A stretch of DNA of 64,000 nucleotides from Octopus vulgaris. Lineage: Eukaryota. Numbering within the stretch: the stretch's first letter is position 1; every line of letters starts with the position of its first letter. The DNA is taken from positions 175,088,001-175,152,000 of the forward strand of contig OX597815.1 of NCBI GenBank assembly GCA_951406725.2. The letters run 5' to 3'. Below are positions 1-64,000 of the stretch, piece by piece. The notes beneath the pieces are model-generated. The model saw only the letters and a list, made by a program, of their open reading frames with translations, had not been told where the DNA came from and made no database searches. The position numbers and the translations under genes were made by a program.

Positions 1-819
1 TATATTTAAAATTCAAAATTGATCCTAACTGAGCCAACCTACTTTAAAACCCTAAATCAACCCTAACCTATATTTAAAAGCATTCTAACCATGACCATCT
101 CAAATACTTTTCCTTTTAAGCAATATCTACCTTGAACTACATTATCGAATGTGTCCTTTTAAACAATGTAGTTTAAGGTAGATTTGGCTGCTATTTCTAG
201 TTTGTTAAGCAGATCACAGAGAGGTTCTGTCATCTCACAGAGTTCTGCTAAATTATAGCAAGTTATATAAATTTATATATGGCAGTCATCATCATCATCA
301 TCTGTCTGCTTTGTATACTGGTCTGGGTTGGTATTATAGTCCAGCTCAGTTCCTGTTTGGAGTTATTACCCTCTCACATGTGTCGGGGGTCTGTGTGTTG
401 CATGTACCTTTCATTCTGGGAATATTTTTGTGGACGGTTTAGGATTAAAGAGATTGGGACTGGGTTGCTTCTTGTTTTTTGTCCTCTAAAAGAGTACAGC
501 TAGTTGATTGGTTTCTAGTATGTTAGAGATAATTATCTTATTGTCTTTCCACATTGATGAATAATATGCAAAGTTAATCTCAAAAAGGTTAGGAATTCAA
601 CTGAGAGCTGTGAAAGAAAGAGTAAAGTAACACCTTTCAGCTCTCTACCATCCACACCATTTCTACTTTATTTTTTAATGTGTGTGTGAATGTAAGATTA
701 TTGCATATGAGAATAGGGGTGTTTTTATAATCCAATGCCCTAAGCCATCTTATTCTCTAACTCAACTATCTCTGTCCCTCTATCAGCTTCCAGCTGAGGG
801 GTTTTTGTTTTGTAAGTTG

Positions 820-1015
820 CTTGGTGACCTTGTTGGTGCCACATAAAAAGCATCTTATACACTCTGTAAAGTGGTCAACAGGAGAAAGGGCATTCAGCTG
901 TAGAAACCAAACCAAACCAGACAACTGTAGCCTTGTGTGGCTCCTGACCATGCCAGTTCCTGTCAAAGTGTCCAACCCATGCCAGCATGGAAAACAGACG
1001 TTAAATGATGATAAT
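820..1015 (+). mobile_element. RTE LINE 3' tail fragment; representative of ~20 dispersed copies (e.g. 1950-2170+, 4880-5050+, 11170-11300+, 11530-11710-, 11960-12125+, 13720-13910+, 36950-37130+, 51470-51650+, 55555-55690+, 56300-56495-, 57100-57210+, 58550-58710+)
   Basis: Shared gtggttggcattaggaagggcatccagctgtagaaacc...ccaacccatgccagcatggaaa.cagacgttaaa(c/t)gatgatgat, which also ends the RTE copy at 8700-10077. Confidence 0.85.
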
Positions 1016-1319
1016 TTACATATCATCTTCATATTATTGCTGTAATAGTTTGAGCTTTCTCTCAATATTGATGTTTATACACACACAAAAACAAACACAA
1101 GATGTTGTTTGTTGATGCACAAAAGGACCTTTATATAGCTATTCAACCTGTTAGAAATAGCAATCAAATCCCTTCCAAAATCACATCTTTAATTATAGGT
1201 CTGCTCAAAGACATTCATGGATTGATAATCTTCCCATTTTAATTGCAATATAATAGCTTTTTCTTGTGAATTTCTTCAGTTATCACTTTTTTTTTTGTTG
1301 CTCTGTTTATGTTTCCTAG

Positions 1320-1450
1320 ATGCAGATATGAACGTAATTTCTAAAGTCCTTGGTCTGTTATTGAAAATGTCAAAGGATGTACGGAACCCTGTTGGAATGT
1401 TAAAGAAAATATCAAGAGACCTCCATAGTAAGCTTGGAGACATTGACAAG
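1320..1450 (+). CDS. FANCI: FANCI exon (ADMNVISKVLGLLLKMSKDVRNPVGMLKKISRDLHSKLGDIDK)
   Basis: cctag acceptor (an in-frame alternative tgcag would start at 1326); AAG|gtatgg donor; LGDID motif. Confidence 0.88.
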
Positions 1451-3990
1451 GTATGGTTAGCATAGAAATTCTTGTGTAACTCTGCTCAGTTTAACAGGAA
1501 CAGTATGTTTGAAAGAGTGTAGCAGAATGAAGCCAAGACAGGAAAAATTAATGGGATTGAAGGGAAAGAAGAGTGAATGGATAGATTCTGAAGAGAAGTG
1601 AGGAATTGTAGTGCGAGAGAGAGAGAGAGAGCATGTATGTAATAGTGAAATAGAAAATGGTTGAAGGTGATAGAATTTGACATAAACATGTGTTTGTGTG
1701 TATAGAGATTGAGCCAAATATAAGTTGAGAGAAAATCCATGAAGGATGGAGAGTCTCCATAGCCAAATTCTTCTATACTGAGATTAGCAATAACTGTGTG
1801 ACATTAGTAGTGGTCAGTGAAATTTTCATTGCAGTTGGAGACTGATCTCAAAATGCTGAACCTTACAAAGATGGTAGAGGACCACGATATGTGGTGCATT
1901 GCTGTACTGAAGAAGGACTGCCCACCACAACAGAATTGACATCCTAAAACTAAGGTGCCACATAAAAAGTATTGATGTGGGTGCTGGTGCCACATGAAAA
2001 GTGCCAAGTACACTCTGTAGAGTGGTTAGTATTAGAAAGGGATCCAGTCATAGAAACCAAGTCAAAACAGACAATGGGACCTGGTGTGGCCCCTAGCCTT
2101 GCCAGTTCCTGCCAAGCTGTTCAACTCATACCAGCATGGAAAGCAGATGTTAAATGTTGATGATGATGATGGAGAGGAGGCAGTGGAGTTGGGTGGTTCA
2201 TGGAAAGATGACAGCACAACATGTCTGAGATTTCTTCTCCATTCAGATATCAGCTGACAAGGGCAAGAATATTTTCTGGTTATCCTGAAGAGAAGGGATA
2301 TGGTCCTAGTATTTTTGTGAAGAAAGAGCTGGATGATAATAGAACCCAACATTTGTTTAGGATTGGTGTGGCGTCACATGGATCTTTAAATGAGAACAAT
2401 CTGGTCACTATTTATAAAGTTCCAAACATCAAGATGGTCTTTTATAAATAGTGACTAGATTGTTTTCACCTGAAAATCTATGAATTTGTTAAGAGTATTT
2501 ATGTTAGTAATATAATGCTGCAACTTATTAGGTGAATGTTTAAGTAATGAAATCTATGAGCTTTTATTTCAATTTGTAATCAAAGCTTGGAGTTTTTCTC
2601 TGATGTTTTATGAAATAACAAAAAATTGTGACATGGTATGAACATGTGACTGATTGATAAGTACTGAGAGGGAAGGAGGTTATAATGCTGGCCAAGAGGT
2701 CTATAGCAGATGAAGACTAAGAAAAAATGAGTGAGATCAAATTTTACGCTGGAGTATGTAGACAAAATGGCAAAAGATTATTACCATACTTCAGACTATC
2801 GACTGTTTTTTCTATTTTATATAGAAATTCTTTCATCATTAAACAAAAAAAAAAACTAGATAAATCATGTAAATTATACTAATGCGAAAATATAACTCAA
2901 CATACACTAATGCATTTTGGTAACAAACACAGAAGCTCAGCCAAACTATTTCCTGCTGGTTTCAAGAAATCAAACAATAATCTGAAACTACCATATTTTC
3001 AGGCATATAAGGGGCACTACAATTGTGGCAGGCCTAATCTGCAGGAAAAAAAAAAGCTGCAGCTAACCCCAATTCCCTAAACTGAATATCTCACATATTT
3101 TCATGTACAGGAACCATGAACATTCAGACCGATGCTCTTTGATTGTTATTCTTCTTGGCTAGGTTACTTACAATATTATCAAATATCACCACTTTTATGT
3201 TTTCACAATGCTAATTGCTATCCTCCCATGCAAACAAACAACAGCACACAGCTACTGGGGATACAGATTTGCTTAATATGTACTGAATAAATATATCTGT
3301 GATTTCTTAATATAACTACATGTGTATAGATATATTTTTAATTTATACCTTTCAAATTGCTAATCATTCTAAAAATAGCAATAACACTAAAACTAACACT
3401 TGTCCCTTGCTCAAGTCTACCAAGACCTTGACCTTCAGCACGGAATGTGCAGGATGATTTTGGGGTAAGAAATTTTTGAAAAAAAGCAGGCTTTATTTGC
3501 CAGAAAATATGGTATTTAAATAATTTATACAACATTCCATGATTCACAAAGAAATAAGATAAAATCTTTAATAATATTCCTTATAGCTAGAATCTTTATT
3601 TCAATAACATGTACACATAAAGAGCAATATAGTGAATGGTATCTGCACAAAACTAAATTCTAAAATGAAATTTCCCTCAAAGAAAGAAAACAAAAAAAAA
3701 AAACAAGCAATAAGTGTTAGGTTAAGTGAGATAATTTCAATAAATTAAGGATTAAGTTTCTAAAATTAATGTATAAGCTTAGGAGAAAATCTTATCTTTG
3801 TTAGTGGTGGTGGTGGTGGTGGTTATGAACATGTTTACATCTTATTAGGTCTCATCAGAGAAATATAGTCAAGCTTGCTAAGGGAGATAACTCAATTGGA
3901 ACAATTACAGGAATTTAGATAATTCAGGGGAAGTGAAGATGTATTGAATGTCATCTGCAAGAAACTTGTTAATGGCTTGTTTCCTTTTAG

Positions 3991-4156
3991 GAATATGAAG
4001 TTGAGGAACACAGCTACTATGGTGCCATTACTAGCCAAAGTTCTAATTCCGTGTTAAGCCTAGTTTTGGCTTATGTCTCAAGTGGTCTTGATGAAATAAA
4101 CTGGATTCTCCAGAAGATGAAAATGGAGTTGTATGGTAGCAAGGACACAGTTACAG
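3991..4156 (+). CDS. FANCI: FANCI exon (EYEVEEHSYYGAITSQSSNSVLSLVLAYVSSGLDEINWILQKMKMELYGSKDTVT)
   Basis: ttttag acceptor; ACAG|gtgaca donor; phase 0 to 1; aligns to DVEVEK...LEEVDWLITKLK. Confidence 0.9.
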
Positions 4157-4186
4157 GTGACACAGCTCATTACTTTATTAATCTTT

Positions 4187-4211
4187 GTGTGTGTGTGTGT
4201 GTGTGTGTGTG
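4187..4211. repeat. (GT)n microsatellite
   Basis: Directly visible. Confidence 0.95.
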
Positions 4212-4582
4212 ATGGACCTGAATCTGAAACAGAAGTTGCCTGTAGTTAAGATTCAATAAGTTTTATTGTTTCACTTGTCCGTCTATCGCTTGTCCTTCGG
4301 TCACTTGTGCCTCTATCACTCATCCCTCTATCATTTATCTCTCTTCCATCCATAGCAAAGCATACAAGGGATCATATCAGAGTTGTATATATCCCATCCT
4401 CTCTACAGTTTCACCTATGTTTCCAGTCATTACTTTCTTCCCCTCCTGGGCCACTTGTTATTGGCAGCCATCACTTACTGTTTATCCATCATCCTCTCAT
4501 TTCCCCTACTTCTTTCTACTGCCTTCTCATCCCAGTTATTGTGAATGGTACATTAAACGTCCTACACAATGTACACACAAAG

Positions 4583-4586
<4 letters not shown>

Positions 4587-4660
<74 letters not shown>

Positions 4661-4672
4661 AACACACACACA
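4587..4672. repeat. (CA)n microsatellite
   Basis: Directly visible; source of the THTH/CVCV pseudo-ORFs. Confidence 0.97.
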
Positions 4673-5385
4673 CTACTCTTATACATAACACACATACATG
4701 TACAGTCACATTTATCATTTCACATCCATGTTCTACGCACATTAAATGATGATGATGACAAGTGAGTGTGTATGCGTGTTAGTGCACCCATCGTACAGAG
4801 CAGAAGTTTTAAAACCACATTCCTTGAAGAGGATTGGCTTGCAAGAATCCAGTGCCAATGCCACGCCAATGCACTTGTACCCGTGGTATATTAAAAGCAC
4901 CCAGCACACACTGTAAAGTGGTTGGTATTAGGAAGGACATCCAGCTGTGGAAACCAAGCCAAATCAGACTGGAACCTGGTGCAGCCCTCCAGCTTGTCAG
5001 CTCTGGTCAAACCCATGGAAAACAGACATTAAAGAATGATAATGATGTGTGTGTAGACATAAATACCTGGTGCTACCCTGAACCAAACATAACAAGCTTG
5101 TTACTCTTTTTCAGCAAGTGGCCATTATTTTAAGGTACTTAGAGCAAAAGAGTGAGAGATAAGAGAGAAAAAAAGCCTTAATGCTTAAAATAGTTTGGTC
5201 GTTTCAAGTGTCATCAAAACACCAATGAAAATCCTATTCTTTAAACAATTCTGTTTTACTGTAAACTCTTGATTCCTTGTTATTCAATGAAGCTACACTA
5301 ATGGAACACACTAACCATTTTCTAATATGTCTGATGCAGGAAATTCATTAATTTCTCCTCACACTTTTAATTCTCTTATTTCTAG

Positions 5386-5570
5386 ATTCTAGCAGCCAAT
5401 TGCCCAGTCAACATGAAGACGTCTTGTCAGTGGTCTGTACACGACTGGCATCTCTTGTGGCTGCATTTCATGAATTAGTTCAAACATCCATACCAAACTG
5501 GTCCAGTTGTGAACAGTTTATCAAGCAATTAACGAACCTCTACTCTACATTTTGCCAATACATTAAATAT
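5386..5570 (+). CDS. FANCI: FANCI exon (DSSSQLPSQHEDVLSVVCTRLASLVAAFHELVQTSIPNWSSCEQFIKQLTNLYSTFCQYIKY)
   Basis: ttctag acceptor; TAT|gtaagt donor; FHELVQT motif. Confidence 0.93.
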
Positions 5571-5597
5571 GTAAGTAGCTCATAGTTTTCTGTGTCA

Positions 5598-6605
5598 TAT
5601 GATGAGTCTGATAAACTATTTCCGTAAAAAGAATCACATTGTTTCTATGTAATTCAGGCATGTCAGATGTGTTCTCAAGTCGTATCTCTGTATATTAGCA
5701 CTGCAAGCCAATTAAAAGCAAATCAGTTGTTTACAGTAATGAGTTGTCACTGCACTGACATTTAAATGCTATCAGATATTGTATTGAATAAAAGGTTTTG
5801 AAATATTTTAGTGGCTCATTTGCTTTGTTCATCTCAAGTTACAACAAAAGCAGCTGAGCGTTTTGGTCCCATGGTGATACCAGTTCTTGTCTTTCAAGGC
5901 AAAGAACTCTTTCAGCAAAGCTTCCACCTACACTTGGTTGATGAAAAGCTATAGACACAAGAAGTGAGCCATGGACCAGAACCGGTTATTAACCGGGGCG
6001 GGGGGGGGGTCTTGATTATATGCTGACTGTGGCATCAGTTCAGTTTCCTCAAGCTCCCAGAGTCATTTGAGCAATATGGGGTCTTGCATTCTCTTGCTAC
6101 TGAAGAGCTCCCTTTCTGTTAACCAACACCAGGTTTTTTTATCGCACAGTGGCATAAATTTGCTCCAGCTGTTCGGAGTATAGGTTGGCATTAATGGTTC
6201 GACCATTTGAAACCAGTTCAAAGTTAATTATCCCTTCATCATTCCACTAGAGACAGTGCATCACCTTGTGTTCAAAACGTCCATGTTTGGCATCAGGTTC
6301 CAATAGCTGGCCTTTACACAGCCATTACTTATGCATATTGGGATTGTGGAACAAGATCTCCCTTGGATTATCACTCACAACACTTCATCATCCAAGAGGA
6401 GGCAGAAGCTTAAGTGAAGGAGTTCTTCACCTCGAAGGACAAGAACTTGTATCAGTGTGGGATCAAAGAATTGGCAGAAACGTGGCTGCAGACAGTGCCA
6501 CAAATGATGACCTCCACTTTGAATTCTGGGCTGCTTTTAATTTAACTTGATGAATAAAACAAATAAGTTACCAAAATATTGCAAAACTTTTGACTCATCA
6601 CAATA
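5598..6605 (+). mobile_element. Heavily decayed mariner-like DNA transposon
   Basis: 6417-6525 reads KEFFTSKDKNLYQCGIKELAETWLQTV...LHFEF, like a mariner C-terminus; ends share inverted gatgagtc / gactcatc. Confidence 0.55.
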
Positions 6606-6761
6606 TTACAGAGTTAATTATCTTAGTTATGGACACATTTTCGGTGATAAGATACAAACTGTGAAACTGTTGTCTGTTACTCTATAAATTTAGCCACCAT
6701 TTCCATTGTCTAATGGTTTTATGGAGTTTAGTTTTGGTTTATTCAACTGGCGGTTCAAATC

Positions 6762-7279
6762 TGTAGTGACGTCATATTCCAGTGTGCGCACACGCAACGT
6801 CATTCTTCAGTGTGCGTATGCGGAACGTCTTTCTTCAGTGTGCGTGTGCGGGGTTGGAACCTTCTGGAAAGGCATAAGGAAGTTTCCCCATGCACATGCG
6901 CTAGAGACTGAAGAATAAATTCTATAGCGTTCCTTAATAGCGTCAGGGATTTGAGACACGGCGATAGAAGAGAAAGGACGTATATTTTGAATCCTGTGAT
7001 CAGCCTATTCTCCTGTCCCAGACGCTTAGGATTTAACCTGGTCTACTGCTGCTGAATTGTTGTAAAGCTTACGTTTGAATTCAGCCTTGCTGCGTTGAAC
7101 TAGGTGGATATCAGCATACCATCATGTTTCATTGTCGAAACAGAAAATAAAGAATTATATATATTTTTTAACTTGCTTTTCGTTCCTGACTGGTAGTTTC
7201 TAGAAACAAAAAGAAAGGAAATTGTGTTGCACCCAAGTTGCACCCCAAAAGTGTAAAGAAGCAACCAGTTCCCTTTACA
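6762..7279 (+). mobile_element. Solo LTR (518 bp)
   Basis: TGTA...TACA termini; 4-bp TSD AATC (6758-6761, 7280-7283); internal AATAAA; 3 x 28-bp tandem repeat; CpG-rich relative to flanks. Confidence 0.7.
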
Positions 7280-8699
7280 AATCCTATCAGGATTGACATA
7301 CCTCCCTCTGACAAGAAAGTATATTTAATAAATCACTCACCAGTAATATACTAACTTTTATTCATGCCTCAAACTTGTGTTTAAGTAAAGAAAATAGATC
7401 CCACCTCGGTCCTATGAACCAGATACCATAGAATAGTTAAACAAGCCTCTTACTTAATCTGCACCATTGCAACTGCCATTGTGGATATGTTTTTGTATGG
7501 GGTGTGGTGGGGCGTAATATTAATATTGTGAGGGATCTTTATGACATGAAGATCTAACTCTGTATAACCCTGGGTGTTGGCTGCAGTAGATGGAAACAGA
7601 TAATGAAAACAATTTCCAAGGTTTTATGCAAGAGATTGGGCCATGATAGGGGTGGATAATGGGTAAGGTAACCTATAATTCTCTTGCATTTATTCAAGGG
7701 ACCGAGTTAGGCTGAGCAAAGGGACAATATGGTATTCATTGCTACATAAAACCAGTTTATTGAAGTTTATACTGATGTGTGTGTAGTTCATGATGGTCTC
7801 CTTACTAGGATGGGAGAAATAGCAGCTGCTGGATGGTGTTGTAATGGTGACAGACCAACATGAAATAGTTAATCTCTTGTCACTAGCATAGTGTGTGTGG
7901 CTAAGGCACTTAATTCTTCATGGCTTAGTTCACTTAACTGTAAATATGTACTTGTAATTCACTGTTGCTCTTTCTGTTTTTATTGAAATGGTGACCACAG
8001 TCCAGTTGCTCACACATTGGAACTTCGTGAATCCATCCAATTGCTAATTGGTAACTTGTGCCAGTGATTACAATTGATGGGCACCCAGTGACCAGTAATG
8101 AAGGTCGGCTTCATTACCGCTTTCCCCTCCTTTAATATTCTTCATTTATTTGTGCACATTTGATCTTGTCAATGGTATCGTCACCTGTAGATTTTTGTGG
8201 ATGTTGGACAGCCAGCATCCCTCCTTTGTCAAGATCTCACTGATGGCACATGGATTCTGTTGGGAACTTATTTATCTGTAATGCAGAAGAACAGGAAGAG
8301 GGTGTGTGTGTGTAGAAAATGTTTCTCCTACCAACCTGTGTGATTTGAGCAACCTTTGTTAGTTAATAAAAAAGTTATGTTCCACTTTTGCATTACTTCA
8401 GAGATAACCATTGGGTGTGATACGCGCGCACACTGCATAGTTGATGTATAAACATAAGATATACCCACAATATTTAAGCACTTAGTTATGAACGCATCAT
8501 TAAACTTCAATACTTTATTACAGTTCAGTTGATATTGATGGAATAAACTTGTGTGTGTATAGATAGACAATTGGCTATGATGATAATAGAAATGAAAGCA
8601 ACATATTTAGAATAGTAAAAAGCAGGCAATGTGTGTGCATTTCACACAACTGCACACACGAGCAAATGTGGGTTGATTCTTAGCTATATTGCATAATAT

Positions 8700-10077
8700 G
8701 CCAACCTAGCTAAAACCAAAGTCTTAATAAGTAGGAAGGCAGACAAACCACAAATCCCTTCAGGTAGATGGCCCTGCTCGATCTGTAGAAAAGGTGTAGG
8801 TAGAAACTCCATAAGATGTACCCAGTGTAAGCTATGGACACATAAGAGGTGCAGCAATATCAAAGGAAGGCTAACTGGGGTGGCAAATGCTCAGGTGCTA
8901 TAAACACTGAAAATTTGCAGAGAACAGCTTCTGTCACATTCCAGGGAGAAAAACTACAAGTAGTTGATAGCTTCCATTACCTAGGTGACCAAGTCAATAG
9001 CAGGGGTGGATGCTCTGAAAGTGTAGCTGCTAGAATAAGAATAGCCTGGGCAAAGTTGAGAGAGCTCCTAGCTCTGCTGGTGACAAAGGGCCTCTCACTC
9101 AGTAAAAAGTAGACTGTATGAAGCATGTGTACAAACAGCCATGCTACATGGCAGTGAAACATGGGCCGTGACTGCTGAGGATATGCGTAAGCTCGCAAGG
9201 AATGAAGCCAGCATGCTCCACTGGATGTGTAATGTCAGTGTGCATACACAACAGAGTGTAAGCGCCCTGAGAGAAAGGTTGGATTTAAGAAGCATCAGAT
9301 GTGTGCCAGAGAGACAACTACACTGGTATGGTCATGTGTTGTGAAGGAATGAGGACAGTTGTGTGAAAAAGTGTCACACCCTAGCAGATGAGGGAACTTG
9401 TGGAAGAGGTAGATCCAGGAAGACCTGAGATGAAGTGGTGAAACATGACCTTCAAACATTGGACCTTAATGAGGTAATGACTAGTGATCGAGACCTTTGG
9501 AGATATGCTGTGCATCAGAAGACCCGACAAGCCAAGTGAGACTGTAACTGTGGCCTATGCCAGTGGGTGTAACCAGCCCATTCACTTATGGATACCTCTC
9601 ATTCATTGGACAATAAACTTTGCTTGCGAAGACCTATTGAGGCAAGTGAAATCAAATCAAAATCACTGACGTGGCCGATGACAGTACCACCTGACTGGCA
9701 CTCGTGCCAGTGGAATGTTAAAAGCACCATCCAAGCATGATAGTTGCCAGGGCCACAGATTGGCTCCCGTATCAGTGGCATGTAAAAAGCATCATTTGAG
9801 CGTGATCATTGCCGGACTGGCTTCCATGCAGGTGGTATGTAAAAAACACCTTTTGAGCGCAGTCGTTGCCAGAACCGTCTGACTGGCTCTCGTGCTGGTG
9901 GCACGTAAAAGCACCCACTACACTCTCAGAGTGGTTGGCATTAGGAAGGGCATCCAGCTGTAGAAACTTTGCCAGATCAGATTGAGCCTGGTGCAGCTTT
10001 CTGGCTTGCCAGCCCTCAGTCAAACCGTCCAACCCATGCCAGCATGGAAAGCGGACATTAAACGATGATGATGATGC
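8700..10077 (+). mobile_element. 5'-truncated RTE-clade LINE (end of RT with PHD insert, C-terminal region, structured 3' UTR, (GAT)n tail)
   Basis: NLAKTKVLI, CSICRKGVGRNSIRCTQCKLWTHKRC, LQVVDSFHYLGD, MLHGSETWAVT, RQLHWYGHV; frameshifted. Confidence 0.9.
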
Positions 10078-10881
10078 CATGTGTCTTAGGCAAATGTCAT
10101 TTTTTGCAATTTCGCATTTTTAGTAAGTTCAGATCAAACCATACCTTGTGAGTAAAGTTGCAAAGACAGAAACTATATAGAAAATGAATAAAGGATTCTT
10201 CTGATGGTTTGGCAGACCTGGTTTGGGGAGGAGAGATAAAGGTTGCTGTTGTATTTTCCAAGAATAGTCTCTGCCTAAGTGTCTTACTGCATTTCCTACC
10301 TACTGTAATCACTTTATCAATTTCTCTGCTAAAAGTATGCCCAAACCCACCACCAACACCAAAGATTTTATGAGGAATCTGGCTATGGCTCTAGTCTCCA
10401 TCTTGCTTTTTGCGGCAGCACACGTCTGCATGCTTCCATTCTAGCATTTCAACAATCTCATCAGAGCAACCTTTCATTGTGCCAGTCCTGACTGCGACTG
10501 CCCTAAAGTTGTGACCTTGATAGAAAGAGCAAGTAGGGGGGCTAGGAATGATGGGGTGAGGGGACAGCTTTCAGGTTGTGGAAGGAAAAGGGCTTGTTGG
10601 AATGATTGCCTATGGGCAAACTGCTCTTACTCATTACCAGATATACAAATATTACAGCCACAAACACACAAACACTTAGATTCTGGTTTCAATCTCTCGC
10701 CTCATTTCAAAGTGTTTTGCTGTGCTGGGTCTTCTCTAGCATTGTGTATTGCTAATTGAAAGTCTTTTGTCATCTCTCTCAAATGCAGCATCTAATGGGG
10801 GAGATGATAAAGGATCATTTCTTGACCATTATATATAATATATTGTACTAAAAGAATGGTGTTTTTTGCTTCTGTTGACAG

Positions 10882-10998
10882 TATTTGCAGGTATACAACT
10901 TGAAAGTTGGCCATTTAACCCAAATGGCTGAGAAACTAGTAAAACTTATCGGAACTCAATTAACTCCTCAAGTCTATGTATTTATCACTTACATTCAG
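10882..10998 (+). CDS. FANCI: FANCI exon (YLQVYNLKVGHLTQMAEKLVKLIGTQLTPQVYVFITYIQ)
   Basis: gacag acceptor; CAG|gtcagt donor; matches YLQV...[23 protein letters not shown]. Confidence 0.93.
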
Positions 10999-12132
10999 GT
11001 CAGTAGAATTCATTGAAATCACTTTTCTATGTCATTTATTCTTACTTTTTATAACCAGTGTGTGATCATTATCATTGTTTTACATCCATTTGCACCATAC
11101 ATCTAGGATTTGGGCAAATGTCTCACCAACCGTTCTGTCCCTTTGTCATGGATAATACATTCCCACTGGTTGGCTTAGGAAGGGCATTCAGCCTTAGAAA
11201 CCATGCCAAAGCTGACAGTACAGCTGGGCACAGTCCTTTGGCTTGCCAACTTTTGTCAAACCATCCAATCCATGCCAATATAGAAAACAGATGTTAGATG
11301 GTGTACCCCCCCACACACACACACACACAAATTCCTGGAACTACCTCGAACCAGATATTGTGTCTTATCACCAGCCTTTTTACAAACTGGATGCATTTCA
11401 TTGTGCCATTAACAGCTTTTTATTAGTTTTTATTTATTCATTCTTCCACAGATATGCTGCCTCTGTTGCACAATGTTACACAATCCTTGTTCTTGTTCTC
11501 ACACTCACACATATTTATATGTATTTCCTCATCTCTCCATCCATTTTTTATGCTGGCATGGGATAGACAGATCATTACTGCTTTCGTAGAAGAATCAGAG
11601 AACCATATCTTGTTTAGAAGTTTCATTTTGGTTTGGTTTCTACAGCTGGATGCACTTTCTAACACCAACCACTTTACAGAATGGACTGGCTGTATTCATA
11701 ACACCAGCACAAAGAAGTTTGTTGTGTTTTTAACCAGACCAAAGGAGCCTTTCAACCAAACACATAACATAGTGCACCACTATTTATCTCTTTGCAGCTC
11801 CTTTTAAGATTTCTAACCCTCTCTTCTAAATCTGAGCAGCCATGTAACTCCCTCTTTAAGAACCTGCTCTGTCTCCTTCTCATATACTACTCCTTGTCAT
11901 CTAGCATAAAGCTGTCCTACCCCTTTGGGTATTCATAGTTTTGTGAGCTGCATGGCAAGCTCATTGGTGTTGGTGACACTGTAAAGTGATTAGCATTAAG
12001 AAGAGCCTCCAGCCATGGAAAATCATGCTAAAGCAGTCACTGCAGCACAATGCACTCTTTGGATCCATCAGATACTGTCAAACCATTCAACCAGCCTGGA
12101 ACATAGACATTAAACGATGAGGAATATGAAGA

Positions 12133-13210
12133 TCATCATCATTCAATGTCCATTTTCAGGGTGGTTTGACTGGTGCTGGCAACCAGAGGGTTTCACTGGG
12201 CTCTGTTGTCGGCTTTGGTATGATCTCTATGGCTGGATGCACTTCCTAATACCAACCACTAAATAGTATACTAGGTGTTTTTTACATGGCACCAGCACTG
12301 GTAGGGGTCACCAAGTAACTTGCAAGAGAAAAAAACCCTTAACTAGGAGGGGATGTAGTATTGAGGGAGATGGCTTTGAAGTACAGTGGGTGGGGTGAAT
12401 ATAGGTGGTACAGAGTATTGAACAGGTTGAGTGGGCTGGGAAGATGGAGGAGGAAGTTTCATAAGAGTGTGAGGAGAGACGGGGTAGAGGTGACTGTGGC
12501 TAGTGATAGTGAGAGATGTAGGAGTGGCTCAAAGGTGCTCTGGTAGATATGTGAGGGCATTGCAAGTGATGGAAAGATGAGAGAGGAATTAAGGATGGAG
12601 TATAACAGAGCAGAGAGATCAATCACTGAATACTTCGTCTTGTGTCTTCCTCTTCTACAAGTTCCATCCACTTCAAGCAATCAGCACTTTTTTATGCAAC
12701 TGTCCTCATCCCAACACATCACATGACCAAACCATAGCAGTCTTCATTCTTGCACACATTTCATCTGATTCCTCTTATTCCTAACTTTTCTCTCAATACA
12801 TTTGCACTGTGTTGTGCATGCATACTAACATTGCACATCCAGTGGAGCATAAAAGCTTCATTGCTTCTAGTCTTCACATGTCCTCTGCATTCAGGGCCCG
12901 CATCTCACTACCATGTAGCATCTTTGTACATACACAGGCATCATACAGTCTGCCTTTCAGTGGAGGAGAGTAGGAGAGAGACCTTTTGGTAACAGTTCTT
13001 TGACTATTCTCCATCTTATTCTTATTCTAATGACTACACTTTCAGGACATCCTCCTCCACTGCTAATTAACTCTTCTAATTAACAGAAACTATCCATTAC
13101 CTCTAAGGAGCCTCAATGGTATTTGAGAAAATCAATTTCTTGTGTAGCCTTAGACTTTGTGGCAGCTCTGTATCTTCCACGTACAAACACTACATTCTAT
13201 GTTAACCCTT
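12133..13210 (-). mobile_element. RTE LINE fragment (tail, purine-rich 3' UTR, C-terminal ORF)
   Basis: Reverse-complement similarity to 8900-9420 and 16450-17020. Confidence 0.8.
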
Positions 13211-13447
13211 CCAGTGTAAGCAATGGACACCCAAGAGGTGCAGTGGAATAACAAGAAGGTTCAACATAGAAAGTAGTGTTTGTGTGTGGAAGATGCACCT
13301 TTGCTATGAAGTCTAAGGTCACACAGGAGACTGATTTTCTCAGATGCCCTGGAGGCGTCCCCGAGGTAGTGAATAATTTTTCTTACCTAAGAAAGGTAAT
13401 TAGTAGCGGAGGAGGAGGATGTTCTGAAAGTGGAGTTGTCAGAATAA
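13211..13447 (+). mobile_element. RTE fragment (PHD end / RT), inverted against the adjacent copy
   Basis: QCKQWTPKRC...FVCGRC...PEVVNNFSYL. Confidence 0.8.
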
Positions 13448-13969
13448 ATGATGTCTGTTCTGTATCCCCTCACTTTTTCTCATCACCCCCAATGTCCTTG
13501 AGGGGATTATCCTGACACATCTTTACCATCACTTTTCTCATTATCGGCCTCTTTATCTTATTCTCTTTTCTTTTCCAAGTGGGGTATCCATGTATCTACC
13601 CAACAGTAAAACCTCTACATCTGTCCTAGTATATCTTAAATATCTCAACTGGCACAAAGCTACACCCCCTCAATACTACCCCACCTCCCACTTGAGTGAT
13701 TTTTATCACTTGGTAATTCTTTTGGTATTGGTACCACATAAAAAGCACCTAGTACACTATATAAAGTGGTTGGCGTTAGGAAAAGCATCTCACTTTGTAG
13801 AAACCAAATCAAAACGGACAACTGGGACCTGGTGTGGCTCTCCGGCCTTGCCAGTTCCTGTCAAACTATCCAACCCATGCCAGCATGGAAAACACATTAA
13901 ATGATAATGTATATATCTTTCAATTACATGCTGTAAAATATGAAATACATATAAAATTTAATTTTTTAG

Positions 13970-14041
13970 CGAGAAGTCAAAGGGACACGAAAAGGAAACG
14001 GCAAAGAGAAGAAAGCTACATCAAGTTCTTCAAGGCCACTG
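13970..14041 (+). CDS. FANCI: FANCI exon (REVKGTRKGNGKEKKATSSSSRPL), basic linker
   Basis: ttttttag acceptor; CTG|gtaagt donor; 72 nt phase 0-0; position matches the Lys-rich linker of FANCI. Confidence 0.78.
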
Positions 14042-15389
14042 GTAAGTTCCAGATTTTATGTTGTTGCATCAACAAGACAGCAATGTCAGTTTGATTCTGG
14101 TCTAATTTAGACTCAAGAGCCTCAGAGCCAAAACATTCCTATAATTTTACACATGAGTGGCTCAAAAGTGCTATCAGTGCTGTAGTGCTCCCGCTGCTGC
14201 CAGCCACACAGGACTTTAACCCCAAACAGGTAATAACTTAAAGGTGACAGGGTTTTTCTTTTATTTGGCTGACTTTGAACCATTTATTGTTGTTACATAG
14301 GTTAAAATGCGAAAGCCAGGATCCTTCTGTTTTGATCTTATGTAATCCCTCAGAAAGCTGTGTTGCCCATACCTGTATCTGTTGAGTGATATTTGCTTCT
14401 ACCTTCCTCTTCTGCCACCAGTTTTCAAGGCTCTTCATTGTCTAAGAAGCTCTCTTTCCTCCTAATATGTAAGAGGGAGAAAAAAGAGTGCATGCATATG
14501 TCTAACTTGTATTTTCAGCCTGAAACTTTCCAGCTGAATGACTGCAAAGTTGGCCAGACTCAATCTATGGTGCCAATTGTCATTGTTTGGCACCAAATAT
14601 CACAATAGTGTTGCATCTTATATTATTTTGTGTCTGTTTTCTTGGGTCCCCATTGCTGCTAATAATAGAATAATAGGGGAAGGCACTGTAACAATGTGTC
14701 GCTGCATCCTAGCAGCGAGTGATTCCCTACTCTTAGCAGATGGCACCTTTGTGCCACTCATGTGACAAGCCTCCAACCCATGGGCCTCTTTGGGTAAATC
14801 ATTGTTGGTAAGGGTTCTACAAGATCAGGTTGTGAATCCTACATTTTACAACAAACACTGGAACATTGGGTCTATTCTTTGGCATGCCAGTCCCTGCATA
14901 GCATGTGTTGTGCTGCTAATAATAGCGTTCGTTAATTTCATCCAAGGCGTTCTTTAATTATGACTGAAACATTATTAAAATGTTGCTCTTATTTACCAGA
15001 GAATAAAGTAAGACATGTCAATTCTGATAATTTGGTCACATTTTGTTCTATTCCAAATTAAATTTTGCAGAATTCGATGATTTGATAGGACCACGAGAGC
15101 AGCAGATAAATTGGCTATACTAATTCATTAATTACATTTTCTATTATTCTTAGTTCAAATCCTGCTGAGAATAAATTGTTTTTCATTCATTCGGGCCCCA
15201 ATGACAGCGTACTTGTCAAATACAGCCAAATTAATTTGATATTCCTATGAAACATAAGTTATATAATTGGTAATAGATAAAACCCTTTAGACAGAGACAG
15301 TAACTTGCCCATGTTCACTTAATTTTATAGATAGGCCCTCAATGGGATTAAAACTCAATGAAATGATTGTGTAAAGTTGATGGGATTAA

Positions 15390-18215
15390 CCATATCATCA
15401 TTTAACATCTACTTTCCACACTGGTATGTGTTGGCTAGTTTGAGAGGGACCCAGCAAGCTGCAGAGCTGTGTCAGGCTGTAGAGTCCTCTTTGGCAGGGT
15501 TTCTGCAGTTGGATGTACTGGGTACTTTTTAATGAAGTTGCCTTGAAACTTTTCAAGACAGAGAAGAACAGAGGGAAAAGAAAGGGAGAAAGCTGCCACT
15601 ACTAAGAGGAAGTATTTGGAAAAATGTGGAAGTGGGTAGCTTTATTCCAGGTGTTGAAAGGCTCAAGTATGAAAGAGAGACAAGCACCGGTGTCTTGCTA
15701 TTGAGGAAATACATGGCTGAAGGTTGAAAAAGAAGAAGGTAATGATGAGGTGCTGGAGTAAACATTCAAGGAGCAAGAAGGTAAGCATGGGGTGTGGGGG
15801 TCAAGTATGGTGGGATACAGGAGGAGGAGATGAGAGACTGGATTGTGTCCTAAGAATGTGAGGTGGGAGTAAAGAAGTGGAGGTTGAGGTTTAAGATTAA
15901 TGATGAGTAAAGCAGTTGATGAGAAATACCAATCTGGAGAAGGGTAAGATGGAAGCTGTAGCGATTGCTCAAGAAGGGAATAGAAGAGAAAGTATGTGCA
16001 AAGTGTAAGAGTATTAGGGAGGGAGATATAGGGATAAATAAAGGGCTGTGATAGGTGGATCATGATGGTAGATATGGGAGAGCATTGCGAATGAGTGCAG
16101 ATACGTGTTTAGAATAGAGTATAGTAGAGGGGAGGGGAAGAGAAGGAGAGAGAGAGAAGTAGCTGAAGGGGCAGAAGGTGGGGAGTGATTGGTTGAAATA
16201 GTGTGGACAGGGATGATGAGGAATGAAGGAGATTTAGGGAGGGAATGGGATGTAAATATGTGCCAATTCTGGTCTCTGGTGAGCACAGTAGTCGAATAGT
16301 ACCATAGATGGGTGGAGGGTAACACCGCACATGTATGTACGAGCATAATCAAGAGGTTTTAGGAGACCATTTTTGCTGTAATGGAGGAGTCTTCCTGAGT
16401 AGAGCAAAATGCCAATCATCTTATGGTCATTCATCATCTCCTCCATAAGGCTGAGTAACTTGAGATCAGCCTTCAATACTTCATCCTACGTCTTTCTGGA
16501 TTTCCCTCTTCCACAAGTTCCATCCACTTCAAGCAATCAGCACTTTTTTATGCAACTGTCCTCGTCCCAACACATCCCATGACCAAACCATAGCAGTCTT
16601 CATTCTTGCACACATTACATCTGATTCCTCTTATTCCTAACTTTTCTCTCAATACATTTGCACTTTGTGGAGCATAGAAGCTTCATTGCTCTCTAGTCTT
16701 CACATGTCCTCTGCATTCAGGGCCCACATCTCACTACCATGTAGCATCTCTGTACATACACAAGCATCATACAGTCTGCCTTTCAGTGGAGGAGAGTAGG
16801 AGAGAGACCTTTTGTTGGACTATCTCCTTCCTATTTTTATTCTAACAACTACACTTTCAGGACATTCTCCTCCAATGTTAATTAACTCTCTTGCATAACA
16901 GAAACTATCCACTACCTCTAAGGAGCCTCCATGGCATCTGAGAAAGTCAATCTCCTGTGTTACCTTAGACTTCATAGCAACTGTGCATCTTCCACATACA
17001 AACACTGCTTTCTATGTTGACTGCACCTCTTGTGTGTCCATCGCTTGCACTGCGTACACCATATGCCTACACCTTTCCTACATATCAAACAGGGCTATTT
17101 ACCTGACGTGGGTAGGCTCCTACCTATTTTCTTGCTTACTAGAACCTTGGTCTTTGCCAAATTAACTTTAAGGTTCTTTGATTCCAAGTTTTACTTTCAC
17201 ACCAGGAATTTCTTTTCTGATTCTGTTACAGATTCTGATATATGAGAGCAAGATCATCAGCATATAGTAATTCCCTGGAGCAACCAGTCTTAAATTCCTC
17301 TGTTATGACCTGGAGGACAATGATGAATAGGAGGGGACTGAGAACCAAGTGCTGGTGCATACCTACTTGCATACTGTGTCACTGCTGAAGGCTAACTCTT
17401 GTCTTACTGACAACACCCCTGAGCATAGTTTGAATAGCATTCACAAGCCATTCATCTATCCCTGTCTTGCTCAGGGACCACCATATTACAGAGCAACATT
17501 CCCAATCAAAGGCTTTCTCCAGCTCAATAAATGTTAAATATAATGGTTTTCTCTTGGTCAGACTACAGCAGGAGATAGCATTTGTAGTACTTCTGCCTGG
17601 TACAAAACCAAACTACATTTCATCTACTCTAATTCTGTTCCTAATTAATTGAGCTAAAACACTTTCTCTGTAACTGCCATGATATGGATCACTGATATCT
17701 CAGCGGTTACTTCTCTCTAAGATATCTTCTTTACCCTTGTAGCAGCTGACTGTGATACTACTACACCAGTCATTAAGGATGACACCCTTCTGAATAACCT
17801 GATTAACTATACAGGTGACTAGACCATATTCTAATCTGCCAGATATTTTAAGTATCTCGGCAGTAACTCCTGATGGATCAAGTGCTTCCTCTGTCTTCAT
17901 ATGCTTAATTGCCGTATCTATCATATGTCTGTCAACCTAAATAGTTGGTCCCTCTGTTGGGTTCACATAGAGGAGACTCTCTCCCATTCATTCTTCATAT
18001 TCAATAACCTTTCATACTAGCGTTTCCAAGCATTAAATGCAAGCATAACATTATCCCGCCATACACACGTCTCACTTCTCACAACATCTCCATTCTGATA
18101 TACTGTCCAGCACTCAGGAACACCTCTTTTCTCTGGCCGTCATGCAAGACATTTACAAACGTCTTCCTTTCTGCTTCTCCTCTAGCTAGATAAACCTGAT
18201 GCCTAGCTTCCCTTG
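15390..18215 (-). mobile_element. RTE LINE, decayed RT region plus 3' UTR and tail
   Basis: On -: LSPLLFIIVLQVITEEFKTGCSRELLYADDLAL (~17245-17345), KVNLAKTKVL, PHD remnant, LEVVDSFCY; ORF 17700..17924 EALDPSGVTAEILK. Confidence 0.9.
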
Positions 18216-19380
18216 AAGTTGATGAGATTAACCTCAGGATAACTGCGGTATTATTTTATTGATCCTGATGAGATTTCAACAAGAACATAGAGAGATGAAT
18301 CTAAATATGTCCAGTTTTTTCGTTTCAACCATTGCACTTCCTTCGAAAGGATTGAGTTGCAGAATGGTTAGATGTGCAGTGCTAATGTATAAGAGGGGAG
18401 CAGCATCTGTAAATTGTGTATTGACTGGGTTGGTTTGTATTGAAGAAGGAAAACAACTTGAATGGACATATTCCTGTTCCAAGATCTGGAATATGTAGGG
18501 GTGGGGTAATATCAGGTAACATGCAGGTAAACTAAGAAAGCACTGAGAAATAAGATTCGGCCGATGTGTTTTGCTGGTCTGGATGTCCGTGGGTCTTGTA
18601 TGGAAAACGTTTGTGTTGATATGAGGGTCAGCTAAAAAGTTCATTGGCTGACCAAAATATCCTCATGGAATGTAATCGAATAAGATTTATTTTTCAACAT
18701 AGTCCCCCTTGTGGTCCACACACTTCTTCCCTTGCGTTGCAGTGTTTCGATCCTGTTGATGAGGAAGCTTGCATCAAAAAAGTCATCAACAGCAGATATG
18801 ACATCACCATCAATGCTATCCTGGTTCTCAACCAAATGTTTTTTTCATGTTAGGGAATGGATGCTTTTTGTAGCCCAAAATCTGAGGCCATCACCTTCCC
18901 TGCAGATAAAATACTTTTGGCCTTCTTTGGAGCAGGTGATGAGGAGTGATTCCACTGCATGGATTGTCTCTTTGTCTCTAGCTCAGCTATGAAACCAACA
19001 CTCGTCCTGGAATAGGAAATGGTTCAAAGGAACCAGCTGGATCTGCCTCAAGCAATGTTAGATTTTCCCCATGATGGGATCAGCCTGGTGCACTTTTGAT
19101 CAGGTGTGAGAAGACAGGGCATCCACTGAGCAGAAATCTTCATTATGCCAACTTCATTGTGCAGAATATTCTTTCATCTTTTATCTTTCACTTGTTTTGG
19201 TCATTAGAGACTGTGGCCATACTGGGGCACCACCTTTTAACAAGTTTTTGTCAAATGAATTGAACCCCACCTCTTTTTTTTTTTGTTTCCTTTTAAGCCT
19301 GGTACTTGTTTTATCGGTCTCTGTTGCTGAACCACTAAGTCATGGGGATGTAAACACACCAACACCTGTAGCCAAGCAGT

Positions 19381-22300
19381 AGATTTCCTGCCAATAGAGA
19401 AAGAGCCAGTTTCCAAGACTCTTTTATTGGAATTTCAACATCAGCAGGGTGTTTTTTTTTTGTTTGTATGTATATGTGTAGATTTGTATGTTTTGTTTTA
19501 TGTATGTATTCTCATGCATAAAGTTGCATGAGAATAGACAGGCTCATATATATACTGAAATGATAAACTTCTGGAAAGTTTTATAGATTCTTACAGTTCC
19601 AGTGATGGACTGGATTTTGATGTCCCGCATCATGACAACGTTACTTTGTCGTCTGCGTGACTGGCCTGTACACCAACTGACCCTGCTTGTTGCGTCTGTC
19701 CACTATTTATCAGGAATGGAACAGTCCACTTCTCACTCCACCACTCCACTCCGAAATTTTTTTCTTCTTCTTTCATACAGCATTATTTTTTGTTTCATTT
19801 CTTTTTCTTCCACACACATACAATTATTTTTCTTTCCAGAATGCCTCAGTCTGTACCAGTCTACATTGTTTACCGGTAGCACTACTAACACATAGAAACC
19901 TGACTAAAATCCATCTCATGAATTTATATTATTTTCCACTGTGTGTACTTTGACTCCTCGTCACCACTGATATGTCCTGTATTATGACAACATAACTTCA
20001 TTGTCTGTGTGACTGGTCTGGACAGTGTACCTCGCCCACTGATCCTGCTTGCTGTGTCTGTCCACTATCTGTCAGTAGTGAAACAGCCCACTTCTGGCTT
20101 AGGGGTGTCCGCCACAACAGATTTGTAGTCGTTCAAATCAGCTTTCTCCTTTCTAGTTTTGAGAAGCTTAATTTCTGAAGATTGGTATTGAGGTATTGAC
20201 ACAATACCCTAATAATTACAGGTATAAACCTGAACTTGTATTCTGGATAGAACAACTGCAGGTTTCTCAATAGTTCAGCATAATTATTCTCTTTTTCATT
20301 GATCTTTAGCTTTATGTTAATTGCTGGCCAGTTGATTCTCACAACTGTGCACAGTTTTTCTTTTCTATCCCAAAGCTTTAGATCTTGTTTCTTTGTCCTC
20401 AGGGTCATCCTTCCAACAGATTTCATTATACAGTGTCTTTGCAACATCATGTCTCATTGGTAGATTATACAGTGATGACATTTTTGGACAACCTCTTATG
20501 ATGCAAGTGATATCTTTGGTGTGAACTCCACAAAGTCTGCATCGGTTGTCACATTTTACTGCTTTTCCTGCAGCTCTGTCCCTTTTGTGCTTCAGGTATT
20601 CAGTTGATATTTCCTGTTCCTGGGTTGCAAACGCATATCCTTGAAGGTGGGAGGTAGTAATCAGGCATGATAAACTGCTTTGATGATCAATGTTACTATC
20701 ATCTTGGAGCTTTCTAGTAACATATCCATGCATGGATTTCTGCTCATGTATGCTTATCCTTTCGTCTGATGATATGTTGGGGTGGAGCTGTGCAACTTCT
20801 TTGGGCATGTACTTAAGGTTATCAGACAAGGAATGCTCAAGGATCTGCCTTCCAAGTCTTATGATGTTATTAACCTCATGTATGCAAACTCGGTCAAGGT
20901 GTGCATTTTGACACTTGGTGGTTAAAAGATGTTGCCAAAGGGACATGATACAACATTCAAATGCATTTTGGATCAATGTTAAGCCTCTTCCACCTTGTTT
21001 TCGTTTTAGGTAGAGACGGTCTACATCCCTGTTTATGTGGAGATTATGTGTGTTAGTTAGTATCTTCCAGGTTTTCACATCAATGGCTTGGATCTCATCA
21101 AGTGGCTGCAAACACATTGTGGGCTACTGTTTTATTAAATGCAGGGAGTTCTGAGGTCCAAATTTTGTTTATTCAACTGTAATATTCTTTAGTGACACAT
21201 GTTTTGTTACAGGTGCCACTGTAAGATATATTTTCATCCACCCTGAAATAGCTGAAACATTCTTCATCAGATATAGGGGAAACAGTCAAATCATTGATGG
21301 AGATGTTGCTAGTCTGGTTTATAGTTTTCCCCCATTTCACAACCATATAACAGCATTTATCCTGACCAAACTCCAACCCTACATCCTTTGAGAATGTTGT
21401 AACCAGGTGATGGCTCTTTTTCATCTCATGCATATTCTTTGCATAAAGTTTCAATCATCCACAAAGAAGCAGTGTGTAATTTTGGTATTTCTGTCTCCTT
21501 GTGAACCAGTGAGATATCCTTCAGACCTCCTTAACATGAATGACAAGGGATTTACAGAAAGTATAAACAACATCACAGAAAGGAATATGCCTTTGCGATA
21601 CTGTCTTCTATCAGTGATAATACAGTCACTGCCTGTGTTTAATTTCAAGATGGTGGCCCACAATGAAGTCAGGTCAGCTCTGGCTTTGACTATGCTCACT
21701 GGAACTTTAGCAGGTTAACGGGCCTTCTAGCATCCATGAGCAGGGAACAAAGTCAAAGGCTTTCTTGTAGTCTATCCATATTGAAACTAGGTTCTTCCTA
21801 TGCTCTCACACCTCCAACATCATAGTTTTGTTGATTAACAATTGCTCAGCACATCCCCAGACTCCCTTCTTTCCTTGTTCTGCTGTGATAATGGTATTGG
21901 CATCACAGTGGTCCTGGAGGATGTGCTTTAAACAGGCTGTATATATCTTATACATAAAGTTCTGGCATACAATTGGCCGGTAGTTTTGTTTTTTTTTTTG
22001 CTATGTGGTTGGTTCTGCATTTGGGGATCAGTTTTGTCTCTGCCAGAGCCAATTCATATGCTGTGCTACTGTTCGTATTGAGAACTTGCTGGCTTAGGTT
22101 GATTAGACATAGTTGATAGATGGTTAGCTTCTTGCACCAATATCTAACAACCAAGTCTCTTCCAGGCACTTTTCCCTCCTGAAGTTTCTGGATCACAGTT
22201 ACAAGGCTGTCATCATCAATGCTGTATATCTTGGGTGTAATGCAGGGACAATAACTTCTTTGAATTTCTTCCAGCCACAGAGCATCTTGGTTAAACTCCT

Positions 22301-22850
22301 TCCCTTCACTCCAGAAGGAGTCTATGTCTTCTCGTGAAGGAGCTTCTGTGATGTTCACTGTTCCTCCTCTCGTCTCTCTGTGCACTGCTGCCTGGTTTCT
22401 GTTAAATTTTTTGTTTATTGTTTTCCTCTCGGTTGTTCTCTTTTGATGCCAGAGTTTTTCTCACTGACAGCTTTTGGCTCTTGCATGAAGGTAATTAGTT
22501 TGCAAATGAGTGTAATCTTTTTGGTGTCCCAAAACATCACTTCTATCTCCGTGAGACGTAGAGGGGTTTGCTTGTTTGCACACGTTAAGCATCATCAAAT
22601 GGCTGATGGTCTTCTGTAAATCAAATTATCTTTTTCTCTGCCTTCAAAACCCATGATGGTACTTTTGTGTTTTGTCAGTTTTGTTCACCTTTTGAATGTC
22701 AATCTTGTAGACAGGTGTTAATCTGCCAGAATGATAGTTCATTGCACAACTGGAAATCCTCTTCTCTCATTCCATTATCAGCTTTTAATAGTGTATCTGG
22801 TAGTTTTGTTTTTTTACTTACTTTAGCTTTGAAGTACTCTCTTGAGGAGA
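19381..22850 (-). mobile_element. R4/Dong-like non-LTR retrotransposon (RT + CCHC + restriction-like endonuclease), decayed
   Basis: WIDYKKAFD, ITHCFFVDD, DVDRLYLKRKQGGRGL, ATQEQEISTEYLK, CRLCG...GC...MRHD, EKENNYAELL...PVII; several stops and frameshifts. Confidence 0.88.
19618..20119 (-). mobile_element. TRIM-like miniature LTR retroelement (502 bp)
   Basis: TG...CA termini; 5-bp TSD GATTT (19613-19617, 20120-20124); two diverged LTRs (19968-20119 and ~19618-19735); PBS-like TGGTGACGAGGAG 1 nt after the 5' LTR; purine tract before the 3' LTR; no ORF. Confidence 0.8.
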
Positions 22851-23086
22851 GAGAGTATTCTCTACCTCTCTCTACTCTTTTACTTGTTTCAGTCATTTGA
22901 CTGCGGCCATGCTGGAGCACCGCCTTTAATCGAGCAACTCGACCCCGGGACTTATTCTTTGTAAGCCCAGTACTTATTCTATCGGTCTCTTTTGCCGAAC
23001 CGCTAAGTGATGGGGACATAAACACACCAGCATTGGTTGTCAAGCGATGTTGGATGGGACAAACACACACGCATATATATATATAT

Positions 23087-23318
23087 ATCATCATCGTTTA
23101 ACGTCCGTTTTCCGCGCTAGCACGGGTTGGACGGTTTCGACCGGGGTCTGGGGAGCTCGGGACTGCCCCAGGCTCCAGTCTAGTCTGGCAGTGTTTCTAC
23201 AGCTGGATGCCCTTCCTAACGCCAACCACTCCGCGAGTGTAGTGGGTGTTTTTACGTGCCACCTGCACAGGTGCCAGAGGGGTCTGGCATCGGCCACGTT
23301 CGGATGGTGCTTTTTATG
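23087..23318 (-). mobile_element. Young-looking RTE 3' tail inserted in the SINE (AT)n tract
   Basis: CpG-rich copy of the tail consensus with (ATC)n end. Confidence 0.85.
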
Positions 23319-23875
23319 GGGGGGGTGCAGAAATATAGGGGAGCACCAGTGGGAGGGGTGGTTCAGAGGACAGGTACTAGTCAAGTAGAACGTAGGATAT
23401 CGAGAGAGGGGTAATGCATGGTGAAATAGCGTATTGAAGAGGAGGGTTCAAAGAGTAGACACCTATAATGGTGGTGGGGGGTGCAGAAATATAGGGGAGC
23501 ACCAGTGGGAGGGGTGGTTCAGGGGACAGGTTCTAGGCAAGTAGAACGTAGGATATCGAGAGAGGGGTAATGCATGGTGAAATAGCGTATTGAAGAGGGG
23601 GGTTCAAAGAGTAGACACCTATTATGGTGGTGGGGGTGTGCAGAAATATAGGGGAGCACCAGTGGGAGGGGTGGTTCAGAGGACAGGTTCTAGGCAAGTA
23701 GAACGTAGGATATCGAGAGAGGGGTAATGCATGGTGAATAGCGTATTGAAGAGGGGGTTCAAAGAGTAGACACCTATAATGGTGGTGGGGGGTGCAGAAA
23801 TATAGGGGAGCACCAGTGGGAGGGGTGGTTCAGAGGACAGGTTCTAGGCAAGTAGAACGTAGGATATCGAGAGAG
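23319..23875. repeat. Purine-rich minisatellite, ~156-bp unit x 3.5
   Basis: aaatataggggagcacc recurs at 23331, 23487, 23644, 23798; units nearly identical. Confidence 0.95.
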
Positions 23876-24935
23876 ATATATATACATACATATATACGAT
23901 GGGCTTCTTTCAGTTTCCATCTACCAAATCCACTCACAAGGCTTTGGTTGGCCCGAGGCTATAGTAGAAGACACTTGCCCAAGGTGCCACACAGTGGGAC
24001 TGAACCCAGAACCATGTGGTTGGTAAACAAGCTACTTACCATACAGCCACTCCTGCGCCTAAGGAATTTTTTCTTCAAAAGTTTCAGTGAGGGCTCATTT
24101 CATAGATATGTATGTATGCATACATGCAACACTTCCAGTTTCTATTTGCCAAAACCACACAAGGCTATAGTAGAAGACACTTGTCCAAAGTGCCACACAG
24201 TGGGACTGAAACCAGGACTATGTAGTTGGGAAACAAGCTCCTTACCACACAGCCATGCTTGTGGCTATTCTTGACTCTCACACGGGATCTGCTAATAGCT
24301 TTGGTGATTTGATTTATGGTCATTCGCCTCTCATCCATCACGGTGAAGACAGTGTTTTCTTCAGTGATGGCAGTTGCAGGATGTCCAAGCTTTGGGTCAT
24401 TTTCAAGACCCTAACCCTTCCTCTCCTAAATTCAGGCATCCACTTTTGCATCCTTAATAAAGCTGAAGCATCATCCTTTAATGCAGCAAGTGTCAGCATG
24501 AATGTCCTTGGGGGCTAAACCCCTTTTTCTGCAGGTACTTGATAACACCACACTGGCAAATTTTGTCCCTTTTCAAGAGAAGTCACAACTTGTTACTTTT
24601 GAAGTCTTTCAACAGTCACGGAAAGAAACAGTGCAAATTATTAATAAGGGTTGGAATTAATGCATGCAAAATTTCACAGCTCTAACATGGCCAGCCTATG
24701 AGATTTTCAGCCTGTCCTCAGTATAATGTAACAATATTGGTTAAATAGACATGAGTAAGGTCAGCAAACTAAAATTGGCTGAAGCAGTGGAGAAATGGGT
24801 GTGTTAAGTTGATGGTTGACTGAGGAAAGGTAGATGCTGGTGAGAGTATGTCTCTTCAATGCTATCAGACATTAACCGAATCTAATTCTCTATTGATCTT
24901 TCACCATATTGAGATTGATTTCTATTTATTTTTAG

Positions 24936-25034
24936 GACTCTTCCATTGTGAAGCAGGGTAAAGTTATGCCAAAACTTATTTTTGCCATTGAAAACTATGA
25001 AAAATTCTTGGTCCAACTTGCAAAGAAATCCAAA
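24936..25034 (+). CDS. FANCI: FANCI exon ([33 protein letters not shown])
   Basis: tttag acceptor; AAA|gtaaga donor; conserved LIFAIExYEKFL motif. Confidence 0.95.
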
Positions 25035-25193
25035 GTAAGAAGTGTATTGTTTTTTTGTTTTTTTCCTTTTCTTATTCAACATCACTAAATTTCCTGATAA
25101 TTTTAAAAGTTGCTTTATTTATAAAGAAAGATCTCAAGATATTAGCACCCTGTTTTTATTTTTCTTTCCATTTCTGTTACAGTTATCCCTTAA

Positions 25194-25411
25194 CCCTTTC
25201 ATTACTGTATTTATTTTGAGATTCTGTTTTTCTCTCAATTATTTTAAATATAACAAAGAATTTAGTAAAATAACTTGGTTATCATTAAGCTAGTGTTAGG
25301 AACATTAATTGTGACTAAGGTTTGGTGAAAGATTTTAATTCAAAGCTTATGAAAACAAGACATTTGTACTCAGAGCCAGAGCCGGTTTCAGCCAGGTTAG
25401 TAACAAAAGGG
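25194..25411. mobile_element. piggyBac-type MITE (218 bp)
   Basis: TTAA on both sides; ends ccctttcattact / agtaacaaaaggg; second copy at 53795-54015. Confidence 0.85.
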
Positions 25412-25417
25412 TTAACT

Positions 25418-25595
25418 CAATGGCTCTCAAACCTTTTTCTTTCTATGAACCTGTTTGATTCCTATTTCATTCTACTGGACCCTCCATAACCATTTCATGT
25501 TTCTAAAGAAATTGTATTGTAGAAGTATAACAGTTATTGTACAGAATCTTTAGCAGCCAAATTCTTCTGTGGACGACCCCAGTTGAGACCTGCTG
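25418..25595. mobile_element. hAT-like MITE
   Basis: Ends caatggctctcaaac / gttgagacctgctg; degenerate 8-bp TSD ccttaact / ccttacat once the adjacent piggyBac MITE is removed. Confidence 0.5.
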
Positions 25596-27099
25596 CCTTA
25601 CATGCAGTCATCAAATGTCAAATTATGATTTACATTGAGTTTTAATGTGTTCTTATCAATGCAAGGTTGGTAAAGTTTCTGCGGAATGCAGTCCATTGAA
25701 ATAGAATGAATCATTTAATATCCAAACAATTGCATTATATACTTTTTTTTTCCAGTTTGTTTTTTAAAATCTGTCACAAGTAACCACACTGCAGTGTAAG
25801 TTAAGAACACAAAGTTATTAAAGTTCATTTTAAATATTATTACTACTAAGGTATTAAAATGACCTTTATGCACCTCTAACCTGTTCAAACCCATACTATA
25901 ACTGTCCGTTAACAATCAGTTGGTATATCCCTTGACTTGTCTGTCTTTCAATCCCTAATTTCTCAACTAGGGTCATAGGTCTTACAGACAATTGCAGTGC
26001 AAATCAAACTGAAATGTTTCCCAGACCAAGATTCATAAAAGTGTAATTCATTCTGTAAAGTGGAAGAAATCCAAAGTCTTACATTACTGTTCCCAACCAC
26101 CATCCTGCATTCCAATGATAATGGCATTTTCACGATTTCACTGTAACCCTGGTAGGGTGGTCAACAGGTGCTGTGCCTTACCAAAGGACAACCCGTGATT
26201 TTATCTGGCACTGCTTATTGAGTATTTGCAGCTATCTACAGGCCATCCCCCTAACCACAAACTGGGGACTCCATAGACGAGTGCTGTCATCACTACACCA
26301 TCATCATTTTGTCAGGCAAACTTGACACCAGGTGATCATAATGATGACCATGGCATTTTTAGTCCTTTATTAATATAGATTTTCATTTCATCTCTCTGCT
26401 CTTGAGATATATTTCAAGTACTCATGGAGATCGATTCCATCTCATCACTTATTGGTGATCAGTTTTAGTTTATATTGTGTATTTTAATGTTTTTATTTTT
26501 CATGTTTGTTTGTTTTTCCCCTCCATTTTCTCTTTACAAAATGTAAGAAATTTTAGGCTTTTTCCTCCTGATTGCTATATTCAAAAGTGTCTAAAGATAA
26601 TGGAATAATTTATGGAATTAAGAGAAGCTGTTGCTTTTCAGTTTATCAACAGAACTTTTCTGTTTTAAATAGTTTCCATTCACCCCTCCATCTTTCTTTT
26701 AAGCTTAATTCACAGTCAAGAACTGTTTTCAAAGTGGAAAGTAACAATGACATCGAAGCATATACACAACACACACACTTCCGTTCACAGTCTAAATCTG
26801 TGGCTGCAGCAGTTTCTGCCAGAGCAAGGGCAATATGTTAGTGTAACAGTGAGGTTGACAGGACCACAAATGAAAATAGATGAGTTTAGAAAGAGTGGAG
26901 GTAGCTAAAAGGGAAGCTAGGCATTAGGTTTATCTGGCTAGGGAAGAAGCAGAAAGGAAGAGGTTTGCCAATGTCTTACAGCATGAGGAAGATATCTGGT
27001 GGAGTAGAATACAGTTTAGTCACCCTATAGTCAGTCACTACAAGAGTGAGGGAGCTACCTTAGAAGCAATTACAGAGGCATCAAATTAAAAAGATTGTT

Positions 27100-27870
27100 G
27101 TAATGTGCCAGAAAATCCAAATGTGAAACTATCTACCTTAGGCAAAGGAACAGTCCTGAAAGTGGTAGACAAGTTTGTTTATGTGCACAGTACACTCACC
27201 TGTTCTTGACACTTAAATGGGGAAATACCTTTAAGGCTTCAGAAGACAAATGATTCCTTTGGGGCTCTCTTGAGTCTCAAGTCTGGTCCCAACATGGTAT
27301 CACAAGGCAAACAAAAGTTACTGTAGACCATCCACATGCTGATGTCACATTTTTACTAACGTGAGACATGGACCCTTTACAGGAATCATGCAAAGGTCTT
27401 TCCTGTAACTCAGAGATGTCTGAGTTGTATTCTAAATACTAGCTGGTCCTTGCAGACTCCAGACACAGAGGTCTTAAGGGAAGCTGATATGACAATGTCC
27501 AAGCATTGTTTACATTGGACTGGACATGTTCGGATGAAAGATCAAAAGATCCCTTTTAGCAGATGCTGCATGGTGAACTTGTTTGTGGAATGCACCTCTC
27601 AAGGAAACCAAGACTACAATTTAAGGATTATGTTAAGTCCATGTTAGAGGCATGTAAAATATGGGAGGACAATTGGGGAAGCAATGTTTGTCATTGCTGC
27701 CAAACAAGTAAAAGAAAGAGTAGGTATTTTCCAAAAAAAACAGATGTTTTTCCTGCAGAATTGAAACAAACTGCTCAGAAGCATTCAATGTAGTGAATGG
27801 GGAAAGCTTAGTCTGCAATATCTAGGGTCCAAGAGTTGGGCTTGTTAGTCACCAACAGTGTACTCAGACA
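27100..27870 (+). mobile_element. Decayed RTE/BovB-like LINE C-terminal fragment (second RTE family)
   Basis: VVDKFVY, ETWTLYRNH, DTEVL, LHWTGHVRM, MLHGEL...KPRLQFKD. Confidence 0.75.
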
Positions 27871-28428
27871 AATTTAATCCTTACACACGTGGCTCTATGT
27901 TCTTAATAGTCTTAGGCATATACACATACCCACTCATGATGAAAGCTGATCTTAAGATGCTGAACCCAACAAATGAGGTGATAAATGGCCACACCCAATG
28001 GTGATAGACTGTGCAGAAAGACATCTGCTTCATCAGGCAAGAAGGGCAGAAAGAACCCTAACAAATGGATTAAGGTGTTCTCACAGCTGCACTCCTTACC
28101 TCTCTTTCTCTTCTCTCCCACCCCACCATTTCATCTGTGTTCCTCCTATCACACTAGGTCCTTCTTACATACTCCATCCCTTACTGCTCTATTGTCTCTC
28201 TCCCTCACACCTAAACCCATTTGTTTCTTCTCGGTCTTGGAAGCCCTTTAGTCTTGCAAGTTGAAATCTTCACTAGTGATGGTGCCATGAAAGATCGTTA
28301 GATTTAATGAGAACAATATGACAATGAAAGAAACAAAAAGCATTTGGATGACAAGAACAAAAGATTCTGTGAAAGAGAAAAAAACTAGCAAAGTGGTAAA
28401 TGTTTTTTGTTTTTTGACACGTATACAG

Positions 28429-28575
28429 GTTAATCTCATGGAACACGTGAAGCCAAGTGTAGCCAGGGATTTCCGCATCAATGGAGCTGTAGTGCGTGCA
28501 GTTCTGCAAGAAATGAGTAACAGCGAAGATGACAGTGAAGATGATGAGAACAAAGTAAGCACAGCCAATAAGCAG
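28429..28575 (+). CDS. FANCI: FANCI exon ([49 protein letters not shown])
   Basis: tacag acceptor; VNLM...RDFRI motif; two in-frame donors (AAA|gtaagc after 28554, CAG|gtaaat after 28575), so the 3' end is ambiguous. Confidence 0.88.
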
Positions 28576-30131
28576 GTAAATAAAAGAACTTATGGTTTTG
28601 TGTTGAATTCAAAATGTTTTACATGGAAAACTTGTAGGAGGGATTTGGTATAATAGAATCGGTAGAGCATCTTGTCGAGACTGTTTTACATTCCTGAGTT
28701 CAAATTGCTTCTGGGTTTTCTTTGCTTTTCTCATCCTTTCAATACTTCAGATGGCTTTTGTCCCCCGTCTGGCTTTGATTAGAGTACCAAGGTTGATGCT
28801 TTCAACAAATCTGCACCCCAGTAAAATTGTTGAGCTTCTGCCCAAATCAGAAACCCTTATCATAGGCTTTTGCCAGTGTTATCAAAATTATCCTAATAAA
28901 TATCAAAGTGATTGTTTCAAAGCTATGTCTGGCCGACAGAAATCGGCAGGATCCACACAATGTAGCTTCCTGTCTGTGAAGCTTAACACTATTCTTCCAA
29001 AGTTACTTCAATTGCTGGAGCAGGAAATTGTTTATTTAAGACCCAGGTTATTCATTATTGAACGAAACCTATGATAAAAGCTCTTCTAGCCATGATCCTG
29101 CAGTCCTACTTCAGACATTCTATAGCTTATAGGTATTAAGCTCAACAAGCTGTCTGATTTAATACTACCAGTTGACCAAGGGCTATGTATTGTGGAGGTT
29201 CCAGCTATTCTCTTTCCCACTGTTTATAGCAAGTGAAACGAGATAGTAATACCTATCACTAGATATTCCAAAGGTTTACAATCATAGGAGGATGTTATAA
29301 CTTCTGTTTCAGAATTCCCTCCAATGTCAAACATCCAGGATTGATGTAGACATTACAATTCTCAGCATTTCCCTCTTTAACACCAGAGAATTCCCTTACC
29401 TCCTTCTCACCGACACACCAGTTCTCTCCAAGATCTCCTCTTCTCCTATATGTTTAGTGTATATTTGCTAGCCAGGCTACAATCTGCAATGACAGTACCA
29501 GGACATATAGACATTCTACTCTCGCCTGAATATCAGCCACAAATACTTTGTGCTAGCCCAAAGTCTCCTTCTCTAATCTTGTAATGAGTATTGCATGCCA
29601 CATCTTTTTAATCTTCACAACTCTTCTTGGTTTCCACACACCAAAAATGTTTTTCAGTTGTTAACTCTCAGCAGTAATTAGTACCACTAATCACTACTAA
29701 ACTCAGTCTCTCCCAGTTACTGTCTCACTAGACAACACACCAAAGATGCCCACCTCTCCAGACTCTTCATAAACAGCAAACTGCCTTTTAGCTCTCTGCC
29801 AGTTTTGTTAAATACCTCTGATCCATCATGGACAAGTCTTAACACATCCCTCATACAACACAATCAGTAATTCATGAAAGATTCAGACTCAAAACAAATT
29901 CAAAATCCCGTTCTTCTATCTCCCACTTGATTTCCCCAACCCAACAGAATTACCCACAAAACGCTTCTCACCTTTCCACTAGTCTTACCAGTATGTATAC
30001 CTAAGTTGGGTAGCAGCATATGGATAAAGTATTTAGCTTTTTACCTTTTGATAGTTCCATTTCGATAAAGAGTGTTGTTACAAAAGAACTTCTTTGCCAA
30101 ATCGTAAAACCTTTCTGTTTTAATTATTCAG

Positions 30132-30191
30132 GTCGAAAATGTTGGATCTTCAAAAAGTGATGAACCTCCATCAAAGAAAGCACGTAGTTGA
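30132..30191 (+). CDS. FANCI: FANCI terminal coding exon (VENVGSSKSDEPPSKKARS*)
   Basis: ttcag acceptor, phase 0; basic NLS-like end (human EPAKKKRKK*); AATAAA 44 nt after the stop. Confidence 0.82.
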   Translation, partial: VENVGSSKSDEPPSKKARS

Positions 30192-30234
30192 AATACCTGT
30201 TTGGCTGTTTGGGTTTATGTTTAATTTTTTAAAT

Positions 30235-30240
30235 AATAAA
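30235..30240 (+). terminator. Candidate FANCI polyadenylation signal AATAAA (second candidate 30522-30527)
   Basis: Canonical hexamer after the stop, followed by T/GT-rich tttgtttgttttt. Confidence 0.5.
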
Positions 30241-30718
30241 TTCAGATTATTTTCAAACTTTTGTTTGTTTTTAAGTTACAACTGGCTGGAAAACCCAATG
30301 GCAGTCCTCTTTTCTAAGAGTATGCTAAACATAAAAGTCCAGCCTGGTTCAATGCCTACATTATTACAGGTGACATTTTGTTATAACATTTCCATAGAAT
30401 GAAATTTCAATTCTCAACCCTCTTGAAACAAGATGAACTTTGTTACAAAAGTACCAGTCAGTTATTGTATTTTTAGATTTTCCTGTTAGTCACTGCTATG
30501 GTCTTGGGTATATCCAGGACCAATAAAGATACTAGTTCTAAAATCTCACTCAGGCTCAGCTAGCAGTTTAATTTGTTGAGGTCTGTATAATGGGAAAAAT
30601 TGGTTTCCTTTATTAACTGAACGTTTAACTTAGTTGTTCAAGAGGTGCAGGCAATTTGGTTAGAACAGAATTCCATTTGGAGAGTGCTGTTGGTATCAGA
30701 AAAAGATACAAATACAAA

Positions 30719-30740
30719 TTTATTTGAAAGATGTTTTATT
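30719..30740 (-). terminator. Candidate distal polyadenylation signals of the TDRD1-like gene
   Basis: AATAAA on - at 30735-30740 and 30719-30724, followed on - by TTTGTATTTGTATCTTTT; other hexamers lie further upstream. Confidence 0.35.
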
Positions 30741-33700
30741 TTCAAATTCTAACATTTGTTACAAATAGCTGCACCAGCAAATATTTTAAGCAAAAATAAT
30801 CCATTTGTACTGAAAAAGTCACACACACTTCAAAGAAAGCAATAAAAAAACTAGTCACTGGGTCCTATGAATAACAAAATTAAATCACTAAGAATATCCA
30901 TCCAATTTTGACCTTACTAGATGCTTGGTTAGTCAACCAAAATTGTTAGCTTTTCTCAACAGCCCCTTAATATTGGAAAGGTTTCCCCTGGGAAATTTCC
31001 TCGTGAATGAACTTAGACAAGTAAATTTCCCTAAGTTTCCGTTTTGGAAACTTGAACTGAGTAGGCCCACAATTAAAAATGTAGTCCTGTTGTGATCACC
31101 CCATGTTTTTTGTTAAGGCTATCTTGGATTATATTATCTAAGATGGTCAAGTGTGAATTTGGGGGAAATTTTGCTGTTATTTTTAGCTAGTCAATCAGCT
31201 GAGTTGAGGATCCTTCATTGGATTGTATGTTAGTGTCACTACAAGACAATTTGAGTTGGTCTAAAAAGGAAGATGGAATTTTAGAAGAACTCAGGCTGTA
31301 AAAGAAGAGGGAAAGATTCTCACAAGCAAGCCTAAAATTTCAGTAAAAATCTTTCCCAAAGCCATAAAAATCACGGCATTTAGTCTCAAGCTGCTGTGAC
31401 ATGACATAAACAGCAAAAAACTGCATTAAGATCTTTGTAAGGCAGTAATAAAAAATAAAACCACCTTGATTTACACAGCATGGTGCGTGTTTTGTGACAC
31501 CAACTCAATTTTGAACTTGTAAAGAGAATATGCTGCTTTTCATGAGTTATTTGGAATTGATCATTTATTTCAAGAAAGTTTATATTTATTAATTTCCATT
31601 TTGTTTTAAAAACACTGCAAATAAATGTTATAAAACCACAGCATAAAATGCTGCACAACCAAGGTAATTTTGCTAAAATATATAAACTTTTTTTGTCTTC
31701 TTTTTGACACTTGGATAACACTTTAATAATTATTTGTAGTAAACAAAGAAAGTTGTATTTTATTTCTAAAGAGATTTCAACCATGTCACAAGATAAACAA
31801 CTATCACAACTTGAGGTCATTCAGACAAGTTGAGTCAGTAAGAAACAGCAACTCAACTGAGGCATTTAATGAGAGCAATTAGCAACATTTTTTTGTGCAG
31901 TCAAAAGATCTACAAGAAAGGAGTTAGTCATTAGAAGAGCAGCCAACAATTAGGTGACAGAAAATCCAACATTTCTTAAAACTGTCATGATGGGCTGTGT
32001 AGAGGGAACTGAAGAACTCACCGAACCTAAGATTTTCAAGACCAAAAGAAAAAAATCCAAAAAGCAAAGATTGAATTGTTCAGAACACAGATGGAAGTCT
32101 GTGACTGTGGTCAGATGAGAAAAAATTGGTTTGGCATGATTTGCACAAAGTGACGGAAATGGTTTGTCCAGCTTTTAGACCATTTAGAAAACCATTTCCA
32201 CGCAGCTTAATGCTGGCAAGTATTTGTCTTTTCTGATACCTTGCTTCCATAAGGTGAAAGAATTGTTGGGGCCAACAATGCTCCAATCTATCGCATACAA
32301 AGTGAAACTGATTTGAAGGGCCTTAACATTAAAGTTATGTTCTCCTGGCCTCAATTCAATCAAAAAATACCTGTGTGGTGGCCTTCATTTTGCCCAAGAA
32401 ATGAAAAAGTCTATATAAGATGTATAGACTTCCTTAGATGAGGCCTCTACAGTGTAAAATGGGAGAGACTTTGTCAGCACATGGTTTTTGTGGTTCTCCT
32501 GAGAGGTGATACAACTTTCTTTGATATTAAATGATCTTACAATTTTGAAACATTTATTTTCAGTATTTTTCAAAACTTTCTGAACAGAAACATTTCTCAT
32601 AATAAAGTGCCAGATCAGTTCCATAAATTTAACTAGTCTTATAAAACATGCCAGGACAAAGTTCATCCAATTCGCAGTGAAACAAAAACAGATTTTTGCT
32701 GGCATCAAAAATATGCTTGGAATTGTTTAATTGTTCTGAAATCAGTGAACATTAAGGGAAGGTCTCAATAGAACCTTCCAGCTGAACTGGACTTGGTAAA
32801 GCTCGCAAAAATCTAATTTTTGCAAGCAATTTTCCACCTTCAAATTTGTGTCAAGATATACAATGACTGTGCGTCACTGTGCAGCAATGAGGACCAAAAG
32901 AATCAAAGGATTTTCCTTTCTAAAAAGTCCCGTTTAAAATATTCTCTTCCCCCACCACACACATAGATAAAAGATCTTTCATAGCTATAAAGAAAAGCAA
33001 GTTAGAATTCTCCCCATTTTTCAGCTTCGTGAAAATGAAAGAAAAATTTTCCCCAAAGAGGAACCAGAGAAATATTCATAGCAAGGTCAGCTAACTTGAC
33101 CAATCACTGCTACTACTCTGTGAATGTTTAACTATAAGAAAGAACTCCAGACATTTTGTAATGCATGTAGAGTAATCCAGATAACATCTAGGAAAAAATT
33201 TTATAAACACACTTGCATCTCTTGGAACCAGCTCAATCGCTTTAGAAAAGCCAAGATTTTCTTTGTCAACTGGCCAAACCAAAGCATCTGCTCAGAGCCT
33301 TGTGGTTGCACTAATTTACTGCTGCCAGAAGATTTTTAGGTGTTTTAACAATAAATTCCTCAGAAGGCGCTAACAGTGCACCAATGAAACCACTCAGAAA
33401 TTAAAAGGTTTTTGTGGACAAGGAAAAACTGACATTGCACCACTAAAAACCTCCAGAGTTCAGCCATTGATGAAAATCTCAAATGCTTTCCCCAGAATGT
33501 CTGGAATCAGGAAATTATAAAAGATAGGTTGCTTTTAACATTACTGATGTTATATTATTATTATTATTAGTGGAAATACAATTTGCATTAAGTAGAATAA
33601 GAAGTCATGAACAGTTTGTTCCTGTTGACAAAAATCAATTTTGCAAAAAATAGAGATAATTGTAAAATGTAACTACATTCCAATTTTTAAAAAATAAAAA

Positions 33701-36700
33701 AAGCAGCAGACAAGCAAACTGGTAACTCAGAATTTGATAAACATTTTCTGTGACACAAAATCCAATTTTTTTTCAAATGGACTTGGGTAAGGAAAGTGAA
33801 TGATTTCAGCAATACATACACACACCAGCTGCAGTGATGGCCTATTGCTCTAGAAAAAACACTACAGTTCAATGAAGTGATATTGTTTAAATGTATGGCT
33901 GCAGTCTACCTTGAGAGAAACCTCACTGAAAGGTTGCAATGGCTGATGTGTTTTCTCCATATCAGAACAAGTTGCCTCAGCTGCAGGTAGCAGAAAAGGA
34001 ATTCAGCCTCACCTGAACATATTAAGAAGCTTATCCAAACAGAATGATTAAAATCTAATATTTTTGCATAAACTTTTAATGTCATAGATAAAGCACTGAT
34101 GAACGAGCAATTGATACAACACCTGCACTTTCCATAAACAGTGCAAGCAACTGTAACTATGTGGTGGCTGCTGCCAGCATCATTCCAATTCCTTTGCAGC
34201 ATTCGTCACATTAAAAGAACTAAGTTTTGGACAATTCTCTCCTCCAAATAAATTTAGAAATGAAATATTTGTGGGATTCATACTTTTCTCACCGGGACAA
34301 GAAATTAATGATCCAAAGTTAACTTGGTCTAAAACAAGTAGCAAACTTTGCTTACCACAGAATTCGAGACTTTCTCTTGGAACAAAGTTGTTAGGTTCAT
34401 GTGAACTGAGACGACAAGAACAACTGAAGATCAAAACGTGAAACTTGTTTTGTCAGGGGATCACTTTCTATTCTTTGTCAAGAAAAATAGCAAAGTTTTC
34501 CTTTTTTTCAACCAGTAACATGATACATGTCTTTCAAAATGGCTCGAGTAAATGGAGAAATATCTTCTATCAAAAATAAGATAAAGAAAAACACCAGAAT
34601 CCAGGATAGTTTTAGTGTACAGCATACAGAGTGAAGAACACTGTCTTGGAAAATAGAAAATCTGACTAAGAATTAGAAAGAAACTTCAACCGGAAATTAA
34701 TATTAGCCCTGGGGTCAGCTTTATTCAGTTTCTTTCCAGTTTGCAAGCACCTTCTTCTAAAGTTGCTCTTTAAACAGATAAAAAAAAAAATTCATACTAA
34801 ATAATTAACCCCACTAATATACAATCCTCCAATCTCAATGTAATATTGAAACAAAATGAACATTTTATGTGACATCACTGATATTTGTGATGATCTTTAA
34901 GACCTAATTAAAAAATATTTAATTATTTACTTTCAATGGACAGTGTTAATGACTGAGAATAACATGGAAATTATCAGAAAACTTATCAGATGCAATGATG
35001 AAATTTGAAACTCATGCCCAGGACATAATCCTTTAGTTGCAAAAGAATTGTTACTAAAATACATTATGCTGTGTAAATTGAACGGTTTTAGCCACAAATC
35101 TGCTAATGCCCCAGAGCATCAAAAGCTTTTTTAGGCAGCAGAATAATTCAGTGAAGTTCTCTCATTACACCAGAAAAGTTTTGCTGAAGAAAATAAAACT
35201 ACATTTAAAATGAAACCAGCTTCTACTTGACAACAGAGTAAATTTTTACCACAAAACCTTTTAAATCACTCCTCAATCTGACCTTAATATTCTAACTGAA
35301 CTTTTAAAACTGTGTCTGGGTTATATCAAACCTTAACCTGACTTCAAAAAGAAATCTTTAGTGTTTACTGTTGCCCAATAAATGAGCAGCATCAAACATA
35401 ATGTTGACTATTTCAACAATCTTTAGTTTTGCCCATCAACTATCACTTATAGACTTAACCGCAACCAGTTACTGTACGTGTCATACATTTAACAGGTGGA
35501 CAGTAAAAACAAAGTTGATGAATGCATTTTGAAAACCATTCCAGCCAGACACTACTTTTGCATTTCCCTTCTCACCTGTTTTTTGGCATTTTTATCTCTA
35601 CAAATGTTTTAAAGGAATATGCAATATGTTTATCCAAAAACTACAGTGAGTTGGTGACAGCACAGCCACTCATTAAATATGCAATCTTTAATATAACAGT
35701 TATACAAACTCCTAACAAAGTGAATAAACAGCTAAAAGCTGTGGAAAATATCCAGGACATTGGTAATCCGAGAGAAACTGGATGTGACCATTTAATTATC
35801 TTATCAGGTCTTCGTATTAAAATTTTGTTTAATTTTCCTCACTTCACTAGATTGCTGATTTATGCCTGTATTGTGATATCAAGTAGCCTTACATACCCAA
35901 ATGCAGTTGTCAAAAGGAAAATATATAACTGTTTGAGTCTATTTCCTATGACACATTAGGTTATTCAAACTCTAGCATCATTCCCATAATGCAATGCACC
36001 CAGGCAGACAAGTTGACCTGGTTGTGCCATTCCTCTGTTTAACATTCACGCCAGACAACATTTGAATTGATGAAATGTTTGTCAACCATACAATATTGTC
36101 GCCGTTAACATTAATGATTTTACATTTGAACTACAAACGTTAAAACAGCAAAATGCTGGTGATGCCAGAGAAAATGAGAAAATGCACTGAGTCAGCTTTC
36201 CATTTGCTTTCCCTTTTTTTTTTTTTTGATAAAAAAAAAGGAAAACAGTAAGAGTTTGATAAAGCCACTTAGAAAAATCATGGCAAAAACCAAGTTATCT
36301 TAACTGAAGAATTATTTGGTATATTTAGTAAATTTTTTAAAATGGTGTATTCAATAAAGAGCATTTTATGCACATGCATGTTTATAATTGTAAGGTTTAG
36401 TATGATTGCACTAAATCTTGACCATATTAAAGATATATATTACCTATGGTCAACAAAATTCATACCAGATTTGAACTGTGGATGCACTAAATAATCAGCC
36501 ACCATTCACTACAACTGCACTGAATTATCATAGTGTGAACAGAAATTTCAATGTTACGAAGGCCCCGTGAGTTGGGCTTCAACAAGATTCCGATATTAAA
36601 TGAATCCTAAATCACATAATTGCACCAAGTTTAAATTTGATAGTTACTTTAGATGTGCTTGTAGAAAATAAACTACCTGAGCCTGTACTGAGCTACAAAT

Positions 36701-36830
36701 TGACAAATATAGCAGCAGGATGATAAAGAAACACTGAATGATTTTCTTAGAATCAGTTCAGTCAGGTGAAAGGAAGAGAATAGAAAGAAAAAACCCAAAC
36801 TATTTCTTGAGTTGTTGAGGAAAATGTTTG

Positions 36831-36892
36831 TTAATCCATTGATTCTAGCTTCTTCTTTAATTCTTCAATCTGTTGGAGAATTAGTTCTTTGG
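36831..36892 (-). CDS. TDRD1: TDRD1-like terminal coding exon (AKELILQQIEELKKKLESMD*), coiled-coil-like
   Basis: Poly-T tract plus gcag acceptor; phase 1; heptad pattern; TAA at 36831-36833. Confidence 0.8.
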
Positions 36893-38119
36893 CTGCAAAA
36901 AAAAAAAAATGTTTATTTTAATTTGTTGTCCTGTCTTTTATGTATAGAGCACCTATGCTGGTGTTACATTAAAAACACCCAGTACACTGTGTAAAGTGGT
37001 TGGCATTGGGAAGAACATCCAGCCTTAGAAACCATGTCAAAACAATGGAGCCTGAACAGCTTTCCAGCTCATTGTCAAGCCATCCAACCCATGCCAGCAT
37101 GAAAAACGGATGTTAAATGATGAGAATGAACTACATCTACACAGTGATTTACCAGTTCAACAGGAAACACATAGACACCCGCCAAGTGTTACAAGTGCCA
37201 CATTAATGGCAGTGTGAGATACAGCAGGTTTTTCTGTCACACTCTGTCTTAGTGTTAAGGTTAGTAAAACTATCAGACATAGCTGTAACCCCCTTAGAAA
37301 GGGGAGGGTGATGATTCAAACTAATTTTGTATGTAAGATAAATCAGAGTATCTCATCAACACCCTTCACGGGTGCAACAGTACAAGTCTCCCTAAAGCTT
37401 TCCACCCAGCAAGATAGAGAACAGAGTCACAAACACTAGGGTTCCTCTCTGTTTCCCAGACAGAAATGGCCCTTAATGTTCATATTGAACACCTGTACAT
37501 CTATAACTGCAATTAAGGACTATTTAGTGGGAGACCCAGATTGTAAGTGAAGGGGAAAGACAAATGCTTTAAACATTGTCTCTCTTGAACCCATCAGTGA
37601 GAGTATCTTTACCAACAAAAGATTACTTCTTTTGGCTGCTATTACATATGGTCTCACAGCTCCAAATGTTTCAATATCCAATGCCTGTATACATTATTTA
37701 CAATGGACAGACAGGTGTTATCTTGTTTGCTGTTATCATGTTTCGGCTGATGTACTCTCCAGCCTTGACCAGGAGTTCTGGAAATGGATATTTTTCCAAG
37801 ATACTTTCTTGTGAGCAATGGTGGTGGCTTTGTTAATTGTGTTCTCAATCTGGTCATTCGCAATGACATCTAGGAGATGAAATGTTTTCAGTAACCAGTT
37901 GTCCTTTATATCACTAATGAAAGGGAGACCGAAGCCTTTTGATCAGTGAACTGGAGTAAGTTATGTACGTTGATAGAGAATCTGAACAACACAATGCCTA
38001 CAAGATCTCCTCTTCCAACCATTTTGACATCAGAAAACATTTGGACTTTTTACTGTGTCTCAAATCACCAAATCTTTGAATTTCTTCTTTTTCTAAGGAA
38101 AATGAAATCAGAAACTTAC

Positions 38120-38296
38120 CAGAAACACTTTCATTTGATGGTGATGTAGAATTTGTTGCCCTTTCGTCCTCGTCCTCAAAGTCCTCCTCCAAGACAATAC
38201 TGTAAGAATTCAGAGTTTCACCAACCACTTCAACATTGATTGGTTGTTCCCGAAGTTGAAGGAGCTTCTCTTTTGTCCACTTTTCTTTTGATTCAC
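38120..38296 (-). CDS. TDRD1: TDRD1-like exon (GESKEKWTKEKLLQLREQPINVEVV...NESVS)
   Basis: atttag acceptor; CTG|gtaagt donor; phase 1-1. Confidence 0.85.
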
Positions 38297-38409
38297 CTAA
38301 ATGAAATGGAAAAGAATTTCAGTGCTTAATTTTTGCAGAATTATTCGTGGCAAGGGATAAAAAGATTGGCCAAATCCTAAATAAACGAAAAGACAGAAAG
38401 CAGATAAGA

Positions 38410-41400
38410 CTCTTTCCATCAATATGTAGGAAAAGAGTTAGAAGTAATTCCATTCAATGCACCCAGTGTAAGCTATGGACACATAAGAGGAGCAGTGGAA
38501 TTACAGTAGATTAACCTTTTCATTACCAAAGCCACCCAAAACTGCCCGTAATCACATATTCATATTTAAACGAGAATATCAGGGAAAATCTCAGTACATT
38601 CGTGAAAACACGTGATTATACTGCGCAAACAGTTCAGTTACAGTTTTGTACAACGATTGACGAGTAATTTTAATTCTGTGAATTTTGGGAGATTTTTTTT
38701 CCAAATTTGTCCCTGCTGTGTTTTGAAAATTTGTAATTCTAACAAAGAATGGATATGAATTTCATTCTGTCAAGCAGCAAGTCAGAATTCGAAGGATTTT
38801 CCACTGAAGACCTTGATAAATCTAACTCTATAGCTATAAAAAAAAAAATAAACAAATAAAAATAATAATAAAAAAACACGTGGTATTTGATTATGAATCT
38901 GATGTTTCATTTTCCGAAAGTGAAAGCAGTGAATCCAAGAGCTCCGATGACAGCAATAAAGAAAATGACTTGGCACCTGAATGGAGTAAAAAATTTTAAA
39001 ACTGTTTCTTTCAGTGATTTTCCTGAAGAAACTGGACCAAGTCACAGTCTTTCCCAGGAGAGCAAAGCTTTAGACTATTTCCTTTTACTTTTACCTATGA
39101 GCTTATTTGAAATCATTACAGCGGAAACAAACCGTTAAGCTGAAAGTAAACAAAGCAAAAAAAAGAATAGTTTGTGGTTTCCCACAAGCTTACATGAAAT
39201 AAAGGTATATTTTGCCATAAATGTTATTATGGGCATTAGCAAGCTACCCAGAATAACAAATTACTAGAGTAGCGATGAACCCTTTGGAGATGAATATGTC
39301 TTAAGTATAATGATGAGGACACAATTTTTAAAATTGACTCAGTATCTACAAATAAGAGATACAAGCAGTACACCAGCATGTGGAGAACCAGACTTTGATC
39401 CCTTATTTAAAATAAGACCCCTCATTGACTGTGTTCAAAACACATATAAAACAGTTTATAAACCAGGGAGATATTTATCTATTGATGAGGGTATGGTGGG
39501 CTATAAAGGCCGAATATGTTTTTGACAATATATGCCAGGAAAGGCCACAAAATGGGGGATCAAAGTGTGGAAGATTTGTGAATCAAACCCTGGGTACTGC
39601 TCTGGATTTGAATTTTATACTGGAAAATGAGACAATTATGTAAGTCAACATGGCTTAGGGTATGATGTGGTTCGGAATTTATCACTTCCATACTATAATC
39701 AGAGCCATATATTATTTTTTGACCGATTTTCCAGTCCGGTCAAACTTGTGGAGAATTTAGATACTGTGGCAACACATACATGTGCTACAGTGATCTCTAG
39801 TAGAAAATGACTGCCGTTGGATATAAAAAAAGCAAAATTAAAAATAAAAGGTGAAATTCAACAGCAGAAAGGTAATTTGCCAGCGACCGCATACAGAGAT
39901 AAGGGGCAGATCAATTTTCTGTCTACCTGTGCACAGCCACATGTGGATGAAAATGGCACGCCATTTGTGAACCTCGATTAAAACAGGTACATGGGTGATG
40001 TAGATCGGCTGAATCAGATGATGTCTTCCTATCCAGTTGGCAGACCAGGGAATAAATGGTGGCGATACCTGGTTTGGTATATAGTAAATGTGAATATTAC
40101 TAATGCACTTATACTATATGCCAAACTGGGATTGGCTCAAAAGTGATGCGACCATCTTCAGTTCTGTGCAGATGTAGCAACACAATTAAGAGCTGGTTAT
40201 TCCTAAAAAAAAAATAATTGTAGGGAGAAAAAACAAAGCCTGCCAGTGGGATATCCTTCTGAATTCAGCCTATCTCCATAAATTAGAAAAAAGCAGCGTT
40301 GCAAAATGCCTTCATCAAAAAACAAAAGCTCCTAGTGGCAGGGCTGTTGAAACAACTTTCCAATGTGCATTATGTAGAGCAGGGTGCAAGTTTTCATGAT
40401 AGGAATATTGTTTGATTTGTATATATGTGTGATTTGATTTTATAAATATTTTCAAATTTACTTCGTTTTTATTTTTATTTTATGTGTAATTTTAATTTAC
40501 CTGTAAGGTGAGTGATGAATTTTGATTAATTTCTTTTGTAAATCATTATTGTATACTTCTGTGTATCTATGTATGTGGGAGAGCTTATTTAATCTAGTTG
40601 ATGGTGTGTGTGTATTTTGTTTTCTAGTTTTCTTCACAGACAAATTCCAGTCTTTTGTTTTACTTATATATTTATGGTACACCTGTCTTTCGTGTTTTAA
40701 TTCACATGATGAATCCAGTAATGTGCACAACTCTTCTATAGTAAAATTTTGTTGTATACCCAATTGAATATTAGCTAATAACCCATTTTCCATAGCGATG
40801 TTTGAACAAAAATTTTAATAATTTTGTATTTTGTTGATTCGAGTCACTTTGAGACAAAAATTATGGTATAGGGTTGGTTGAGAACCTTTCGTTAAATTAT
40901 CTCCCAAAAATCACATTAATATGTTGATAAATAAAAAAGTTTAATGAAACCAGACTAAATTTATGATTATGTTAGAAATTAATTGAAACACATAAGGGGT
41001 GTATTTTGGTTAGAAATATGGAAATGAAAGGGTTAATAGATAAAGTAGTCTTCTTGTGTGACAGATGTAAAGGAATAATTAAACACTAAGGACACACAAG
41101 AATTAGACTCTTTCAAATTGTCCAGAAGGCTCTCTTGAGGTAATTGATAGTCTCTGTTACCTAGGTGACCAAATTAGCAATGGTGGAGGATGTTCTGAAA
41201 GTAATATTTCTAGAATGAGAATAAGGTGGAGGAAGCTGAAAGAGCTTTTACCTCTGTTGGCAAGAAAAGGACTCTCTGAGTGAAAGGTAAAATGTATGAT
41301 GCTTGCATATGAACAGCTATACTCCATGGTGGTGAGACATGGGCTCTGAATGCAGAAACCTTGTGTAGACTAGAGAGGAATAAAGGTAGTAAGCTCCATT

Positions 41401-41625
41401 GCATGTACATCAATGTGCACAGATGACAAAGTACCAATTTGTTAAGAAAAAAGTTGGGCATAAAAGGAATCAGATACAAGAGAGAAAACCGTTGGTTTGG
41501 ACAGGAGATGTGTATGAATGAAGACAGGTGTATAAAGTGCCAATCACTGAAAGTAGATAGCACCTGTGTAAGAGGGAGACCCAAGGAAACATTGGATGAA
41601 GTGGTGAGGACCGATCTTCAGAAAT
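38410..41625 (+). mobile_element. RTE fragment (38410-38514 and 41033-41625) split by the piggyBac
   Basis: PHD-coding sequence continues across the TTAA site into LEVIDSLCYLGD, HGGETWALNA, RGRPKETLDEVV. Confidence 0.8.
38515..41032 (+). mobile_element. piggyBac (PGBD4-like) transposon with pseudogenised transposase
   Basis: TTAA TSDs (38511-38514, 41033-41036); TIRs ccttttcattacca / tggaaatgaaaggg; LSIDEGMVGYKGR, QYMPGKATKWGIKVW, FFDRF, MGDVDRLNQM, KWWRYL; several stops. Confidence 0.92.
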
Positions 41626-41745
41626 TCATACAAAAAACTGAATTTTGTAAACCAACCTAATTACATGAATATTGTTTTAGAGGGGAAAAAATTATCATGC
41701 AAAATAAAATCTTGGATTAATTAAAAGAAAGTTTAATGTATTTAC

Positions 41746-41910
41746 CCGCCAAAGAACATCGAGCTGCTAATATCGGTATTTCTGCCAACTCATCTGTGAG
41801 AGGCATTATCTCGTCTTGGGTAACTCTACTACTACAACCAAAATCAACATAAAATACAGAAAATTCTGCCTTGGAAGCTGCCATCACTTTAGCTCGGTAC
41901 CATTTTCCAT
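41746..41910 (-). CDS. TDRD1: TDRD1-like exon, Tudor 4 core (DGKWYRAKV...FYVDFGC...AARCSLA)
   Basis: ttacag acceptor; GCGG|gtaaat donor; DGxWYRA and YVDFG motifs. Confidence 0.93.
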
Positions 41911-42637
41911 CTGTAAAAACAATGAAATAAAATCTTCAAACGATTCGGAATTATGAATCAAAATGGTAATTCAGGATTGAATTAAAATGTTGAAACATTT
42001 GTGGTTACAAAGCTTTAGCCTCACTAGTTCCTCCTCTCTTGCATTGTTCCAAGCTGGCTGTGATCAGACATGGAAGGCGGATGTTGAACAATGACGATAT
42101 GTTAAAAAAAACCCAAAAATTGAGTCTGTTATGAGGGAAATGTTAATTCATTAACAAGACTTACAAGTCCCACATTTATTAGTTTGATCTAAACAGGTTA
42201 TTGACGAGCAATATTCATTTTGTTTCACAAAATACAACTTCTATTATGCTGTTTTTAGCAGAACATTAAATTCTTGCCACAACTGTTCCTAGCTCATAAG
42301 TTATACTTGATATTTACAGGGTTAGGATGCGTCTGATCACAGCCAGCTTGGAACAATGCAAGAGAGGAGGAACTAGTTGCCTATGTTATGGCTGTCATCA
42401 TTAACACATTTCACAATTCCTGAAATCAGAGAATTAACTTTAATTTTTGATATTTTCTTAACTTTAACTTCTACAAACATCATTTCAGTCAACAGCAGTA
42501 TGCTCAACCATTTTTTTTTTTCTTTTTATGGACTCCTTTAATTCCTCTTTTACTCTACTGGGCTCCTGTTCCCACTTGAGAACAAATAGTTTACAAGGAA
42601 AAAAAACAACCCTGATTTATTTGAAACTAAAACTTAC

Positions 42638-42751
42638 CTGAATATTTACAACAAACAACTTCTCCAATCTCGGGCTGGATTACTGGATTCAGATGAGAAG
42701 CCTCACACATCTTATTCAATTGTTCAGTCATATCAGTCAAAGCTTCCATAG
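42638..42751 (-). CDS. TDRD1: TDRD1-like exon (AMEALTDMTEQLNKMCEASHLNPVIQPEIGEVVCCKYS)
   Basis: cttcag acceptor; CAG|gtaagt donor; PxxGExxCxxY Tudor start. Confidence 0.92.
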
Positions 42752-42879
42752 CTGAAGAGAAAACGGTAACTTTTAAACATGGAAAACTGCAAATCACACA
42801 AAAATCAAATGACAAGAATAAAGACATTACAGAACTGTGATATTATATGCATATCTCATTATTGTTATTATCATTAATA

Positions 42880-43108
42880 AGGCAGTGAGCTAGCATGCTG
42901 CACAAAATGCTTAGACATATTTCATTCATCTTTATGGTCTTTGTTCAAATTCTGCCATGGTTCACTGAGGTTTTTATCCTTTCAGGTTTGATAAAATAAA
43001 TCCCAGCCAAGAACTGGGATTGATGTAATAGATTCCCGCCAACTTACCCAAATTTGAGGCCTTATGCTTCCAGTAGAAAGGATTATTATTATTATTATTA
43101 TTATTATT
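42880..43108 (+). mobile_element. tRNA-derived SINE with (ATT)n tail; related copies ~15150-15240, ~28650-28860, ~44390-44490 (-), ~61160-61370 (-)
   Basis: gttcaaattctgcc B-box-like; atcctttcaggtttgataaaataa central motif; gtagaaaggattattatt tail. Confidence 0.65.
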
Positions 43109-43159
43109 GACTGAGAGAGCAATGCATGTCATCAAAGTGGCACTAAGGTATAAATATAT

Positions 43160-43890
43160 GAAATCCAAACCTTTTCCCCGGGTGCTGAATACTGTCCCAA
43201 TTTCCTATGTTCCCTCCCACATCCCTTCCCCAGTTTTCAAAGTTGGCACTGTCAATGTAGGCACACTGAAAGGTAGGTCTGGTGAGATTGCCGAGATGCA
43301 TATGGACGACAAGGACAGCTGTGTAAAGAAGTGCCAATCTCCAAGTGTGGAGGGAACCTGTGCAAGAGGTAGGCCCAGGAAGACATAGGACGAGGTGATG
43401 AATTGACCGAGACCTTTGGCAAATATGCCATGACTGAGAAGACCTGTCAAGCCAAGTGAAACCGCAGTCGTAGCACGTAACAAGCAGCCCATCAAATGTA
43501 GGGTAGTAGGCTGTGCCTGAGAAGACACATCAAGCCAAATGACATCATAGTTGTAGCCAATGGCAGAGACACATAAATGACACCTGTGCCAGTGGCACAT
43601 AAAAAGCACCCTTTGAACTTTGGCCATATACCGTGCTTGAGAAGATCTGTCAAACCAAGTGAGATCATTGTTGTGGCTAATGCCAGTGTTTCATAACTGG
43701 CACCCATGCTGGTGGTACATAAAAAGCAACCACTACACTCTTGGAGTGGTTGGTGTTAGGAAGGGCATACAGGTGTAGAAACCATGCCAAATCAGATTGG
43801 AACCTGGTGCAACTCCCTAGTTTTCTGTCAAACCATCCAACCCATACCAGCATGGAAAACAGACATTAAATGATGAGGGCGATGATGAAT
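43160..43890 (+). mobile_element. Internally deleted (bipartite) RTE derivative
   Basis: Endonuclease N-terminus FKVGTVNVGTLKGRSGEIAEM joined directly to the C-terminus HMDDKDSCVKKC...RGRPRKT and the 3' tail. Confidence 0.75.
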
Positions 43891-45086
43891 ATACTCAACA
43901 TGACCACCCATTTGATAACTTTACACCAGGCACATGCATCACAACCACATGTGTGCAACATGGTGACCTCATATCAAGATAAACAATGCATAACCTTGCA
44001 GGTGGGGCCCAGTTAACCCAAAATGTCTCTGAATAAAGGTTGTTTAAGGATGATGAATGAAACACCCATGTTTCCAGAGGTGAATAATTCAAACCCCAAA
44101 GAATTCCTCTCAATACATGGCTATGATGCCCAAGCACTACTTCTGCTCATCATCAGAGATACACATATCATAGGCCATAATCAACTGGTTACGGTCAAGC
44201 AAATCTGTGGTATTGTGCAGAATACTTGTTGTAGCCAATCTTTTATACCAAGACAAAACAATGTACATGATAATACTTGCAATCAGTTCAAATCAGAAGC
44301 CATGAGAGCCAGTGCCTGGTACTGCATCAGGGCATTTATTACTACTAAACTAATTATTAAAGAGTATTTGTTACAAATCCAGTGAACTTAATGTTGGTTT
44401 CAAATTTTGGCATAAGGCCAGAAAAGTTCAGGAGAGGAGACAAGTCATTCACATTGACCCCAGACTGGTACATATTTTATTGATCCTGATGTGAATTTAA
44501 TATTATATAATAAACAACTACAGCTGCAGACAAATTTACAGAGCTAAATCAATTAGCTTATTATTATTTAATATAAATTCTGTAAACTTTAATATTGTAG
44601 AACAGAGCTCAGTAAACAGTTACCCATCAAATCAAAAAGATGCTTGTAACCATTTTTCATTAAAAGGAAATGGAACTCAACATTGGTCATTACTACATAA
44701 TGACATATATGGACATGATCATAGATTCACTGCTAGTGTTTAATCCCAGATCAGTCCTGAGACTAATGGCTCTCAGTAAGAACGTCTGCCTGTCACCTAC
44801 ATCTCTACATCATACTATAAGCAAATGAAAATGTGGAGTTTCCAAGCCACACAGCAGGCACCTCTTCCAAAGACAATAATACAGGGAAGAGAAGAGCCTT
44901 TAGCCCAACCACAGAAATCTTCTCTAGTTGCTGGTGGTGTAAAAAGCAACACCCTGTAAAGTAGTTGGTGACAGGGAGAGTATTCGGCCAAGAAAAGAAC
45001 TATATGAGTGAAAGAACAAAGATAATATAGAGTCCTTAAGTCACATCAAACGTTACCCATCAAAGAAGACATCAAATAAGAACTTA

Positions 45087-45628
45087 AACATGAATGTTCT
45101 GCTAGAACAAATTATACTGCAGTAGATACCAAGTTTCATACTGGTTTTTGTTGCAAAATGCATGCTTGTTTATATTGCTAGCAGTGAGAAATTCCTACCA
45201 TCTCCAGCACCAAAACCACAAGATCACATGATTTTGACCTTCGGTGGTTTTGTCAATGATGGATGCTCAACCACTAGAGATAGCAGTGACTCATCTCCCC
45301 CACCAGCAATATTTTGAAAAACAGTACCAAAACCGGAACTGATGTCACAATTAGCCAGCGAGCTTGTTAAAAAAATAACACTGTTTTTCTATATATCACT
45401 GGCAAAGAGAGGAATAACTGCTATCTCTAGCAGTCGAGTGTCCATCATTGACAATAACAAGGAAGGTCAAAATTATGCAATCTGGTAAGTTTCCATGCTG
45501 GAGATGGTGGGGATTTATCTCCCCACTAGCAATATAAACAAGAGTGCATTTTGCACCAAAAGCCAACAGGAGAGTTTCTCACATGGTATCTACCACAGTA
45601 TAGCTTGTTCTAACAGAACATCCATGTT
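45087..45628. repeat. Long imperfect palindrome / foldback MITE-like element (~240-bp arms)
   Basis: 45087-~45325 is the reverse complement of ~45380-45628 (e.g. tgtcaatgatggatgctcaaccactagagatagcagt vs actgctatctctagcagtcgagtgtccatcattgaca). Confidence 0.85.
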
Positions 45629-46243
45629 GGGGGGGGGGGGGGGTAAATATTACTTTTCAGTATTAACACTGCCTCTGTTGCTTGTGTATGTTTTGTCAAA
45701 GACAACCTGTCCAGTGCTGGTCTGCATTGTAACAATGGCAAGGAGACTCAACAACAAAGTAGATTATTTATTTGGTTTACTGTGAAGGCACATGGTCCAG
45801 TGGTGAGGGTATTGCACACACACACAAATGTTAAGAGTATGGGTTCCATTGCCAGACTTGGTAGCATGTTGTTGTGTTCTTGAGCAAAACACGAAGAAAA
45901 GACCCATTTCTTCTATCTTAAAAGGCAACTAAAAGAGGTTGAAATAGGATTTGCACTCCAACCTCGTAAAACTGGAACCAGCAACAACTATTTGAAAAAA
46001 ACCCAACAGGTTGGAGGGTTGTCACCAGAGTGGTGCAGGGGTGTCATCGGCCAAGACTTGAAGGGAGCCACTAATAAAGGGCGGATGTAGCAATGCACAG
46101 TTTATAGTGCATCCCCCTCTCCCCCATACTACTACTACAATATGAGGACTGTGGCAAGTTACAAGATATTAACCATGCAAGATAATCTGCATACAGAAAC
46201 ATACAAAGAAAGGAATATAAATAAATGAGAAAATTTCACTGAC

Positions 46244-47676
46244 CCACTTCATCAAGTATTTGACAGTAGAAGCAGTCTGTGTCCACAACCCATTTACACA
46301 GCAGTTCATATTGTGTGTTGACCTTCAGCTGTAGACATCCCATGCTTTTAGCAAAATACTTTACTCTGTTTGCTCGTAACATATCTTCTTGACAAACTTC
46401 CTGTTTTGAAGTTTTGGTGCTTAGAGATAGCATAATGGATTCCTTTGTTTGTCTATCGTCAGGCAACGTTTTCTCAGAAGAAAACTGGTTCTCAAAATCA
46501 TGTTCAGCAGAGTCCCTATGATGTCGACGGCAAGAGGGAGGATAGGTCATTTGTGCAGGAGACGATGCATCCACTGGTTGCCCTTCAATGCTTTGAGGAG
46601 ACTGAGAACGAGATCTGAACGGGGATATTGAAAGAGAGCTAGCAGATTTTACAGAGTTTGACTTTGATGTAGCAGTGCTATTTAAAGACTGACTTCTGGG
46701 GAAATAGTCATTCGGAGCATTCTTCTCCAAGCTTTCTTCAAAGCAATCATTAACACAGCTGCCATCACTAGTATAAACAACAACTTCATAGACATTTTTG
46801 GAGCAGCCTTCTATCTTATATTTGCACACATTGTTGCAGATGAGCTGACTGAATTTCTCGTTGTCTTTAATACCACACACGCCAGGAAGATAGCAGTGTA
46901 AGGCTTGTTTAGGATAAGGAGTGAAATGCACAGGAAACGGCTGCAGTTGTAGTTTATCAACATACTCAGAGTTACCATAATCAACAAAAAAGACTTTATA
47001 TCTGCCATCTGCAGTGGTGCTGATTATCTGACCACGATACCACTGGTTGTCCTGTGAAAACTTGGCTGCAACCATTTCATTGAGACAAGGAGTATAACCC
47101 TTATGGTCATCTTTCTTTTCCAAGTAAGTATTGAATTCTTCAAGGAAACTTATCTGTTTCTCGCTGACAACAATTATATAAAATGAATCATTAAGGATTT
47201 CGACAGCCAAACCATCCAAGACCTCACCAATACTGACTTCACAACCTTTCAATTCTGAAGCCATGACTTTCAATGGGGAAGTCAACAAATCCATGACAGA
47301 AGCCTCTCCATTACAATCATACAAATTCCACTGACATTTCTTTCCACATCCCATGTATAGACCTAAAATACATTCTTTGGAAAAATCTTCACTTTTAGTT
47401 AAGGATTTTAAAATTTGATTGAATTTCTGACGCATCTTAAAAGAGTCATCATTTCTTCCAAAAAAATTTACACTTTCAAGTTTTGATGGAATACAAAGAC
47501 AAGGATAATCCAAACAGAAAGGCATGGCAGAACGACAATGTTCCAAGTGTAGCATCTTTTCTGCACCAAAATCTATCAGAGAAACCAGTAAAGAATCATT
47601 ATTGATGTCCAATACTTCAGCTCGGGCCCATTCTTGTGTTTCTAATTTTATCAAAACTAGCTGACCTTTGAAGGGG
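46244..47676 (-). CDS. TDRD1: TDRD1-like 1433-nt exon: Tudor 2 core, eTudor 3, Ser-rich linker, start of eTudor 4
   Basis: Inside ORF 46236..47771; ttgcag acceptor; GTGG|gtcagt donor (phase 1 needed by next exon); AAKFSQDNQWYRG...FFVDYGNSE. Confidence 0.95.
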
Positions 47677-48195
47677 CTGCAAGAAAAAGTAAAAAAAAAA
47701 AAATTATTGTAATCCATATAGAAAATATCACAAACTGTATAAAACTTGTGTACATATATCAGATAAACCATATGAAGAAACTAAACTGTGTCATCATTTA
47801 ACGTGAATTTTCTGTTTTGGATAGTTTGACAGGACCTGGCAAGGCTGGGACCACACCAGGCTCCATTCTATTTTGGTATGGTTTCTACAGCCAGATGCCC
47901 TTACAGAATGGGCTAAGGGCTTTGTGCCAGATTAAAGATATAGAGGGACATAGATAGGTGTCTTGCTGTTGAGCTGATACCCCAGATAGAAAATGGTAGA
48001 GATCGAACTGTGATGACATTCCTACAAGGAAATGTGGGGGAAGGGAAGAATATGGGTGAAATGACAGAGGTTTGGGGGTGGGATAGAAGGGAAAGTTTCA
48101 CAAAAGGAGAGATGTAGAAAGGTGACTGTAAAGGTGACTGTAGAAAGGTAAAGGTGAGAAATATAGGAGTGACTCGGGGGGGGGGGGGGGGGGGG

Positions 48196-49423
48196 TTGGG
48201 TTGGCAATTAAGTTCCCGTGGTTTTTAAAAATTTTGGAATCTATTTTTTCAAGAATTCTATTTTTGAATCATTTTGGAATCTATTTTGTCTTTTCTTTTC
48301 TAGTTAATTTTAGTTTATTTTCAGATCATTAAGATGGAATGTCAAGTTAAGAAAAATGAGCATTTTCCACACCTTCTTTTTGCTTTTAATCAAAGTTCTA
48401 AGGCCACAAAGGCTGCTCGCAACATTTGTGCTGTGTATGGAGAGGGTGCCATAGCTGAAAGAACTGCTCATGATTGGTATGCCAAGTTCAAAAATGGAAA
48501 TTTTGACCTTGAAGACGCACCTCGCTCTGGCCGTCCAGTTGAGTTTGATGAAGAGCGATTAAACCAACTTTTGCATGAAAATTCTCATCAAACAACAAGG
48601 GAACTGGCAGAGAAAATGGAATGCTCCCACACTGCTACAGAGAAGCAACTTCACTCGATGGGAAAGGTTCAGAAGTATGGAGCTTGGGTTCTGCATGCTT
48701 TAAGTGGCAACAAAAATCAATGAGCCACAATCTCCGCTGGTTTGCTTGCTTGTCACCACTCAACTCACGGACACAACCAAGGATTTCTTTACCGAATCAT
48801 TACTGGCAATGAAAAATGGTGCCTGTACATCAATATGAAGCAGCGTAAGGAATGGTTTAGCCCCAGTAAACAAGCAACACTGCAAATGAAACAAGATCTT
48901 CATTCGCGTAAAACATGCATATGGTGGGACTGGAAAAAAATTATCCAATACAAATTGCTTGAGTGGAACCAAACAGTCAATGCAGAACTCTATGTTCAAC
49001 AGATGGAACAACTCAACACGGCTATTCAAGAGAAAAGACCTAATTGGCAGCATGGAGTTCTGCTGTATGACAACGCCCACCCTCATATTGCCAATATGTC
49101 CAAGGAAGCCATTCAAATGCTGCCACACCCGCTGTACTCTCCTGATTTGGTACCAACGAATTTCCACCTCTTTTGATCTCTTTCAAATGCTATGTGCGGA
49201 GTTTCGTTCAATACTGATGCACAATTGAGAGCTTTGTTGGATCAATTTTTCGAGTCAAAATCGGATGATTTCTACCAACAATGTATTGAAAATCTTGTTG
49301 AACGTTAGGAAGAAGTTGTAAGCAACAAGGGTGAATACATTATTGATTAATTTGTCATTTTTTATTAAACCTTTTAAAAAATTTTAATTTAAAAAGAAAG
49401 TGGGAACTTAGTTGCCAACCCAA
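48196..49423 (+). mobile_element. Near full-length mariner (DD34D) transposon, transposase pseudogene 48334-49350
   Basis: TIRs ttgggttggcaattaagttccc / gggaacttagttgccaacccaa; HTH, RSGRP, WVLHAL, ITGNEKW, YDNAHPH, YSPDLVPTNFHLF; in-frame stops. Confidence 0.93.
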
Positions 49424-50440
49424 TATATATATGTGAGGGCATTGAGAGTGATAGCTGATAAGAGATGTTGAGGATGGAATATAGCAGAGAGATGGAGAGA
49501 GGGAGAGCAATGGCTGAAGGAACAGAAAGGACTGGCAGAAATAGTGGGCAGGGAAGATAACAAGAAATGGAAATAGTTGGGGGAGGGGGTATCCAAAGAG
49601 AGGAGATATATGTGCCACAGATAGAGAAGTGATGAATGTTAGGTGGTGAGATGTGGGGGAAATTCTTGACATAAGAAAGAAGATGGAGATGAAGCAGAGC
49701 TCCACATATACAATCATTAGTAAGGTGATTTTAGGATATCAATTATGGATGGGTCTTCATGACCACATGAAGCTGCCAGTCATCTCAAAAAACCATCATC
49801 TTTAGACTGACTTTCAATACTTTGTCCCAAGTCTTCCAGGGTCTTCTACCACAAATTCCATCCCACCTTAAATGATTGACACTTTTTTATGCAACTGTCC
49901 TTGTCCATATGCATCACATGGCCAAACTAACACAGTGTTCTCTCTTGTGCACTACATCTAATCCCTCTCATGCCCAACTTTTCCCTAACACATAAGCACT
50001 GTCATACATGCAAACTGACATTGCACATTCAACACAGCATATTAGCTCCATCTCTTTTCTAATCTTCACATGTCCTCTGCATTTAAGGCCCAGATCTCAT
50101 TACCATGTAGCAATACTGTTCATACACATGCGTCATACAATCTTCCTTACACTCAAAGAGAGAAAGAGAAACCATCCTGTACATATTCTAACAATTACAC
50201 TCTTGGAGCATCTTCCTCCACTGCTAATTAGATTACCTAGTTAACAGAAATTATCTACTAACTCTAGAGAGCTTCCAGTGTGACCTCAGACTCTATGGCT
50301 ACTAAGCACCTACAGACCTTTGGAAGTATTATGTGCGTGAGAAAACCCGGCAAGACCAGTGAGAACAGTCAAAATCAAAATCAAACCAAATCAATTCATA
50401 TATCAGAAAGCAGAACCAAATTGAGGTCGATCAACATCAG

Positions 50441-50785
50441 GGCCCCCGTGCAGGTGACACGTAAAAGCACCATCCGTTCGTGGCCGTTTGCCAGCCCTGT
50501 CTGGCCCCCGTGTCGGTGGCACGTAAAAGCACCATCCGTTCGTGTTCGTTGCCAGCCTCGCCTGGCCCCCGTGTCGGTGACACGTAAAAGCACCATCCGT
50601 TCGTGGCCGTTTGCCAGCTCTGTCTGGCCCCCGTGTCGGTGACACATAAAAGCACCATCCGTTCGTGTCCGTTGCCAGCCTCGCCTGGCCCCCGTGCCGG
50701 TGACACGTAAAAGCACCATCCATTCGTGGCCGTTTGCCAGCTCTGTCTGGCACCTGTGCGGGTGGCACGTAAAAAGCACCCACTA
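50441..50785 (+). repeat. Tandem array of 61/62-bp alternating units in an RTE 3' UTR
   Basis: Unit starts 50441, 50503, 50564, 50626, 50687, 50749; followed by the RTE tail and (GAT)n to 50950. Confidence 0.95.
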
Positions 50786-51748
50786 CACTCACTGAGTGGT
50801 TGGCGTTAGGAAGGGCATCCAGCCGTAGAAACACTGCCAGATCTGACTGGGCCTGATGAAGCCTTCCAGCTTCACAGACCCCAGTTGAACCGTCCAACCC
50901 ATGCTAGCATGGAAAACAGACGCTAAAAGACAATGATGATGATGATGATACAAACACTACTTTCTATGTTTTAGCCTTCCTATTATTCCACTGCATCTCT
51001 TGTGTGTCCTTAGCTTGCACTGAAAACACCTGCCTACATATCAATCAGGGCCACTTACCCGAAAAGGATAGTGATCCTGTCTGTTTTATTGCTTACTAGA
51101 ACCTTGGTCTTTAACAAGTTAACTTTAAGACCTTTCAATTCTAGCTTTGGATGCTGGTGATTTTATATCAAGTATACTAAGTACTGAGCAAGACCATAGC
51201 GCTGAAGATTTCTCTCGTCTTTCTTTCTTATTTAGTCTTTGCTAAGTTTACCTTGGGGAAACTCAAGTCTAAGTTTAGCTTTCATGCCTGGAATTTCCTA
51301 ATTCGCTTCCTCTCCTTCTCCACAACCATGTAAATCTCACTCTCCCCATCCATTACACCTGTTTCTCCACCCCCCACCCCACGCACACGTCATTTCTCTC
51401 TCCTGTAGCCTTTCTTACCCAAAGAGGATCTTAGGATGCATGGCAACATTACTAGAGCTGGAGCCATAAAAACCAATTAACCAGTGCACAGTTTATAAAG
51501 TGATTGGCATTAGGAAGGGCATCTGTCCATAGAACCCATGCCAAAGCAGACCTCAGAATACACTGCAGTTGTTGGATCTATCAGATCCTGTGAAATCACC
51601 CAACCCACGCCCACAAGGAACAATGGACATTAAACGATAAGGATGACGTATACCCACCCACCTACACACATATCCATTGTCACCTGACACATTTTTTCAA
51701 CTGTCATACCTGCCTATGCTCACACTAATTTAAAAAAACCAAACTTAC

Positions 51749-51949
51749 ATTTCTGAAGCAGGATGGCACGACTCAGCATAGTTGCTCAACATTTTGGTGA
51801 ACTGACAAAAAGCTCTGGATGGCTCATCAGCAAACTGGACGAGAAAGTCCTCAGGAGATTTCACATCAATAACTCGTAGCTTGTGCTTGCTGCCATATTT
51901 CAGGTTCTCAGAAACAAGAGGCACATCACAGGCCATAACAGGAGACGAC
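51749..51949 (-). CDS. TDRD1: TDRD1-like exon (SSPVMACDVP...VIDVKSPEDFLVQ...HPASE), start of eTudor 2
   Basis: cttcag acceptor; AAT|gtaagt donor; SPxxFxVQ eTudor motif. Confidence 0.9.
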
Positions 51950-53154
51950 CTGAAGTTTGGAAAAAAAGAAAAAGAAAAGAATATTTTCCAGATTTATAAT
52001 GCAAGAAAACAAAACACCTTTCTTTCAAAAGACATTTCCTTCCAATGTTAGTGAGCAGTTCAATTACCCATTCTTTTCTTTTGAATTGCTGAATTCATAC
52101 ATTTAGAATTTTGTCGGAAAAGTTTCCCTACCATTGGATGCTCATCTGACCACCGAAACAGGAACTGAATCTATGAGTGATGCTAACCAAAATCATTAGC
52201 AAAAATATTATTTAGCTCTTTCACATTCAAGCCAGTCAGATCCGACCAAACTATTTAACCTGTTTCATGTTGAAACCGGCCAGATCCAACCTCTCACCTC
52301 AACTCTACAATGGCATTCTAAGACTAAACAATCACATTAGTGAAATCTCTAAACTGTAAGATAATGCAGGATTAATTCAAGACAAAAAACTTCAGAGATT
52401 TACAATCTGTCCATATCTTTAAGCAACAGGTAACTTATTCCAACATATATGCATGATACAAGATTGGATTTAATCTTAAACCTTTTATTTTTAAACTTAT
52501 GGTAGCAATCCTCTTCACTGAGAATTGTACATTAGGATTAATTTGGGAGTAAGATTCCCAGTTCGTGTCCAGTCCGGAAAAAGAAATCAGAAAGAAGTAG
52601 ATATACCTTAATATACATAAATGTTAATAGTGCAGAAAAACAATAATTTTAGTAACTTCTCTGAGACACTTAGTCTTTAAGGTCCAACAAACTAACAGTT
52701 GCTCCCAAAAATTGTCAAAAAGAAAAAAAATAAAATAAAATAAAATGATTGTTTCCAGGAAGCAAAAGTGCTTTTCATTTAGGAATAGCAATGCCAATTG
52801 CCTTATTCTGCAAGAGGAGCTCTCAAACAGCAAGTTTGAATCACAACCCTTGATTGTCCTCAAATAGAACACAAACAGGAATACAAGAGGTGTAACAGCA
52901 ATGTAACGGTGGGATTAAGTGATAGGATTAAGTCAACAATCCAAGAATTGATATGCTTCATCTAATGTTTCCCCTCAACCAAATACAATCAGATCATCAA
53001 AATCCCAAAGTTAGAATTCAAAACAGTGTGAATGAATAAGCATTAGATTTGAGAGAGTAATCCGAATGTGTTAAGTGTTAAGCTGGAAGGAGTCGGGACA
53101 GGTTTGTTGTGATGGAGATTTATGGCCATGTTCCACTTGACATTTGTGGGTGAG

Positions 53155-53158
<4 letters not shown>

Positions 53159-53190
<32 letters not shown>

Positions 53191-53202
53191 AGGAGAGAGA
53201 GA
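53159..53202. repeat. (GA)n microsatellite
   Basis: Directly visible. Confidence 0.9.
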
Positions 53203-53258
53203 CAAAGCAGTGTAAACTGGTCAAGATGACTTTGAAAGAGTTAAAGAGGAAAACTTAC

Positions 53259-53367
53259 TTCACAATCTGGGGAGTATTCACACTACTTGTTTTAGTAGTT
53301 TCGCTAGGTAATGCTGTGGTATTCAAATCCAAACTGCTGACAATTTTTTTATTGATTTTGTTTCCGT
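53259..53367 (-). CDS. TDRD1: TDRD1-like exon (DGNKINKKIVSSLDLNTTALPSETTKTSSVNTPQIV)
   Basis: catcag acceptor; GAA|gtaagt donor; phase 1 to 2, as its neighbours require. Confidence 0.85.
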
Positions 53368-53513
53368 CTGATGAAAGTAAAAAAGAAAAAAGTAAATAGA
53401 AATGAATAGTAGTGGACAAATTGGTGATTCACAAGTTTTAGTGACTGAAACAAATTTTAGAGAATTATAAGAGGGAGACTGGGACTGCAGGGGTTAAATT
53501 TCATACAACTTAC

Positions 53514-53670
53514 CAGCATCATATATAAATACTTCTGGAGGAGTTGAATCCTTGACTACTTTCAGCTGATATTGAGAATCTTGGAGTATATGCTTTCCAA
53601 TGAAAGCAGCAAGTTTTGTAGAATTCTTAGAAGTCGCTTCAAGAGGAAGACTCAGCACACAACACACTGC
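53514..53670 (-). CDS. TDRD1: TDRD1-like exon (AVCCVLSLPLEATSK...PEVFIYDA)
   Basis: ttgtag acceptor; CTG|gtaagt donor; PxQA-xxCxL continuation of eTudor. Confidence 0.88.
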
Positions 53671-53794
53671 CTACAAATAGATTTACATTGAGCAATAATT
53701 TTGAGGTCCTGTCACTTGCATCTCAACTACATTCAGTGGTCCTTCTCCCACAAGTCAAATGCCTATACAACATAAAATGTAAGCCCTTGTATAA

Positions 53795-54015
53795 CCCTTT
53801 TGTTACCATATTTATTTTAAGAGGCTCTGTGTTTCTTTCCATTAATTTTAAATATAACAAAGAATTAAGTAAAATAACTTAGTTATCATTAAGCTAGTGT
53901 TAAGAACATAAACTGTGACTAAGGTTTGGTGGAAGATTTTAATTCAAAACTTATGAAAACAAGACATTTGTACTCAGAGCCAGAGGCTGATTCAGCCAGG
54001 TTGGTATTGAAATGG
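53795..54015. mobile_element. Second copy of the piggyBac-type MITE
   Basis: Colinear and highly similar to 25194-25411; termini decayed. Confidence 0.85.
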
Positions 54016-54298
54016 ATAGTAGTCTATTATTACATGTAGAGAGAAAACATTTTTTTAGGGCCTAATAATGCAGCAGTTCTCTTAAATTCATTCCCCGCTA
54101 TCAAACCCTGGGGACTATAAGTTTAGTTCTACATTGCCAACAAAGAGCAATGCAAGCGACTCACACAACTCACAGTTACTTATCCTCCTATCAGCTAATT
54201 TCACCAAGGTATAGTTTTAGCATCAGTTTTACAGCACCTTTTATCACCATAGCAACTAAAATATAATGCCCTCCCATAAAAACAGAATCTAAATTTAC

Positions 54299-54526
54299 CT
54301 GTTGTGGCACTTGTTTCAGTTCAGGAGGAAGTACTCTCAACTTGTCAATTGTAGTTATTTCACAATTACCAAAATCTACGTATTTCACTTTCACTCTGTT
54401 AGGCTTCAAGATTTCCAGAAGCATTGCTCGATACCAAACACCATCTTCACTAAACACACAGGCATACAACTGGCCGACTCTCAATGACTTCTTGTTCCAT
54501 AATGGAGAATCCTCATCTTTACATGA
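54299..54526 (-). CDS. TDRD1: TDRD1-like exon, Tudor 1 core (GQLYACVFSEDGVWYRA...YVDFGNCE...VPQQ)
   Basis: tttcag acceptor; CAG|gtaaat donor; canonical Tudor aromatic cage. Confidence 0.95.
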
Positions 54527-54653
54527 CTGAAACAGGATACAAAACAAAAACCAAATTAAATTATGTTTATTGAATTGTTAAATTCATTTATGATAATGAA
54601 GACGGATATTAAATGAGGATGAAGAAGAGGTAAAGATTTCATAATGTACTCAC

Positions 54654-54752
54654 CTCGTATAATTTACAGAGAATTTCCTTTTGTATATTTTGGTTCTTTT
54701 CTGTACTTAACTGAACGAATATGTTCAACTCATTGATATAAGTCACCAAAAC
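54654..54752 (-). CDS. TDRD1: TDRD1-like exon (VLVTYINELNIFVQLSTEKNQNIQKEILCKLYE), start of extended Tudor 1
   Basis: aag acceptor; GAG|gtgagt donor; eTudor N-terminal strand-helix pattern. Confidence 0.88.
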
Positions 54753-55070
54753 CTTTAAACGAAAAAAACAAAATAGCTTATAAAAGACACAAACATATTT
54801 ATACCACAAGCAACCACTTATTGTTGCAAAAAAATAAAAAAATAAATCATTCATGCCGACACAAACTTGAAGCCATTTAAAAATACAATTAAATTTAGTT
54901 GATAAAATGATAGAATTTTAGATTTCATTTGTGAAATGAGAAAAAGCAGCCATGAAATGAGAAGGCTGTCTTTCAAATCTATTTTTTTCACATTCTCTCT
55001 TGCCTTAGATGATAATGAAATTTATGAAAGGTTAATTTGAAAAATAAATAGATGAAAAGAAGCAACCAAC

Positions 55071-55424
55071 CTGACAAGTGCCACGACATGGTAATTCAAC
55101 AGTTTCTAATTCATTGCTTTCTCCATTAGAAACAGTGGAACCAATGTAGGATTCTTCAAAATCATCATTCCCAGCCACTGTGCGTTCATGTTTGCTATTA
55201 CTACGAGCAGGTTTAGTATGAGACAGGACACTCCCTAACCATTTATCAGCAGCTTCATGATCAGAAAAGGCATTTTCTACATCTGATTCCCTTTTTGAAA
55301 ATGACTTTCTTGGGGATTTACTTGGTTTTGGCTTTACAGCATCAGATTTGGGGGTAAAACCACTAACTTTTTGACTTGGCAATGAAGAATTATGCCTTGT
55401 TTGATGGTTGTTCTGGCGGGATTG
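55071..55424 (-). CDS. TDRD1: TDRD1-like exon (QSRQNNHQTRH...ELETVELPCRGTCQ)
   Basis: tttcag acceptor; CAG|gttggt donor; inside ORF 55032..55652. Confidence 0.85.
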
Positions 55425-56851
55425 CTGAAATAGAAGAAAATTAACTCTATTAAGTACACAATAACGCAGTTCTCTAAGCAGCAACAGGATACAATCTAAA
55501 ATAATTGACAAAAGACTTAATGCTGTCCAATGACAATGCATTAGTCTATTAAAAGGTGTCAGAAAGGGCAGCATCCAGCCATAGAAACCATCCAAATCAG
55601 ACTGGAGCCTCACACAGCTCTCCAGTTTGCTAGCTCTGGTCAAACTGTCCAACCTTTGCCAGCATGGACAACAAACATTAAACGATGTTGTAATTCATGA
55701 ATATACTCATCAAAACAGACAAAAAATAAAAAATTATAGGTTGTTTTTTTTTTAATACAAACTGAAGAGTCTTAACTATTCCCAAATTATGAAATTCCAC
55801 TTTCTCTACATCAACTGTAGCAGCAGTTCAACTAGCCACTAGTACTAGCAACATAACAAAACAAAACACCATGAAACTAAAGCTATATGAAATAGCTGCA
55901 ATGCTAGTTAGTTCTCTGAACTGAAATTGTACCACCTTGCAAAGATCTCACCATCATAAAGAATCCTCAAATTTATCAGAACTTATGCATAAGAGAATAT
56001 CCACTATCCTAATTTTACGACATAGTCCTGCATCATCATTTAGTGTGTTTTCCATGCTGACATGGGTTGGACGTTTTGACAGGAGCTGGCAAGTCAGTCA
56101 GCACATAGTGGTCAAATACTATTCTAAACTGTTAGGCCAATCTAGGAACTGACCAGGTGCACTGTTTCCACCCTCTCAACAACAATCACTAAGGACATCT
56201 AGGGAACAAACTTAAAAATGACAACTTTGCACAAAAATATTTCACATCTTTAAAGAGGCCAAGTTGTTTGTCCTCATACTACAGTATCTTCTACCCACCC
56301 ATCATCATCATTTAACGTCCGCTTTCCATGCTGGCATGGGTTGGACGATTTGACTGAAATCTGGCGAACCAGACTCCAATCTGATCTGGCAGAGTTTCTA
56401 CAGCTGGATGCCCTTCCTAACGCCAACCACTCCAAGAGTGTAGTGGGTGCTTTTACGTGCCACCGGCACGAGGGCCAGTTTGGTGGTCCTGGCACCCAAA
56501 CACACTGAAATAGCAATGTTACACTCCAGCCACTGTACCTGGATGGATATCATAGTTCAAAGGAAGAGTGACTGTCATGCTCTGACCAAGTTTATCTTTA
56601 TACTTACTTTATACTGTGGCCATCACTAGAATCTATAGATCTACAGAAATGAGGATAGAGTCTAGATCCAGGATTCAACACTAAATCTCATACAATAAAC
56701 TAATGCCTAGTAAATCCCAGAACAGAAGTAGGTGTGCAACACCTAAATGTTCAAACAACTGCCTGAAGTTTCTTCAACCAGAATTCATCTACAAAAGCAA
56801 CAATAATCTTCAGTGATTAAGCAAGATAAGGCTTTTTTCAAATGTACTCAC

Positions 56852-56939
56852 ATTGTCTTTAAACTTTGACTTGTTTCCAGATGTATTTAAATTTAAATCA
56901 ACATCAAACCGGTCAGCAAGTTCCTGGAGAGACATATTA
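56852..56939 (-). CDS. TDRD1: TDRD1-like exon (NMSLQELADRFDVDLNLNTSGNKSKFKDN)
   Basis: ttcttag acceptor; AAT|gtgagt donor; phase 2 to 0 bridges its neighbours. Confidence 0.82.
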
Positions 56940-57440
56940 CTAAGAAAAGAGAAATATTTTTTTTATATAAATAAAATTCATTGTTCTTGCATAAACTGTA
57001 ATTTTTTTCTGGATATACCAGTACACAGACAAAATATGAAGTTATTGTAATTTTATTAAAATACAGAATTATTTCCTGTTGATATTAGAGGAAGAGTATT
57101 CAGCCATAAAAACCCAGCTGAAATAAACTCCAAAGTGTGGTGCAGGCTCCTGTCAAACTGTCCAACCCATGCCAGCATGGAAGGCAGATGTTAAACAATG
57201 ATAATGACTCATATGTACAAGAGAAGTTTCTACTCATCCTCCTGTTCCAACTTTTTGTGAACCTTTCAGCCACATTCAGTGATGACCACAAGAATTTTAC
57301 TAAAGCATCTGTGACAAACAACAGACCTATCAAGCTGGTCGCCTGATATTCTATGAACTCCACAAAATCTTAGATCTGGAGTCTAAATTTTCTATCATGA
57401 GAGTTAGAAATCTGATCACAAATCAAAAGAAATATCATAC

Positions 57441-57540
57441 CTAAAACTAAAACATCTCTTTTCATGACCATTCGTCCAGTCCTTCGTTTGACAGCGAATA
57501 CTACAATATGGTACTTTGCAGTTGGAACATCTTTTGGTAG
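57441..57540 (-). CDS. TDRD1: TDRD1-like exon (ATKRCSNCKVPYCSIRCQTKDWTNGHEKRCFSF), MYND body
   Basis: tttttcag acceptor; TTAG|gtatga donor; CxxC-YCxxxCQxxxWxxxHxxxC. Confidence 0.93.
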
Positions 57541-58724
57541 CTGAAAAACAAGTCATTTAAACTTTTTGTTAAAAATACCAAGTCAGACTTATAGTAGAAA
57601 CAATAAAACAAATAAGAAGCTGTGACATTCAAGCCTTTCCTTCAATGCAAGTGAATGGTGTTATAATGTTGGTCTTGGCAGATCCCTTAAACATTTATCT
57701 TCAATGACAAGTGGCTCCCACCCTGTGCAGTTTGCACACCCAACACAACCCTATCACATGAAAGTTATTTACAAGTTACACAAATAGCCCATAAACCTAT
57801 GGAGTTCTTTGAGAATCTGCTGTAAAGCAGTAAAATTTTATAGCAGGTTTGTATCCAATATTCATGGGATTAAAGGCCTTTATTTCAACTAGTGACCCAT
57901 TGTGGGCCACAGACCTTCTCATAAAAGTTGTGGTTGTTAAGAAATAATCTCACATTTCTAGTTGCTTTCTTTACACTAATATCAGAGTTATTTTGACAAG
58001 AAGAAATAAATTATAGATGAAATTCAATTAGACATTTTCAATCGGTTGTCTCCATACTGAGATACAGACCATTCCAATTGTATTTGCTCTCAGTCATTGG
58101 TAACTCAGTTGAAATATTTACAAGTTCTTTGTTGTTAGACAGATATTGAATCTTTACAGAAACCTGCTGTAAGGTGTGCATGTTATATCATCAGGGAAAG
58201 TAATCAACATGCTTGGCACATGCAAACACAAAAACACTAATGGCATGCAGACATGTCTACACACGGTTAATTATTGTCAGTGTGCAAGTACATGTGCCAA
58301 AATTATTCATGTGTGCATGTCCCGGTAGCTTCATTGGAATCTCTCACTCTCTATTGCACATACACTTTTACCACCTCTTTCAGAACATGACAGATTTCTT
58401 TCAAACCACAAGAATCCATCATATGCAGTTCAATATAATAAATGCTATTATGGCCCTCGCTTCTCACCTGGCACACAGCCATCACCTTTGCTTCCACTCC
58501 CTCTCCTGGATAGAAGGTCTTTGTCTTGCAACCTATTTGGTAACCCTATTGATGTGACTAAAAGACGCTCAGTATACTTCGTAAGTGGCTGGCATTAGGA
58601 AGGGCATCCAGTCATAGAAACCATGCCAAAGAAAACACTTGGAGCCTGGTGCAGCTCTCCAGCTCCTGTCAAACCCATGCCAGCAGGGAAAACAGACATT
58701 AAATGATATCAAATTTAATCTCAC

Positions 58725-58778
58725 CTTCACTCCCACAATTTACACACTTGTTCTTCAACTGCAATATTCCAAAACCAT
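58725..58778 (-). CDS. TDRD1: TDRD1-like 54-nt exon (DGFGILQLKNKCVNCGSE), first CxxC of MYND
   Basis: ttgtag acceptor; GAAG|gtgaga donor; phase 1-1; supplies the first CxxC at canonical spacing. Confidence 0.85.
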
Positions 58779-59219
58779 CTACAATTATAAAAGAAAGAAT
58801 ACATTGATCAGCAAAAGCCAAAGAACAACCCAAAGACATTTGACATCTATTAGCTGAGATTAGTTGAAAGAAGAGTTGCGGAATTTTTCATATTCAGGAG
58901 TAATGAGTAGATGTAATGAAGAGTAAAGTCAGAACTGAGGGTGTAGGGCAACCAATCACAGGAGTTCACTGAAATTTAGTACAGTTGTTTTGTTTTGATC
59001 CTAGACATGAGTCTATCTGACTGACAAACTGGTTCCACTCCCTAAATAGAAGCAACAACACCCAGCTATAAATGTCAACTGATATAAAACTGTTTCAACA
59101 AAACTCATACCAATTTTACTAAGGAAGAAAAGTGAATGTAAAAATCAGAAATTTGCAAACTGTCCTTCAGCATGCAGCTGAGTTAATGGGAGAGAATATT
59201 GTTTGTCCCAGTCACTGCT

Positions 59220-59460
59220 AGTGAAGGCAAGTGGCATAATGGTCAGGTGTGTTCAGCTCAGAATCGTAAGGCCACACATTGTGTCCTTGAGCAGATGACG
59301 ATGCTCTAGCCCACCCACTAGGCAAAAATGAGTAGTGCTTGTATTTCAAAGGGCCAATCTTATCGCAGTCTGTATCATGCTGAATCTCCCTGAGAACTAT
59401 GTTATGGGTACACGTGTGTGTGTGTAGAGCGTTCAAATCACTTGCACATTCATTGCAACC
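59220..59460 (+). mobile_element. tRNA-derived SINE of a third family (head fragment also ~45783-45895)
   Basis: gtgaaggcaagtggcataatggt A-box-like head; tgtgtccttgagca motif. Confidence 0.5.
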
Positions 59461-60102
59461 AGGGTGCCAGTTAGAGTCACTCCTGCTCTAACAAGCCAAT
59501 CAGCAAAAGCTCTCCAACCATGAACACCCATTAAACCCTTTATATTTACTGTATCTAGGTCTACATTCTCTATTGTGTTCTTTTTCCATAAGACAGTGGA
59601 ATATAATTTGAGGTAGATTTTGATGCTATTTCTTGAAGATACTACCCGTTTAGCTGAACACCATTTAACCAGTTTCAAAATGGTAACTCAGTGAAGAAGT
59701 GTGTATCTGCCTAAAACAATTATATTTTTTCTCTTTCTATGGTCCAATAATACCATGTTGGTTGTATTATTCAGTGATGGTAGGCCTGCAAATATCTCAA
59801 CACCTGCTTCTCTCCACATCTATCAATGTCACAATATCAACACTTCAACTATTCTAGTTTTCTTAAACACATACACACAATCAGTTGCGCACTTACACAT
59901 TCACAGTGGTAGTGATGGACTCGTTAGGAGTCATTCATAAAAAGAGACCTAAAAATGTTTCAGTTTAGCGAGTACCACATCATAAATGGTAAAATCCAAG
60001 CAGTCTCGGGCTGGTTCGATATTGTGAAGTTATTTCCAGTAAATGTTTGAGACCGACAACACTGATGCAAATTCCACATAACAAATGTCAATAAGACAAT
60101 TA

Positions 60103-60440
60103 GACATGGCTGTGTGGTAAGAAGCTCTTTTCCCAACCACAAGGTTCTGAGTTCAGTCCCACCGCATGGCATCTTGGACAAGTGTCTTCTACTATAGCCT
60201 TGGACCAACCAAAGTCCTGTGAGTAGATTTGGTAGATGGAAACTGAAAGAAGCCCATCATGTTTGTGCTTTGTATCTATCCCCCACAACCACCACTTGAC
60301 AAGAATTGATGCATTTACATGTGTAACTTAGCAGTTCGACACAAGAGACTTATAGAATAAGTACCAAGCTTTAAGAAATGACTAAGCTAAATCTAAGATG
60401 CTGCCCCATCATGGCTACAGTCTAATGACAAACAAGATAA
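60103..60440 (+). mobile_element. tRNA-derived CORE-type SINE, uninterrupted copy
   Basis: tggctgtgtggtaagaagct...gagttcagtccc...tcttggacaagtgtcttctactatagcc; colinear with the split copies. Confidence 0.8.
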
Positions 60441-60537
60441 GACCAATCACCCAATAATTGTTTAAGACCTTACTCTTGAGCTATGATTCAACAAATATTA
60501 GGCAAAAAAATTCTAATTAAATGCAAAATAGAATTAC

Positions 60538-60768
60538 CTGAACCTTGAGAATTATTCAAAGACTTGGCAGGAGATTTGGAAAAATTTTTCTTTGGTGGAG
60601 ATTTGCATTTTGTAGATTCTTCGTCTGAATCCTTATATTTCCACATATCATTAGAAACTTCCAAATTTCCATAGTTTCTGACATTCTTTTCCCGTTGCTG
60701 AGAGTAAGTCTTTTGTATTTTTTTTGATGAATTATTTTTTGAAAAACATTGCTTTTCATGAGAAGAAT
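60538..60768 (-). CDS. TDRD1: TDRD1-like exon, low-complexity N-terminal region (SSHEKQCFSK...KSPAKSLNNSQGS)
   Basis: tttttttccag acceptor; CAG|gtaatt donor; 231 nt open, phase 1-1. Confidence 0.78.
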
Positions 60769-61399
60769 CTGGAAAAAAATGTTGATTTATTTATTGATTG
60801 ATAGATAACAGACGAGTGATACATTTGGCTTTTTGGAGTTCACTTAAATGTGCTTTTTGCATAAAATTTCCCCATGGTACTCTCAGACCACTTTCCAAGA
60901 CAGGTAAGTAGAGCTAACTCATTGCAATTCAATGAAATCTAACAAAAAAACTGACTAATCTACTATCTTCCCTATTCAAACGTGTAGAAATGGATGTGGA
61001 ACTGAGTAAATCAAGTGTTGGTCTTGCCAGAAATAATTACTGCATAAAGAATTGATTAAGGTCAATAGATGGAAATAATGGCTTCAGGTTTTTGTTCTTC
61101 ATCTGAGGAAAGAGGAACATGGCACTGGTTTGCTGGAAAATAAATAAAACTGAAGCTAAATAATAATAATAATATCCTTTCTACTAAAGGCATAAGGCCT
61201 GAAATTTTTGGAGGGGAGGGGTTAGCTGATTATATCAACCCCCATTTATTTAATTGACCCCGAAAGGATGAAAGACAAAGTTGATATCTCAGCAGAATTT
61301 GAACTCAAAACATAAAGATGGACAAAATGCCACTAAGCATTTCGCCTGGTATGCTAATGATTCTGCCTTATTAATTAAGGGTTTCTAAATGAGGCAATG

Positions 61400-62560
61400 T
61401 CCACCACATGGCCTTCACACTTTCCTATCTCAAACTTGCCAACAGAGGCTCCACCAACTTTGCCAAGTCCAGTTTTCCTCCTCTTCCAAATAATGATGGC
61501 TTTGTAAGCAGTAACCCTCGCAGAGACAACCTCTCTTTTTGGTGCTTACTTTGCATCTACCATTACACCCTTACTCAGTCTCCTTCAAACCTATACCATT
61601 CTACCCCTTCCTGTATGCTACCCATACACCAAGCGTGCAAATGCTGCTAGATGATTCAAACAAACATCACCAGCCCGGACAGTGTCCCTTCTGTTGTCCA
61701 TCAGAATTGGCTTCTGCATCTACCAAACTCTTTAATCTCTCACTCTCTACAGAAATACACTCTGACATTCCACAGAAACCTAACCCCACTGAGCCAGGCA
61801 ATTATTGTTCAACTGCTTTCTCCTCAAACTCCTCTCAGGTGATAGAAACAGTCATTAACAATGATCATCTCCAGTGCCTTAAATTCGTCCCCTCCATCAG
61901 TGACCACCACTACTTACCATTTCCAAATAACTTGATCCACTAAAGGTCTACTCTGAAATGTCATCCGCCAACAGGCCCTCACTTTAATAAGTCCAGTGAA
62001 AGCAATGTTGTTGTCATAGACATCAGCAAAGCCTTCTTCACCTGTGTCCAGAAGAAAAGCTACAAAAACACCCTACACCTACAGGCTCCATTTATCTATT
62101 GAATCAGAAGCTTCCTCTTAGGTTGCACCATCACACCATGTGTCCACTGAGCTCTGTCTTCCTTTCATTCAGCTCCAAAGTTACCCAGGATTGAGCTTTG
62201 TCCTCCATCCACTTCTTTTTATGTATTGCTGACCTACCTGTTGCCAATGCATATGTTTATGTTGACAGAAGGATTCTTTGTTCCTCCTTAACCTTCTATA
62301 ACCATACTCCACAACACAGGGTCCAAACTACACACACTAGACCTGCTTCAATTCTATAAATGGAGACCTTCAGAGTGTTGTTTCTTTAAAAAACAAAAAA
62401 CCCTCGACGATTACTCGGGTCAAGAAAACATCACTGCATTTACACCACCACCGCCACTCCATCCTAAACAAAAATGACACCTACTCAGAGCCTCCACACT
62501 CACTGCAAGTGTTGGACTCTACTATCACCGAGGAATTTGATGTCTTATGAATACCAAATC
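61400..62560 (+). mobile_element. Very decayed CR1/Jockey-group non-LTR RT fragment
   Basis: PGNYCSTAFSS...QVIETVIN...ISDHHY and ESNVVVIDISKAF remnants. Confidence 0.6.
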
Positions 62561-63428
62561 TTTCACTAAAACCTGAACAACACATTTAACATACCAATTA
62601 CTGATATTCAAGTCCACTCACCTTTAGGCAGAAATAAACCCAGATCAGACATGCATGTACACATACTCACATGCATGCACCAAGATAGTATAAAGAAAGA
62701 GTGAATCGTGGTAAGATTTCAATCAGTCAAAAGTAAATAATGAGGTATTTAAAGTAAACCAATTTTTGCTAATCCACACACACTTTTCATTTACTCTCAC
62801 CCTTCTCTTCTTTTGTAAGCAACCATACATCTACATACACAAGCATGAGATTAATAATTCTCAGACTCAAGCCAGGCTTTGAAGAGGTTGAGAATAGCTA
62901 TGGAAGGACTTTGAGAAACAGACAACCAACTGATTGTTTAACCAACACATTAAACAAATGATTGACTGGCTAACAGTGCATGTGTTTATTACTATTGGCA
63001 TAATGACCCTCCCAAGACAGGATTTATTTGAACACACTAATTCACAGAAAGAATCTTCCTTGTAACTTATTCTTTGTGATCTGGTACAAGACAGCTTGCA
63101 ATGAGGTGGAACACAGCCAATAAAACTGACACCAGTATATTACTACTAGACATCACCTCACTAATTCAATGATGGTGAATAAGTATAGGGTGTAAATAAT
63201 TTGTCTCTCCCTCTCCTCCACACATCAAGCGGCAAGTTGTGGTCTGATGCCTGAATACTTCCAGCTGAATCTCTCACACACACACTGGCTCAAAGAACTG
63301 AGATCACATAACAGAAAGTGTTCAGTCTATAACAGTGTGAACTTGTTGTCTTGTGCCAAAGTATAACCCAATATCACAACCACAAACAAATATTTGCAGT
63401 TATAGAATAATGAAACAAGTATACATAC

Positions 63429-63493
63429 ATGCTGAGGATATTGAATGCTGTGCATATTTATCATTGGATTTTTCACTCCTGGAATAACGAGGC
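63429..63493 (-). CDS. TDRD1: TDRD1-like exon (PRYSRSEKSNDKYAQHSISSA)
   Basis: ttccag acceptor; GCAT|gtatgt donor; phase fits the next exon; no domain homology. Confidence 0.6.
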
Positions 63494-64000
63494 CTGGAAT
63501 AACAAAATCAAAAAGAAAAATCAAATTAAATTAACCAGAAATATTAGAGAACAATTATAACAGATAACCTTCCTTTTGAACAAGATCAAATGTTCCATCA
63601 CAATAAATTCATTTTTCCAGACAGTTGCTAATTCTAGCAAAGTATTCAGAAAGGAAAACAAAACTTTTAACCAAAATAAACTCAGATTTTCATATAGAAA
63701 ACAAAAATATTAAAACTGTTGCAATAACCAGAATTACTGAAGCCACCCAACCGTTTCCATCAATTGAGATGGCTCACATTTTTGCTAGGCAATATCTCAT
63801 AAGAATTTTAGAAATTTTCAAAAGAATGGGCAGCCTTCAACTTTTTCTATCCAATATCTATATGCTATTATTTATAACTTTGTGATGTGCTTCAAGACCC
63901 AATGTTCCAAAAAAGAATTCTCTTACTGATATTGCAATAGAAAGAGGTAAAAACTAACAACTTTTTACTTTCCATGAAGTGACTCCATAGTCAATGTTCT

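What the first reader, a model, noticed from the sequence alone, without database searches (positions are those of the whole stretch)
50441..50785. Tandemly amplified RNA module (variable-loop hairpin + predicted H-type pseudoknot) in RTE 3' UTRs
Seen: each unit contains GCCAG-loop-CTGGC followed by CGTGY-N-GGTG-RCACG-TAAAA(A)G-CACC. The second part can fold as a compact H-type pseudoknot: S1 CGTGY/RCACG, a 1-nt loop, S2 GGTG/CACC, and an A-rich loop. Across copies S1 covaries: CGTGT/ACACG at 50570; CGTGC/GCACG at 9891 and 56446-56470 (-); TGTGC/GCACA at ~43585; U-G wobble at 50509. Two units (50447, 50693) carry a C-A mismatch. The loop base takes all four values (A, C, G, T), which fits the pseudoknot better than a plain 6-bp hairpin. 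The GCCAG/CTGGC stem persists while its loop varies in length and sequence (CCCTGT, CCTCGC, AACCGTCTGA, GACCACCAAA, TGTTTCATAA). Copy number differs by insertion: 6 here (62/61-bp dimer), about 4 at 9690-9915, 2 at 43585-43730, 1 at 56446. Known: non-LTR 3' UTRs carry RT-recognition structures. Inference: this is a selected, expandable RNA device (RT loading, nuclease block or translational control). I know of no description of it.
Basis: partly seen in the sequence, partly recalled or inferred. Interest (0 to 1): 0.75.

Follow-up and report, generated by a model that had tools for sequence, protein, structure and literature searches.

The report
Pseudoknot repeat in octopus jumping genes
The tail of a very common octopus jumping gene carries a chain of short repeats, each predicted to fold into a small RNA knot that likely came from the front end of related jumping genes; the fold looks conserved across animals, but the extra copies mostly behave like an unstable DNA repeat rather than a tuned device.

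Summary
The array is real: six 61/62-bp modules in the 3' UTR of a 5'-truncated RTE-type LINE, with 22,043 exact module copies genome-wide. The outer pair varies like independent CpG decay (p=0.86), and the junction pair is anti-correlated in this subfamily (C·A 87, U-G 58 of 177). Better evidence comes from outside. The same module sits 40-44 nt before a conserved downstream domain in 3 of about 42 non-octopus families, with two double-transversion changes in stem 1. There it lies in 5' UTRs or SINE-like elements and continues Kojima's (2018) conserved RTE 5'-UTR domain. Stem 1 is supported; stem 2, and so the pseudoknot, is likely but shows no clean compensation. Amplification behaves like a minisatellite: 6-15 units in complete arrays, locus-private expansions to 31, decay of upstream units, and 2,351 copies lacking the terminal knot. 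There is no Rfam match and no 5'-end hot spot, so a ribozyme or nuclease block is unlikely. Verdict: a conserved, apparently undescribed RNA fold moved into a 3' UTR and mostly neutrally amplified; function untested.

The parts
50314..50362 (+). Last codons and TGA stop (50360-50362) of the RTE ORF; the copy is 5'-truncated here
   Evidence: blastn of the near-full-length copy L226 starts at 50314; L226 encodes AP endonuclease, RT and a PHD-like finger
50363..50446 (+). Unique A-rich start of the 3' UTR (5' flank of the array)
   Evidence: shared by 19 of the 30 closest copies
50447..50780 (+). Tandem array: six modules (50447, 50509, 50570, 50632, 50693, 50755) separated by an 18-nt linker and the GCCAG-loop-CTGGC hairpin; alternating 62/61-bp units
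50736..50751 (+). Hairpin A of the terminal unit; likely counterpart of the GCC/GGC hairpin of the conserved RTE 5'-UTR domain
   Evidence: stem columns nearly invariant, loop variable; the homology is inferred
50755..50780 (+). Terminal module, predicted H-type pseudoknot: S1 50755-59/50765-69, loop 1 50760, S2 50761-64/50777-80, A-rich loop 50770-76
   Evidence: S1 compensatory changes across lineages; loop 1 hypervariable; S2 inferred
50786..50798 (+). Hairpin B (CACTC/GAGTG, variable 3-nt loop)
   Evidence: a counterpart with changed pairs in non-octopus copies
50798..50823 (+). Conserved downstream domain, found in 5' UTRs of other RTEs
   Evidence: 74 metagenome and 9 genome-contig loci; endonuclease ORF starts downstream of it in 8 loci
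50891..50950 (+). Terminal stem-loop and (GAT)n tail, the conventional RTE 3' end
   Evidence: sequence; fold; A-U/G-C variants in 134 and 7 copies
9670..10076 (+). Older subfamily copy, four modules, only the last intact
23087..23314 (-). Very young 1.5-unit tail fused to an unrelated 156-bp array (23320-23875)
43585..43888 (+). Old copy with two decayed modules
56300..56478 (-). 5'-truncated copy with one module

Best explanation
This is the 3' UTR of an abundant RTE-type LINE, and its repeated unit is likely a folded piece (hairpin plus predicted H-type pseudoknot) of a conserved retrotransposon 5'-UTR domain that was likely captured into the tail and then multiplied. Shown: the module occurs 40-44 nt before the same downstream domain in an RTE 5' UTR and in SINE-like 5'+3' elements of other organisms, and in the 5' UTR of an unrelated endonuclease-last LINE family of this genome. 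Inferred route: the LINE swapped its tail for that of a two-part non-autonomous RTE. Inferred function: one folded unit near the 3' end helps the element's protein hold its RNA, next to the terminal stem-loop, as the R2 3'-UTR pseudoknot does. Extra copies arise by slippage and unequal exchange, are largely neutral, and at most act as spares.
For: Position and compensation: without asking for stem 1, the motif matches 10 times in 85 domain copies (169,761 bases), all at -40 to -44, 9 with 4 of 4 stem-1 pairs and 1 with 3, none elsewhere; these fall in 3 of about 42 families. Stem 1 reads GUGC/GCAC, GUGA/UCAC or GAGA/UCUC: two pairs change on both sides, and RNAalifold finds the stem unaided. 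In L160 the module lies upstream of an endonuclease ORF. The GAGA form continues the Kojima domain (model R1 hits 4 of 5 canonical copies at E about 1e-3). In that paper's supplement the same stem shows A-U to G-C in four families (by eye). In octopus, all 6 columns with more than 10% transversions are predicted unpaired (6 of 21 vs 0 of 38, p=0.001). The non-CpG variants around the terminal module in contigs of four organisms lie in predicted loops and linkers, apart from the outer S1 position. An older octopus family with C at the junction has a variable former partner (C 9 of 25 vs 128 of 141) and can extend stem 2 to 5 pairs. Neutral array: 6-15 units in 19 complete arrays, with locus-private units repeated up to 9 times in 24- and 31-unit arrays. 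Intact units fall from 125 of 179 (terminal) to 49 of 97 (third) and 13 of 40 (fourth).
Against: Stem 2 has no pair with a change on both sides among its four core pairs, only G-C to G-U. Estimated pseudoknot energies are no better than the best nested fold in 7 of 8 modules, and the array's minimum-energy fold pairs units with each other. A covariance model of the GAGA-form families does not find the octopus array at E up to 10, so homology rests on position, the shared core and the intermediate L216. Only three outside lineages and two compensatory events; the 8-row alignment was hand-picked. 2,351 genomic copies lack the terminal stem-1 arm (vs 33,927 intact) and are enriched in one loop type (24 of 100 vs 1 of 100 listed), so deleted forms probably kept spreading. 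The column test filtered for near-intact stems, which biases it. Fifth and further units are 30 of 59 intact, which breaks the gradient. No binding or probing data exist.
Confidence: 0.5

Rival explanations
1. Hitch-hiker: the unit folded and mattered in the ancestral 5' UTR, but in the octopus 3' UTR it has no function and is only a minisatellite next to the real recognition hairpin.
For: No covariation within the genome and an anti-correlated junction pair; local expansions; deleted terminal modules in 2,351 copies; a very young family keeps only 1.5 units behind an unrelated array; most copies of the downstream domain elsewhere lack the module (39 of about 42 families).
Against: Across many octopus subfamilies the loops diverge by transversions and length while stems and the A-rich loop stay fixed, which needs selection after the move; deletion carriers that extend upstream keep another unit.
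Confidence: 0.25
2. Translation or stability enhancer whose strength scales with unit number, working like the tandem pseudoknots in the tobacco mosaic virus 3' UTR, for an RNA that ends in (GAT)n; in 5' UTRs the same fold would help translate ribozyme-cut RNA.
For: Compact geometry with an A-rich loop; every complete 3' UTR in the subfamily consensus sequences has several units; unit number is highest in the young subfamily; the TMV domain can be replaced by poly(A) (PMC5382211, passage).
Against: Majority units carry C·A or U-G at the junction, upstream units decay, and long arrays arose locally. Analogy only; polyadenylation of these RNAs is unknown.
Confidence: 0.12
3. DNA-level element: an internal promoter or factor-binding palindrome (arms around a 3-5 bp spacer), amplified like rodent L1 monomers and driving short 3' transcripts.
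For: Kojima 2018 suggests factor binding for the parent domain (discussion); the module is a near-palindrome; an earlier scan note reports 5' monomer arrays in RTEs of this genome (e1-8670260, unchecked).
Against: Both arms change together by transversions, G-U-type states are tolerated and spacer length varies in the parent domain, which fits RNA pairing better; 5' junctions do not cluster.
Confidence: 0.08
4. Self-cleaving ribozyme or Xrn1 block that produces short 3' RNAs.
For: The same slot before the downstream domain holds a twister ribozyme in L185 (Rfam RF03160, E 2.9e-7, below the gathering score) and HDV-like-looking sequence in others (by eye, recalled motif).
Against: No Rfam match. 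60 mapped 5' junctions within one unit length spread evenly (chi-square p=0.47, at most 4 at one position). Cutting here would part the ORF from its tail, yet a near-full-length copy carries 9 units.
Confidence: 0.05

Closest known systems
[quoted passage not shown]
   Same: The GAGA-form modules (L182 family, octopus L336 family) continue this domain letter for letter upstream; it occurs in RTE, R4 and Ingi LINEs and is sometimes doubled (AviRTE).
   Different: Described there as sequence only, in 5' UTRs and SINE bodies. Here the stem letters have diverged, it lies in the 3' UTR of an autonomous LINE and is repeated 6-31 times; a profile does not bridge directly to the octopus unit.
R2 3'-UTR pseudoknot bound by the R2 protein (R2Tg; PMC12222951)
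   Same: Small pseudoknot in a non-LTR 3' UTR close to the priming end.
   Different: R2's is single, at the last 67 nt and shown necessary; this one lies about 170 nt upstream of a separate terminal stem-loop, is repeated, and is untested.
RTE 3'-terminal hairpin and microsatellite tail (PMC6007223)
   Same: Present at 50891-50950.
   Different: It is a separate element; the array is additional.
SVA VNTR and rodent L1 5' monomers (recalled)
   Same: Variable-number tandem units inside an active retroelement, with turnover at single loci.
   Different: Here the unit is a predicted RNA fold in the 3' UTR.
Polerovirus H-type pseudoknots and the TMV upstream pseudoknot domain (PMC5382211)
   Same: Compact H-type geometry with an A-rich loop (geometry recalled); tandem knots in a 3' UTR.
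   Different: No sequence relation, no slippery site or frame context, viral versus retrotransposon.
RTE-2_OV of Octopus vulgaris (PMC9115989)
   Same: Single-ORF octopus RTE with a finger domain and a repeat that fills most of a 600-nt 3' UTR, called a microsatellite there.
   Different: Two of its published oligos do not match L226 at 3 mismatches, so probably another family; its repeat could not be seen.

Membership tests
RTE-clade non-LTR retrotransposon | Single ORF with AP endonuclease followed by RT | tested here: met
   L226: PF03372/PF14529 then PF00078, in two frames of a decayed copy
RTE-clade non-LTR retrotransposon | 3'-terminal stem-loop and short-repeat tail | tested here: met
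   50891-50950
RTE-clade non-LTR retrotransposon | RT groups with named RTE elements in a tree | not tested
   No tree built; homologues are unnamed RTs from octopus, Hydractinia, Branchiostoma and Mercenaria. Clade assigned from architecture.
RTE-clade non-LTR retrotransposon | Target-site duplication | tested here: inconclusive
   Longest shared word 8 nt, away from the ends
H-type pseudoknot | Stem 1 kept by compensatory change | tested here: met
   2 of 5 pairs across lineages; not within the octopus genome
H-type pseudoknot | Stem 2 kept by compensatory change | tested here: inconclusive
   100% paired, one-sided G-U changes only; a possible fifth pair is C-G in the older octopus family and U-A in the GAGA/GUGA forms
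H-type pseudoknot | Unpaired short loop 1 and A-rich loop 3 | tested here: met
   Loop 1 has 34% transversions; UAAAA nearly invariant, loop length 6-9
H-type pseudoknot | More stable than nested alternatives; seen by probing | tested here: inconclusive
Conserved RTE 5'-UTR domain (Kojima 2018) | Sequence similarity to the domain | tested here: inconclusive
   Met for the GAGA forms; not met directly for the octopus unit; bridged by L216 and position
Conserved RTE 5'-UTR domain (Kojima 2018) | Located in the 5' UTR or a SINE body | tested here: not met
   3' UTR here; 5' UTR in L160 and the L336 family
Self-cleaving ribozymes (twister, HDV-like, pistol, hammerhead) | Match to a family model or catalytic core | tested here: not met
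   Rfam: nothing better than E 1.6; cores compared from recall are absent
Self-cleaving ribozyme or xrRNA | Uniform 5' ends of copies | tested here: not met
   60 junctions evenly spread; an indirect test
Self-cleaving ribozyme or xrRNA | Cleavage or Xrn1 resistance in vitro | not testable with these tools
   Needs bench work
Retroelement-internal VNTR | Variable unit number among complete arrays, local turnover | tested here: met
   6-15 units in 19 complete arrays; locus-private units repeated

The most novel reading that the evidence does not exclude
The conserved 5'-UTR domain shared by RTE and endonuclease-last LINEs across animals is an unrecognised pseudoknotted RNA device for loading the element's protein or the ribosome. 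Octopus RTEs moved it to the 3' UTR and use tandem copies as a dose-tunable enhancer, the retrotransposon counterpart of tobamoviral tandem pseudoknots.
Probability: 0.15. Interest if true: 0.8.

Novelty: new variant of a known kind. Interest (0 to 1): 0.48.

Why it matters
Why SINE bodies and RTE 5' UTRs keep a conserved domain from cnidarians to birds is open; Kojima 2018 could only suggest factor binding. Compensatory changes point to an RNA fold, which gives a 26-nt structure with named pairs to mutate. RTE elements are being engineered for gene insertion and their UTRs affect yield (PMC13708176, passages), so UTR folds are of practical use. The array also shows a structured module moving from one end of a LINE to the other and spreading to tens of thousands of copies. 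If the copies are neutral, the array itself is an ordinary minisatellite.

Tried and rejected
Rfam on 50300-51000: two chance hits. On 14 and 10 related loci: only the L185 twister, microRNA hits on AT repeats and one chance snoRNA hit, so the HDV-like calls are by eye only. No tRNA head in the window. Viral contigs: one chance match for the module, none for the domain. Model R1 finds neither the octopus array nor further modules in 67 other loci. Within-genome covariation rejected; one subfamily does carry U-A at the outer pair as its majority state, reachable by two CpG transitions, so weak support only. Pistol, twister and hammerhead cores (recalled) are not present. Sequencing runs: no RNA holder listed; only contigs could be laid, so nothing on expression or RNA ends. 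Identity with RTE-2_OV not supported; supplement files 5-8 of that paper were not searched. PDB search with the endonuclease-like frame of L337 found nothing. Repbase and Dfam could not be searched. Earlier scan notes: no look-alike by sequence or words.

Full report
OBSERVATION. The motif is far above chance in the window (16 vs 0.53) and has 22,043 exact matches in the 2.8-Gb genome (control 0). The first module lacks the hairpin, the 43585 copy has a broken stem 2, and only the last of the four units at 9690-9915 is intact.

SETTING. The 30 closest loci show the array between the end of an RT reading frame and a fixed tail. L226 is a near-full-length copy with AP endonuclease, RT and a PHD-like finger; the window copy begins at 50314, about 50 nt before the stop. 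The best named protein hits are from Octopus bimaculoides and O. vulgaris. The order is: stop, unique flank, array, hairpin B, a conserved domain, a long hairpin, terminal stem-loop, (GAT)n. RTE assignment rests on this architecture; no tree was built. The 5' 300 nt of L226 show no copy of the downstream domain.

In 158 units from 86 elements sampled without regard to this motif (1.06 Mb; 800 kb of it chosen beside known element-rich places), the outer pair is CG47, TG47, TA26, CA24 (p=0.86), as expected from independent CpG decay. In 177 units of 20 young elements the junction pair is CA87, TG58, CG19, TA13 (odds ratio 0.05): the two alternating unit types each lost the C-G pair on one side. 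One subfamily has U-A at the outer pair as its majority state, which is weak support. The pattern of conservation is more telling. Among 141 of 175 terminal units that could be parsed, all six columns with more than 10% transversions are predicted unpaired (6 of 21 vs 0 of 38, p=0.001), and loop 1 is the only hypervariable base in the module. The parsing favoured intact stems, and a rank test over all columns gave p=0.07. Contigs of four coded organisms laid on the terminal unit show the same: variants above 8% lie in the hairpin loops, linkers, loop 1, CpG sites and the outer stem-1 position.

EVIDENCE FROM OUTSIDE. A scan for the downstream domain gave 74 metagenome loci and 9 genome-contig loci (85 domain copies). 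In 8 of them an endonuclease reading frame starts downstream, so the domain is a 5'-UTR element there. Just upstream of it one finds a twister ribozyme (L185), HDV-like-looking sequence (by eye), other hairpins, or the module. With no requirement on stem 1 the module matches 10 times, always at -40 to -44, in 3 of about 42 families. They are L160 (RTE 5' UTR), L216, and the SINE-like 5'+3' family of L182. Stem 1 reads GAGA/UCUC or GUGA/UCAC against GUGC/GCAC. On a hand-picked 8-row alignment two stem-1 pairs change on both sides, and stem 2 is fully paired with one-sided changes only; RNAalifold recovers stem 1. The GAGA form also lies in the 5' UTR of an old LINE family of this genome whose relative P0121 has the RT followed by a C-terminal endonuclease-like region (the domain was recognised from recall). 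An older octopus tail family has C at the junction: its former partner is variable (C in 9 of 25) and stem 2 can extend to five pairs (selected by likeness to a core motif).

ORIGIN. [quoted passage not shown] The canonical form has 55 exact matches here; five were fetched, and a model of the GAGA families hits four of them at E about 1e-3. In the supplement the stem's middle pair is G-C in RTE-1_NV, RTE-4_NV, RTE-3_BF and RTE-1_DR, broken in RTE-21_Croc, and A-U in most of the others shown; GG and CC stay nearly fixed while the bases between vary (by eye). The paper gives no fold for the domain in the parts read. The same model does not find the octopus array, so the last link is inferred from position, the shared GGUG-AAAA-CAC core and L216. 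Two-part RTE derivatives and tail exchange are described in PMC5786205 and PMC7245038 (passages), which makes capture into a 3' UTR plausible.

THE ARRAY. Older subfamilies carry about 3-5 diverged units (1-5 were parsed in most of 204 sampled elements, many of them truncated). In the young subfamily, 19 of the 30 closest copies have a complete array of 6-15 units (the query biases towards 6 or more), and truncated arrays reach 24 and 31 with locus-private units repeated up to 9 times. That is minisatellite turnover. Units further from the 3' end are less often intact (125 of 179, 96 of 151, 49 of 97, 13 of 40, then 30 of 59). A 15-nt deletion between two short direct repeats removes half of the terminal module in 2,351 exact copies against 33,927 intact ones. 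It is enriched in one loop type (24 of the first 100 listed vs 1 of 100), so deleted forms probably went on spreading. Of 9 carriers in my sample, 4 have an intact unit upstream, 1 a decayed one and 4 are truncated. Of 75 mapped 5' junctions, the 60 within one unit length are evenly spread (p=0.47).

ENERGY. Rough estimates without coaxial stacking put the pseudoknot level with or above the best nested fold in 7 of 8 modules, and the nested minimum for the whole array pairs units with one another. Folding alone does not decide the question.

MECHANISM. Shown: location, copy number, turnover, stem-1 compensation, position in other elements. Inferred: stem 2, capture from a two-part element, and function. 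I commit to one folded unit serving as an extra handle for the element's protein, with surplus units neutral or spare (0.5). The precedent is the R2Tg 3'-UTR pseudoknot (PMC12222951, passages). Rivals: pure hitch-hiker (0.25), dose-dependent translation enhancer (0.12; PMC5382211, passages), DNA element (0.08), ribozyme or nuclease block (0.05; PMC8501958, abstract, shows ribozymes at RTE 5' ends).

WHAT IS IN PRINT. Nine searches found no description of this fold or array; the motif search listed six papers, none opened. PMC9115989 (section 6 and passages; supplement files 5-8 not searched) notes a repeat filling the 3' UTR of RTE-2_OV, probably another family. PMC13282606 (part 1 of 3) lists 13 recently active RTE families in O. 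vulgaris without UTR detail in the part read. PMC6007223, PMC4758252 and PMC13708176 were seen as passages. Repbase and Dfam entries could not be checked and may note the repeat.

VERDICT. Real, partly misread. A conserved and apparently undescribed RNA fold of a known retrotransposon UTR domain, relocated to a 3' UTR and amplified mostly neutrally. New variant of a known kind; interest 0.48.

Noticed in passing
window 23320-23875 with 23087-23314 (-); L061-L090: A very young non-coding family (about 1% divergent, at least 40 copies) joins a variable 156-bp array to a 1.5-unit RTE tail.
   Followed up: partly
window 50798-50823; L152-L225, L236-L244: A second conserved RTE UTR domain, not found in Kojima's supplement by exact word, lies in 5' UTRs behind twister or HDV-like-looking ribozymes and in 3' tails; it likely folds (GGA/UCC hairpin, one pair C-G to U-A).
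   Followed up: partly
L421-L425 and PMC5786205 supplement: The 5' part of the Kojima domain looks by eye like two further H-type pseudoknots, which would make the whole domain a chain of knots.
   Followed up: no
L336-L360: Old LINE family with the GAGA-form module in its 5' UTR; in 7 of 25 loci a later part of the same ORF lies directly upstream (head-to-tail or permuted layout).
   Followed up: partly
G000, e.g. L362, L388, L411: 15-nt deletion of the terminal module between short direct repeats in 2,351 exact copies, enriched in one subfamily.
   Followed up: partly
L185:1521-1599 (-): Twister-P1 ribozyme at the front of an internally deleted RTE (Rfam E 2.9e-7, below the gathering score).
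   Followed up: no
L174, L180, L198, L169, L203: SINE-like families starting with a conserved CCCC...GGGG stem just before the downstream domain; no Rfam match for L198 or L169.
   Followed up: no
L236-L244: Animal-type RTE and SINE sequence inside prokaryote MAG contigs, probably contamination or misassembly.
   Followed up: no
window 46236-47780 (-): 514-codon open frame with Tudor domains, probably a host exon.
   Followed up: no
window 780-1015, 1954-2170, 12170-12330 (-): Older tail family with the same downstream domain and a module in which the junction base can join stem 2.
   Followed up: partly
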